Shown: positions 1 to 64,000, numbered from the stretch's first letter. The stretch: DNA of 64,000 nucleotides from Promethearchaeota archaeon (GCA_048940445.1 JBHLON010000003.1:77978-141977); one strand, 5' to 3'. Numbers and translations are program-made. Notes: generated by a model from the sequence alone, not told the origin.

Positions 1-2
1 AG

Positions 3-587
3 TCAGATTTTAGTTTGTATTCTCGTAGTGCTGAACAAGTAGCTCAAGAATTACATACTTTATTAAAAGAGTTAAAAATAAATCCTCCTTATATTTTGGT
101 AGGACATTCTCTTGGAGGTTGGCATATTCGTGTTTTCGCTGGACTTTATCCTAAAGAAGTATGTGGATTATTACTTATTGATCCGCAAGAGATTAGTTTC
201 TACAAAGAATGGAAACGTATGTACCCTAAACATTTTGAATATGAATATCAGACATGGCTTGAATATTTTAATAATTCGCCTCAAGGGGAAAAATTAGAGT
301 GGGAAATATTAAAAAACAGAATTGAAGCTCCTTCTAACCCTACTCCAACTTTAGTTGATGTACCAACGATTTTAATCACAAGTATACAAAAAGAAGAACT
401 GCCAACTGAAGAAGGATTCAATCCCGAGATCCGTAAATTAAAATTTGAAATATCCTCAAAATGGATGTCTAGATTAAATAAAGCTACTAATATTCTTAAG
501 GCTGATGTTGGACATTATATTCATAAAGAGGATCCCGCCTTAATTCGTAGGCTAATAGATTACTTAATTGATATAAATAGAGAATGA
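3..587 (+). CDS. alpha/beta hydrolase, 5'-truncated by the window edge
   Basis: GHSLGG nucleophile elbow, GHYIH catalytic His; frame is open upstream of the TTG at 15 to the window start. Confidence 0.85.
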   Translation, partial: SDFSLYSRSAEQVAQELHTLLKELKINPPYILVGHSLGGWHIRVFAGLYPKEVCGLLLIDPQEISFYKEWKRMYPKHFEYEYQTWLEYFNNSPQGEKLEWEILKNRIEAPSNPTPTLVDVPTILITSIQKEELPTEEGFNPEIRKLKFEISSKWMSRLNKATNILKADVGHYIHKEDPALIRRLIDYLIDINRE

Positions 588-595
588 AAAGATGA

Positions 596-787
596 TTATA
601 CTATTCCAAACCAATCTGTATAGTAATTTATAACTTCGACAAATGGAATATTCTCTTTTTTAATTTTTTCTATGTCTCGTAGAGCAATAAATTCAAGATC
701 CGTAGTCTCAATGCTATGAAATAATGCCATAAAAAAATAAGTTTTATCACAATGATTAAAAAATTCTCTTTTTGAACAAACATTCAT
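596..787 (-). CDS. small hypothetical protein
   Basis: 63-aa ORF 8 bp downstream of a co-oriented oxidoreductase; no motif recognised. Confidence 0.35.
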   Translation of the reverse strand: MNVCSKREFFNHCDKTYFFMALFHSIETTDLEFIALRDIEKIKKENIPFVEVINYYTDWFGIV

Positions 788-795
788 TTTTTTTT

Positions 796-1788
796 TTACT
801 CTCCAGGGTATTTAAAATTCCATTGAGAGCGTAAAGTATCCATCGTTTTCATGATTTCCAGAGTTTCATTTAAAGGCATGGTTTCACTTTCGAGTTTACC
901 AGTTATTAAGCAATTATTTACTTCCATCGCTTCATAGTTATATCCTGGATATTTAAAAGGTACTTTGATTGTTTTTTTCAGTTTACCTTCCAATTTTAAA
1001 ATAAACTTTGATGGATGGTAAAAATTGGGAATTCCTATATAACCTTTCGTACCAAATATAAAGGCTTCGTGCGGCATAATCATTCTGTTTGAAGCAGAAA
1101 GCATCGCAGTCTGTCCTTTTTTATATTCAAATAAATAACAAGATTTTTCGTCCACTCCCGTTTCTCCAATATATGCGCTGCTTCTTACTTTATATGGAGT
1201 TTCTTTATAGATCATACTTGCAAAAGAAATAGGGTAAATTCCTAAATCTAACAATGCGCCTCCTCCCAATTCAGGATTAAATGATCGTTCTTTGGGGTTA
1301 AACTCTTGCTTAATTCCAAAATCAGCTCTAAAATGTTGAATTTTTCCTAATATTTTCTTATCCAAATATTCATTTAATTTTAAAATACAAGGTAAAAATC
1401 TTGACCACATCGCCTCCATCAAAAATAAATTATTATTACGGGCAGTTTCTATTAACTCTTCTGCTTGTTTAGAATTCAATGTAAAAGGTTTTTCACAAAG
1501 AACTGGCTTTCCATGATTTAAACACAATGAGGCATTTTCATAATGAAAATTGTTAGTCGTAGCAATATATATCACATCAACAGCAGAATTATTCACTAAT
1601 TTTTCATAATTATCATAAATACTTTTCACATGAAAAATTTTACCAAGACGTTCAGCTTTCCCTTCAGTTTTAGATGCAACAGCTTCTAGTATTGTATTAG
1701 GAAGAGCTTTTAATCCTTCAGCAAACATATGTGAAATGTTTCCACAACCTAAGATTCCCCATCTTACTGTTTTTCTCATACTATTCAA
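796..1788 (-). CDS. Gfo/Idh/MocA family NAD(P)-dependent oxidoreductase
   Basis: WGILGCGNI Rossmann motif, CEKP, GGGALLDLGIY. Confidence 0.93.
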   Translation of the reverse strand: MNSMRKTVRWGILGCGNISHMFAEGLKALPNTILEAVASKTEGKAERLGKIFHVKSIYDNYEKLVNNSAVDVIYIATTNNFHYENASLCLNHGKPVLCEKPFTLNSKQAEELIETARNNNLFLMEAMWSRFLPCILKLNEYLDKKILGKIQHFRADFGIKQEFNPKERSFNPELGGGALLDLGIYPISFASMIYKETPYKVRSSAYIGETGVDEKSCYLFEYKKGQTAMLSASNRMIMPHEAFIFGTKGYIGIPNFYHPSKFILKLEGKLKKTIKVPFKYPGYNYEAMEVNNCLITGKLESETMPLNETLEIMKTMDTLRSQWNFKYPGE

Positions 1789-1824
1789 TTATAAGTTTAA
1801 TTTTAAAATTCTTTTGAATCTCTC

Positions 1825-3045
1825 TTAATCCACGCGTTCTGTGTCTTTCTTAAGATTTTTCTTAAAATGAATTTTTTCAATAACAAAATGACTCAATAAA
1901 TAGCATAACATAACCGTTAAAAGAAATATAATAGCAAGTTTTATAATAGGATAAAGGCTTACAGATGCAAATCCAAGTGATATGGCGACAAGGATAGGTG
2001 GATGAACGAGATACATATGATATGCACTAGCGGACAAGTTCCGTAATATAGGTTCCTGTTTATTGAATTTTGCATAAAAAACTTTTATTAAAACAAAAAT
2101 TACTCCCATGCAAATGATATTATCTACTAAAGCAAATATAAGAGCATGTAAATTATTCCCTCCTGTAAAATCGATAAGATTAACATTAATTACTATAGCT
2201 ATAAAAAAATCGATATAAATTGCCACAAGTGAAATGATTATTGTAATTAACCAGATTTTTACATGTTTTTTAGACATTTTTTCGAACCACAAATACCTAA
2301 TACATATAATACCGATGCTGAACATCATTAGATACTGAATGAGTTGCCCCCATGGTATTTCTAAAGGGCGTTGATCTATAGGTAAGAATATACGGATTAA
2401 AAAAGTAAGAAATCCTAATCCAATAGCTAAAAGGAGGAGAGAACAATATCTTGGGATGGAAAATAGCTTTGGAACTTTTTTCTGTATGGCCTTTAGTTTA
2501 GTTATTTGACGCCAGAAAGTATAAACCGCAGTGAAGATTAGTAAAACCTTAAGAAACCACATAGGTCCTGCAAACGATAGAAATTCAATAAATGTTTCCC
2601 ATGATACAAATCTACTTAAATAATATTCTAGAAACGTTCCTTGCAACATAGGGTTAGTATTCCAAGGAGAAATTCCTAATTTAGCTAGAACATATATCAT
2701 AAGAGGATTAATTAATATAGTATATAGAAGGAGAGGGATACCAAGACGAATTAGTCGTTCTTTCCAGAATCTACGAACCCCTTTTCGATCATAACTTTTT
2801 GGAGTAAAATATCCCCCCAATAAAAAGAATAATCCTAAGAGTGAAGTTTGAAACACACCTCCAATTGAGGTTAAAAGTAAAAAGAATATATAACTGAAAG
2901 GATCTTCTGGATTAGACTCTTTATAATACCACCAACCCACCTCACCATAAGTGACCGTCACGTGCCAAAAAATCACTAGAATAGTAAAAAGGACCTTTAT
3001 ATTATCAAGGAAGAGATACCGGATCTTTTGAAATTCTGTTTTCAT
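1825..3045 (-). CDS. acyltransferase family 3 (OpgC/MdoC-like) membrane protein
   Basis: N-terminal FLDNIK...VIFWH, FFLLGGYF, RLIRLGIP, GPMWFL, YLVH; about 10 TM segments. Confidence 0.88.
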   Translation of the reverse strand: MKTEFQKIRYLFLDNIKVLFTILVIFWHVTVTYGEVGWWYYKESNPEDPFSYIFFLLLTSIGGVFQTSLLGLFFLLGGYFTPKSYDRKGVRRFWKERLIRLGIPLLLYTILINPLMIYVLAKLGISPWNTNPMLQGTFLEYYLSRFVSWETFIEFLSFAGPMWFLKVLLIFTAVYTFWRQITKLKAIQKKVPKLFSIPRYCSLLLLAIGLGFLTFLIRIFLPIDQRPLEIPWGQLIQYLMMFSIGIICIRYLWFEKMSKKHVKIWLITIIISLVAIYIDFFIAIVINVNLIDFTGGNNLHALIFALVDNIICMGVIFVLIKVFYAKFNKQEPILRNLSASAYHMYLVHPPILVAISLGFASVSLYPIIKLAIIFLLTVMLCYLLSHFVIEKIHFKKNLKKDTERVD

Positions 3046-3198
3046 GGGAATGGAACATCTTATTTTTCAATTAATTATATAAGGGTGTTGATTTCTAATA
3101 TAAAGTTGATCTTTTTTCAATACCTTTGAATTTTCTAATTACCAAATGATTTCTCTTCTCAAATGAATATCATAATTAGTCTTTAGATCAAGTCTTCA

Positions 3199-3227
3199 AA
3201 TTCTTAGGAAATTAAATTCTGAATTTT
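3199..3227 (+). repeat. degenerate copy of the ~30-bp intergenic motif
   Basis: GAAATTAAATTCTGAATTT matches the core of the 4292 copy at 18/19 positions and is preceded by AATTCT as in the 10182 copy. Confidence 0.45.
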
Positions 3228-3323
3228 AATTATCTTATTAATTAAATAGTTCTACTCTTTAAATAGAATGATTAACTATATTGCAGAAATTCAATAATTA
3301 AAATAGTAAAAATGTGATATTAA

Positions 3324-3638
3324 TTGCCAAAATGCCCATATTGTAAAAATGAACTCGAAGTAAAAATTGAAATAAACTCTGCACCTATCAATGATAAGTT
3401 TAGAGATGATATATTAAAAGTTTACGAGGCTTTCATAGAAATTCAAGCTGAGATTGCCCCATTTGGGGGAAAGATGCTAAAAAGTATGGCAAAATGGGGT
3501 CTGAAGTTTGTTGATAAATACTTAGATCGGATTGGGGCCATGCCCTTAATATGGCACTCTTGTTCAAAATGTGATTCTGTAATATCATCCGAATCCTTAG
3601 TTGATTTGATGTCTTCAAGGACGTCAGGCTCATCATAA
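3324..3638 (+). CDS. hypothetical zinc-binding protein
   Basis: CPYC at the N-terminus and CSKC near the C-terminus, separated by a helical insert; GTGA SD before TTG. Confidence 0.75.
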   Translation: MPKCPYCKNELEVKIEINSAPINDKFRDDILKVYEAFIEIQAEIAPFGGKMLKSMAKWGLKFVDKYLDRIGAMPLIWHSCSKCDSVISSESLVDLMSSRTSGSS

Positions 3639-3653
3639 AAAGAATTACAATTT

Positions 3654-3685
3654 AATTCCAGTAAAATGGAATTTTAATTTTTTTT
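3654..3685 (+). terminator. putative terminator
   Basis: AATTCCA-gtaaaa-TGGAATT hairpin followed by a T tract just after the stop codon. Confidence 0.35.
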
Positions 3686-3772
3686 ATTATTTTTTCCAGA
3701 AAAAAATATATTAATTTGTACTTACTTCTCTCTGTAATTAATCCTTAATATTTCTTTTAAAACATTAAAACT

Positions 3773-4288
3773 ATGGTCCGAATAGTCGAGGTTTCACCAC
3801 ATAATCGAAAATGGAAAAAGAAGTTTGACTTGGAGGCTAGAATTATTAAATCAATTTTTAACAAAGAAATATTAGCCATCCATCATATAGGCAGTACTGC
3901 TATACCTGAAATTAGTACCAAACCTATCATTGATATTTTAGTTGAGGTTTGTAACATAGATGTAATAGATAACTATAATGCTAAAATGATTACTCAGGGT
4001 TATATTCCAAAAGGAGAGTCTGGTATCCCTAGAAGAAGATTATTTATCAAAGGTAGTGAAGAATTAAGAACATTTCATATTCATATCTTCGAAAAAGATA
4101 ATTCTGAAATAACTCGTCTTCTAAATTTCAGAGATTATTTGAAAGCTCATCCTAAAGAAGCACAAAAATATAGTAAATTAAAAGAAAGACTCGCGCGAGA
4201 ATATTCAGAAAATATTGATGGTTATTTAAAGGGAAAAGATAATTTTATTAAAAAAATTGATAAAAAAGCTAAAGATTGGAGATGTTAA
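3773..4288 (+). CDS. GrpB family nucleotidyltransferase-like protein
   Basis: HHIGSTA, KPIIDI, FRDYLKAHP, Y..LK motifs. Confidence 0.92.
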   Translation: MVRIVEVSPHNRKWKKKFDLEARIIKSIFNKEILAIHHIGSTAIPEISTKPIIDILVEVCNIDVIDNYNAKMITQGYIPKGESGIPRRRLFIKGSEELRTFHIHIFEKDNSEITRLLNFRDYLKAHPKEAQKYSKLKERLAREYSENIDGYLKGKDNFIKKIDKKAKDWRC

Positions 4289-4291
4289 ATA

Positions 4292-4323
4292 ATTTTTAAT
4301 AGAAATTAGATTCTGAATTTACA
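4292..4323 (+). repeat. copy of the ~30-bp intergenic motif between convergent genes
   Basis: ATTTTTAATAGAAATTAGATTCTGAATTTACA; 24/30 identical to the 10182 copy. Confidence 0.55.
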
Positions 4324-4330
4324 TTTGAAA

Positions 4331-6208
4331 TTATAATAAACCCTCTTTTTTAAGCTTCGATTCAACATTATTTAAATTTAGCCTTTGCAATATTTCAGAA
4401 GTGGGCACACCTTTATCATTCCACCCCACCGCTGTGTAATATTCGGATTTTAATTTCTCAAATATATCTTTATCTATTGATTTCCCTTTATATGGTCCCG
4501 ATGGGAGAGGTTCCCAAAATCTAGATGGCAGATTATCGTCTTGCTCTGATCTCCATTCTGCATCTGGTCCTCCAAGCAATGACACTGCTCTCTGTAATTG
4601 TAAAATTCTTAATCCTTTTTCACTGAACCAACTTTCTTTTAGTAATTCCCAACCCGTTACAGTTTGATAGAAACTTGCGATTTGATCAAAATCGAGAGTA
4701 AAGGTGGTAAAGAAACAATATACGGCAGAATCGCTCAGAATTGAGTTTAATTCACTTCCATCTCCATCAATAGGAAGTGCGGCTGATGATGTATGATCTC
4801 CTGCTTGAACTGATACGCTATATCCAATGGAGGTTTGTGTAACCATATCTTTGCCGCTTTTAAGGCCGTGAGCTCCGATTGCCATGCCTTTAAGATGAAT
4901 CGCATACTTAAGTATTTCGGTTTTTTTCATTTCTTCAAGTTTTAAAGCTGCTCGATATATACCTTCTGCTAATATATCTCCAATACCTTCTCTAAATGCA
5001 ATTTTTCTGGCCAATTCTGCAAACGCGTCAACATTTCCCCATTCAAGATTAATTCCTCCTAAATCTTCTTTTGAAAGGATACCCCTTTGGAATAATTCTC
5101 CAGTAAATCCCAAAATAGCGCCACCTTGAATGCCACAAAATCCTAATTCTTCGATTATATACGAGAGATAAATATTCTGTTCTGGTGAAAAAATACCCAA
5201 ATTTGTTCCCAAGAATGCTTCAAGCTCATAGTCGGGATTATCACAGATTGCCCCAGCGTATTTTCCATCTCTTAATACCGCTAACTTTAGGCACGTAACA
5301 GGACAGCCGTAGTCTCCCCAGTACTTTTTTACCCAAAGTTTGTCGAATTCTTCACCTCTATAACTTTTTTCATTATGCCATTCTTCCTGCCAATTTCTAA
5401 CTGGCTCTGAACTTGAGTCAGCACCAAATGTATATCCTCCTGATCCTGTCCCCCAACGTCTAAAAAATTCTATTGTAAAACAATTCTTTGAAAATTCTTG
5501 CGATAGCTCAAGCATTTTATCTTGATCGATCACATCTGGTAAGGGCCCAAAACCTTTTACGACCACTGCTTTCAAGTTTTTAGAACCCATTACACCGCCG
5601 TATCCTCCATAACCAGCCGCGTGAGCATATTTTGCTTCTACGGCTGCTACTCGGGATTTATTTTCTCCAGCAGGACCAATATAAAGAACTGAAGGTTCCT
5701 TAAACTCACCATAATTAGGATGAATCTTTTTGATGTCATTAATCGAATCTTTTATGAGGTAACGCATAGATTCTCTGCTAGTTTTTCCCCATATGTGTGA
5801 AGCATTCTTAATCTCTACGTAATCATCGCAAATAAATACATAACTCGGTTTTTCAGCCTTTCCCGTAAAGATTATTCCGTCATAACCTGCACATTTCAAT
5901 TCCACACCAAACTCTCCTGCGACTGTTGATCCTATAATTCCATTACCCTGGGGAGACTTCCCTGTTACACAAATTCTAGCACCAAGAAAATATCCCGTAA
6001 AAGGGCCAGTAAGCATGAGTAAAATATTTTCAGGATCTAGAGGATCAATAGTCTCCCACTTATTTCCAAGCCGATCCCATAATATCTTTACTCCTAAACC
6101 CCTACCTCCGATGTAATCCCGAAGAATTTCATCTGAAAATGTAATTTCTTCGATTTTATTATTTGTCAGATTTATTTCCAGAAATTTTCCCGCATAACCA
6201 TTCACCAT
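4331..6208 (-). CDS. tungsten aldehyde:ferredoxin oxidoreductase family, WOR5-like large subunit
   Basis: GGRGLG, MGSKNLKAV; HAAGYGGYG, SSEPVRNWQEEWH, KKYWGDYGCPVTC and QAGDHTS resemble Pyrococcus WOR5 as recalled. Confidence 0.85.
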   Translation of the reverse strand: MVNGYAGKFLEINLTNNKIEEITFSDEILRDYIGGRGLGVKILWDRLGNKWETIDPLDPENILLMLTGPFTGYFLGARICVTGKSPQGNGIIGSTVAGEFGVELKCAGYDGIIFTGKAEKPSYVFICDDYVEIKNASHIWGKTSRESMRYLIKDSINDIKKIHPNYGEFKEPSVLYIGPAGENKSRVAAVEAKYAHAAGYGGYGGVMGSKNLKAVVVKGFGPLPDVIDQDKMLELSQEFSKNCFTIEFFRRWGTGSGGYTFGADSSSEPVRNWQEEWHNEKSYRGEEFDKLWVKKYWGDYGCPVTCLKLAVLRDGKYAGAICDNPDYELEAFLGTNLGIFSPEQNIYLSYIIEELGFCGIQGGAILGFTGELFQRGILSKEDLGGINLEWGNVDAFAELARKIAFREGIGDILAEGIYRAALKLEEMKKTEILKYAIHLKGMAIGAHGLKSGKDMVTQTSIGYSVSVQAGDHTSSAALPIDGDGSELNSILSDSAVYCFFTTFTLDFDQIASFYQTVTGWELLKESWFSEKGLRILQLQRAVSLLGGPDAEWRSEQDDNLPSRFWEPLPSGPYKGKSIDKDIFEKLKSEYYTAVGWNDKGVPTSEILQRLNLNNVESKLKKEGLL

Positions 6209-6738
6209 TCATACACCTCTTTAGTTGCTTTTTCACCTAATATTTTTACTGCAGTTTCATGTGCGAGTTCTTTAGGGGTTTTAGCTGGTGTTTTATTCGT
6301 TTCTATATCTTGACTTTCTAAGAGAATCAAAGTATCCCACTTTCCTTCTTGACAACTAACTGTACATTTCGGTTTACCACCACATAAATCGCAAATTACT
6401 ATGTAATCATCTCGAGGATGGAGATGTGGTATTCTTCCAGGGCAGGCATTAATACATGTTCCACAAGCGGTACATTTCAATTTGTCAGTGATTACAGCTC
6501 CAGTAAGATCGTTTATAGATAAAGCTTCTTCGGGACAAGCTTCAACACAAGGATAATCATTACATTGAAAGCAAAGATGAGGTATTTCTACTCCGGGAAC
6601 GAACATAAAAACTCTCACTCTTGAAGCTTCCGGCCAAATTTTCCCTTCGTGATAAAGAGAACACGCAATCTCGCATCTTCTACATCCGCTACATTTTTCA
6701 TAATTTCTTTTTATCCATAGATTATTTACATCTTCCAT
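6202..6738 (-). CDS. four-[4Fe-4S] electron-transfer small subunit (WOR5-S/DmsB-like)
   Basis: CSGCRRCEIAC, CFQC..YPCVEACP, CTACGTCINACP, CDLC....KC; overlaps the start of the large subunit. Confidence 0.9.
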   Translation of the reverse strand: MEDVNNLWIKRNYEKCSGCRRCEIACSLYHEGKIWPEASRVRVFMFVPGVEIPHLCFQCNDYPCVEACPEEALSINDLTGAVITDKLKCTACGTCINACPGRIPHLHPRDDYIVICDLCGGKPKCTVSCQEGKWDTLILLESQDIETNKTPAKTPKELAHETAVKILGEKATKEVYEW

Positions 6739-7161
6739 ATCAATACCTCATTACTTGTAAATGGTCATTTTTTATTAAATTTTCTCTTATTTGTAATAAG
6801 CTTATACGCAATGATGAAATACACATCTGATAATTTAGAGAAGTGAATATTTAAAGCAAATCGTGCTCCAAATTATCTTAATTATAGGGATTAAAGATGT
6901 AAGTAGAGATAATTATTAATTTCTTAAAAGTATTAAAATTTAAACCCAATCCTCTTTTTTTAAACCATTAGAAAAAAGACATGTATAATAGTAACTTTTA
7001 GATCGTACATATTTATGGCATATCTTAAAGAAGAGTTATTGCAAGAAATTGAAGGAAAAATTGCTAAAAGAATAACATTTACTGTGAATTAGGGACTACT
7101 TTTATAAAAAAAAAAAAAGGATTTTAAAATATTGTTCTCATCTATCACATTTGATTTAGCT

Positions 7162-7854
7162 TTATAAGAACCAATGTTCCATATAATTTGTCAGACAGGA
7201 TGCCGGACCGACCGGCAATTCCATTGGGCCAAAAGGTGTTTCAACTTCCCATATCGCTCCAACAAGAGCCCATCCTCCTCCTTCCCAAATTAAAGGTTCT
7301 TCGTCCCAGGGAATTGTCGCAGGATTCATGGGATCATCAGGATCAGCTTCATAATATTTGGCTGTAGGACTTAGAAACATCAAAATCTGTGCTGATACAT
7401 ATTTACCTTCAGTATTTGGCATGGTTATTGGAAATGAATTACGAAAAAATACTTCGAAATTGGTATCAGTAGTTTTAAACATTCCCTCACCCATTACCCA
7501 CGTAACGTTAATCCACCAGACATTAAAGATTGGGCAATAAAAGTAATGATTAGTCGTTAGAACTAATCCATCTTGGAGCTTTCCTATCATCATATACACT
7601 TTTTTACCTGATTCATAGATTTTTTGATTGAATTCTATATGCACTTTATCATCTTTAATCTTTGCCATGATAAAATTCGTTGCCCCAGCAAAACCTGGAT
7701 CTATGTCATCTCCTTTTGCCATGATATCAACCATTAAGATACGATTAGGATTAGTAGCTTTCACCGGTGCTATCATTGCTACAATACCAAGTAAAAGTGA
7801 CATCGTAATCAAAATTGTAGTTAATTTTAATTTCTTTTTCACTACCACTTTCAC
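7162..7854 (-). CDS. secreted hypothetical protein
   Basis: basic N-region, hydrophobic H-region and VKA cleavage site; beta-rich body; GGGGTGA SD. Confidence 0.8.
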   Translation of the reverse strand: MKVVVKKKLKLTTILITMSLLLGIVAMIAPVKATNPNRILMVDIMAKGDDIDPGFAGATNFIMAKIKDDKVHIEFNQKIYESGKKVYMMIGKLQDGLVLTTNHYFYCPIFNVWWINVTWVMGEGMFKTTDTNFEVFFRNSFPITMPNTEGKYVSAQILMFLSPTAKYYEADPDDPMNPATIPWDEEPLIWEGGGWALVGAIWEVETPFGPMELPVGPASCLTNYMEHWFL

Positions 7855-7885
7855 CCCATATTTTTTTTAATATAGATCTTTTACT

Positions 7886-7918
7886 CGCCTCGAAAGGATT
7901 GATCCTTTAAACAAGGCG
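7886..7918 (-). promoter_or_regulatory. 5'-UTR stem-loop downstream of a TATA-like box (7943-7950)
   Basis: CGCCUUG/CGAGGCG stem, UUU bulge, AAAGGA/UCCUUU stem, UCAA loop. Confidence 0.5.
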
Positions 7919-8220
7919 TTAATTTTAACATAAAAAAAAATGTTATAAAATGTTTCGAGACATCATATTTATAATTGAGGCTTCGATAGTTCCATGGAAC
8001 ACATACATTGGGATGGATGTTTAATTTTATCCCGCCTTCTATTGGAATTCAAATAAAAATATAAGAATAATAAATATATAACGCTTTCTACATATTTATA
8101 AGAGTTCCTCAGTGCAATTTTCAAAGAAACCAGATTATGAATTTAGGTGAATAAGGAAGAAAATAGAATAATAAACTTATCTTTTCGTAACCTACTTTAA
8201 ATGACAGGGATTTTTCACTC

Positions 8221-8250
8221 AATTTTCATTGAAATCAGATGGTGAATTTA
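8221..8250 (+). repeat. 30-bp direct repeat, copy A
   Basis: AATTTTCATTGAAATCAGATGGTGAATTTA; 28/30 identical to 10182-10211. Confidence 0.8.
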
Positions 8251-9339
8251 ACTTTCAAAATTGAGGGGATATGTACCCCATTTTTTTATCGCTTTTGGGA
8301 TTGTCATAATATTATTCAATGAGACGCCCCAAGGTAAGCAACAAATAGGGCTCACAGCATATCTTCCTCCAGGAGCTAATTTCTTGATGTTTTCTTTTAC
8401 TATATTTTCAACATCACGTGAAGTACCATTGAGTAATTCCCTACTTACATCTATATTCGCTCCTAATATTGTCACCTCAGGATGATTCTTCTTAAATTCA
8501 ACCCAATATTCAATATCTAATGGATGTGAACCATTCACCGCCAATAACTCTAGTTCATTACACATTTCATCAAAATAAGGATTAGTTCCACAATTATGGA
8601 GAATAATCCTTGCTTTTGTTTCTTTCTGTAATTGTTTAATAAATTGTCCTTCATATTTCATAGCATTTTCAAAACTCATCATGTGTTTATTAAACGCATA
8701 ACCAGTAAAGAAAATTGTTCGACTGGCTCCCACTTTTTCAATAAAGAAGTTATACAAATCCAATTGAGATTGATACACTTTTTCACAGAGCTTTAATAAC
8801 AGTTCAGGGTTACGACGCATATCTCGATATGCTTGTACCCCTCTCAATTCTTGGACTACCGACCAAATTCCAAGAGAACAACTCAGTTGAAACCTTGTTT
8901 TTTCTTTAACAAGATTAGTTGCTGAGAGACAAGTATCCCATAATGAGATTTTACTATGATCTGGTATCTCTAATCTTTCGATATCTTCTTCAGATTTGCA
9001 AATATCACCTTGCTTAACCATAAATACTTTATAGTCAGACCATTTAATTACATTTTCTTTATTATTTGCTTCTGCAAATGCCAATGCTTCAGCAGGACCG
9101 GCATAAGCCGTTGGAATTGAAAGTGTGTCTGCTTTTATGAATTCATATGTCGCAATAGCAGCATTTGCATAAGCTTTAGGTGAAGAAAGAAGCTCTCGAA
9201 GGGTTTTACCTGATATTCGGCATATTAATTCTTCGCATGCGAGCGGAAAAAAGGGTACTCGGTCAATATCTGATAATCCAGCAAAAGTAGCTCTTATTCT
9301 ACGGGTAGATGCTTCCCAATCATGTGGCACTTTAAACAA
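8248..9339 (-). CDS. MtaA/CmuA (URO-D family) methylcobamide methyltransferase
   Basis: DRVPFFP, Zn ligands ILHNCG and distal PICCLP, GANID; overlaps the corrinoid protein gene. Confidence 0.85.
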   Translation of the reverse strand: MFKVPHDWEASTRRIRATFAGLSDIDRVPFFPLACEELICRISGKTLRELLSSPKAYANAAIATYEFIKADTLSIPTAYAGPAEALAFAEANNKENVIKWSDYKVFMVKQGDICKSEEDIERLEIPDHSKISLWDTCLSATNLVKEKTRFQLSCSLGIWSVVQELRGVQAYRDMRRNPELLLKLCEKVYQSQLDLYNFFIEKVGASRTIFFTGYAFNKHMMSFENAMKYEGQFIKQLQKETKARIILHNCGTNPYFDEMCNELELLAVNGSHPLDIEYWVEFKKNHPEVTILGANIDVSRELLNGTSRDVENIVKENIKKLAPGGRYAVSPICCLPWGVSLNNIMTIPKAIKKWGTYPLNFES

Positions 9340-9982
9340 CTCCCATTAGTTCTTTAATTAATTTCACACCTTCCCAACCATCTTTGGTCCAAGCATCGGC
9401 ACCGATATGTTCACATGATTCTTCAGATAAAATGCCGCCACCTAAGACAATTTTTGCTTTAATCCCTTCTCTTTTAAGTAAACTAACAATCTCTGTCATT
9501 TTAGATATTGTTACAGTTAGTAATCCACTTAATCCTATAATATCTGGATTTTCTTTTTTTGCCATATATAGGAATTTTTCAGGAGGAACGTCTACACCTA
9601 AATCGATGACATCAAATCCTTGACCTTGTAATAGCGCTACTATTACAGTCTTCCCAATATCATGTAAATCTCCCTCAGGAGTTCCAATTAATAGTTTACC
9701 CTGTGAATGATGAGTTCCTTCTTCTAATTTAGTTTTAATCAGATTCATGGAATCATTAATGGCATCAGCAGCTAAAATCATATCCGCTAAAAAAAATTCT
9801 CCCTTTTCATATTTTTTTCCAACTTCTTCAGCCCCACTGATTATTGCTTCATTTAATATACGTTTAGGTTTAACTTGTGTATCTAATGCTTGTTTGACAA
9901 GATAAGTTGCATCTTCTGATAATCCTTCAATAATGGCATTTTTTAGTCTCAGTAGTGTTTCATGTTCACCCAAAATTCTCAA
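9332..9982 (-). CDS. corrinoid (B12-binding) methyltransferase protein
   Basis: DLHDIGK (DxHxxG), DLGVDVP, GLSGLL, GGG, helical cap domain. Confidence 0.93.
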   Translation of the reverse strand: MRILGEHETLLRLKNAIIEGLSEDATYLVKQALDTQVKPKRILNEAIISGAEEVGKKYEKGEFFLADMILAADAINDSMNLIKTKLEEGTHHSQGKLLIGTPEGDLHDIGKTVIVALLQGQGFDVIDLGVDVPPEKFLYMAKKENPDIIGLSGLLTVTISKMTEIVSLLKREGIKAKIVLGGGILSEESCEHIGADAWTKDGWEGVKLIKELMGVV

Positions 9983-10181
9983 TCACAATTGAGTAGTTAA
10001 TTCAAGAATCAAATAGCTTAGATTATATGATATTCTAATAAAAACCAATTTCTATAAAAATTTTATGATATATTTGATTCGTCAACTAACCATGGTGGAA
10101 AGATAACTTCAGAAACAAATTTAGGTTTTAATTTCTATGTATAAGATAAAACCTTATTTTCTTAAAAAATACTCTTAGTGA

Positions 10182-10211
10182 AATTCTCATTGAAATCAGA
10201 TGCTGAATTTA
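10182..10211 (+). repeat. 30-bp direct repeat, copy B
   Basis: AATTCTCATTGAAATCAGATGCTGAATTTA with core palindrome TCAG-ATG-CTGA. Confidence 0.8.
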
Positions 10212-10341
10212 CACTTCATGAACCTTTTTATCATTCCAAATCCAAAATTATAAACAATAGCAATTAATGGACTCCCACTCTTTAATCAATCATCTTTGAA
10301 ATATATATATTAAATATCTAAAATTAAAATTCGAAAATAAA

Positions 10342-11085
10342 ATGTCAAAAATAGATATTAGAAAAGATCTCCATGATTTTGGGAAATATATTCAAGTTGC
10401 TGCAATTTTAACGATTGTGAGCATTTTCGCTGGAATAACTGGTTTTATTGCAATTATTTTTGTTTTTATTGCGATAAGAAGTCTTAAGAGAGTAAATTAT
10501 TCCTTAAATAACTTATCATTACATGAATTTCGCTCAAAATACATCAAAGGTTATATCTCAAGAATATGTGGTATGGTTGTCTTTATTATCGGAGGAGTTA
10601 ATCTTGCTTTATTTTTCTTTAGCTCAACCTCAATTCCAATCTATATCTCACTCTCTATCCCTATAATTCTTATGATCTCCGGTATAATATTTATATACGT
10701 AGGCGTGGCAGCCGAAATGAAAGCGTGGAAAAACTTAAAAATGTTTTTTGAGAATAATTTTAAGTTGTTTCCAGCTTATATGTCTGAAGAGGCAATTAAG
10801 GGGTGCGATAAACTAAAAACGGGTACACTCTTAAGCTCCTTAGGATTTTTAATTGTTCCGGCAATCATCGGCTTTATCTATCATATCAAAGGATATTTCA
10901 TGCTCGCAACACTAAAAAAGTTGCCAATTTATGACACTCCAGAATCTTCGGAGCTGCAAACTCCTGTACCTGAATCACAATCCATAAAAAGCTATGAACT
11001 AAGAATAAATTTTTGCCCAAATTGTGGGGCTAAATTATCTGGAATAGGGAATTTTTGTGCCCAGTGCGGTTCAGAAATCAGCTAA
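10342..11085 (+). CDS. membrane protein with C-terminal zinc ribbon (DUF973/DUF996-like)
   Basis: several TM helices; FCPNCG...FCAQCG. Confidence 0.8.
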   Translation: MSKIDIRKDLHDFGKYIQVAAILTIVSIFAGITGFIAIIFVFIAIRSLKRVNYSLNNLSLHEFRSKYIKGYISRICGMVVFIIGGVNLALFFFSSTSIPIYISLSIPIILMISGIIFIYVGVAAEMKAWKNLKMFFENNFKLFPAYMSEEAIKGCDKLKTGTLLSSLGFLIVPAIIGFIYHIKGYFMLATLKKLPIYDTPESSELQTPVPESQSIKSYELRINFCPNCGAKLSGIGNFCAQCGSEIS

Positions 11086-11180
11086 AATTTATTTAAAATA
11101 CTTTCTTTTTTTTTAAATCTCTAAAATTTAAATTCAAACTTTTCTTTTCTGAATTACACTTATTTGATCATTAATGTAAT

Positions 11181-11975
11181 ATGTCAACGATTTATTTTAC
11201 CAAAAATCCGGATAGAAAAAGATTTGTCGCGTCGCTAATACCAAGATTTATAAAACATATTGACGGGAGAGTTCTTATAAAAGTAAATCTAGTCTCATAT
11301 AACGCGTATCCAACAACAACTCATCCTGAAATGATAGAAGCTGTGTATGAGCAAATTAAATCAAGCTCCTCTGAAATAATATGTGGGGATGGTCAAAGCA
11401 TAGATTTATCAGCCAAGAAGATAGAAAATCATCCAATTATTGAAAAATGTGAAGAGTTAGGTATTCCTTTTGTAAACTTTTATGATCATTCTTTTAAAAA
11501 AGTAAAAAGCACGAGAGGATTTTCTTTAAAAGTATCGGAAATTCCATTTCAGCAAGACTTTATAATCTCTCTTCCGATTTTAAAGGATCATTTTATTGTA
11601 AAACTAACTAATGCTTTAAAGGATAAGTTTGGATATCTACCAAAAACCGAACGATTAAAAATGCATACAAAGCTTAAAGATATTCACAAAGGAATCGCTG
11701 AATTAAACACTATATTTAAATCCCATTTAATTATTTGCGATGCCTTAAAAGTAATGGTAAAGGCTCAGGAATTTAGGCATGGTGGAGAAGAAAAAGATTT
11801 AGGGTATCTCTTTGCAGGAACAGATCCTATTGCTTTAGATTTTTATGGTTTTAAGATATTGCAACCAATTTCAATTAAATTAAAAGATATAGATAATCCA
11901 TTGGAAATAAAATATATTAAATATGCTTTAGATTATGGAGTTGGATCCACGGATTATAATATGGAAGAACTTTAG
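11181..11975 (+). CDS. DUF362 family protein
   Basis: VLIKVNL, TTTHPE, ISLPILKDH, TDPIALD. Confidence 0.85.
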   Translation: MSTIYFTKNPDRKRFVASLIPRFIKHIDGRVLIKVNLVSYNAYPTTTHPEMIEAVYEQIKSSSSEIICGDGQSIDLSAKKIENHPIIEKCEELGIPFVNFYDHSFKKVKSTRGFSLKVSEIPFQQDFIISLPILKDHFIVKLTNALKDKFGYLPKTERLKMHTKLKDIHKGIAELNTIFKSHLIICDALKVMVKAQEFRHGGEEKDLGYLFAGTDPIALDFYGFKILQPISIKLKDIDNPLEIKYIKYALDYGVGSTDYNMEEL

Positions 11976-12276
11976 ATGTAAATCTCTACAATACTTGTAT
12001 CTAAAATAAATTAGAGATAATATTATTAAATTGTTAAAGATAAGATCACAGTTCTTAAAGAGTTAAAAGAAATTGTCAATAGAAGAGCATAATTCTTCAT
12101 TAAAAAATTTTAAAAAGTATTTAGCTTTATTCATTTAATTTATTATAAATAAAAACAAGTAATCTTTAATTTTTTTAAATAAAAATATTAAAATTTAATT
12201 TTGAATTTCTGATTTTAAAGTTCTTATTCTCTACTAAATATTTACATAATCAAATATCTTCAAAGAAAATTATATT

Positions 12277-13233
12277 ATGGATTTTTTCACTCATTTAGTT
12301 TTTGGAGCCCTAATATACATCCTTTTCTTAAAGGATTTTGGTTTTAGTTATATCTTTCTAGCGGTTCTATTTTCGGTATTACCAGACTTAGATATTTTCA
12401 TCATACCATTAAAAAGGATAATTAAGTCAAATTATCTGGAACATCGTGGAGGTTCTCACTCCTATATCATAGGTATAATGATTTCCGGTATTGGTGGCAT
12501 TTTATATTCTTTAATAACACAACAATCATTCATTAACGCCTGGTTTATAAGCATGGCTTTTTACAGTTTACATGTGTCTATGGACCTTCTCACGACTACA
12601 AAAATTCCTTACTTATATCCACTATCTAAACAAGAAAAAAGCTTTTATGTTGAAAAAGCTGGGAGCTTATTCACTATGATAATTTCAGTATCTTTCCTGG
12701 TTTTATTAGGCTTTTTATATAATTTCTCAGCCGATCTATCTCTGCTTAATTTATTCATTAACGTTTATACTTCCTTCTTCTTCTTATATTACTTGTATCG
12801 AATTATATCTAAGGTTTGGATATCTTCAAATCTTGAAAACAATCAGAAATACTTTCCTGGAATTTTACCTTTTTATTATACTATCTATAATCATGACATT
12901 ATAGGCAATCAATTTTCTTTGGGCATAGAAAAGAGATCTCATTTTTCAAACACGAAAGGAATTGAAATTTTCAATAATGTTTTAGATGCCAAGGAATTTT
13001 CTCTCTTTAAAAAGGGAACAAAGTTATGTAAGGCAGATTACTATTATGCAAAATGGACTTTATTTCCAACATTTACCAGGAATCAGGATACCTTCTCAAT
13101 TAGATATTTCTTTTTAGAAACAATGATGAGAAGCAGGACTATGTATATTCAATTTATTTTTAGAAAGTCTACACAAGAGTTAATTAGTTTTAATCGAGGA
13201 TCTGGACGTATCCAACAAAGCATAATTAATTGA
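12277..13233 (+). CDS. membrane-bound metal-dependent hydrolase (YdjM/YbcI family)
   Basis: MDFFTH, LPDLD, HRGGSHS, H...D motifs; TM helices. Confidence 0.88.
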   Translation: MDFFTHLVFGALIYILFLKDFGFSYIFLAVLFSVLPDLDIFIIPLKRIIKSNYLEHRGGSHSYIIGIMISGIGGILYSLITQQSFINAWFISMAFYSLHVSMDLLTTTKIPYLYPLSKQEKSFYVEKAGSLFTMIISVSFLVLLGFLYNFSADLSLLNLFINVYTSFFFLYYLYRIISKVWISSNLENNQKYFPGILPFYYTIYNHDIIGNQFSLGIEKRSHFSNTKGIEIFNNVLDAKEFSLFKKGTKLCKADYYYAKWTLFPTFTRNQDTFSIRYFFLETMMRSRTMYIQFIFRKSTQELISFNRGSGRIQQSIIN

Positions 13234-13268
13234 ATGGGATAATAGATGTATATCATTAATCAAATCTT

Positions 13269-13685
13269 ATGAAGAAAATATATAAATACAATATTATAAT
13301 TTTTGAATATATCATAAAATTTGATCAAAAAGGAGCGAAATTTAATTATGAATTTTTAAATTTCAATAACAAAAGGGCAAAGGGTGTTCTATTACTAACA
13401 TTACTCCTTCTAGTAAACTTTTATACATTCGTGTTTGTACTAGATGAACTTAATCCTAATAAATCTAAATTAATTAATGAAACAAATGAACTGAATGACC
13501 TTGAAGATAATTTAAAGAGCAATGGTGTATCTTCTTTATTTGACGGTATGTATATTCAACATAATTTTACTGAATATCCCTCAATTTCGGATTCTAATAT
13601 TACTTATAGCGAGATATCAGCAGACATTTTTAATGTTTCATGGTCATTTAATGGTATATATAACATTAAGACATCTAATCAATAA
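13269..13685 (+). pseudogene. probable truncated N-terminal fragment of a secreted/surface protein
   Basis: signal/TM segment, Asn-rich linker ending LKSNG, then a short beta region that stops abruptly. Confidence 0.4.
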
Positions 13686-13716
13686 TAAATGCATTTAAAT
13701 ACTTACAAGTATAAGA

Positions 13717-14313
13717 TTGTTCAAAAAAAGGAGTACTAATAAAATGTTGAAAAAAAAACTAAGAAAGCCAAGAACGTTATTATATCCAATGCCGGCAGTT
13801 ATTGTAGGATCAATTGTTGATGAAAAACCAAATTATTGCACTATTGCATTCTGTGGAGTAGTAAATCTTTCTCCCCCAATGATTTCAATTGAATGTGGTC
13901 CCGGCCATTATACAACAAAAGGCATTCTAAATAATATGGAGTTTAGTGTGAACATTCCTTCATTAGAAATGGTAGAAATTACAGACTTCCTTGGTATGAA
14001 ATCAGGAGTAGAAATTGACAAATCACAACTTTTTGAAACATTTTTTGGAGAATTAAAAAAAGCACCTTTAATAAGTGAAGCACCAGTTAATCATGCTTGT
14101 AAAGTAGTAAAGATTGTAGAACTTGCAGAAAGAAAGGATTTATACATTGGTCAGATAATTAATACTTATATTAATAAAGATTGTCTAACTAACGAGGTTC
14201 CAGATGTTAAAAAAATCAATCCAATAATCTATTCACCATCTAATAGAACCTATTGGAATATAGGTCAAGAAGTTGGAAAAGCATGGAAAATTGGAAGGAA
14301 ATATAAAAAGTAA
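13717..14313 (+). CDS. flavin reductase (flavoredoxin-like) family protein
   Basis: LYPMPAVIVGS, HYT..GI, FSVNIPS, APLI.EAPVN..C. Confidence 0.9.
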   Translation: MFKKRSTNKMLKKKLRKPRTLLYPMPAVIVGSIVDEKPNYCTIAFCGVVNLSPPMISIECGPGHYTTKGILNNMEFSVNIPSLEMVEITDFLGMKSGVEIDKSQLFETFFGELKKAPLISEAPVNHACKVVKIVELAERKDLYIGQIINTYINKDCLTNEVPDVKKINPIIYSPSNRTYWNIGQEVGKAWKIGRKYKK

Positions 14314-14342
14314 ATAAAAATAAAAGAAAAATGTTAAAAAAC

Positions 14343-15860
14343 TTATAATTGTGGACTATTATTAAAACACCATAAATCCTTGATTCCTAGATTATCTCGT
14401 ATCAAAGGAGTTTGAATTTGGTTTATATTTTTTAAAAATCCAGAGGGCATGAAATTTATTGCATAGTTAAATGCGGCTCCTATTGTCTGATTTTGGTTTA
14501 ATTGATCCCAAAACTGATGAAAAAACCATGAACCAGCAAATCCATCAGGATTATTGTTATCTCGCCAGTACCATGAAAGAATATCAGTTGTAGATGTGAT
14601 TAATATAGAATTAGGAATATTGTACCAGCTTAATCCAATGTTTGAGTTTTGGTTCAAAAAGTTCCCACTAAAACAAATATCAATATTTATCAAAATCCTT
14701 TCGCAATTTATTTGTCTAATTAGACTAAAAAATTCCAACTCAGTAATATAACTATCATCTGCTTCAAAATGAAACGTAGCATTACCATCTCCTAGAATTT
14801 TATTTGAACCGTGATCTACCAAATAAATAATTAATTGATCATTTGATTGAATCCTAGAGGCAAAAGAACCTGTGATTGACACATTTAACTCCTGTTTGAA
14901 CCTGCTAGCATTTACATCATCATTTTCGACATCTACATCAGCAAGAGTCCCTGATCTATTTAGATCGTTAGGAAATCCATCAAATGCGTCAATATCGATT
15001 ATGTTATCTCCAGTATGATATAACATTAAAAAAATATTGTCATCTGTATATCCATGAGTTTTTAAAGTCCAGTAAACTTGAAGAGCTTGGGCAGGAAATC
15101 CATCTGAGTCTATATTACTCAAGGGTGGATTTGGGATAGGTGGTGGAAACCAATACTCTACTTTAACATCATCAAAAAGTACCATATCATTACCATTCAT
15201 ATAACCCTCAACTGCTAAAACTAAATTTAATTGTGTGATTTCATTTAGAGTCGAATTATCGGCAATCCCAGTTACATTCAAAAACATCCATCCCCAGAAA
15301 CCTCCATATAATCCTTTCGACCAATCCTCTCTTACTATACCATTGCTTGAATTCAACCACCGAAGTCCTATTCTTACCCCTGATCCAGGAGGTGTTATAA
15401 TAGCAGGTGTAACTGGTGGAAAGTTTGTATTGGTTGTAATATTAACCCAGGCAGTAAGTCTGTATGCAGCAAATTTAAGTAACTCAAAATAATTTGTCCA
15501 ATTGTATACAAATTCAGTATTAACATATTTAGGTTGGGGAGGAGATGTTAATGCATATAGAAATATAAATCCAGGAGTATTATGACCAGGGAGTGAGGTA
15601 TCAACTCCTCCAGATGCATTACTAAAATCTGGTATCCACATAGGTTCCCCTTCAATATCAAATTTTGAGTCCTTTCCATTATTAAAGTCAGGTTCCCCAT
15701 CTTTTCTGTAATAATCATTTGCACTACTAAGAATGAGTGCTTTTCTTAAACCATAAGTTGATGGCTGATTTAATGGTAAAATGATAATAACTAAAGCAAT
15801 AATTAATATTCCAACGAAAAGGATTATTATAAAAGGGACGTTCTTCTTTATATTCATCAT
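14343..15860 (-). CDS. membrane-anchored clan CD cysteine peptidase (C13/legumain-like) with an inserted beta-sandwich domain
   Basis: N-terminal TM, RKALILS strand, GYTDDNIFLM, catalytic dyad YLVDHG ... IDICFSG. Confidence 0.8.
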   Translation of the reverse strand: MMNIKKNVPFIIILFVGILIIALVIIILPLNQPSTYGLRKALILSSANDYYRKDGEPDFNNGKDSKFDIEGEPMWIPDFSNASGGVDTSLPGHNTPGFIFLYALTSPPQPKYVNTEFVYNWTNYFELLKFAAYRLTAWVNITTNTNFPPVTPAIITPPGSGVRIGLRWLNSSNGIVREDWSKGLYGGFWGWMFLNVTGIADNSTLNEITQLNLVLAVEGYMNGNDMVLFDDVKVEYWFPPPIPNPPLSNIDSDGFPAQALQVYWTLKTHGYTDDNIFLMLYHTGDNIIDIDAFDGFPNDLNRSGTLADVDVENDDVNASRFKQELNVSITGSFASRIQSNDQLIIYLVDHGSNKILGDGNATFHFEADDSYITELEFFSLIRQINCERILINIDICFSGNFLNQNSNIGLSWYNIPNSILITSTTDILSWYWRDNNNPDGFAGSWFFHQFWDQLNQNQTIGAAFNYAINFMPSGFLKNINQIQTPLIRDNLGIKDLWCFNNSPQL

Positions 15861-15926
15861 TTCTCAATAAATCATTTAAATTTTATTTGAAATATTTTTA
15901 ATCCAAAACTATTTTTTCAAAAAACT

Positions 15927-16184
15927 TTAAATTTTTATTTTAAAGATGCTAATTCTTTTGTCAAATGGATCTTTAAATTTTTGAATAAAGTCATATTCTT
16001 GCAACTTTTTTAGTGCGTATGCGACTGTACGTTTAGGAAGAAGACTCTTCTTTAATATTTGCATTTGATTTAAGGACCCTCGTTCTTTTAATATATACAA
16101 TATAAATTTACTTGATGGTGATAAAGAATATAGATTAATTTTCTCTTCATAACTAGAAACTGAATATTTATCTTCTACAATCAT
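15927..16184 (-). CDS. small winged-helix (MarR-like) regulator
   Basis: LSPSSKFILYIL...LLPKRTVAYALKKL...DKR. Confidence 0.85.
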   Translation of the reverse strand: MIVEDKYSVSSYEEKINLYSLSPSSKFILYILKERGSLNQMQILKKSLLPKRTVAYALKKLQEYDFIQKFKDPFDKRISIFKIKI

Positions 16185-16515
16185 TTATTTTATCTTTCCA
16201 GAGACTAATTATTTGAATATAATTCTTCAATTTAATATACTCTTTTTTCTTTAATAAGTATTTTGAATAATAATATACTTAAACGATTCCTTTAATCCTA
16301 ATTTCGATTTGAAACTAAAACTAAAATAATGTTTAAATCTGAAACCCTCAATAGAAATTCAAGAGATGAACTTACATTATTGGAAGTTGAAATATATGTA
16401 AAAATGGCACTTAATTTTTTATAAAAAAAAAGATTTGTTAATTAGCGGATGTTCATCTCATATAACACTTCTTTGATCTATATAAAAATTTTAGAAAAGT
16501 GAGCAAGCACTCAGG

Positions 16516-17064
16516 ATGAATAATAATCAGATAAAATTAGATAAAATTGATTTGAAGCTGATCTCAGTTTTACAAAAAGATCCCAGTTTAACTCATTACC
16601 AAATTGCCGAAATTATTAATCGGAGTCAACCGACTGTAGGAACTAGGGTAAGAAAACTTAAAGAAAAAGGAATTTTACAATTTCAAGCAGGGATAAATTT
16701 CAAAAAAATTGGAATTCAATTAGCAATTGTAAATTTAAATACAAAAAATCCAGAGGAAATAGTAGACATGGTAAATGATTGCCCTTTTATGCTAAATGCG
16801 TTTAGGCTAAGTGGAACGTTTAATATGTCTGTTTTAATCGCAAATACAAATCTAAGAAAGTTAAATAACGTGGTCGATCAACACTTTAGAAATAATTCCA
16901 ATGTTCAAAAAATTGTGATAGAATTCATAACAGATACTGTAAAAAATTTTATTCTTCCAATTGACATTGATTCTGAACTTATTTTACCAAATTTAGAAGA
17001 TGGTTGTAGCTCTAATTGCAGATATTGTGAATATAATAGAATAATGAGGTTCAAAAAATCTTAA
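16516..17064 (+). CDS. Lrp/AsnC family regulator with a Cys-rich tail
   Basis: LDKIDLKLI, HTH SQPTVGTRVRKL, RAM domain, tail CSSNCRYC. Confidence 0.9.
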   Translation: MNNNQIKLDKIDLKLISVLQKDPSLTHYQIAEIINRSQPTVGTRVRKLKEKGILQFQAGINFKKIGIQLAIVNLNTKNPEEIVDMVNDCPFMLNAFRLSGTFNMSVLIANTNLRKLNNVVDQHFRNNSNVQKIVIEFITDTVKNFILPIDIDSELILPNLEDGCSSNCRYCEYNRIMRFKKS

Positions 17065-17088
17065 ATAATTGAATCTTCAACTAAAAAA

Positions 17089-18108
17089 TCATAAAATCAA
17101 AGATTTAATTTTATCGTCTTCAATTTTTTTACATGTAATTATATTATCCAATTTTTTAGAGTCAAATCCATAAATTATTGATCCACAGCTTTCTTTCAAG
17201 TCTGAATACCTAAGTGTGACTCCAGCAGCAAAATTAATCGTATCATTATCATATTTTCCTTGAATAATAGTTGTAGGTCCTGGTACTTCTTTAGCTTCCA
17301 TCATTAAATCTTTTGAATTTTTAATTTGAGTTAGCATATTATTTTCGAATTCATTCCTACCTATAATTATTTTAGAATTTTTATACCTAATATGTCTTCC
17401 GTATTTAAGAAAATTAATCTCGGGCATTGCTAAATCTTCATTAAAAGTAATATAGTCTCTCATTCTTCTAGAAAATTGTTTATCGGTTAATAAGCAACCA
17501 CCACATGCAAAATATTTATTCAGAAGGCCATATTTTCTTGCTAGTTCGAGTTGTATTTTTCTACTCCTACCCTTTATTCCCATCAATTTAGATCTATCAA
17601 TTAATCCACTTTTTTCTACATTAGTAGGTGGTAATAATAAAGCGGACAATGGTCTTAATAACTGACCTGTAAGACCAGATTCATTTTCTACTATTTTTAA
17701 AGCCTTTAAATTTTGAGATTTAGGTCTCTGATCTAAAACTTCTCCAGTAAATACAAAATCTGCTCCCAATTTTTTCATAATTTTCATTGCTTTTTTGAGG
17801 ATGTAAATCCTACAATCAATACAAGGATTTAAGTTTTTCCCGTATCCAAATTTTGGATGGCGTATGATCTCTAAATAGTCATCTCCTTTTTGAGCAAATA
17901 AAACGGAAATTCCTAACTTTTCATAATAGAGATTTAACCCACATTCTGAACTTTTTAATGCTTTATCGCAGATACAAAATGGAGATTTAAAATTAAGTCC
18001 GATAACTTCTATACGTTGTAACTTTATTAATAGCGAAGAAATTAGACTGTCCAATCCTCCTGAGACTAATCCTATTCCGACAATACTTGCATTTTTTTTA
18101 TTTTTCAC
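17089..18108 (-). CDS. PP-loop tRNA sulfurtransferase (ThiI/MnmA-like, DUF814-associated type)
   Basis: SGGLDS, NPCIDCR, TGEVLDQRPKSQ, GGCLLTD, GRH. Confidence 0.85.
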   Translation of the reverse strand: MKNKKNASIVGIGLVSGGLDSLISSLLIKLQRIEVIGLNFKSPFCICDKALKSSECGLNLYYEKLGISVLFAQKGDDYLEIIRHPKFGYGKNLNPCIDCRIYILKKAMKIMKKLGADFVFTGEVLDQRPKSQNLKALKIVENESGLTGQLLRPLSALLLPPTNVEKSGLIDRSKLMGIKGRSRKIQLELARKYGLLNKYFACGGCLLTDKQFSRRMRDYITFNEDLAMPEINFLKYGRHIRYKNSKIIIGRNEFENNMLTQIKNSKDLMMEAKEVPGPTTIIQGKYDNDTINFAAGVTLRYSDLKESCGSIIYGFDSKKLDNIITCKKIEDDKIKSLIL

Positions 18109-18503
18109 GCTATAGCACCATAATTTATTTAGGTTAAAAATGTGGGAATTTTTCTTCTTTATTCTTTTAATTAATCTATTTATTATTCAAATAATCTAAC
18201 CATATTATATTAAGTAATCGGTGATTTAAGAACATCATTTTTAAAAAAGGATGCAAAAATTGCATTTAATTATATATATAAAAAATTGTAATTCTAATTA
18301 AAAGAAATTAAATTCAATCCAATATTGGATTTTGTCCTCTATTAAACCTTGGTTTAATCTTCCTATTTGAATTATTTTCTTTAATTGAATTTAACTTCTT
18401 TTTTACTTTTTTCTAGAGATTTTCCTGGGAAAACCTTATGAAAGAAAATTTATGAACCAGCAAAAAATTTTAGAGAATTTAAAATCATTATTAAGATAAA
18501 TTA

Positions 18504-19046
18504 TCAATCAGAATTTCGAATTTTATTAATATTGGAGCGTCTTGAAATAATCAAGGAGATTAGACTCTTTAAAATAGTAGAAAAAACTGCCAAACAACCA
18601 CCAATTAATGGTAATATTCCACCAGAAAGAGTCCAATAATTCCAGAATGATGAGTCCATTAAATTCATTTCGATATAAAAGAATAATACTCCAGAAATCA
18701 TTAATAGACCACTAACTAGCCAAAAAATGGAAGAAATCCATACTTTTGACCAAGTTTTAACTTTTCTTAGTAATAATGGTAAAGAATTTATCAATAAGAA
18801 AATACAAGCAATTATAATAACTAATAAGGTGGTCATACCAACTCTATACAATACACTATCGGTTCCATAATAATCATACTGGGGGCCTATGGGATAATGA
18901 TCTATCTTAAATCCTAAAAGAAAATAATCACTATTAAAACCAGTTTCAGAATGGTGGACAAAAGGAGAAAATACTGATAAAAAACCTAGAATCACTGATA
19001 TGATATTTAGCAGCCAAATATAATCCTTTATATTTTCTAATTTCAT
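18504..19046 (-). CDS. four-TM membrane protein
   Basis: four hydrophobic helices with a longer first external loop. Confidence 0.75.
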   Translation of the reverse strand: MKLENIKDYIWLLNIISVILGFLSVFSPFVHHSETGFNSDYFLLGFKIDHYPIGPQYDYYGTDSVLYRVGMTTLLVIIIACIFLLINSLPLLLRKVKTWSKVWISSIFWLVSGLLMISGVLFFYIEMNLMDSSFWNYWTLSGGILPLIGGCLAVFSTILKSLISLIISRRSNINKIRNSD

Positions 19047-19211
19047 TTTTCATTATCATTCTCAAATTTCTGAATTAATTATTCTATTAAGAGAGAAGTT
19101 TATATAAAAAATTTTACATAAAGTTTTATAAATAGAAAGTTTATGCCTTGATTTTTTAGATAATTTTTTTTAAATTTTAAATTAAATACTATAAATTGAA
19201 TAATTAATTTT

Positions 19212-20654
19212 CTATAATTTCTTATCTTCTACTTCTATATCCATTTCTATTAACCTTTTTCTAATATAATCGCTGATGTCAAATATCTTTTTTTCTCTCA
19301 GTTTCTCTCGCGTTTTGGTCAAAATATCGATTAAATCTTTTATTTTTTTATCTTTCTCACTAAATTCTTCAATTTGAACATCACTAAGCTTTTGTTCTAT
19401 ATTCGGAAAAATACCTAAGATTTCTTCTATGAAATCAACGAATTCGAAAAACTTTTCTTTGAATTTAGTATTTATTTTTATACTTTCTTCGAATATTTTT
19501 TTATTTATTTCTCTAAATAGAGTGAATAATTCTGCTAATGCGACAGGAGTATCAAAATCATCATCCATTGCAGTGATTATTTTTTTTGATGTTTCATTTA
19601 TTTGGGTTAATAATTGTTGGATTTGTTTAGATGAGTCATCATTAATTTCAACCTGATTGATTCTTTTTATAGTATTAAATAATCTTTCATAATTTTTACT
19701 GGCTTGATTTATATTATCAAGTGAATAATTTATGGAATTTCGATAATGACTAGATACAAGAAATAAGCGAATAACCATGGGATCAAATTCTTTTAGAAGC
19801 TCTGATACCAAGAAATAATTGCCTAAACTTTTCGACATTTTTTCATCATTAATATTAACAAATCCATTATGGAGAAAATAATTGGCAAAAGGTTTTCCAG
19901 TATATGATTCAGATTGGGCAATTTCATTTCGATGATGAGGGAATTTCAAATCCTGACCTCCTCCATGTATATCAATAGTCTCACCTAAGAAATTTAGAAC
20001 CATGGCTGAGCATTCTATATGCCATCCTGGTCTTCCTTTACCCCAAGGACTTTCCCAGAAAGGTTCACCTTCCTTCATTTTTTTCCATAAAGCAAAGTCT
20101 CTAGTATCCAATTTATCTTCTCCGAAAGCTGTATCTTGATCTCCTAAATAATCTTCATTTTCTTCCTCAACATTACTTTCTTTTACATTTTGCAGGATTG
20201 TGTTATATATTGGAAATGTCTTGACTGAAAAATAAACAGATTCATTTCTTTCATAAGCATGACCTTTTTTAATTAACTCTTTAATAAATTCAATTATAAA
20301 TGGAATGACTTCAGTAGCTCGTGGATTTTTTGTTTCCTTCTTAATGTTCAGAGCTTTTGTAACATCTTGATACTCTTTAATATATTTTTTGGCTAACTCC
20401 TGAACATCAGCATTTAATTCATGGGCTCGTTTTATGATTTTGTCGTCTATATCCGTATAGTTCTTAACAATGGTCACATCATACTTTTTATATTTAAAAT
20501 ACCGATGAATTACATCAAATGCAACTGCTGATTTTGCATGACCCAGATGTGGGCTATCATATACAGTCGGTCCACATACATACATTTTAATTTTATTTGG
20601 TTCAAGAGTCTTAAATTCTTCTTTTTCAAATGTCAAACTATTGTATATTCTCAT
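19212..20654 (-). CDS. cysS: cysteine--tRNA ligase (class I)
   Basis: CGPTVY, HLGH, GRPGWHIECS, FPHH.NE, KMSKS; AGGTGA SD. Confidence 0.98.
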   Translation of the reverse strand: MRIYNSLTFEKEEFKTLEPNKIKMYVCGPTVYDSPHLGHAKSAVAFDVIHRYFKYKKYDVTIVKNYTDIDDKIIKRAHELNADVQELAKKYIKEYQDVTKALNIKKETKNPRATEVIPFIIEFIKELIKKGHAYERNESVYFSVKTFPIYNTILQNVKESNVEEENEDYLGDQDTAFGEDKLDTRDFALWKKMKEGEPFWESPWGKGRPGWHIECSAMVLNFLGETIDIHGGGQDLKFPHHRNEIAQSESYTGKPFANYFLHNGFVNINDEKMSKSLGNYFLVSELLKEFDPMVIRLFLVSSHYRNSINYSLDNINQASKNYERLFNTIKRINQVEINDDSSKQIQQLLTQINETSKKIITAMDDDFDTPVALAELFTLFREINKKIFEESIKINTKFKEKFFEFVDFIEEILGIFPNIEQKLSDVQIEEFSEKDKKIKDLIDILTKTREKLREKKIFDISDYIRKRLIEMDIEVEDKKL

Positions 20655-20679
20655 ATTTAATCACCTTAAGAAAAAAGAA

Positions 20680-20782
20680 AGCCAGTGATGGGAATTGTAG
20701 ATTAGAGAGAATTCCAAAAATCTTTTGCACCCATGAATAACGGCTCTGCAGGCCGCCTCCTTAACTGCTCGGATACACTGGC
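20680..20782 (-). tRNA. tRNA-Cys(GCA) with a 30-nt intron in the T-loop (position 59/60)
   Basis: acceptor GCCAGTG/CACTGGC plus U73; D stem TCC/GGA; anticodon arm GCGGC-CT GCA GA-GCCGT; T stem ATGGG/CCCAT; CCA not encoded. Confidence 0.92.
20694..20723 (-). other. tRNA intron with bulge-helix-bulge motif
   Basis: central helix UGCA/UACA (one C-A mismatch), bulges AAA and AUU, intron helix GAUU/AAUC; removal restores the 7-nt T-loop UGCAAAU. Confidence 0.8.
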
Positions 20783-20793
20783 AATACACATCT

Positions 20794-20848
20794 TTGATTT
20801 CAACCTCCAGTCCAACCCAATCTAGGATTGGAAGAGTCATTTAATCAG
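20794..20848 (-). promoter_or_regulatory. structured 5' leader upstream of tRNA-Cys
   Basis: UCCAAUCC/GGGUUGGA 8-bp hairpin extended by CUCU/GGAG and UGAUU/AAUCA; TATAAAAA near 20876-20883. Confidence 0.45.
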
Positions 20849-21007
20849 GTTAATTTTTTTATTGTTTATTCTTCTTTTTATATTTTAATTTTAATAAATT
20901 CTCTATAATAAACTATATAGTTCAAATTAATCTAAAAGTTTTCTTTTTATAGAACAGAGAAAATATATAAAAATAGATAGTTTAAAATAAATTAATTACG
21001 AAAAGAT

Positions 21008-21535
21008 CTATTTTTTACAAACTTTATTCATACATGAATCACAACAGAGTCCTTCTTTGGTGATTCCACATTTACCAAAATCAAAGTCAAAATTTAATAC
21101 AAAATCCTCAACAATTTCCGTGATAACATCAATAGATACAGAGATGACATTAGGATTTTTTCTAAAATGATGATTTACAATATGATCTAGGCGTTCTAAT
21201 TTAGGACTGGCCATTAGCACACTAATATTAGAAGAACCACTTAACTTAAATGCATTTAACATATAAGGGCATTTCTTCACTAAATCAATTATTTCCGAAG
21301 TATTTAATGTTTGGATTTCAGCTCTAGCAAGAAACAAATCAGTTGTTTTAACATTAATGCCAGCTTGAAACTTTAAAATTCCATTTTCTTCTAATTTTCT
21401 GATACGCATTCCAATAGTTGGTTGAGAGCGATTAACTTTTTTAGCAATCTCGGTATGGGTAAGCGTCGGCTCTTTTTGGATTAATTGAATTATATTTCTA
21501 TCAATATCGTCAATTTCGAATAATTCAGTTGCCAT
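21008..21535 (-). CDS. Lrp/AsnC family regulator with a Cys-rich tail (paralog of 16516..17064)
   Basis: IDDIDRNII, SQPTIGMRIRKL, CPYMLNAF, tail CG...CCDSC....C. Confidence 0.9.
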   Translation of the reverse strand: MATELFEIDDIDRNIIQLIQKEPTLTHTEIAKKVNRSQPTIGMRIRKLEENGILKFQAGINVKTTDLFLARAEIQTLNTSEIIDLVKKCPYMLNAFKLSGSSNISVLMASPKLERLDHIVNHHFRKNPNVISVSIDVITEIVEDFVLNFDFDFGKCGITKEGLCCDSCMNKVCKK

Positions 21536-21712
21536 TTTTCAACACTTTTAATATTTTTATATATGTTTATCCTTATTGATATATGTTGATATGCCGATAT
21601 TTAAATATTTCGGTTGATATATATTTCCTTATCAACATAAATAAGTTATAATAAGAATAATTAAAAACGACCTTTATGAATAATTTAATTAACAGAGTTA
21701 GGAATTAATAAG

Positions 21713-22060
21713 ATGTCAGAAGCTAACACGGAACTAATTAAACTTTTAAAAATAATCAGTGATGATACTCGTTTAAATATCCTAGAACAATTAAAAGATG
21801 ACAGTAAATCCTCTAAACAATTAGAAGAAATATTAGGAAAAAAGCAATCAACGATCTCGCATCACTTAAACACTTTGATTGAGGCTAATTTAATTGAATC
21901 TCAAATTAGAGAAATTGATAAAAAGAATATTAACTTTTATAGAATAAAAAATGAAGAGATACTTAAGTTACTCTCTCAGATAAGAAATTTCGTGGAAAAT
22001 CTTAACAGTAAAGAATTTTTAGAGAGAAAAAAAAGAGGATTATATGATATACTAAGTTAG
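21713..22060 (+). CDS. ArsR/SmtB family regulator
   Basis: ISDDTRLNIL, QSTISHHLNTL, wing FYRI. Confidence 0.9.
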   Translation: MSEANTELIKLLKIISDDTRLNILEQLKDDSKSSKQLEEILGKKQSTISHHLNTLIEANLIESQIREIDKKNINFYRIKNEEILKLLSQIRNFVENLNSKEFLERKKRGLYDILS

Positions 22061-22096
22061 CTAATTTAAATTCTACTATAGTATAATGGTAATTTA

Positions 22097-22645
22097 ATGA
22101 CAAAAAAAATTGACAATTTAAATGAAAAATCTATAAAAAAGATCATTTTCATTGGTTTAGATAATGGTGGTAAAACTTCTATAATTTTGAGCTTAAAAGG
22201 AATTAATTTAATGTCATTAAACACTTCAAATCCCACAAGAGGAATTGAAACTTCAAATTTAACGTTAAGTGATGAAAGATTTAATATCTGGGATTTCGGT
22301 GGTCAAGAACAATATAGAATTAAACATTTAGAGGAATTTAGAATTAACTTCAAAGAAACTGATAAATTGATATATGTTATTGATATCCAAGACCTTGAAA
22401 GGTATGACTTGGCAATAAATTATCTAAAAAAAATTTTGAATAAAATAAATAAAGGATTTAATCAAATTAAGTTTTCTCTCTTTTTACATAAATACGATCC
22501 TAATTTAAAGGAAGTTAAACCTGAAATTACTGATGCTATAGTGGAAGATTTAATCTCAAAAATAAAAGAGCTTCTTCCTTCCAAATTTTGGGACGAAATC
22601 TATAAAACAACAATTTATACCGTTTTCGAAAGAACAAATGTTTAA
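22097..22645 (+). CDS. Asgard small GTPase (Arf/Rag-like)
   Basis: G1 GLDNGGKTS, G2 PTRG, G3 WDFGGQ, G4 HKYD, G5 TTIY. Confidence 0.93.
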   Translation: MTKKIDNLNEKSIKKIIFIGLDNGGKTSIILSLKGINLMSLNTSNPTRGIETSNLTLSDERFNIWDFGGQEQYRIKHLEEFRINFKETDKLIYVIDIQDLERYDLAINYLKKILNKINKGFNQIKFSLFLHKYDPNLKEVKPEITDAIVEDLISKIKELLPSKFWDEIYKTTIYTVFERTNV

Positions 22646-22710
22646 AAAAGTAATTAATAACATAATACTTTAATATATAATATAAATTTTCAAACTCCTT
22701 TAAAGATAAC

Positions 22711-25353
22711 ATGAACAAATTATATGAAAGAAAGAAATCTCATTTAGACTATTACATTTTCTTTTTAATCCTAATTCTTATAATCTTAACAAGTTTCTAT
22801 AGTTATTTGCTATTTCATACTCTTGCTGAATTTTTTAGTATTGTAATAAAAATTACAATATTCTCTATTTTATGGAATTCAAGAGAACATCTAGATAATT
22901 CATTCTTTTTAGTTGTGGGTTTATCTTTTATATTTATAGGATTTATAGACTTACTCCACACATTAGCCTATACTGGAATGAATATTTTCTTTGGTTATGG
23001 TACCAATCTTCCTACGCAATTATGGATAGCCGCGAGGTATTTGCAAGCAATAACATTTTTAATAGCTTCTTTAGTTTTAAGGAAAACAGTCAACGGAAAC
23101 TATTTCCTCATTGGATTCTCTCTTTACACAGGATTAATTATAACATTTATTTTTATGGGAATATTCCCAGTATGCTATATAGATCCAAATTTAGGATTAA
23201 CACCTTTTAAAATAATAAGTGAATATGTTATCGACACTATATTAATAATAACTATTTATATACTGTATAGGAAGCGTTCCACTTTTGATAAGAACATATT
23301 CTTTTTAATCATCAGCTCAATGATCATAACTATAGCTTCCGAGTTATCATTTACATTATATACTACTGCTGTTGGCATCCCCAATTTAATTGGTCATATC
23401 TTTAAAATTATGGCTTTTTTTCTATTATATAAAGCAATAATTAGTATAGGATTAAAAAATCCAATTGATCTTTTATACCGAAAATTAAAATTGAGCGAAG
23501 AGAAGTATAGACTATTTGTAGAGAGTGCCCATGAAGGCATTTGGGTAATCGATAAAAATGCTTATACTACCTATATCAATAAAAGAATAATGGAAATTCT
23601 GGGATACTCTGAACAAGAAATGATTGGAAAACATTTATTTGTTTTTATGGATAAGGAAAATATTGAAAGATCCAAGTATTATTTGAAAAGGAGACAACAA
23701 GGTATTAAAGAACAACATGATTTTGAATTTTTACATAAAAATGGTAAAAAAGTTTATACTAGATTAGAAACAGCACCCTTTCTTGATGAAAAACAAGAGT
23801 ATGATGGTGCAATTGCTTTTATATCAGATATAACAGAAAAAAAAAAAGCAGAAGAAGCACTCATCAACAGTGAAAAAAAATATCGCAATTTAGTTGAGAA
23901 TATACCCAACGTAATTTATTCAACTTTGGCAAATGAAAGAAGGACTGTAATCTTTATTTCAGATTTGTGGAAAGTATGGACGGGTATAACTCCAGAAGAA
24001 CATTATAATGATGAGAACATGTGGCTAAAAATCATTCATCCTGAGGATCGAGATAAAATAAAGAAGCAATTTCATGAAAATATTTCTTCAAAAAGAGGAT
24101 ATGATCTAGAATATCGTGCAATTCATAAGGATACAGAGGAAGTGTTTTATTTAAGAGACCAAGGAGTCCCTATTGAGGATGAAACAGGTAAAATAATTCG
24201 ATATGATGGAATTATCTCAAATATAACTTTACAAAAAAAATTTGAAAAAGCTCTAAAGAAAAGCGAAAGTGAATTGAAGGAAATTGTAAAAGAGATAACA
24301 TGCTTATATCGAATTTCAGGTTTCGCTTCTAGCTTTAACAAGGATGAATCGGATTTATTTAAAGAAATTCTTGAAATACTTCCCTCAGCGTTTCAATTTC
24401 CAGAAAGAACATACGCAAGAATCATATTTGATGGACAAGAATTTAGTTCTAAAAATTTTAAATTCTCTGATTGGAATATAAAAGCAGATATTAAAGTACA
24501 TGATAAAAAAATGGGTTTAGTTGAAATATTTCTACACAACAATATTCCTAAGTCTAATGAGAAACCTTTTTTAAAAGAAGAAGAGGATTTAAATCGTGCA
24601 ATTGCTGAAATAATCAGTAGATTTATAGAACATAAAAAAGCCGAACAAAAATTAGAGCAATTTGTATCTACTGTGTCGCATGAATTACGTAATCCTATAG
24701 CGGTTTTAATGATGTCGTTAAATTACTTAAATAAATACAAAGAAAATATTACAGATGAGCAAAAAGGTAGTTTAATGCGTGGAATCATAAGAAACGTTAA
24801 TTTACTTAATGAATTAGTTAATGATCTTCTAACATTATCAAGAATAGAAGAGAAAAAAATGGTGTTAGAATGGAAGATTTATTCACCTCCTGAGATGGTC
24901 TCTGAAGTTCTGGACTTAATGGAACCAAACTTTAGATCAAAAGATATTATAATAGAATTGGATATAAAAAAAGATCTAATGTTAATGGGAGATGTTAATA
25001 TTGTTAAACAAATTTTTAGAATCTTCATAGATAACGCTTGCAAATATTCTGAGAGGGGATCTAAAATCGTCATTAAAGCTATTGATCAATATTTTGGAAA
25101 GTTTAATCCTGAAAGAAAAGATGGAATTCTATTTCAAATTATAGATTTTGGAATAGGAATACATAAAGAGGATATTCCTTTTATTTTCGATAGATTTTAT
25201 CGAGCCAACTCGGTCAAAGATATACCCGGAACGGGACTTGGATTGACAATAGCAAAAGAGTTGATTCAGCTTCATCAAGGAAAAGTATATGTTGAAAGCG
25301 AATTTGGAAATGGAACGATTTTTTCAATTTTTTTTCCAAAGATTCAAATTTAA
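22711..25353 (+). CDS. membrane sensor histidine kinase (MASE3 - 2 PAS - GAF-like - HisKA - HATPase)
   Basis: MASE3 motifs YLLFHTLAE, DLLHTLAY, QLWIAARY, GHIFK; H-box SHELRNP (H657); DNACKYS, DFGIGI, GTGLGL. Confidence 0.93.
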   Translation: MNKLYERKKSHLDYYIFFLILILIILTSFYSYLLFHTLAEFFSIVIKITIFSILWNSREHLDNSFFLVVGLSFIFIGFIDLLHTLAYTGMNIFFGYGTNLPTQLWIAARYLQAITFLIASLVLRKTVNGNYFLIGFSLYTGLIITFIFMGIFPVCYIDPNLGLTPFKIISEYVIDTILIITIYILYRKRSTFDKNIFFLIISSMIITIASELSFTLYTTAVGIPNLIGHIFKIMAFFLLYKAIISIGLKNPIDLLYRKLKLSEEKYRLFVESAHEGIWVIDKNAYTTYINKRIMEILGYSEQEMIGKHLFVFMDKENIERSKYYLKRRQQGIKEQHDFEFLHKNGKKVYTRLETAPFLDEKQEYDGAIAFISDITEKKKAEEALINSEKKYRNLVENIPNVIYSTLANERRTVIFISDLWKVWTGITPEEHYNDENMWLKIIHPEDRDKIKKQFHENISSKRGYDLEYRAIHKDTEEVFYLRDQGVPIEDETGKIIRYDGIISNITLQKKFEKALKKSESELKEIVKEITCLYRISGFASSFNKDESDLFKEILEILPSAFQFPERTYARIIFDGQEFSSKNFKFSDWNIKADIKVHDKKMGLVEIFLHNNIPKSNEKPFLKEEEDLNRAIAEIISRFIEHKKAEQKLEQFVSTVSHELRNPIAVLMMSLNYLNKYKENITDEQKGSLMRGIIRNVNLLNELVNDLLTLSRIEEKKMVLEWKIYSPPEMVSEVLDLMEPNFRSKDIIIELDIKKDLMLMGDVNIVKQIFRIFIDNACKYSERGSKIVIKAIDQYFGKFNPERKDGILFQIIDFGIGIHKEDIPFIFDRFYRANSVKDIPGTGLGLTIAKELIQLHQGKVYVESEFGNGTIFSIFFPKIQI

Positions 25354-25426
25354 ATATTGAAAAATCTTAAATAATGATTCAATAAATATAAAAATTAAGA
25401 CATCCATTTTAATGTAGGGCTTATTA

Positions 25427-26320
25427 ATGAAACCCCTAATCATGATTGTAGAGGATAATGTGGATCTCCTTTATGCTATTAAATTGACTTTAGAAGCTAA
25501 TAAATTTCGAGTAATTTCAGCTAAAAATGGAAGGGAAGCACTCGATCTTATTTCACAATCATATAATCCTCCTGAAGTTATAATAAGTGACATTATAATG
25601 CCCGATATAGATGGATACGAATTCTTTACAGAAGTTTCAAAAAACCCGAGATTAAATCAAATTCCTTTTATCTTCCTAACAGCTAAATCGTCTCCAGAAG
25701 ATATTCGTTTCGGTAAACTATTAGGAGTAGATGACTATTTAACGAAACCCTTTAATGAAGATGATTTATTAGCTGTTATTTCCGGTAAAATAGCAAGAAA
25801 TGAGAAAAGAAAAAATATAAAAGAAAAGATGGAAGTAATCTTATCGTCTCTTGATATTGAACCTTCAATTTCAATGGATGATCAAGAAAAAATTTTTTTG
25901 CTCTTAATGTATTGGGATGATAAATATGGTCCAAAATTACAAGATCATTACCCTAAAACTAATATACTTTCTGTATCTTTTGAAGATATTGGAAATCAGC
26001 TTTTTCAGGCAACATTATTTATATATGGGCATGGAAAAATCACGAATGCCGAAGGAATTCTTTTAAATCTTGAAAACATCAAAATGTCTGGTTATGCTTA
26101 CTTCGATTCATATCCCGCAGAACATGAACGATTTGGTCAAAAGCAATATATGTTAGCTGTTATTGCACCAAATATTAGTTATTTTCATTCTTTAAAGATA
26201 AAGGCAATATTTAACCAAATTTCAAGAAGAATAAATAGTAAAATGAAAATTGATCTCAAAGCTTTATGGACAGAAATTACTACTATCCTAACTTCAAGTA
26301 TAATTCCTTTGAATCCTTGA
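25427..26320 (+). CDS. response regulator: REC fused to a longin/uDENN-like domain
   Basis: REC: VEDN, D55 in ISDIIMP, FLTA, KPF; C-terminal YWDDKYGPKL...HYP and HERFGQKQYMLAVI resemble NPRL2/FLCN/SMCR8 longin motifs (REC call firm, longin call inferred). Confidence 0.8.
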   Translation: MKPLIMIVEDNVDLLYAIKLTLEANKFRVISAKNGREALDLISQSYNPPEVIISDIIMPDIDGYEFFTEVSKNPRLNQIPFIFLTAKSSPEDIRFGKLLGVDDYLTKPFNEDDLLAVISGKIARNEKRKNIKEKMEVILSSLDIEPSISMDDQEKIFLLLMYWDDKYGPKLQDHYPKTNILSVSFEDIGNQLFQATLFIYGHGKITNAEGILLNLENIKMSGYAYFDSYPAEHERFGQKQYMLAVIAPNISYFHSLKIKAIFNQISRRINSKMKIDLKALWTEITTILTSSIIPLNP

Positions 26321-26339
26321 TTTCTCCTTGCTCTTAATT

Positions 26340-27278
26340 TTAATCTTCAAACAAGTCTGTTGATAAGTATCTCTCTCCGGTATCAGGTAAAATTATTACG
26401 ATATTTTCACCTTTCTTAAACTTTTTTGAAACTATATGAATACCTGCCCATGTTGCAGCCCCACTAGAGACACCTACAAAAATTCCTTCTAATTTAGCTA
26501 ATTTTCTTGAGGTTTCTACGGCATCTTCATATTCAACTTGAATTATTTCATCATAAATTTCAGTGTTTAATACATCAGGTATAAACCCTGCACCAATCCC
26601 TTGAATTTTGTGAGGGCCTGGTTCACCTCCAGATAACACAGGAGAATCTTTTGGCTCTACGGCATAAATTTTTATACTTGGCCCGATTTTCTTTTTAAGC
26701 ATTTCACCAACACCCGTAATTGTTCCTCCAGTTCCTATTCCTGCTATAAATCCATCAACTTTCCCTTCTAGATCATTGTATATTTCATTTGCAGTAGTTA
26801 TACGGTGTATTTGAGGATTAGCTTCATTTTTAAATTGTTGAGGTATGAATACTTTGTCTTTTTCTTTAGATAACTCTTCGGCCTTTTCAATAGCACCTTT
26901 CATTCCTTTAGCGGCTGGAGTCAAGACTAATTCAGCTCCATATGCTTTTAAAATCTTCCTTCTTTCAACGGACATGCTCTCAGGCATAGTAAGAATTAAT
27001 TTATAACCTTTGGCAGCGCAAACTAAAGCTAAACCAATTCCTGTGTTACCTGATGTTGGTTCAATAATTATTGTATCTCTTTTTAAAATATTAGCCTTTT
27101 CAGCCGCTTCAATCATAGCCATACAAATCCTATCCTTAACACTAGAACCAGGATTGAAAGCTTCAATTTTTACAAAAATATTTGGTTCTATTCCTTCAGT
27201 AACTTTATTAAGTTTTACTAAGGGCGTATTTCCTATTGTTTCAATTATGTTATCATATACTTTCATTATTTTAAGCAC
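26340..27278 (-). CDS. cysK: cysteine synthase A (O-acetylserine sulfhydrylase)
   Basis: IGNTPLV, SVKDR (PLP Lys), [28 protein letters not shown]; true start probably the ATG at 27266. Confidence 0.97.
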
Positions 27279-27305
27279 TCTTTTATTTTAATTTTAAAAT
27301 TCAAA

Positions 27306-28151
27306 TTAAATTCCTCCCCCATAATTTCCATAGAATATCTCTATTTCATCCTGTCGTTTGTCCGAAGATATTGAAAAAGTGGTCTCTAAATGTTTAATTC
27401 TTTTTTCTAAACTTGAGAGTGCTATTGAAATAGGATCAGGTAAATCCCCATGTCTTAAATCAATTTTCTCAATTTTCTCTCCTTTTCGGGATATAACTTT
27501 CCCAGGCACTCCAACAACTACTGAATTTGGTGGAACATCTTCAACGACCACTGAATTTGCTCCTATTCTTACATTGTCTCCTATCGTAACAGGTCCTAAT
27601 ATTTTCGCTCCAGTGCCAATCACTACATCATTACCAATAGTTGGATGACGTTTTCCCTTTTCTAGTCTAGTGCCTCCAAGTACTACTCCAGCATATATCG
27701 TAACATTATTACCAATAATGCTGGTCTCACCAATAACTACGCTTCCTCCATGATCGATGAAGAAATCACTTCCAATTTTCGCTCCTGGATGAATTTCAAT
27801 ACCGCTAAGATCTCGAGAAATCTCTGAAAGATACCTTGGTACAAAAGGCATTTTAATTTTCCAGAAAAAATGTGCTATACGATGCATCAAAATGGCCTTG
27901 ATTCCAGGATAGCTAGTTAATACTTCTATTAAGGTGTTAGCAGCAGGATCTTTATTAAAAGCAGCGTTTACATCGGAGATAAAGAAATCCAAAATTCTTT
28001 GCAGATTCTCATTGATTTCTTTGTGATTTATATCTTCTGATTTGAAATCTAATTTTAGCATACATTCTGTGCATTCACTATGAAATTTTGCGGCTTTGAC
28101 TCCTAATTTCTTACCACAATTCAAACATCTTATAAATTCTTCGGTTTTCAT
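27306..28151 (-). CDS. cysE: serine O-acetyltransferase with an N-terminal zinc-finger extension
   Basis: [29 protein letters not shown], hexapeptide repeats; extra CxxC...CxxC. Confidence 0.95.
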
Positions 28152-28293
28152 TCTGTCATATTTTAGATTATCTTAATAATGAAAATAAATTCACTACAAA
28201 CAAATAAGTTTTGTTTATAAATCATAAAAGTTTATCATCTTTTTTTTAATATGAATAATATAATAACTCAAAATGAAACTTAAATGAAAACAA

Positions 28294-29475
28294 GTGAGGA
28301 AAACTATGAGTGTAAATTGGCAAAAAATAAGAAATGAACAATTTCCATCTTTAAAAAAAATAACTTATATTATGGCAGGATCTGCATCTCCCTTAAGTAT
28401 GGAAGCATATAGGAGAGGTGTATCTTATTTTGAAGATATGTTGTATTATGGTGACATTCATTATGACGATTTTATTGAACAGGTTGAGCAAACTAGAAAA
28501 AATGTTGCTGAATATCTTAATGTTAAACCAGAAAATATAGCTTTTTTGACAAATACTTCATCAGGGATGAATATTGTTGCTAGATTTTTAGAAAATGGTG
28601 AATTTTTATATCCCTCAATCGAATTTCCTGCTTCTGTGCATATTTTTAAGCGCTTAAAGTTTCCAAGTATAAAAGTAAACGATACAAACCATCGCTATTT
28701 AATTGAAAATTTCAATCAATATATATCAGATAAGACTAAATATATCATCCATAGCCACGTCCAATCACTCACAGGATTTAGGCAAGATCTTAAAAAACTA
28801 GGTGCATTTTGCGAAGAATATCATATACTTAATATAATAAATGCAACCCAGTCATTTTGTTCTTTTAATATTGATACAAAAAATTCTAATATTGATATCC
28901 TTACTGCTAATCCATTAAAATGGGGTGCATGTGGCTATGGAGTAGGAATTCTCTATATGAATCCTACTCTTTTAAGTGAAAAAGAGATTCCATTTTCTAG
29001 TTGGTTAAGTGTTGCTGATCCTTTTTATTTAAATAATGAAAATATTAATGTAATTAACAAAGTAAAGTATATGGATGCTTTTGGAGGGTGCTCTAACATT
29101 CCAGCACTTCTATCGTTTACTGGTAGTCTAGATTTAATTAAATATCAAATAGGGAAAGGTAAGATTAAGGATGGTATTAAAAGAATCCAAGAAAGAATCA
29201 TTCATTTAACAGATATTTTCCTTGAAGAGATTAAAGCTTATAATATTAAGATAATAACACCTTTAGAAACTGAATTTAGATCAGGAATAATTACTCTCGA
29301 ACACCAAAAAGCAGAGAAAATTTATAATGACTTAGTAAAAAATCAGATTTATATTACCTTGAAACGTTATCCAAATGTTCCCGAACAAACATTACTTCGA
29401 TTTGCTTTTCATTACTATAATAACGAAAACGATATTAAGAGAGTAATGAAAGTTTTTAGAATCCTAAATATATAA
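28294..29475 (+). CDS. class V PLP-dependent enzyme (C-S lyase/cysteine desulfurase-like)
   Basis: NTSSGMN, EFPAS, INATQS, ANPLKW (PLP Lys), SGII, LRFAFHYYN. Confidence 0.85.
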   Translation: MRKTMSVNWQKIRNEQFPSLKKITYIMAGSASPLSMEAYRRGVSYFEDMLYYGDIHYDDFIEQVEQTRKNVAEYLNVKPENIAFLTNTSSGMNIVARFLENGEFLYPSIEFPASVHIFKRLKFPSIKVNDTNHRYLIENFNQYISDKTKYIIHSHVQSLTGFRQDLKKLGAFCEEYHILNIINATQSFCSFNIDTKNSNIDILTANPLKWGACGYGVGILYMNPTLLSEKEIPFSSWLSVADPFYLNNENINVINKVKYMDAFGGCSNIPALLSFTGSLDLIKYQIGKGKIKDGIKRIQERIIHLTDIFLEEIKAYNIKIITPLETEFRSGIITLEHQKAEKIYNDLVKNQIYITLKRYPNVPEQTLLRFAFHYYNNENDIKRVMKVFRILNI

Positions 29476-29583
29476 GAAATTCAAATTGACTTCAAATTTT
29501 CTTCGAAGTATGAATGAACTTCATTTTTAAAAACTTTATTTTGAATTAAAATATAATATGAACTAGAAAAAAATACAAAGAAT

Positions 29584-39776: not shown

Positions 39777-40257
39777 GCGTCTCCTTGATACCTCGAGACA
39801 AATTAAATAAAAGGTTTATTAACAGACTAACAATATAATCAAATTTTTTCTATTTAAACCTATTCTGGGTTAGAGTTTTTCTATTTAGTAATAGGACAAA
39901 AAGGACTTTTAATATAGAAATTTTATACTATTCATCTAATAATTTTGAAGCCAAATTAGAATTTAAAGGACGTTGGAGATAGATATAGCAGTTAGGATTT
40001 CTTTTCATTTTTGTCGCAGTAATTCTATCTCAATTTCTCTATTATTTCTAAACATTCAAACAAAAATATAAGAAAAGTCTTTAAAAGATAATTTTTAGAG
40101 ATTTTAGAATAAAAAAGTTTATTCAAATTATTTTACAAAAAAGCAACATTAATGAGGGAAATAATTTAAGAATTGGACTCCGAATTTTTTAAGAATTTAA
40201 AACTTCATTCTATAATTTGAATAAGAAAATTTTAATTTAGTTTTAGCAAAAATTTTA

Positions 40258-40476
40258 GTGATTATCATTAATAATGATGGCATTAATTTTGAAAAATTAG
40301 AGCTAGTGAAAAAATATTTCGCGAGAATCTTTATTGTACTTAAAAAGGATATCAGACGTGAATTACTGGCTTTAAACTTAACGAAGGATGAATTACGAGA
40401 GATTAAAAAGGAATTAGTATTTTTACCCGAAGAAAAACAAAAGGAATATCTAAAAGAATTATCACGAAAAAAATAA
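40258..40476 (+). CDS. hypothetical protein, possibly a C-terminal remnant
   Basis: charged helical ORF ending ELVFLPEEKQKEYLKEL; upstream DNA contains an interrupted hydrophobic frame. Confidence 0.45.
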   Translation: MIIINNDGINFEKLELVKKYFARIFIVLKKDIRRELLALNLTKDELREIKKELVFLPEEKQKEYLKELSRKK

Positions 40477-40694
40477 TCTATTTATGAAAATTTGAATTTT
40501 ATACAAGTCTTATAAAATTGTAAAATATAAAAATTAATTATTAGGCTTATATCTATTATAAAAGGACAATAACAAATTTTATAATTAAAAATACTTTTCA
40601 CTTCTTAAGATTATTAAATAAAGTAGTTTGATCAAACTATTAAGAAAGTAATTTTCTCACTTTTTTATATAAGTTCAATTTAAATTTACAATTA

Positions 40695-41318
40695 TTGACG
40701 AAACTGGGAAAAATTATGAGCGATAATGTAGAAAAATATATAAAAAGAAAAGTGCACAAAGAGACAAATTCCAGAATTGCTCAAAAGTTCGTTGATGCGG
40801 GATTAGAGAAAATTCGGGCTTGTATTAATTGCGGTACTTGTACTGGAAGTTGTCCTTCTGGTAGGCGTACTGCATATCGGACTCGTTCTGCTATTCGCCG
40901 TGCTTTAACTGGAGATGAAAGTGTTCTAAAAGATATTGATATTTGGCTATGTTCTACATGTTATACTTGTTATGAACGATGCCCAAGAAATATTCCAGTA
41001 ACTGATATGATCATAAAATTAAGAAATATCGCAGTAGAAGAAGGATATATTTTGGATTCTCATTTTGGTTTAGCAACCAATATTTTTTATGTTACCGGTC
41101 ATGGAGTACCTGCAAATGGAGAAGCTAACAAGAAATGGCAAGACTTAAGAGAATCTTTTGACTTACCACGTTTACCTCCTACTGTTCATACTCATCCTGA
41201 AGCCGTAAAAGAATGCCAAGAAATAATGAAATCAGTCGGTTTCACTGAATTAATGGAAAACGCCAGAAAATTAAAAGAAAAACGAGCCAAAGAAGAAAAT
41301 CAAGAGGAGAATAAATGA
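40695..41318 (+). CDS. hdrC: heterodisulfide reductase subunit C
   Basis: CINCGTCTGSCP and WLCSTCYTCYERCPR; ATG at 40716 is an alternative start. Confidence 0.95.
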   Translation: MTKLGKIMSDNVEKYIKRKVHKETNSRIAQKFVDAGLEKIRACINCGTCTGSCPSGRRTAYRTRSAIRRALTGDESVLKDIDIWLCSTCYTCYERCPRNIPVTDMIIKLRNIAVEEGYILDSHFGLATNIFYVTGHGVPANGEANKKWQDLRESFDLPRLPPTVHTHPEAVKECQEIMKSVGFTELMENARKLKEKRAKEENQEENK

Positions 41319-42274
41319 TGAGCGAAAGTTCAGAGTATAATTGGAAATATGGATTCTTTCTTGGTTGTGTAATACCTAATAGATACCCTATGATTGAAGC
41401 TTCAATCAGAAATGTTTTTGATTTTCTTGGTGCTGAAATTGTTGATTTACCTGGAGCTTCTTGTTGTCCTGCTCCGGGAGTTTTTCGAGCTTTCCATATT
41501 CCAACTTGGTTAGTAATTGCTGCTCGTAATATATCAATTGCCGAGCATATCGGAGTGAATCCCTTAACAGGATGTAATGGATGTTATGGTACTTTACGAG
41601 ATGCTTGGTTTGAGTTGGAACATGAACCAGAAATGAAAAAGATGGTTCAAAAGGAACTTGCTAAGATAGGTAGAACATATCAAGGTAATTTAGAACCAAA
41701 GCATGTTGTTCAGGCATTATATTTAGATATGGGTTTGGATTATTTACGTGACCATATAAAATATACCTTTCAAGATCTTAAAGTTGCCGTGCATTACGGA
41801 TGTCATATAATAAAACCAAGCGATAAACGTCCTTGGCAAGGAGAATGCGAAGATCCAACATTTTTGGATGAAATTGTTGAATTAACTGGCGCAAAAAGTA
41901 TCAATTATAAAGATAAATTTATGTGTTGCGGAGCAGGAGGGGCAGTTAGAACTGCTGTAAAAGAAGTTTCGGCAGATTTTACCCGAGAAAAATTAATGAA
42001 TATGCGTGATGCTGGCGCTGACATTGTTCTGGATTGTTGCCCATTTTGCCATTTACAGCTTGATTTGGGACAAATGGAAGCAAATGGGATTTATAAAGAT
42101 TTAATAGGAGAACCTTTGAAAATTCCCGTAGTATATATAACCCAACTTTTGGGATTATCTTTTGGAATGGATCCTAATAAATTAGGTTTAATAAAAAATC
42201 ATGAATTAACTGGAGTACCTCCTTTCATTTCAATAGATCCATTCTTGGATATAATAAAAAATCAATTAATATAG
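41315..42274 (+). CDS. hdrB: heterodisulfide reductase subunit B
   Basis: FLGC, SCCPAPG, CNGC, HYGCH, CCGAGG, CPFCHLQ. Confidence 0.96.
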   Translation: MMSESSEYNWKYGFFLGCVIPNRYPMIEASIRNVFDFLGAEIVDLPGASCCPAPGVFRAFHIPTWLVIAARNISIAEHIGVNPLTGCNGCYGTLRDAWFELEHEPEMKKMVQKELAKIGRTYQGNLEPKHVVQALYLDMGLDYLRDHIKYTFQDLKVAVHYGCHIIKPSDKRPWQGECEDPTFLDEIVELTGAKSINYKDKFMCCGAGGAVRTAVKEVSADFTREKLMNMRDAGADIVLDCCPFCHLQLDLGQMEANGIYKDLIGEPLKIPVVYITQLLGLSFGMDPNKLGLIKNHELTGVPPFISIDPFLDIIKNQLI

Positions 42275-42282
42275 AGGGTAAA

Positions 42283-44307
42283 ATGAAAATGACTGAAAGT
42301 AAAAAAGAAGTAGAAAAAGTTAAGAAAAACATCATAGTTACCGGTAATGAAAAACCTCAAGTTGGAGTATATGTATGTCATTGCGGAGTAAATATAGGAG
42401 GAGTTGTTTCAGTACCTGACTTAATAGAATATGCTAAAGATCTACCTGATGTTGCTGCTGCGCGTGAATATAAGTTTTTTTGTTCAGATACGGGTCAGAA
42501 TATAATAAAAGAAGATATTCAATCAGGTTTAGTAAATAGAGTAGTTGTAGCAGCATGTTCTCCAAGAATGCATGAACCTACTTTTAGATTAGTGTGTAAA
42601 GAAGCAGGTTTGAATCAATTTTTATTTGAACAAGCCAATATAAGAGAACATTCAACTTGGGTTCATATGAAAGATCCAGAAGGGGCATTTGAAGCAGCAA
42701 AAGATCTCATTAAAATGTCCGTTGCTAAAGCTAGACAATTAAAACCTTTGGAAGTAAAAACTGTAGATATTGAACCTTCTTGTTTAATTATTGGAGGTGG
42801 TATAGCAGGTATGAACTCCGCTTTAGATTTAGCCACTGAGGGATATAAGGTATATCTAGTAGAAAAATCTCCTACTATAGGAGGTCATATGGCGCAATTA
42901 GATAAAACATTTCCAACAATGGATTGTAGTGCTTGTATTTTAACCCCAAGAATGGTTGATGTGGCAAGAAATGAAAATATTGAACTCTTGACTTATTCAG
43001 AAGTCGTAGAAATAACCGGTTATGTCGGAAATTTTGAAGTTACAATTTTGAAAAAACCTCATTATGTTGATCAAGAAGCATGCACTGGATGTGGAATTTG
43101 TGATGAGAAATGTCCTGTAGTGTGTTCAAATGAATTTGATATTGGATTAGCCACTAGAAAAGCTATTTATATCCCTTTTCCTCAAGCTGTTCCCGGCAAG
43201 TATACAATCGATATGGATAAATGTATTAAATGTGGAATTTGTGCTAGACCAACAGTATGTGAACCAGATGCGATAAGATTTGATCAAGAACCAGATTATC
43301 TGAAAGTTAAGGTAGGTACTATCATTATTGCAACAGGTTGGGATTTATACGATCCCACTGAATTAAAACAATATGGGTATGGTAAATATCCTAATGTAAT
43401 TAATGGACTTCAGATGGAACGATTATTAAGTTCTACTGGACCTCTCGTTGGAAAACCAGCGCGTCCATCTGATCTTAAAGAACCTCATAGTATAGCGTTT
43501 CTTCAATGTGTTGGGAGTAGAAATTTTAGAGAAGGAGGCCATCAATATTGTTCAAGAGTCTGTTGTATGTACGCTACCAAACAGGCTAGACAATACAAAG
43601 AAAAGCATCCTGATGCAGATGTATATATTTTTTATATGGATATTAGGGCTTTTGGGAGAGGATATGAAGAATTTTATGAATCAGCAGCAAGGAATTACGG
43701 GATAAATTATATTAGGGGGAGAATTGCTGAAGTCAGAGAAGATCAAGATCATAATATTATTATAAGATCAGAAGATACCTTGCTTCAAGAGCCTATTGAA
43801 ATAAGTGTTGACTTATTAGTGCTTTCATGTGGTTTAGAGGCAAGAGGCGATACTGATAAAGTTGCTTCTTTGGTAAGAGTACAAAGATCTTCTGATGGAT
43901 TCTTTATGGAAGCTCATCCCAAATTAAGGCCAGTCGATACTTTAACTGAAGGAATTTTTATAGCTGGAGTGGCTCAAGGTCCGAAAGATATCCCTGATTC
44001 TGTGGCTCAAGCGAAGGGTGCTGCTTCAAGTGCGGCAACACTCATGGCAAGAGGCGAAGTCGAATTAGAACCTTATTATGCCGTTGTATCTCCAGAGCGT
44101 TGTATTGGATGTGGTATGTGTGTAGAAAATTGTGCTTATGGTGCAATCGAGTTAATTGATGATAAAAGATATGGGAAGATAGCTTCAGTTAACCAAGCCT
44201 TATGTAAAGGGTGTGGAGCTTGTTCGGGTAACTGTAGATGTGCCGCAATAGATATTATGGGTTTTACTGGCGAACAATTATTTTCAATCATTATGGGAGG
44301 AGAATAA
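42283..44307 (+). CDS. hdrA: heterodisulfide reductase subunit A (bifurcating flavoprotein)
   Basis: VYVCHCG, ACSPRMHE, GGGIAG, LDKTFPTMDCSACI, CSRVCCM, ferredoxin motifs. Confidence 0.97.
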   Translation: MKMTESKKEVEKVKKNIIVTGNEKPQVGVYVCHCGVNIGGVVSVPDLIEYAKDLPDVAAAREYKFFCSDTGQNIIKEDIQSGLVNRVVVAACSPRMHEPTFRLVCKEAGLNQFLFEQANIREHSTWVHMKDPEGAFEAAKDLIKMSVAKARQLKPLEVKTVDIEPSCLIIGGGIAGMNSALDLATEGYKVYLVEKSPTIGGHMAQLDKTFPTMDCSACILTPRMVDVARNENIELLTYSEVVEITGYVGNFEVTILKKPHYVDQEACTGCGICDEKCPVVCSNEFDIGLATRKAIYIPFPQAVPGKYTIDMDKCIKCGICARPTVCEPDAIRFDQEPDYLKVKVGTIIIATGWDLYDPTELKQYGYGKYPNVINGLQMERLLSSTGPLVGKPARPSDLKEPHSIAFLQCVGSRNFREGGHQYCSRVCCMYATKQARQYKEKHPDADVYIFYMDIRAFGRGYEEFYESAARNYGINYIRGRIAEVREDQDHNIIIRSEDTLLQEPIEISVDLLVLSCGLEARGDTDKVASLVRVQRSSDGFFMEAHPKLRPVDTLTEGIFIAGVAQGPKDIPDSVAQAKGAASSAATLMARGEVELEPYYAVVSPERCIGCGMCVENCAYGAIELIDDKRYGKIASVNQALCKGCGACSGNCRCAAIDIMGFTGEQLFSIIMGGE

Positions 44308-44309
44308 TT

Positions 44310-44768
44310 TTGAGCAAAACAAAATCTCAATTGAATAAAGTAGAAAAGAAAGAGGATTGGCAACCAAAAATACTTGCTTTCTTATGTAATTGGTGTTCGT
44401 ATGCGGGTGCAGATCTGGCTGGAGTAAGTCGGATACAATATCCTTCAAATATAAGAATTGTAAGAGTTCCTTGTTCAGGAAGGGTAAATCCTTATTTTAT
44501 AATAAAAAGTCTTATAAGTGGTTGGGATGGTGTTGTTGTTTCAGGGTGTCATCCCGGTGATTGTCATTATATTAGTGGCAATTTAGTAGCAAGACGGCGT
44601 TTTACAATTTTAAATGAATTATTTAATTTTTTTGGTATAGAACCAGACAGAGTGAGTTTTATGTGGGCTTCGGCATCTGAAGGTGAGCGGTTTGCAACTT
44701 TAATTAAAAAAGTCACGGAAAAAGTACGGAAATTGGGACCTAATAAACAATTTCAAAAAACTTGGTGA
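44310..44768 (+). CDS. mvhD: MvhD/FlxD [2Fe-2S] subunit
   Basis: FLCNWCSYAGAD, PCSGR, GCHPGDCHY; start moved to the TTG at 44310 after GGAGGA. Confidence 0.93.
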   Translation: MSKTKSQLNKVEKKEDWQPKILAFLCNWCSYAGADLAGVSRIQYPSNIRIVRVPCSGRVNPYFIIKSLISGWDGVVVSGCHPGDCHYISGNLVARRRFTILNELFNFFGIEPDRVSFMWASASEGERFATLIKKVTEKVRKLGPNKQFQKTW

Positions 44769-44772
44769 TATC

Positions 44773-45786
44773 ATGGTAAATTTGGAAGAAAATAATAAAG
44801 AGATTGAGCAATCAATTAGAGAATTAGCTAAAAAGTTACTTGAGGAAAAAGAAGTTGATGTTATTATTGGTTATACCAAAGGAACAATCCCCTTAAGCTC
44901 AAGTCCGATTGTAATAGATAAGGTTGAAGATATTGACAAATTAATTTGGAACAACCTATGCTATGTTAATTTAGCTAAATATTTAGTACCTTTAATACCC
45001 ACCTTTATTAAGCCAGATGGTCGAAAAATGAAGATAGGAATAGTTTCAAAGGGTTGTGTTGGAAGAGCATTAATTCATTTAGCTGTAGAACATCAAATTG
45101 ATTTAGATAATATAAAAATAATAGGTATTCCTTGTAATGGAATTATCAATAGAGCTAAGTTACAAAAAGAGATAGGAGAACAAGAAATTATAGAAGCTTT
45201 CATATCTGGAGATAACATTATAGTTAAAACAAAAGATTTGGAGAAATCATTTTCTTATGAAGATTATCTAAATGAATTATGTAAAACATGTCAAGTTAAA
45301 TCCCCTCCCAAAGTAGCTAATGCAAATGTGGGTGAGTTCTTGGAAAATCCTATCATTGAAGATGATTTTACAGATTTAGAAGATTATGAGTCAAAAACCC
45401 CAGAAGAAAAATGGGCATACATAAAAGATTTGTTAAGTACTTGTACTAGATGTTATGCATGTAGAGAGGCATGCCCCATGTGTTATTGTAATCTCTGTTT
45501 CGTAGACCAAAATAAACCAGTTTGGTTTGGAAAAACGACTGATTTGCCTGATATAATCGTGTTCCATTTAATTCGTGCATTACATCTAGCGGGTAGGTGT
45601 GTAGCTTGTGGGGCTTGTACCAGTGTGTGTCCGATGGGGATCGATTTGAACCTGATTACAAGAAAATTAGAAAAAATAGTAAAAGAGCGATTTGATTTTA
45701 CTTCTGGTATAGATTTCGAACAGTTACCTCCTATGATGTCTTTTAGTTTGGAAGATGAACAAGAATATATGTTAGAGGAAGATTAA
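44773..45786 (+). CDS. flxC: FlxC/FdhB-like Fe-S subunit
   Basis: CTRCYACREACPMCYC..C, HLAGRCVACGACTSVCP; position in an hdrCBA-flxDCBA order. Confidence 0.8.
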   Translation: MVNLEENNKEIEQSIRELAKKLLEEKEVDVIIGYTKGTIPLSSSPIVIDKVEDIDKLIWNNLCYVNLAKYLVPLIPTFIKPDGRKMKIGIVSKGCVGRALIHLAVEHQIDLDNIKIIGIPCNGIINRAKLQKEIGEQEIIEAFISGDNIIVKTKDLEKSFSYEDYLNELCKTCQVKSPPKVANANVGEFLENPIIEDDFTDLEDYESKTPEEKWAYIKDLLSTCTRCYACREACPMCYCNLCFVDQNKPVWFGKTTDLPDIIVFHLIRALHLAGRCVACGACTSVCPMGIDLNLITRKLEKIVKERFDFTSGIDFEQLPPMMSFSLEDEQEYMLEED

Positions 45787-45790
45787 AAAG

Positions 45791-46861
45791 GTGATTCATA
45801 AAGTGCAAGAAAATATCCTTCTAAAAGAACAAATTGGAAAACTTTATGATACTTTAGCGAAGGAATATACATTTTATGCTCCCATTAAAGAAAAAGGTAA
45901 TATTGTTTTTAGAAAAATAACTAAATCAGGAGATATAGTACTAGAGTATTTAAACTCTAAGGTCCCACCAAAAGAAATTTTATTTCCAAAAACAGATATC
46001 CTTTTTGAATATAAGATTAATGGTAAAGAAATTGAGATTGAAAATATAAAGGGTTTAGACGAAAAAAAAATAATTTTTGGAATTAGACCGTGTGATGCCT
46101 ATAGTTTTTATTTATTAGAAAACTTTTTTTCGCAAGGAGAAGTTAAAGATGAGATTATTTTAAAAAGGAGAGAAAATACAACTCTTATAGGAATAGCTTG
46201 TAATTCTCCTAAAACTACTTGCTTTTGTACATCTGTAGGTGGTAATCCTTTTCAAAAAGAGAATTTAGACATATTTCTTGTAGACCTGGGAAATAAGTAT
46301 CTTGTTGAATCAATTAGTGAAAAAGGTAAAAAATTAGTAAAAAAGCTTTCATGGTTGACTGAAGCAACCGATAATGATGTAAAAACCGCCCAAGAATTAG
46401 CTATTAAAGCAGAACGGGCAATATCAACAAAAATGGATTTAAAAGATATTGATAAAGTTTTAGATCCGAATTTTAATCATCCAATTTGGGAAGAGATTAG
46501 TGAGAGTTGTATAGGGTGTGGCACCTGCTCATTTTTATGTCCAACTTGTACTTGCTTTGATGTAATTGATGAAAAAATTCCAAATGAAAATCGAGGACGT
46601 AGAATTAGAATATGGGACACATGTCAATTTTGCTTATATTCACTCCATACTAGCGGTCATAACCCTCGAGAGAGTAATATAGAAAGATGTAGAAACAGAA
46701 TTTTACATAAATTTTGTTATTACCCTGAAAATTATGATGTATTAGGTTGCGTTGGATGTGGTCGTTGTATTCAACTTTGTCCAGTTAATAATGATCTTAG
46801 AAAAATAATTGAAAAAATTAGTAATATTAAAAAAATAGAGAGCGAAAAAGTAAATGCATAA
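45791..46861 (+). CDS. flxB: FlxB/AsrA-like 4Fe-4S subunit
   Basis: GIRPCD, CFC, CIGCGTCSFLCPTCTC, CVGCGRCIQLCP. Confidence 0.82.
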   Translation: MIHKVQENILLKEQIGKLYDTLAKEYTFYAPIKEKGNIVFRKITKSGDIVLEYLNSKVPPKEILFPKTDILFEYKINGKEIEIENIKGLDEKKIIFGIRPCDAYSFYLLENFFSQGEVKDEIILKRRENTTLIGIACNSPKTTCFCTSVGGNPFQKENLDIFLVDLGNKYLVESISEKGKKLVKKLSWLTEATDNDVKTAQELAIKAERAISTKMDLKDIDKVLDPNFNHPIWEEISESCIGCGTCSFLCPTCTCFDVIDEKIPNENRGRRIRIWDTCQFCLYSLHTSGHNPRESNIERCRNRILHKFCYYPENYDVLGCVGCGRCIQLCPVNNDLRKIIEKISNIKKIESEKVNA

Positions 46862-47693
46862 TATTTATATTCCTAAATTGACGACCATTAAAAATGCTTT
46901 TTCAGAGAATAAAGTAAATGATATAAAGACTCTTGAATTGGTTTTTAAAAATCAAGGTGATTATGAAAATTTTGCTTATATTCCCGGACAATTTGCAGAA
47001 ATAAGTGCTATAGGAAAAGGAGAATGCCCAATAGGAATCGCATCATCCCCTACTGAAACAGGGTCAATTAGGTTCACTATAAAGAAAATGGGAACTGTTA
47101 CGACAGCATTTCACGACATGGTAGAGGGAGACACCGTTGGTGTAAGAGGTCCCTTCGGAAATGGTTGGCCAGTAGAAGATATGAAAGGAAAAAATATTGT
47201 AATTATAGGAGGAGGATTTGCATTTTCAACCTTACGTTCACTTGTAATCTATATGTTAGATGATAAGTTTAGAAAACTCTATAAGAATATTACAGTAATT
47301 TATGGGAATCGTGATTCAGGAGAAGTATTATATCGAAGTGATCTTAATGACTGGAAAAACAGAAAAGATTTAAATGTTACCCTAACCATTGATCGGGAAG
47401 AAGAAGATTGGAATGAAAAGGTTGGATTCGTTGCTCCGATAGTAAAAGAAGTAGCACCTTCTTCTGATAATTCTGTAGCAATAGTATGCGGCCCACCAAT
47501 AATGATAAGAACTACGATTGCAGTTTTAGAAGAACTAGGTTTTAAAGATGAACAAATATTAAACTCGTTAGAGATGAGAATGAAATGTGGAGTCGGTAAA
47601 TGTGGTAGATGCAATATTGGTAATAAATATGTATGTATTGACGGTCCAGTATTTTCACAGGCGGAACTTAAAAAAATGCCCGATGAATATTAA
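46854..47693 (+). CDS. flxA: FlxA/AsrB-like FAD/NAD-binding [2Fe-2S] subunit
   Basis: PGQF, RGPFGNG, GGG, CGPP, MKCGVGKCGRC...C.DGPVF. Confidence 0.88.
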   Translation: MHNIYIPKLTTIKNAFSENKVNDIKTLELVFKNQGDYENFAYIPGQFAEISAIGKGECPIGIASSPTETGSIRFTIKKMGTVTTAFHDMVEGDTVGVRGPFGNGWPVEDMKGKNIVIIGGGFAFSTLRSLVIYMLDDKFRKLYKNITVIYGNRDSGEVLYRSDLNDWKNRKDLNVTLTIDREEEDWNEKVGFVAPIVKEVAPSSDNSVAIVCGPPIMIRTTIAVLEELGFKDEQILNSLEMRMKCGVGKCGRCNIGNKYVCIDGPVFSQAELKKMPDEY

Positions 47694-47719
47694 AAAATTT
47701 TAAAAATATTTTTTGTTCT

Positions 47720-50700
47720 TTAGGTTGATTCAATTTTTACCTTGCTGACTTTTGAAGGTATTTTTGTTTCTCCCAACTTTTTAATTTTTTCTGTGAATTC
47801 CGAAATATCTTCTGCAAATTGCCTTCCTTCGCTTGCTGAAACTTGGGTAATATAAATTCTCTCTTCTTCTAGTCCAATCTTTTTTATTAGTTCTTTGAGA
47901 TTATCCATTCGAAGATAAGCATTTTCATTACCACTTATATAATGACAATCTCCAAGATGACACCCAGCTATAAATACTCCATCAGCACCCTCTAAAAATG
48001 CTTGTAGAATATAACTTTTTGACATTCCCCCTGAACACATTACTCTTATGATCCTAACATTAGGCGGATATTGATATCGACTAACACCTGCTAGATCAGC
48101 ACCTGCATATGAACACCAATTACATAAGAAAGCCACGATTTTTGGTTCCCACGTTTTTTCTTCATGTTTTGTTGCTTCACTAATCATTGGTTTAATTTGT
48201 TCATTCCCAAAATGACTCATAGATATTGCAGAAACAGGACATTCTGCAAAACAAGTACCACATCCTTTACATAAAGCTTTAATTACTTGGGCTTTCTTTA
48301 ATTCATTGTCATACAATCCCATCTGTTTAGTACTTTCTAATAATTCTATAGCGTTATAAGGACAAATCTCAGTGCACCTACCGCATCCTATGCATTTTTC
48401 TTCGTTCACATTAGCGGTTACTCCTTCTGTCAATAAAATATCTTTCGATAAGATTGTCATGGCTCTTGCTGCTGCAGAATTTGCTTGCGCGATGCTTTCA
48501 GTGATATTTGCAGGTCCTCGAGCAGTCCCACACAAGAAAATTCCTTCTGTAGCGAAGTCACTTGGTCTTAATTTAACATGGGCTTCTAAAAAGAAATTAT
48601 CTTCATTAAGAGGTACTTTTAATAATTTAGCTAATTCTGAATTCTCTTTAGGAGCAACAATTCCAGCACTTAAAACCACTAAATCAGCGTTCATTTTAAG
48701 ATCTCCCATATCAGTCTTCTGTAATAAAATCTGTAATTGTTTATTTTCACTAATGACTTCAGGTGGAATTTTTTCATCAAATCTTATGAATAAAACTCCC
48801 TTTTCTCTAGCTAAATTATAATATTTTTCCTTAAAGCCGTAAGTTCTTATGTCTCGAAATAAAATAACTACATTTAGGTCAGGGTTAATCTCTTTTGCTT
48901 TTATCGCATTTTTTACTGCTTCTGAACAGCACATTCTACTACAATAAGGATTTTCTTCGTTTCTTGATCCAATACATTGAATCATTACAATTGATTTTAA
49001 ATCTTTTATTTTTTTATCATCATTAAAAAGAAATTCTTCAAATTTTGACTGGGTTATAATACTCTTATTTTGATTAAATAGATACTCATCATCTTTAGGG
49101 GTATATTCATATGCACCTGTAGCTACAATAATAATACCATGATCAACTTTTTGTTGTTCATTGTCTCCCAGATTAATTTCTGTAGTAAAATTGCCTACAT
49201 AACCATTTATAGAGTTAATTTTTGCTTTCAGAAATACATTTATTAATTTATGATTATTGATTTTTTCAATTAAATTTGAAACTAATTCTTGCACGTTATT
49301 GTTCTCTAAAGTTTGATAGACGTTTCGAGCGAATCCTCCTAATCGATCGCTTTTTTCAACTAAATATACATTGTATCCTTGATCAGCTAGATTTAAAGCC
49401 GCAGTCATTCCAGATACTCCGCCTCCAATAACCAAACCTTTATGAATTACTTCTACTTTCTGTTCTTGTAAGGGGATTAAATTTCTAGCCTTTGCAACAG
49501 ACATTCTAACTAAATCCTTAGCTTTTTCTGTGGCTTCTTCTGGTGTGTGCATGTGAACCCAAGAGCACTGATCTCTAATATTTGCTAGATCAAAAAGATA
49601 TTTATTTAATCCTGCCTCTCTAATAGTGGCTTGAAATAATGGTTCATGTGTTCTTGGTGTACAAGATGCCACAATAACTCTATTTAAATTATGTTCCTTG
49701 ATCTTTTCCTTTATTATTGATTGTGTATCTGCTGAACATGTATAAAGATTTCTTTCAGCATATACTACATCTGGTAAAGTACTAGCATAATCAACTACCT
49801 CGGGAACATCTACGACACCTCCAATATTGATTCCACAGTGACACACAAAAACTCCAATACGAATCGGTTCTCCACTTATGTCACGTTCTTCATAATGCTT
49901 TTCTTGAGCTACTAATGTATTTTTAGTATCAGATAAAAGTACATTTACAGCTCCAGCAGCTGCGCTAGCTTCTATTACAGTTTCTGGAATATCTTTAGGT
50001 TCTTTAAATGTCCCACATACATAAATCCCTGGTCGAGAAGTTGCACTTGGATTAAATGTATCAGTCTTACAGAAACCATATTCATTTAATTCAATATTTA
50101 ATTCCTTAGCTAATGTTGATACGGTTGAATTGGGTTGTATACCAACCGATAAAACAACTAAATTGAAAATTTCCTCAACGACCTTACCTTCTTCTGTCTC
50201 AAATTTTATTTTTAGATCTTCAGAATCAGGAACTTTCGTTATAGAAGAAATTCTACTTCTTATATATCTTATACCATAATCATTCTTAGCTCTTTCAATA
50301 TATCTTTCGAAATCTTTTCCATGTGCTCGTATATCCATGCTAAAAATCGTTGGTTCAACTTTTTCAGAATGTTCTTTTGCAATTACTGCTTCTTTTGTAG
50401 TGTACATGCAACACATTGAAGAGCAATATTCATGCCCGATTTTTTTATCCCTAGACCCAACACAATGCAAGAATGCAATTTTTTTAGGAGTTGTATGATC
50501 TGAAGGACGAACGACCTCTCCTTTAAATGGACCAGAAGCATTTAAAATTCGTTCAAATGCAATACTTGTAATAACATTCTTGAATTCACCATATCCATAT
50601 ACATTTCCTTTTCCGGGAATATATACATCAGAACCAAGTGCTACTATTATAGCACCAACATTAATAGAGACTAACTCATCAGTTAATGTGTGATCAACAG

Positions 50701-52663
50701 CATCAGCCATACAAGCTCTCACACATTCAAAACATTCACAACAAGAAGCACAATTTAGACAACGATTTGCTTCTTCAATAGCTTCTTGTTCACTCATAGT
50801 AATAGTTTCTTCTTTGAAGTTCAATACTCTTTCATCAGGAACGCATATGTTACAATCTCTCCGTTCTTGACATGAAAATCTTTCAATATTCTCAATATCA
50901 TCAATTCCAATAACATCTTCCTCACAATAATCAGGAATAGTCTCTATTTCTTCTGTGATAGGTTCATCTTTTAGATATTTTTCTAGAATCACCGCGGCTT
51001 TGTTTCCAATTGCTATTGCTTCTATTGCTGAACCGGGTCCCTTTACGATTTCCCCACCTGCAAATATTCCTGGAATGTTAGTTTCAAAAGTATTTTTATT
51101 AATTTGAATTAAATTCGAAGATTCAATTTCTAACTCATCTTGACATGCAGCTTGTAATAAAGAGAAATCAGCTTGTTGGCCTATAGCTAAAATTACAGTA
51201 TCTATTTTCATTTTAAACTCGGAATTTTTAATCGGAATAGGTCGCCTTCTTCCTGAAGCGTCGATTTCACCAAGTTCCATGCGAATGCATTCTACTTCAG
51301 AGACTTTTTTCGATTTATCACCATAAATTTTTACTGGATTTGTCAAAAATTGAAAATCAATACCCTCTTCTTTCGCCATTTCAATTTCTTCTTTCGAAGC
51401 AGGCATTTCTTTTTCAGAACGCCTATAAATAATAATCACTTTCTTAGCACCTAATCTAAGAGCGGAACGAGCAGCATCCATCGCTACATCTCCTCCACCT
51501 ACAACAGCAACAACTTTATCTTTAATATTAGGTGTTTCTATTGATAAATTTAAATTTCTGAGAAATTCGATTCCATATAATACATTCTTAATATCATCTC
51601 CTTCAATCTTCATCCCTCGACTTTTTTGCAGTCCTGTGGAGATGAATATAGTTTTGTACCCTTGCTTTTTTAATTCATTAAAAGTTAAATCTGGGCCGAT
51701 ACATGCATTTGTTCTTATTTCTACTCCATATTTTTTAATATGGTCAATATCTGCTTCCAATATTTCGGGAGGTAATCTATAATCAGGTATACCTACTCTA
51801 AGCATTCCTCCAGCAACGGGTTCTTTTTCAAAGATAGTTACGGGGTAACCTCTCCTCGCTAAATGATATGCAACTGTTAGTCCTGATGGACCTGAGCCAA
51901 TAATAGCTACCTTTTCTTCTTTTTTATCTTCTAAAAAGGTAATTTTCTCTTCAAAATTCTCTCTTACATGGTCAGCTACGAACCTTTTTAAACCACAAAT
52001 ATTTACAGCTTCATCTACTTCCTTTCTATTGCAAGCATCTTCACAATAATGAGGACAAATGCGTCCGATTACAGATGGAAGGGGGCATCTTTCTCTTATA
52101 AGATCCAAAGCTTCTTGATACTTTCCTTTAGAGATCAATCCTACATATCCTTGTGTATTTATATGAGCAGGACAAGCGTCTCTACAAGGAGAGACTCCCC
52201 TTTTATCTATTAGAGTCTTGAAAGGTACCGCTTGAGGGAATTGAAGATACATCGCTTTCCGATCATTCAATCCTTGATTAAACTCATCAGGCACTCGAAC
52301 TGGACATTGTTGGATACATTCTCCACAACCTGTACATTTGTCTTCAATAATATACCTCGTTCTTTTATTAATCGCAACATTGAAATTACCTGCATTTCCT
52401 TTAACACTTTGGATATCAGCATAAGTAATTAATTCAATATTAGGATTTCTATCTACAGCGACAAGCTTAGGAGCTAAAATGCACATAGAACAATCATTGG
52501 TTGGGAATGTTTTATCTAGTTGTGCCATTACTCCCCCAATAGACGGATTCTTCTCAACAAGATAGACTTTAATTCCCGAATTAGCCAAATCTAAAGCTGC
52601 TTGGCAACCTCCAATACCTGCTCCTATAACTAACGCTGCTCCAACTTTACTTTCTTTACTCAT
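47720..52663 (-). CDS. hdrL: HdrL-type fusion: HdrA with an inserted NfnB/GltD-like NAD(P)H module, second HdrA unit and C-terminal MvhD
   Basis: LDKTFPTNDCSMC; insert CRDACP...GRICP..CE..C, GSGPSG, GGGDVAMD...YRRS; second VFVCHCG/ASCTPRTHE; terminal FLCNWCSYAGAD. Confidence 0.9.
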   Translation of the reverse strand: MSKESKVGAALVIGAGIGGCQAALDLANSGIKVYLVEKNPSIGGVMAQLDKTFPTNDCSMCILAPKLVAVDRNPNIELITYADIQSVKGNAGNFNVAINKRTRYIIEDKCTGCGECIQQCPVRVPDEFNQGLNDRKAMYLQFPQAVPFKTLIDKRGVSPCRDACPAHINTQGYVGLISKGKYQEALDLIRERCPLPSVIGRICPHYCEDACNRKEVDEAVNICGLKRFVADHVRENFEEKITFLEDKKEEKVAIIGSGPSGLTVAYHLARRGYPVTIFEKEPVAGGMLRVGIPDYRLPPEILEADIDHIKKYGVEIRTNACIGPDLTFNELKKQGYKTIFISTGLQKSRGMKIEGDDIKNVLYGIEFLRNLNLSIETPNIKDKVVAVVGGGDVAMDAARSALRLGAKKVIIIYRRSEKEMPASKEEIEMAKEEGIDFQFLTNPVKIYGDKSKKVSEVECIRMELGEIDASGRRRPIPIKNSEFKMKIDTVILAIGQQADFSLLQAACQDELEIESSNLIQINKNTFETNIPGIFAGGEIVKGPGSAIEAIAIGNKAAVILEKYLKDEPITEEIETIPDYCEEDVIGIDDIENIERFSCQERRDCNICVPDERVLNFKEETITMSEQEAIEEANRCLNCASCCECFECVRACMADAVDHTLTDELVSINVGAIIVALGSDVYIPGKGNVYGYGEFKNVITSIAFERILNASGPFKGEVVRPSDHTTPKKIAFLHCVGSRDKKIGHEYCSSMCCMYTTKEAVIAKEHSEKVEPTIFSMDIRAHGKDFERYIERAKNDYGIRYIRSRISSITKVPDSEDLKIKFETEEGKVVEEIFNLVVLSVGIQPNSTVSTLAKELNIELNEYGFCKTDTFNPSATSRPGIYVCGTFKEPKDIPETVIEASAAAGAVNVLLSDTKNTLVAQEKHYEERDISGEPIRIGVFVCHCGINIGGVVDVPEVVDYASTLPDVVYAERNLYTCSADTQSIIKEKIKEHNLNRVIVASCTPRTHEPLFQATIREAGLNKYLFDLANIRDQCSWVHMHTPEEATEKAKDLVRMSVAKARNLIPLQEQKVEVIHKGLVIGGGVSGMTAALNLADQGYNVYLVEKSDRLGGFARNVYQTLENNNVQELVSNLIEKINNHKLINVFLKAKINSINGYVGNFTTEINLGDNEQQKVDHGIIIVATGAYEYTPKDDEYLFNQNKSIITQSKFEEFLFNDDKKIKDLKSIVMIQCIGSRNEENPYCSRMCCSEAVKNAIKAKEINPDLNVVILFRDIRTYGFKEKYYNLAREKGVLFIRFDEKIPPEVISENKQLQILLQKTDMGDLKMNADLVVLSAGIVAPKENSELAKLLKVPLNEDNFFLEAHVKLRPSDFATEGIFLCGTARGPANITESIAQANSAAARAMTILSKDILLTEGVTANVNEEKCIGCGRCTEICPYNAIELLESTKQMGLYDNELKKAQVIKALCKGCGTCFAECPVSAISMSHFGNEQIKPMISEATKHEEKTWEPKIVAFLCNWCSYAGADLAGVSRYQYPPNVRIIRVMCSGGMSKSYILQAFLEGADGVFIAGCHLGDCHYISGNENAYLRMDNLKELIKKIGLEEERIYITQVSASEGRQFAEDISEFTEKIKKLGETKIPSKVSKVKIEST

Positions 52664-52745
52664 ATTACGTCCAACAAAATCTTTTTTTATTATTTAAATT
52701 TTAATATTTCAATTTTTGGATTTTCTTTTCTCTATATTGTCATTC

Positions 52746-53957
52746 TTAGGTAAGGAAAAGTCTTTCACCAATAAAACTTGCGATATCAATTACTTTAATT
52801 TTGTTCTTTAATTCTTTATGCTCATCATCTAAGGAAGGTTCATTAAGATAACAGTCAAAGTGAGTAAGACATTTTGGGCAGGGTACCACTAAATATTCAG
52901 CACCTGTTTCAACTGCTTCTTTAATACGGTTTTGTCTTAAGATACGTGTTGATTCATTGCATCCTGTAAAGGCTGAAACTCCACAGCAGTTTGCATCATC
53001 TTTAATATTTTTCATCTCAATTAGTTCCACCCCAGGAATTTTTCTAAGTAGGTTTCTTGGAGCCTCATATAATTTTCCTCCTAAGCGTCCTAATCTACAT
53101 GCATCATGATAAGTAACTTTTATCTCTGTTTCTCGTGGGAATCTAACATTGTCAAGGATGTTCTCTTTCAGAAAAAATTCAGAGAAATGTAGAACTTCAA
53201 AATCAAAATCTTTTATTACTTTGGGATAATCAAATTTCCATGTCCTATACCCTTCAGCACATCCCAAAATTACTGTTTTAACTCCAGCATTTCTGTAAAG
53301 TTTTACATTGTATTCTGCAAGTTTTTTAAATGTGTTGATATCTCCTCTGCCCCATAAAACATCATGACCACAACATTTTTCATTCAATACAACCGGAACT
53401 ATATTTGCCTCATTAAGTAAGCTGATTATAGTTTTAGGGGTACTGATATAATTGATATCTGATTTATAAAAAATATTTTCCATAAGAGGTAGACATCCCG
53501 TAAAATATGCGATTTCACCTGTATTTGTGGTTTTTAGATCGGAATTTTCTATAAATTCTAATTTATTCGGGCTTAATTTATCATCCGACATTATTCTTGA
53601 TATAAGCGGAAAGATTTCATCATGAGTTTCGCATTGAATGATCCTATCTACTTGGCTACCAGTGTTAAATCCTAATTTTCTTAGTTCTAAAATTAATTCA
53701 GGGAATTTTACTCCCGATTTTCCTCCAGTCATGGGACAATAATTAGTGCAAAGTCCACAAGTAAGGCAGTCCCAGATATTATGATTTTTTAAAACCTCTT
53801 CTATAGGTGACGAAACCAAATCAACTATTAATTTTTGAGGATAAAAAGCATCAATATGAGAGAGTGGACAAACATTTACGCAACGATTACAGTTATAACA
53901 AAAATTGGCCATTGAATTAATCTTTTTCACTACTTCCCCTGAAATCTTAATCACCAA
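52746..53957 (-). CDS. HdrD-like Fe-S oxidoreductase (HdrC-B fusion with CCG domains)
   Basis: CYNCNRCVNVCP, CLTCGLCTNYCP, FTGC, CCG twice, YHDAC, CPKC. Confidence 0.9.
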   Translation of the reverse strand: MVIKISGEVVKKINSMANFCYNCNRCVNVCPLSHIDAFYPQKLIVDLVSSPIEEVLKNHNIWDCLTCGLCTNYCPMTGGKSGVKFPELILELRKLGFNTGSQVDRIIQCETHDEIFPLISRIMSDDKLSPNKLEFIENSDLKTTNTGEIAYFTGCLPLMENIFYKSDINYISTPKTIISLLNEANIVPVVLNEKCCGHDVLWGRGDINTFKKLAEYNVKLYRNAGVKTVILGCAEGYRTWKFDYPKVIKDFDFEVLHFSEFFLKENILDNVRFPRETEIKVTYHDACRLGRLGGKLYEAPRNLLRKIPGVELIEMKNIKDDANCCGVSAFTGCNESTRILRQNRIKEAVETGAEYLVVPCPKCLTHFDCYLNEPSLDDEHKELKNKIKVIDIASFIGERLFLT

Positions 53958-54232
53958 CTATTTATTCTTAAGTAATACCTTAAATGTTTTTACTTTCTTT
54001 ACATGAATATATTAAATTTAAAGTTTGTATAAGATATAATTTCCACGATTTTTCTAATTTATGCTTTTCTTTAAAAAGAATTATGGTTAATTTTATTAAT
54101 TTTTTATAAATCTTTATTTGTCAAATAATACCGAAGATTTTAGTAGATAAACTTTAACTTTCTTTTATTTTTTTAATTAATATTCTTTTTAATACTAAAG
54201 TTTAATACCAAAGATAAATTGCAAATTAAAAA

Positions 54233-55690
54233 ATGAAAGTTGCTTTCATCAATCCAGCACCACGTTCTTACATAATTGAGCGAGGTCATGAGACAACTGG
54301 AGCATATCCTCCATTAGGGATCTTATACATTATGGCATTTTTGAAAAAAGAGGGTTATGAAAGTATATTAATTGATCAACATGCAACCAAAATACCTACA
54401 ACTGAAGTCCTTAAGCAGTTAAAAAACTATGATCCTGATGTAATTGGTTTTAATACGTTAACTGATATAAATATGGGACTTCGAGCTACGTTTATAGCAA
54501 AATTGGTAAAAGAATGGAACCCAAATATCAAGATAGTATTTGGAAATTGTCATGCTACCTTTAATCATGATAGAATATTAAATAAATATGCATTTGTAGA
54601 TGTATGTGTTAGAGGAGAAGGAGAACTAACTTTTCACGAATTAGTTAAATCTTTTGAAAGTAATAAAAATCTCAAAGATATCTCTGGAATTACTTACCGT
54701 GAAAATGATATAATCAAAGTTAACTCTGAACGACCTTTAGTTAAAAATCTTGATGAACTCCCATTTCCAGATAGGAAAGCATGTGGTGACATAAACTATT
54801 GTCAAAATTACGGAGGAGTTAACGCGGATTACGGAAAATTTACAACAATTCAATCTTCCCGTGGATGTACTTTTGATTGCACATTTTGCTGTCAAAATAA
54901 ATTATCAAAAGGACTATGGAGACCTAGGTCAATTCCTCATATAATAAAAGAGTTAGAATATCTTGAAAGCGAAGGATACACAAATTTGTATTGGGTCGAT
55001 GATAATTTTACTAATAATCCAAAAAGAGCTATCAAATTATTTCGAGAGATGGAAAAGAATAAACTCAAGTTTAACTGGGTTTGTGATCAGAGGGTGGATC
55101 TTGTTAATGATATTTTACTTCGCGAAATGAAAAAAGCAGGTTGTCGTACTATCTCATTTGGAATTGAGAGTGGAAATCAAAGGATTCTTAATTATTTAAA
55201 TAAGAGAATAACACTACAAACAGCAATTGATGCCACCAAAAAAGCTAAGAAGAATGGAATTGATTTTATTATGGGAACATTTGTATTAGGATTACCCACA
55301 GAAACTTTAGGAGAGATTAGAGAAACTCTTGCCTTCTCTAGAAAACTAGGAATAGATTATCCCCAATTTCATATCTTTGGAGCAATTCCAGGCACCAAAA
55401 TATGGGATGATTTAGTGAAAGAAGGTAAAATCAATCCCAATAAATACTGGGAAAATGGGGTTAAGACGTTAGATCCTCCTCTTAATGAAGTAAAAAAGTT
55501 AATAAGAAAAGCCTATTTCCAATTTTTTACTAGACCAAAATACATTTTAGAACAAATAACCCGAACTCTTAAAAGTAAACATAGACTAAAAATACTATAT
55601 TCTAATAGACATATCCTTTCTAGCAGTAGAGCAGTCAGAACTTTTATTGATTTTTCAATAAATACATGGACACACGGAGATTATCCTTAA
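54233..55690 (+). CDS. B12-binding radical SAM protein
   Basis: PPLGILY, VRGEGE, SRGCTFDCTFC, DDNF, GIESG. Confidence 0.92.
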   Translation: MKVAFINPAPRSYIIERGHETTGAYPPLGILYIMAFLKKEGYESILIDQHATKIPTTEVLKQLKNYDPDVIGFNTLTDINMGLRATFIAKLVKEWNPNIKIVFGNCHATFNHDRILNKYAFVDVCVRGEGELTFHELVKSFESNKNLKDISGITYRENDIIKVNSERPLVKNLDELPFPDRKACGDINYCQNYGGVNADYGKFTTIQSSRGCTFDCTFCCQNKLSKGLWRPRSIPHIIKELEYLESEGYTNLYWVDDNFTNNPKRAIKLFREMEKNKLKFNWVCDQRVDLVNDILLREMKKAGCRTISFGIESGNQRILNYLNKRITLQTAIDATKKAKKNGIDFIMGTFVLGLPTETLGEIRETLAFSRKLGIDYPQFHIFGAIPGTKIWDDLVKEGKINPNKYWENGVKTLDPPLNEVKKLIRKAYFQFFTRPKYILEQITRTLKSKHRLKILYSNRHILSSSRAVRTFIDFSINTWTHGDYP

Positions 55691-55766
55691 TTTAAAAGAT
55701 TTTAAAAGTTTCTGTTTTTTAAGAATAATTAGTTGATATTTTATTTGAGAATCTAGATGTTTTAAA

Positions 55767-57227
55767 TTGAGATTAAATATTAGAACTAAAATAATATTCA
55801 TTTCATTTACGTTATGTTTTCTGTGTGTTTCATCAACATCTGGTTTTAAAAATGTTAGTTTGGGCGGATTTTATAAAGCGAGTAACTCGAAAGATGATAG
55901 ATTAGAATTTGAAATTTTAATCACCTCACAAATTTCTGAAAGAATCCATATTAATAACAATTGGACAGCTACTAAGATAGCAGGTATCTGTACTGGAAAT
56001 GGTACTTATTCTAAGCCCTATATCATAAAAGATATGGTTATTAATGCTAAATCTTCAGGAAATGGCATTTTAATTGAAAATTCTAATGATTATTTCATAA
56101 TTAAGAATTGTTCCCTTTACAATTCGGGGACAAGATTATTGGATTCAGGAATTAAATTAAACAATGTAAGTAATTCTAAGTTAATAGAAAATTATTGCTT
56201 GAATAATTTCATGGGCATTAATTTAGTAAAGAGTCACAATAATTCTATTACGGGTAATATGGTAAATAGTGGTAATACGATGGGTATACTTGTAAATCAG
56301 AGCAACTTAAATCATATTTTACTTAATATAATTGGAAATAATACTGGAGCTATGATGGGAACAGGAATCACTTTAGTAGATAGTAATGATACGAGGATTA
56401 TTGGTAATGTAGTACAGAATAATAATTTAGGAATCGATTTATCAGTGAGTAGTGATAATATCATTTCAGGAAACAAAATAAATTTTAACTTTTATGGAAT
56501 AACGTCATATTATAGTAATAACAATAAAATTTCAGGGAATGATATAGAAAACAATCTCCAGGAGGCTATTTATCTTGATCGAAGTGATTTTAACAATATT
56601 TCAAGGAATATCGTAAAAAGGAACAGTGGATATGGAATTATATTAAGTCAAAGTAATTATAATTTAATTTCGGAGAACGATGTAAGTGAAAATATTTTAT
56701 TGGGAATAGGAATAGATCTCAATAGTATCTACAATACTATTCAAGAAAACATCGTAAAAGGAAACAACGATGGTATCTACATGCACTATAGTGATCATAT
56801 TAATATCCACAATAACTCGATATCATATAACTTGTTTGGAATTAAAATTGTATTTTGCAGTGATAATAATATCTCTGAAAACATTATTAATGAAAATGAA
56901 CATTTTGGCATATATATGTCTGGAACTATCTTTAACGCAATTATTGGAAACATTATAAATAAAAACATTGACTATGGCATTTTTTTAAATCAAAGCAATT
57001 TTAACAAAGTCTCAAGTAATACTATAATTGATAATGGAATTTGTATAACAGAAGAAAACTGCCATGATAACATATTTAATAATAATACGGGATGCGACTA
57101 TGGTAAAGTTGTTGATGGGGGAGCTCCAATGGAGGCCATTATTTTTACACTTATTGGGGTAATTATGTTAGGATTGGTGATTATTCTATTAATTAGCCAG
57201 AAGAGAAAGAAACTGGAAAGTAAGTAA
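55767..57227 (+). CDS. NosD-like right-handed beta-helix surface protein
   Basis: signal peptide, GNGTYSKPYII, many GIxL..S..N.I..N repeats, C-terminal TM and basic tail. Confidence 0.88.
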   Translation: MRLNIRTKIIFISFTLCFLCVSSTSGFKNVSLGGFYKASNSKDDRLEFEILITSQISERIHINNNWTATKIAGICTGNGTYSKPYIIKDMVINAKSSGNGILIENSNDYFIIKNCSLYNSGTRLLDSGIKLNNVSNSKLIENYCLNNFMGINLVKSHNNSITGNMVNSGNTMGILVNQSNLNHILLNIIGNNTGAMMGTGITLVDSNDTRIIGNVVQNNNLGIDLSVSSDNIISGNKINFNFYGITSYYSNNNKISGNDIENNLQEAIYLDRSDFNNISRNIVKRNSGYGIILSQSNYNLISENDVSENILLGIGIDLNSIYNTIQENIVKGNNDGIYMHYSDHINIHNNSISYNLFGIKIVFCSDNNISENIINENEHFGIYMSGTIFNAIIGNIINKNIDYGIFLNQSNFNKVSSNTIIDNGICITEENCHDNIFNNNTGCDYGKVVDGGAPMEAIIFTLIGVIMLGLVIILLISQKRKKLESK

Positions 57228-57237
57228 CTTTAAGAAA

Positions 57238-59307
57238 TCACCATTTAGAATTCAAATATTCAAGCATTTTTCTTATATCATGGGTAGGTGGCTTACAAGT
57301 TTTATTTATACATACATAAGCAGTTGCTTTTCCTTCTAAATCGCTAAAAAATTCTACAAAGTTGGATAATTTGTCGATATCAGGAGATCTTTTTTCCATT
57401 TTTCTAAGTAGAAGCACTTTATTGGGAAGATATGTTTTCTTAATAGTTTCTATCATTTCTATTGTATCTTGAGATTCACTATTTCCAGAAATGACTAATG
57501 AATAAGTAGGTCCAATTGCAAAATCTCCAGCAACCATAAATTGGGTATATGCAATAGGAGAAGCATCTAATTTATCACTGAAAACTCTACTTAGGATATC
57601 TGCTTTTATTTCCAGTCCAGAATCACCAGTAATATAGCTCAAGCGTAATAGATTTAATATTGAGATTGAATTACCTGAAGGAATTGCCCCATCATAGACC
57701 TCTTTTTGTCTAACTAATAATTCTTCATTAAGATCAGAAGTGAAGTAAAATCCTCCGATTTCATTATCCCAAAAATGCTTAATTTGGTATTTATTAAGCT
57801 TTAAAGCAATTTCTAGATAATTGATATCGAATGTGGCTTCATAAAGTTCAATTAAACCCCAGATAAAGAAAGCATAATCGGTTAAGTAACCTTCGATTTC
57901 AGAGCTCCCATCTTTATAGCGGTGAAATAGCCGTTCATCCTCTGTTTTAAGGTTATTAAGAATAAATTTAGTTGCCTTTTGAGCAGCATCCAAGTATGAG
58001 GTATTTTTTAAAACGATTGCTCCTTTTGTTAAAGCAACAATCATCAATCCATTCCAATCCGTTAAGATTTTATCATCTTTTGAAGGATGAACTCTTTTTT
58101 CTCGGAGATTAAATAACTTCTGCCGAATAGAAGCAATTTTTAAATATATCTCTTCTTGTTCGAGTTGATTCATGTCTTTTAAATGAGGAATATTTTTATT
58201 TGTACTTTTTCCAGTCGACTCTTCTAAATAATTACCAGAATTGTTAATATTATATAACTTAATAAAATATTCTGCATCTTGTTCATTGAGAATTTCTCTT
58301 AATTCAGATTCTTTCCATAAATAGAACTTCCCTTCTTCACCCTCACTATCTGCATCTTCAGCTGAATAAAAACCCCCTTCGGAGGATTGCATGTCTCGAA
58401 TAACATATGTAAATATTTCTTCTGCAACTTTTTTATAAATTTCTCTTTTTGTTGCTGAATATGCTTCAATGTAAGCAAGAGCGATTAAAGCTTGATCATA
58501 TAACATTTTCTCAAAATGAGGAACTAACCAAAATTTATCAGTAGAGTATCTATGAAAACCAAATCCAATATGATCATAAATGCCACCTAATCTCATTTGG
58601 ATTAATGTTTTTTCAACCATATGTAATGCTTTCTTCTCTTCAGTGCGTTTCCAATATCGTAATAAAAACAACAGATTATGAGGAGTTGGGAATTTGGGTT
58701 TTTCATTAAATCCTCCATAATCTTCATCAAAAGATAATTGTAGGCGATCATAAGTCTTTCTCAAAATTCTTTTAGTAAATTTTTCTCCAGGAGCTTCTTG
58801 AGTTAAATTCTGGAGTGAGAATGTAATCTTTTCAGCCGTATCTCTTAATTCTGTGTTATTATTTAACCAGAGATTTTTTACTCTCTTAATTAGATCTATA
58901 AGACCAATCCTTCCAAATATAGTTTCCCTAGGAAAATAAGTCCCTGCAAAAAATGGCTTTTTATCGGGTGTAAGAAAAATCGTTAAAGGCCATCCACCGG
59001 AACCTGTCATCATTTGACATACTTTCATATATATATTATCTATATCAGGACGTTCTTCTCTATCAACTTTTATTGAAATAAATATTTCATTCATTAAATC
59101 TGCTAGCTCCTCATTTTCGAAGCTTTCATGAGCCATTACATGGCACCAATGACATGTAGAATACCCTATTGACAAAAATATTGGCTTATTTTCTCGTTTA
59201 GCTTTTTCAAAAGCTTCATTTGACCAAGGATACCAATCGACGGGATTATTGACGTGCTGCAATAAGTATGGACTCTTTTCAGATTTTAAATGATTTGTTT
59301 TTTCTAT
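57238..59307 (-). CDS. yyaL: thioredoxin-domain protein YyaL (SPATA20-like); proposed ATA start
   Basis: [53 protein letters not shown]; the conserved N-terminus extends upstream of the track start at 59262. Confidence 0.9.
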
Positions 59308-59319
59308 CTTAAAACACCT

Positions 59320-59889
59320 TTATTTCTCTAATTTATTGCCAAATTCATTCATGTATGCAAATTGTTCTAAGTTTTTCCTTGGAGGTCTTTGGTGTTCTCC
59401 TAATTTCATAGGGTCTGATAAAACAGGATTTATATGATCTGAATGTTTTCCAATAATAACTAGTGTAATTAGTACATTATCGTTAGGTATTTTAAGAACC
59501 CTTTTAGCGATATTTTCATTAAATCCTGCTATGGGATGAGCTACTAACCCTAATTCTGTAGCTCTCAATATTATTAAAGCAGTTGCCAATCCATTATCAA
59601 ATAAATAATATAATCTATCTTTAATTACACAATCATTTTCCTTCTTACTAAAAATAGCAATAATTAAAGAAGCTTTTTCTACCCATTTATTTCCTGGATT
59701 AATAGCAGCAAATAATTCTTTTAACTTATTTTTATCTCGTACGAAGATTAAATTCCAAGGTTGACTATTCGTGCAAGAAGGAGCAACCTGAGCAATTTTA
59801 GCAAATTCTATTATAATTTCATCTGTGATGCTAACTGGATCAAGTGACCTATACGCTCGTCTTTTTTCTATTGCTTCAATAACATCCAT
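59320..59889 (-). CDS. nitroreductase family protein
   Basis: RRAYR, APSCTNSQPW, ATELGL, PPRK. Confidence 0.92.
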   Translation of the reverse strand: MDVIEAIEKRRAYRSLDPVSITDEIIIEFAKIAQVAPSCTNSQPWNLIFVRDKNKLKELFAAINPGNKWVEKASLIIAIFSKKENDCVIKDRLYYLFDNGLATALIILRATELGLVAHPIAGFNENIAKRVLKIPNDNVLITLVIIGKHSDHINPVLSDPMKLGEHQRPPRKNLEQFAYMNEFGNKLEK

Positions 59890-59968
59890 ATTGAAATGTA
59901 TACTTTGAATTAATTTTTTAAGTTTATCTTTAAAAATTATAAGAAAATAGAATAATAAAATTCTAAGC

Positions 59969-60454
59969 CTAACTTTTTAAGCTTTTAAGTACATCTTTGA
60001 CTTCCTCTGCATGCCCTTTAACACTAACCTTAGGCCAAGTGTAAGCTATCTTTCCATCTAAATCTATTAAAAATGTACTTCTAATCACTCCCATATGTGT
60101 CTTCCCTCGAAATTTTTTTAGTCCCCATACACCATATTTATTCATCACTTCATGATTTTCATCACTTAATAAGGTTATTTTCAAATTTTTCTTTTCAATG
60201 AATTTAGCGTGGGAATTCGGACTATCTGGGCTAATACCAATGACTTCTGCATCAAGTTCTTGTAGTTCGGGTAAAATATTCGTAAATCCAATCGCTTCAG
60301 TTGTACAACCAGGGGTATTATCAGCAGGATAAAAGTATACTATATTATACTTACCTCTAAAATCCTTCAAACATACTTGTTTTTCATCTTTATCTGGAAG
60401 GCAAAATTCAGGAGCTTTATTACCTACTTTTAAGTTTACATTTTTTTCTACCAT
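59969..60454 (-). CDS. bcp: peroxiredoxin Bcp/PrxQ
   Basis: FYPADNTPGCTTEA, GISPD, LLSD, RSTFLID. Confidence 0.95.
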   Translation of the reverse strand: MVEKNVNLKVGNKAPEFCLPDKDEKQVCLKDFRGKYNIVYFYPADNTPGCTTEAIGFTNILPELQELDAEVIGISPDSPNSHAKFIEKKNLKITLLSDENHEVMNKYGVWGLKKFRGKTHMGVIRSTFLIDLDGKIAYTWPKVSVKGHAEEVKDVLKSLKS

Positions 60455-60754
60455 TATCTTAACCTTCTTATTTATAATTGATATTTCTTAACAATATTTA
60501 TAATTTAATAAATATCAAAATTGACATTATTAACTATTAAAAGTTAATTAAAATAGAGAAGAAATAAAAGATCTTGAAAAAATAATATTAATAAATTATA
60601 AATCGAAGGAAAGTTAAGATTTTTTTATTTGATCTCATCTGAATGAAGATTTATTAATTTATTTTGATTACTAACTCATGCTAAATAAAATAGAATAGTT
60701 TTTGTTTTAACTTTTTATATATTTTATTAATAAAAATTCTTTAAACCAAACGAA

Positions 60755-61591
60755 ATGGAGGTAGCTATAATTCCTAAAGTCCAAAGTGGTTTCGCAAATA
60801 TCAATAATGCTCTTATTTATTACGAGACTGCGGGGAATGGTAAACCCTTTATGATGATTCATGCTGGTATAGCTGATAGTCGTCAATGGAATAATGAATT
60901 TGCACAATTTTCTGGCCTTTTTAGGGTAATCCGTTATGATATGCGAGGATATGGAAAGAGTGAACCAGTGGAGGGAGAATTCAGTCATTTACAAGATTTA
61001 ACCACATTAATTGAATATCTCCATCTTGAAAATCCACTTATACTCATGGGATGTTCAATGGGTGGTAGTTTAGCAATGGATTTTACATTGATGAATCCTT
61101 CAAAAGTAAAAGCATTAATCATGGTTGATGCTGGTCCAAGTGGACTTGATTTAGACGTACCAACCCCTGCTAAATTTGATGAGATAGAGAAAAGCTATAA
61201 TGAGGGTGATCTCGATTTAGTAGCTGAACTTGAGACACAGATTTGGTTTGATGGGATTGGGCGCACATCTAAGCAAGTAAATAAGAAGATGCGTCAGTTA
61301 GTCTATGAAATGAATCGTAAAGGATTAGCCTATGATGCAAAAAAACTTGGGAAGCGTTTAACTGATACCAAGATTCCAGCAGCAGAGAGATTAACAGAGT
61401 TAAATTTACCTGTGCTCATAATTATCGGAGCTTATGACATTCCTTACATCTTAGCAGCAGCTGAATATATGGTAGATAAAATACCATCTGCTCAAAAAGT
61501 TGTAATACAAGATGCAGCTCATCTACCTAATTTAGATCATTCAAGGGAATTCCAACAAGTTGTTGCCAAATTTTTAAATGTGACACTTTAA
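60755..61591 (+). CDS. alpha/beta hydrolase
   Basis: IHAG, YDMRGYGKS, GCSMGG, AAHLPN. Confidence 0.92.
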   Translation: MEVAIIPKVQSGFANINNALIYYETAGNGKPFMMIHAGIADSRQWNNEFAQFSGLFRVIRYDMRGYGKSEPVEGEFSHLQDLTTLIEYLHLENPLILMGCSMGGSLAMDFTLMNPSKVKALIMVDAGPSGLDLDVPTPAKFDEIEKSYNEGDLDLVAELETQIWFDGIGRTSKQVNKKMRQLVYEMNRKGLAYDAKKLGKRLTDTKIPAAERLTELNLPVLIIIGAYDIPYILAAAEYMVDKIPSAQKVVIQDAAHLPNLDHSREFQQVVAKFLNVTL

Positions 61592-61608
61592 GGCTTAAGG
61601 CCGCTAAT

Positions 61609-63096
61609 TCAGGGATCATTTCTTAATGGATGGCGTGCATTTTCCAAATTATCAATAGCATCATCAACGGTTGGTACTCCCTCCATTGCTTTCCTAATAG
61701 CATTTCTTGTTGCTTTATAATTGTTGATAAATACTCTTTTTCTTGCGCTGGCACTGGGATGAACGAAAACATTAACTATTAACAATATTTCATCACTTAA
61801 TTCTTTTGGAAGAATACCATCATCAACACATTGCATAACTGCCTTAGCTATTGCTGCTTGAGCAGGTCCATAGGTTAAACTAGCATGACGAAGTGAGGTG
61901 GGTCTCACTGTGGGAATCATAATAGTTGGCGGCTTTACTTGCATATTAGGTTCTAAGATAACTTGAAGTCCCTCACGTCCTTCTTGTGGATTTGTTAAAG
62001 CTTGAGCATATGCATTACCAACTGGACCATCTCTTTTACCAATCAAAATATCAATATGGGCAAGTTCTACACGGTCCCCTACAAGTGACTCTCCGACTTT
62101 TAATCCAAAGTCAGTAATCTTCTGAGGTGTTATTCCAACTGCATAAAAACGACTTGTAAGAGGTTTATCTCCAAATTCAAACCGAATTTCTGATTTCTCA
62201 ATTAAACCTAGCTTTTCTAGTTCTACACGTAATTCATCTTTAATTTCATAAGAGAGAGTATCTCCTAAAACAAGTGGTTGTCGTGTCTTTCCGACTGGAA
62301 TTTTCATCATATTAAGGCATGATTTAACTCCAAGTGCTCCAGAATTAATTAATAATCGAGCTAATTTCTGTACTCTTTTTTGAAGCACTTGAGCTTCTTG
62401 TAGACGATTATTTTTAACATGATCATAAATCTCAAGCCAAATTTTAGGAAAAACATTTGCAGATCCTAAAATACATCCAGCAGCACCACCAGCTAGTGCA
62501 CCTAACACATTTTCATCCCATCCTATAAGTACTGAAACTTTATCACTCACTTTTTCCAGTAATGCTGAAAAATATTTATAATCTCCACTGGAATCTTTAA
62601 TACCGACTATATTTTCGATATCTACCAAATCTTCTACTACAGTCCAAGGTAATTCTACTCCTGTACATGCAGGTATATTGTATAAAACAATTGGGATATC
62701 TGTTTTCTCAGCAATCGTAAAATAATGATCATACAGTCCTTTTGCCTTTGGCTTTAGATAATAAGGTGTAACTATTAAGACAGCATCAGCTCCAATATCT
62801 GTTGCTGCTTTAGTAGCATCTACTACTAACTTAGTCCCTGTCTCTCCAGTTCCGGCTATAACAGGGACACGACCATTTGTTTCATCAACAACGATTTTAA
62901 TAACATCTAAACGTTCTTGAAATGTCATATTTACAAATTCTCCTGTCGTTCCAACAGGTACAAGTCCAGTTACGCCCTGTTCAATAAGATAATTTACTAA
63001 ATTCCTTAATTGTTCTTTATTTAAAGATTCATCTTTATTGAATGGAGTGATAAGAGCTGGCATTACACCACTAGGTCTGAAACTAAATTTACTCAT
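61609..63096 (-). CDS. DapA/DHDPS-family aldolase fused to formaldehyde-activating enzyme (Fae)
   Basis: N-terminal GTTGE, TPYY, LYNIP, GIKDSS; C-terminal VGESLVG..ELAHIDILIG, KPPT, GPAQAAIAKAV, NNYKAT, ARHP. Confidence 0.92.
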   Translation of the reverse strand: MSKFSFRPSGVMPALITPFNKDESLNKEQLRNLVNYLIEQGVTGLVPVGTTGEFVNMTFQERLDVIKIVVDETNGRVPVIAGTGETGTKLVVDATKAATDIGADAVLIVTPYYLKPKAKGLYDHYFTIAEKTDIPIVLYNIPACTGVELPWTVVEDLVDIENIVGIKDSSGDYKYFSALLEKVSDKVSVLIGWDENVLGALAGGAAGCILGSANVFPKIWLEIYDHVKNNRLQEAQVLQKRVQKLARLLINSGALGVKSCLNMMKIPVGKTRQPLVLGDTLSYEIKDELRVELEKLGLIEKSEIRFEFGDKPLTSRFYAVGITPQKITDFGLKVGESLVGDRVELAHIDILIGKRDGPVGNAYAQALTNPQEGREGLQVILEPNMQVKPPTIMIPTVRPTSLRHASLTYGPAQAAIAKAVMQCVDDGILPKELSDEILLIVNVFVHPSASARKRVFINNYKATRNAIRKAMEGVPTVDDAIDNLENARHPLRNDP

Positions 63097-63112
63097 GATT
63101 TTTAATTTCCTT

Positions 63113-63664
63113 TTATTCTTTTAATGTATAGTTTTCTGAACCAGGTAAAAATTTAATTACTTTTGCAGGAGTTCCGCCAGCTAATGCAAAGGCAGGTATA
63201 TCTTTTGTTACAACGGATCCCGCAGCAATTACAGAACCTTCACCGATTGTTACTCCTCCTAGGACAATACTGTGTAATCCTAACCAACATCCTTTCTTGA
63301 TTCTAACTGGTGAAGGGGGATAACCTAATTCTGAGACGTACATCCCCTGTCTTAGAAGATGCAAATCTCTGCCATGGGCCATAATCATCGAATAAGCAGC
63401 AATTTCTACATTATCTTCAATGAAAATTAAAAACGGATACTCATTATCTATATAGACATCTTCTCCTATCCAGACATTTTTACCCATTACTACGCCTTTT
63501 ATTTTGTGCAATCTTGCTCGTGTAAATCCACCAGGTATATGTCTTGCTACCACATTAATAAATCTAACCATAAATCGCCCAAATATGGTTTTTCTTCTTT
63601 TTTTCTTAATTTGCTCTAATTTCTCTCGAAGTTTTAATTCTTGTTCACGAGAATATTTATTCAT
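63113..63664 (-). CDS. hexapeptide-repeat O-acyltransferase
   Basis: [32 protein letters not shown]. Confidence 0.9.
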
Positions 63665-63736
63665 ATTTTTTTTAATATTCCATTTTTCTTAAATTAAATT
63701 CATATTACTAATAAGCCGTTCTTGAAGCTTTATATA

Positions 63737-64000
63737 CTATCTAGTTTTTAATCTTCTAAAATAGTCTATATATGACCACGTATCGATATCCCCAGTAATA
63801 CACACAAAATTTTCCTTTTGGTCTTTCCTATAGCTTTCTACAGCCTTTTTGAATCCGATTAAAACCGAATTAGAATCTTTAAGTACAAATTTACATATAG
63901 CATCCAAAGCAACTAAGAATCTTTTTTGTCCCATTCGTAATGGGTGCATATCAAAAATTATTATTGAACCTTTCGTACTACGAATTGATTTAATAAAATG
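63737..64000 (-). CDS. C-terminal part of a protein entering from outside the window (possibly polysaccharide-deacetylase-like)
   Basis: frame is open from 64000 (HFIKSIRSTKGSIIIFDMHP...) to the stop at 63737. Confidence 0.55.
   Translation of the reverse strand, partial: HFIKSIRSTKGSIIIFDMHPLRMGQKRFLVALDAICKFVLKDSNSVLIGFKKAVESYRKDQKENFVCITGDIDTWSYIDYFRRLKTR

Follow-up and report, generated by a model that had tools for sequence, protein, structure and literature searches.

We found that four co-oriented genes of an Asgard (Loki-type) archaeon join a sensor histidine kinase, a response regulator with a C-terminal longin domain of the FLCN/SMCR8/NPRL2 type, a short Rag-like small GTPase and an ArsR-family protein. 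It is likely that this longin regulates the neighbouring GTPase, and we lean, if only slightly, towards it doing so as a GAP. The locus occupies positions 21713–26320 of the window, a 64,000-nt stretch from a Promethearchaeota archaeon (GCA_048940445.1 JBHLON010000003.1:77978-141977), a label shared by the relatives that carry related genes. On the + strand it encodes an ArsR-family winged-helix protein (21713–22060; 115 aa; Pfam HTH_5, 2e-14), the GTPase (22097–22645; 182 aa; Pfam Arf 4e-21, Gtr1_RagA 9e-19), a membrane sensor kinase of MASE3-PAS-PAS-HisKA-HATPase_c architecture (22711–25353; 880 aa) and the regulator (25427–26320; 297 aa; Pfam Response_reg, 1e-23). An ORF and motif check confirmed the four co-oriented genes and the gaps of 36, 65 and 73 bp proposed in the first-pass annotation. 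Relatives repeat this gene order, and the same genome holds it a second time, so the arrangement is not a matter of chance; in this second copy (C3 paralog), which also holds the only other close copy of the longin, ArsR, GTPase and REC-longin have stayed together after loss of the kinase, and a search for a kinase remnant in the gap returned nothing significant.

Kinase and receiver both proved intact, as first annotated. Pfam recognised MASE3, PAS domains, HisKA and HATPase_c, hydropathy gave about 7 hydrophobic segments, and the phospho-acceptor H657 (codon 24679–24681) is accompanied by N, G1, F and G2 boxes at 774, 812, 826 and 840. The receiver spans residues 5–118 of the regulator and contains D10, D55 (codon 25589–25591), T85 and K107; this pocket is kept in homologs (D55 in 90/90, T/S85 in 90/90, K107 in 89/90). 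Together the two proteins display the sequence hallmarks of class I two-component systems, namely the phospho-His, the boxes, the acidic pocket, the Asp, the Thr/Ser and the Lys.

The C-terminal half of the regulator had been proposed to be a longin-fold relative of FLCN, SMCR8 and NPRL2, and fold searches upheld this. In the AF2 model (pLDDT 92.8) the first longin strand begins at residue 156 and the elements follow the order beta-beta-alpha-beta-beta-beta-alpha-alpha. The best fold match was FLCN (6nzd_H; Z 12.7, rmsd 2.3, 130 aligned), followed by Lst4 (Z 12.2), the Loki longin 8yqg (11.8) and C9orf72-SMCR8 (11.4); GEF longins scored lower on the same model, from DENND1A (Z 9.3) and TRAPP (9.0) down to 8.4, Mon1-Ccz1 included, and SNARE longins also lay behind. 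Foldseek ranked FLCN-FNIP2, GATOR1 and SEA complexes at the top, and a structure match in the Atlas gave a TM of 0.75 with a Heimdall folliculin-like cluster, 0.72 with SMCR8 and 0.71 with C9orf72. Pfam returned no match on this half of the regulator and only scattered weak ones over all 102 longin-family members; a profile of the domain found no match among PDB sequences and did not reach FLCN, NPRL2 or SMCR8; and an Atlas feature search yielded only leads under 0.9. Using the NPRL2-like N-terminus of P0157 as a bridge gave no significant link (probability 0.5%, E 0.11), although the alignment paired the GP and Arg positions.

The longin carries three motifs associated with GAPs. In the beta1-beta2 hairpin (25913–25933, +), 150 aligned homologs conserve the WD motif (W163 in 94%, D164 in 79%) and, ahead of beta2 as in longin GAPs, the GP motif (G168 in 95%, P169 in 94%). 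R235, the candidate arginine finger (CGA, 26129–26131, +), is an Arg in 80% of aligned homologs within an otherwise variable loop, in agreement with the conservation expected of it. It lies between model strands 79–89 and 97–106 (residues 220–230 and 238–247), that is, in the beta4-beta5 loop, and SMCR8 R147 and FLCN R164 are located in the betaL4-betaL5 loop (bioRxiv 10.1101/2020.04.16.045708). For the earlier claim that R235 occupies the position of the FLCN, SMCR8 and NPRL2 arginine, the match is one of topology, the fold searches giving residue ranges; equivalence residue by residue is putative. The Arg is kept in 51/53 GTPase-linked REC-longins versus 7/15 unlinked ones, a contrast that rests on about two clades of a quick IQ-TREE tree with many open forks and is therefore not an independent statistic.

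The GTPase contains GLDNGGKT at 20, PTRG at 46, WDFGGQ at 65 (Q70), HKYD at 131 and TTIY at 171, including all four motifs listed in the first-pass annotation; G1–G5 are intact and Q70 is invariant in 32 aligned homologs. Its chain stops 8 residues past TTIY, a feature absent from that annotation, and 110 of 116 homologs end 8–9 residues after G5. In the AF2 model, which ends at the position matching RagA 175 and Arf1 169, the tail forms a strand, a full alpha5 and a roadblock domain are missing, and the N-terminus is unstructured. LokiRagO (8yl2) was the best PDB match both by sequence (E 1e-20) and by fold (Z 23.2), ahead of Gtr1 (21.8), RagA (21.1), Arf/Arl (18.9 or less) and GerdArfR1 (18.5). 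The description of an Arf-like G1 combined with a Rag-like G4-G5 therefore stands for the motifs, with the HKxD and T[ST]I[WY] boxes of a Rag-type G domain, but does not extend to the C-terminal roadblock and complete alpha5 of Rags. Nor does the protein show the Arf features of Gly2 myristoylation, N-terminal amphipathic helix and NKxD G4: residue 2 is Thr, Gly2 occurs in 3/120 homologs and G4 is HKxD in 118/120. Because it ends 8 residues after G5, without roadblock and without full alpha5, this GTPase is not a true Rag, and not an Arf either.

Linkage of the GTPase to the REC-longin is conserved in Asgard relatives. A REC-longin lies within 5 kb of 44 of the 50 closest GTPases, the chance of such proximity being about 0.006 per gene; in the other 6, a MASE3 kinase follows and the contig then ends, so the synteny check bore out the expected association. 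The two genes are convergent at three loci (L112, L155, L163) and divergent at two (L060, L063), and REC-longins also immediately precede members of another GTPase subfamily (L080, L081, L083, L085) and longin-type GTPase fusions of 456–462 aa (L040, L041, L050). The linkage outlasts rearrangement and change of partner. Among more distant short GTPases, only 2/35 have a REC-longin nearby, so the GTPase can work without one. The first-pass annotation had also seen an echo of amino-acid sensing in the cysteine genes around the locus, a view that fared poorly, since the cassette neighbours such genes in just a part of the clade: cysK/cysE lie near 15/40 full cassettes, cysS near 15/40 and neither near 23/40, counts that may be low with flanks of about 4–8 kb per locus. 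Cysteine sensing was accordingly rejected as a general feature. A near-constant neighbour is the divergently oriented gene of an Lrp/AsnC-type regulator whose tail is Cys-rich (21008–21535, −; Pfam HTH_24, AsnC_trans_reg); in 35/40 full cassettes it lies no more than 1.5 kb from the GTPase.

Regulation of the GTPase need not mean GTP hydrolysis, and we give a modest minority chance to the longin binding the GTPase under phosphorylation control as a GEF, scaffold or effector, with R235 a binding rather than a catalytic residue. It weighs against a GAP reading that numerous longin dimers serve as GEFs or scaffolds, and longin/roadblock dimers are mainly GEFs and occasionally GAPs (PMC10933270); moreover, DENND1A, TRAPP and Mon1-Ccz1 also match the model, and the non-catalytic subunits FNIP2 and Lst4 are among its top fold matches. 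Yet, according to PMC12290439, GAP longins have the GP motif and those of DENND, TRAPP and adaptin lack it; in addition, the Arg is conserved while its loop neighbours vary, and the GTPase retains its catalytic Gln.

There is a small chance that ArsR and GTPase are self-contained and that kinase and REC-longin are co-transcribed passengers, the longin acting on another GTPase of the genome. ArsR-GTPase pairs often occur without kinase or REC-longin (18 with adequate context), 7 REC-longins with intact Arg have no GTPase within 4.5 kb, and natural fusions unite the longin with Arf-like and Rab-like GTPases from other families (P0049, P0066); with about 39 small GTPases in the genome, another could be its substrate. 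However, the linkage holds in inverted and divergent arrangements, which co-transcription cannot explain, and the second genomic copy kept it after losing its kinase. That the longin is instead a dimerisation or small-ligand module of the two-component system, with no GTPase client and a structural Arg, is very improbable. The domain does occur in fusions with PAS, GAF, RsbRD_N, DUF1638 and hybrid kinases, and an Arg-less REC-longin clade thrives in a different gene neighbourhood, but repeated linkage and fusion to GTPases and the joint occurrence of all three GAP-associated motifs argue for a GTPase client.

No gene accompanies this GTPase family more constantly than ArsR, which lies directly upstream in 72/88 assessable GTPases and in 15/19 loci from genomes outside the profile-building set. 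A complex prediction of the ArsR dimer with the GTPase scored 0.49 versus 0.00 for the best control, a weak value on a scale whose mark was reached by 58/80 solved and 2/110 mismatched pairs, 7/80 solved and both mismatches lying at 0.60 or under; partner pLDDT was 83 or more and runs agreed in 91% or more of contacts. Constancy and weak predicted binding suggest a transcriptional output of the GTPase through ArsR. The C-terminal helix extension of ArsR is conserved in 29 homologs (L114 invariant, D112 near-invariant), a pattern derived from the same sequences on which it was tried; as a marker of GTPase-linked copies it is not clean, since three homologs bear the tail without an adjacent GTPase (L172, L177, L181). 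As regards Cys sites, the conserved ligands of ArsR/SmtB metal or persulfide sensors are absent: this ArsR has no Cys, nor have 57/67 GTPase-linked homologs, so that the candidate GTPase reader is devoid of metal- or sulfur-sensing cysteines. ArsR and GTPase are in one frame here and the 36-nt gap holds three stops; read-through or fusion was rejected because in relatives the gap ranges between about -10 and 180 nt. Upstream, an element at 21579–21610 (+) consists of GATAT repeats with an 8-bp period leading into a TATA-like TTTAAATA; a strict pattern search found it upstream of ArsR in 25/79 related loci, and it is the probable promoter/operator of the Lrp-ArsR pair. A genome scan with the element scored 34.9 at the locus, and a regulon scan gave 10 sites above 15 bits versus 11 expected from shuffles, hence no excess. 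A sigma-70 promoter and terminator scan, of a kind not suited to archaea, stayed at chance level.

From the fold, motifs, conservation and gene linkage observed here we infer activity and binding at most, and propose the following course. The MASE3/PAS kinase very probably autophosphorylates on H657 and hands the phosphate to D55, judging from intact motifs and fixed adjacency. By analogy with usual receiver behaviour, the receiver state would govern longin pairing or exposure. Eukaryotic longin GAPs share the job, a WD subunit holding the GTPase and the other supplying the arginine; since WD and Arg sit on one longin domain here, a homodimer of the regulator could do both. Acting as a GAP, the longin would insert R235 beside Q70 of the short Rag-like GTPase, whose nucleotide state may perhaps be read by the ArsR encoded just upstream to give a transcriptional output. 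The entire circuit, from the kinase through a phospho-receiver assembling a homodimeric longin GAP and a Rag-like GTPase devoid of its last helix to an ArsR that binds the GTPase by its conserved C-terminal helix, perhaps in place of the missing one, is tentative and unlikely to hold in every part.

Known longin-domain GAP complexes are FLCN-FNIP2 for RagC/D, GATOR1 NPRL2-NPRL3 for RagA/B and C9orf72-SMCR8 for Arf1 (PMC8213707, PMC9473554), and W33-D34 of C9orf72 is required for GAP activity (PMC8213707). The regulator resembles them in its longin fold, GP motif, C9orf72-like WD, beta4-beta5 Arg and Rag/Arf-like candidate client with a catalytic Gln. Unlike these heterodimers of two different longin subunits, which typically bear C-terminal DENN-type domains, as far as sequence and model tell, it ends after the longin without DENN, is not joined in the cassette by a gene for another longin, carries WD and Arg on one chain and begins with a phospho-receiver. 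The GTPase is closest in its G domain, with HKxD and T[ST]IY boxes, to LokiRagO (8yl2), LokiRagM (8zla/9m28) and eukaryotic Rag/Gtr, but lacks the C-terminal roadblock, stops where alpha5 should start and is paired with ArsR instead of a second Rag. Asgard fusions of an NPRL2-like longin to two-component signalling domains, of which our regulator is one, were described by Liu et al. (bioRxiv 10.1101/2020.10.19.343400, Fig. 5c), who suggested a connection with growth control by two-component systems; the text, to which our comparison with Fig. 5c is confined, names no GTPase partner, arginine finger, ArsR or conserved cassette. Asgard FLCN/SMCR8-type longins with the same GP and arginine finger were reported in PMC12290439, which puts forward possible GAP activity and raises the question of ArfR or Rag GTPases as partners. 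Its examples highlight Heimdallarchaeia, and the passages compared here name no receiver fusion or client; the cassette offers a candidate client. The suggestion that the complete circuit is undescribed therefore needs narrowing: the fusion and the motifs are published, as far as these two sources extend, whereas neither the cassette nor an ArsR with an Arf-like GTPase was found in a literature search that covered mainly open papers. The Myxococcus xanthus Frz-RomR/RomX-MglA/MglB polarity module (e.g. PMC3441718) is a further parallel, a prokaryotic phosphorelay in which a receiver-domain protein meets a small GTPase and its GAP. In that module a stand-alone roadblock protein, MglB, serves as GAP and the signal ends in motility, whereas in the cassette one chain joins receiver and candidate GAP, and transcription is the likely end point. 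The arginine in the Myxococcus pair comes from MglA itself.

In strain MK-D1, GTPase genes as a rule do not share operons with longins, so that pairing them with GAPs or GEFs is hard (PMC10933270). The cassette supplies three small, soluble partners matched to one another (297, 182 and 115 aa), and to a fusion already known it likely adds a candidate matched switch, its likely off-switch and its likely output. A positive GAP assay would mean that the arginine-finger chemistry of FLCN, GATOR1 and C9orf72-SMCR8 predates eukaryotes, in a homodimeric form under phosphorelay control, and a true ArsR output would mean that an Asgard small GTPase acts on a transcriptional effector instead of in membrane traffic. 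If the whole circuit is true, a eukaryote-type GAP/GTPase switch would connect a bacterial-type phosphorelay to a prokaryotic repressor, and the homodimeric longin GAP would be a single-chain forerunner of FLCN-FNIP, NPRL2-NPRL3 and SMCR8-C9orf72.

Re-reading the sequence bore out the first-pass annotation of the cassette, with all its coordinates correct. ArsR (21713-22060), GTPase (22097-22645), MASE3 histidine kinase (22711-25353) and REC-longin, a response regulator joining a receiver to a longin domain (25427-26320), follow one another on the forward strand with gaps of 36, 65 and 73 bp; the GTPase boxes lie at residues 20, 46, 65, 131 and 171, and H657 of the kinase, D55 of the receiver and R235 (codon 26129-26131) were rightly placed. 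Pfam assigned HTH_5 to the ArsR gene, Arf and Gtr1_RagA to the GTPase, and MASE3, PAS, HisKA and HATPase_c to the kinase; in the regulator it recognized the receiver, the remainder being without known output family. Close relatives carry the label Promethearchaeota (Loki-type Asgard archaea), and the order divergent Lrp, ArsR, GTPase, MASE3 kinase, REC-longin is repeated in several genera of the window's family. The cassette is real, conserved and largely as first described. Three loci titled Odinarchaeota, Hermodarchaeota and Hodarchaeota (L005, L006 and L007) have identical gene order at 70-80% identity and cluster in the tree with copies from Promethearchaeota; they may be mislabelled as to taxon.

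The output domain had been proposed to be a longin akin to those of FLCN, SMCR8 and NPRL2, and both fold and kinship are backed by structure. An AlphaFold2 model from 102 homologs has longin topology (pLDDT 92.8); its top structural match is FLCN (Z 12.7, rmsd 2.3 over 130), followed by Lst4 (12.2), a Loki roadblock-longin protein (11.8) and C9orf72-SMCR8 (11.4), while GEF-type and adaptor longins rank lower (9.3 or less); Foldseek and the Atlas agree. W163, G168 and P169 are conserved at 94-95%, and R235 is conserved too (80%, in a loop whose neighbouring residues vary). The GP motif (here G168-P169) is specific to GAP longins and is seen with an arginine finger in Asgard longins, according to PMC12290439; GAP activity requires C9orf72 W33-D34, with SMCR8 R147 acting as the finger (PMC8213707), R147 and FLCN R164 both lying in the betaL4-betaL5 loop (bioRxiv 10.1101/2020.04.16.045708). 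R235 sits in the beta4-beta5 loop of the model, so that its claimed finger position stands by topology but not by sequence: a PDB-sequence profile, a bridging profile and Pfam on the members gave no significant bridge to FLCN, NPRL2 or SMCR8. The equivalence with R147 and R164 is, on the model, topological, none of the tools having returned residue pairs. REC-longin resembles longin GAPs by every sequence and structure test run, and GAP activity is a candidate function, but the protein falls outside the heterodimeric longin-DENN complexes.

Searched for this output domain, 1.84 billion representatives yielded 155 clusters. A receiver is also present in 108 of 171 proteins carrying it; elsewhere it is fused to hybrid kinases, PAS, GAF, RsbRD_N and DUF1638, or an Arf-like or Rab-like GTPase is the direct fusion partner. 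Liu et al. (bioRxiv 10.1101/2020.10.19.343400) described many proteins that join an NPRL2-like longin to two-component domains. Distant copies of the longin also occur in proteins of ~640-690 aa (L058, L059 and P0172), in P0172 N-terminally and followed by TPR repeats. An Arg-less REC-longin clade (L086-L093) lies away from GTPases, where unannotated genes of 466/487/434/524 aa make up a separate conserved neighbourhood.

The boxes of the GTPase had been read as Arf-like (G1) and Rag-like (G4/G5); the protein belongs to neither family. Of the solved structures, LokiRagO (8yl2) is closest to it in both sequence and fold, with Gtr1 and RagA next, ahead of Arf/Arl. The GTPase lacks a roadblock domain and Gly2, and its G4 is HKxD, not NKxD. 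The protein stops 8 residues past G5, where the model has a short strand at the expected place of alpha5; since 110 of 116 homologs end 8-9 residues past G5, the early stop is a conserved trait of the family, not a broken gene. An arginine-finger mechanism needs a catalytic Gln, and Q70 is invariant in the aligned homologs (n=32). Where a short GTPase has no ArsR, the next gene is often one of 130-147 aa with weak Pfam matches to longin/roadblock (L060:8566-9003, L063:1377-1814, L105:4570-5013, L108:4618-6220, L118, L138, L139), a putative second partner type for the family.

Among 92 distinct short GTPases collected, ArsR lies directly upstream in 72 of the 88 assessable, and REC-longin accompanies fewer (43, with a further 11 loci truncated after the kinase); this suggests ArsR-GTPase as the core module, often with the two-component pair as its input. 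Genomes outside profile building had the GTPase beside ArsR in 15/19 assessable loci. ArsR has no cysteines and bears a conserved C-terminal extension. This tail may stand in for the missing helix of the GTPase. Modelled together with GTPase, GTP and Mg, an ArsR dimer reached a score of 0.49 (0.00 for the best control), a prediction that was rated weak and returned no interface (scores of 0.60 or under that passed comprised 7/80 solved complexes and both passing mismatched pairs out of 110); partner pLDDT was 83 or more and contact agreement 91% or more. At L113:3094-3807, an ArsR-GTPase pair is directly followed by a receiver-less protein starting like a GP-motif longin.

In the proposed mechanism, the kinase would phosphorylate D55, a cognate transfer that we hold highly probable. 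The phospho-receiver would then control the longin, probably a homodimer because WD (W163-D164) and Arg are on one chain; the longin would act on the neighbouring GTPase, whose regulation by it is likely, and would do so as a GAP, a role we somewhat favour. The GTPase would in turn act on ArsR, which is tentatively its effector. That every link of this chain holds is rather unlikely. A longin serving as GEF or scaffold is an improbable alternative.

Two further rivals concern the client. Counting from the GTPase to avoid bias, we found REC-longin within 5 kb in 44 of the best 50 matches in 301 Asgard genomes, related genomes not being independent; the remaining six have the MASE3 kinase next, then the contig end. 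This linkage, which had been put forward as a synteny check, survives inversion and divergent arrangement and is kept when members of other subfamilies take the place of the GTPase, among them the 456-462-aa fusion GTPases of a distant family. More distant short GTPases have REC-longin nearby in only 2/35. Among 90 distinct REC-longins, Arg is kept in 51/53 GTPase-linked versus 7/15 unlinked copies, a contrast that is suggestive only because the losses are confined to about two clades. A passenger longin whose client is some other member of the genome's set of about 39 GTPases seems quite unlikely, and one with no GTPase client very improbable.

The assembly holds a second copy (L001:6813-9611; contig C3, 56812-59610) with Lrp, ArsR, short GTPase and REC-longin with Arg; its kinase is lost, though still at the corresponding place in the close relatives L134/L135 (74-77% DNA identity). 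The window's kinase is the sole MASE3 kinase found in the assembly, and the C3 cassette may borrow it. A third short GTPase of the family (L002:332-856, contig C133) adjoins neither ArsR nor longin.

The cysteine setting is true in the window but not general. Here cysS is found upstream, and cysK/cysE run towards the cassette from downstream; the sulfur-related neighbours (17089-18108, 19212-20654 and 26340-29475) are a ThiI-like gene whose product has an NFACT RNA-binding domain, cysS, cysK and cysE, these three named by sequence motifs, and a class V aminotransferase. In the roughly 4-8 kb of flank covered, 15 of 40 full cassettes have cysK/cysE nearby, 15 have cysS, 23 have neither, and Lrp adjoins 35; the Lrp neighbour is a better place than the cysteine genes to look for any tie to amino acids or sulfur. 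Two Lrp/AsnC-type regulators (21008-21535, reverse strand, and 16516-17064) have Cys-rich C-terminal tails, possibly a metal or redox site; in 77/80 homologs the final 35 residues include at least two Cys. Between Lrp and ArsR, a conserved promoter-like element (21579-21610) has GATAT repeats of 8-bp period ending in a TATA-like box; a scan of the genome detected no wider regulon for it. A second, PAS-rich histidine kinase (31692-34514) lies downstream, and several close relatives keep it at the corresponding position.

We found no description of the cassette or of the ArsR pairing in the literature searched, whose coverage was mostly without subscription journals. GP/Arg longins have been reported with their GTPase client left open in PMC12290439, and the cassette, with its three small proteins, offers a direct way to test this.
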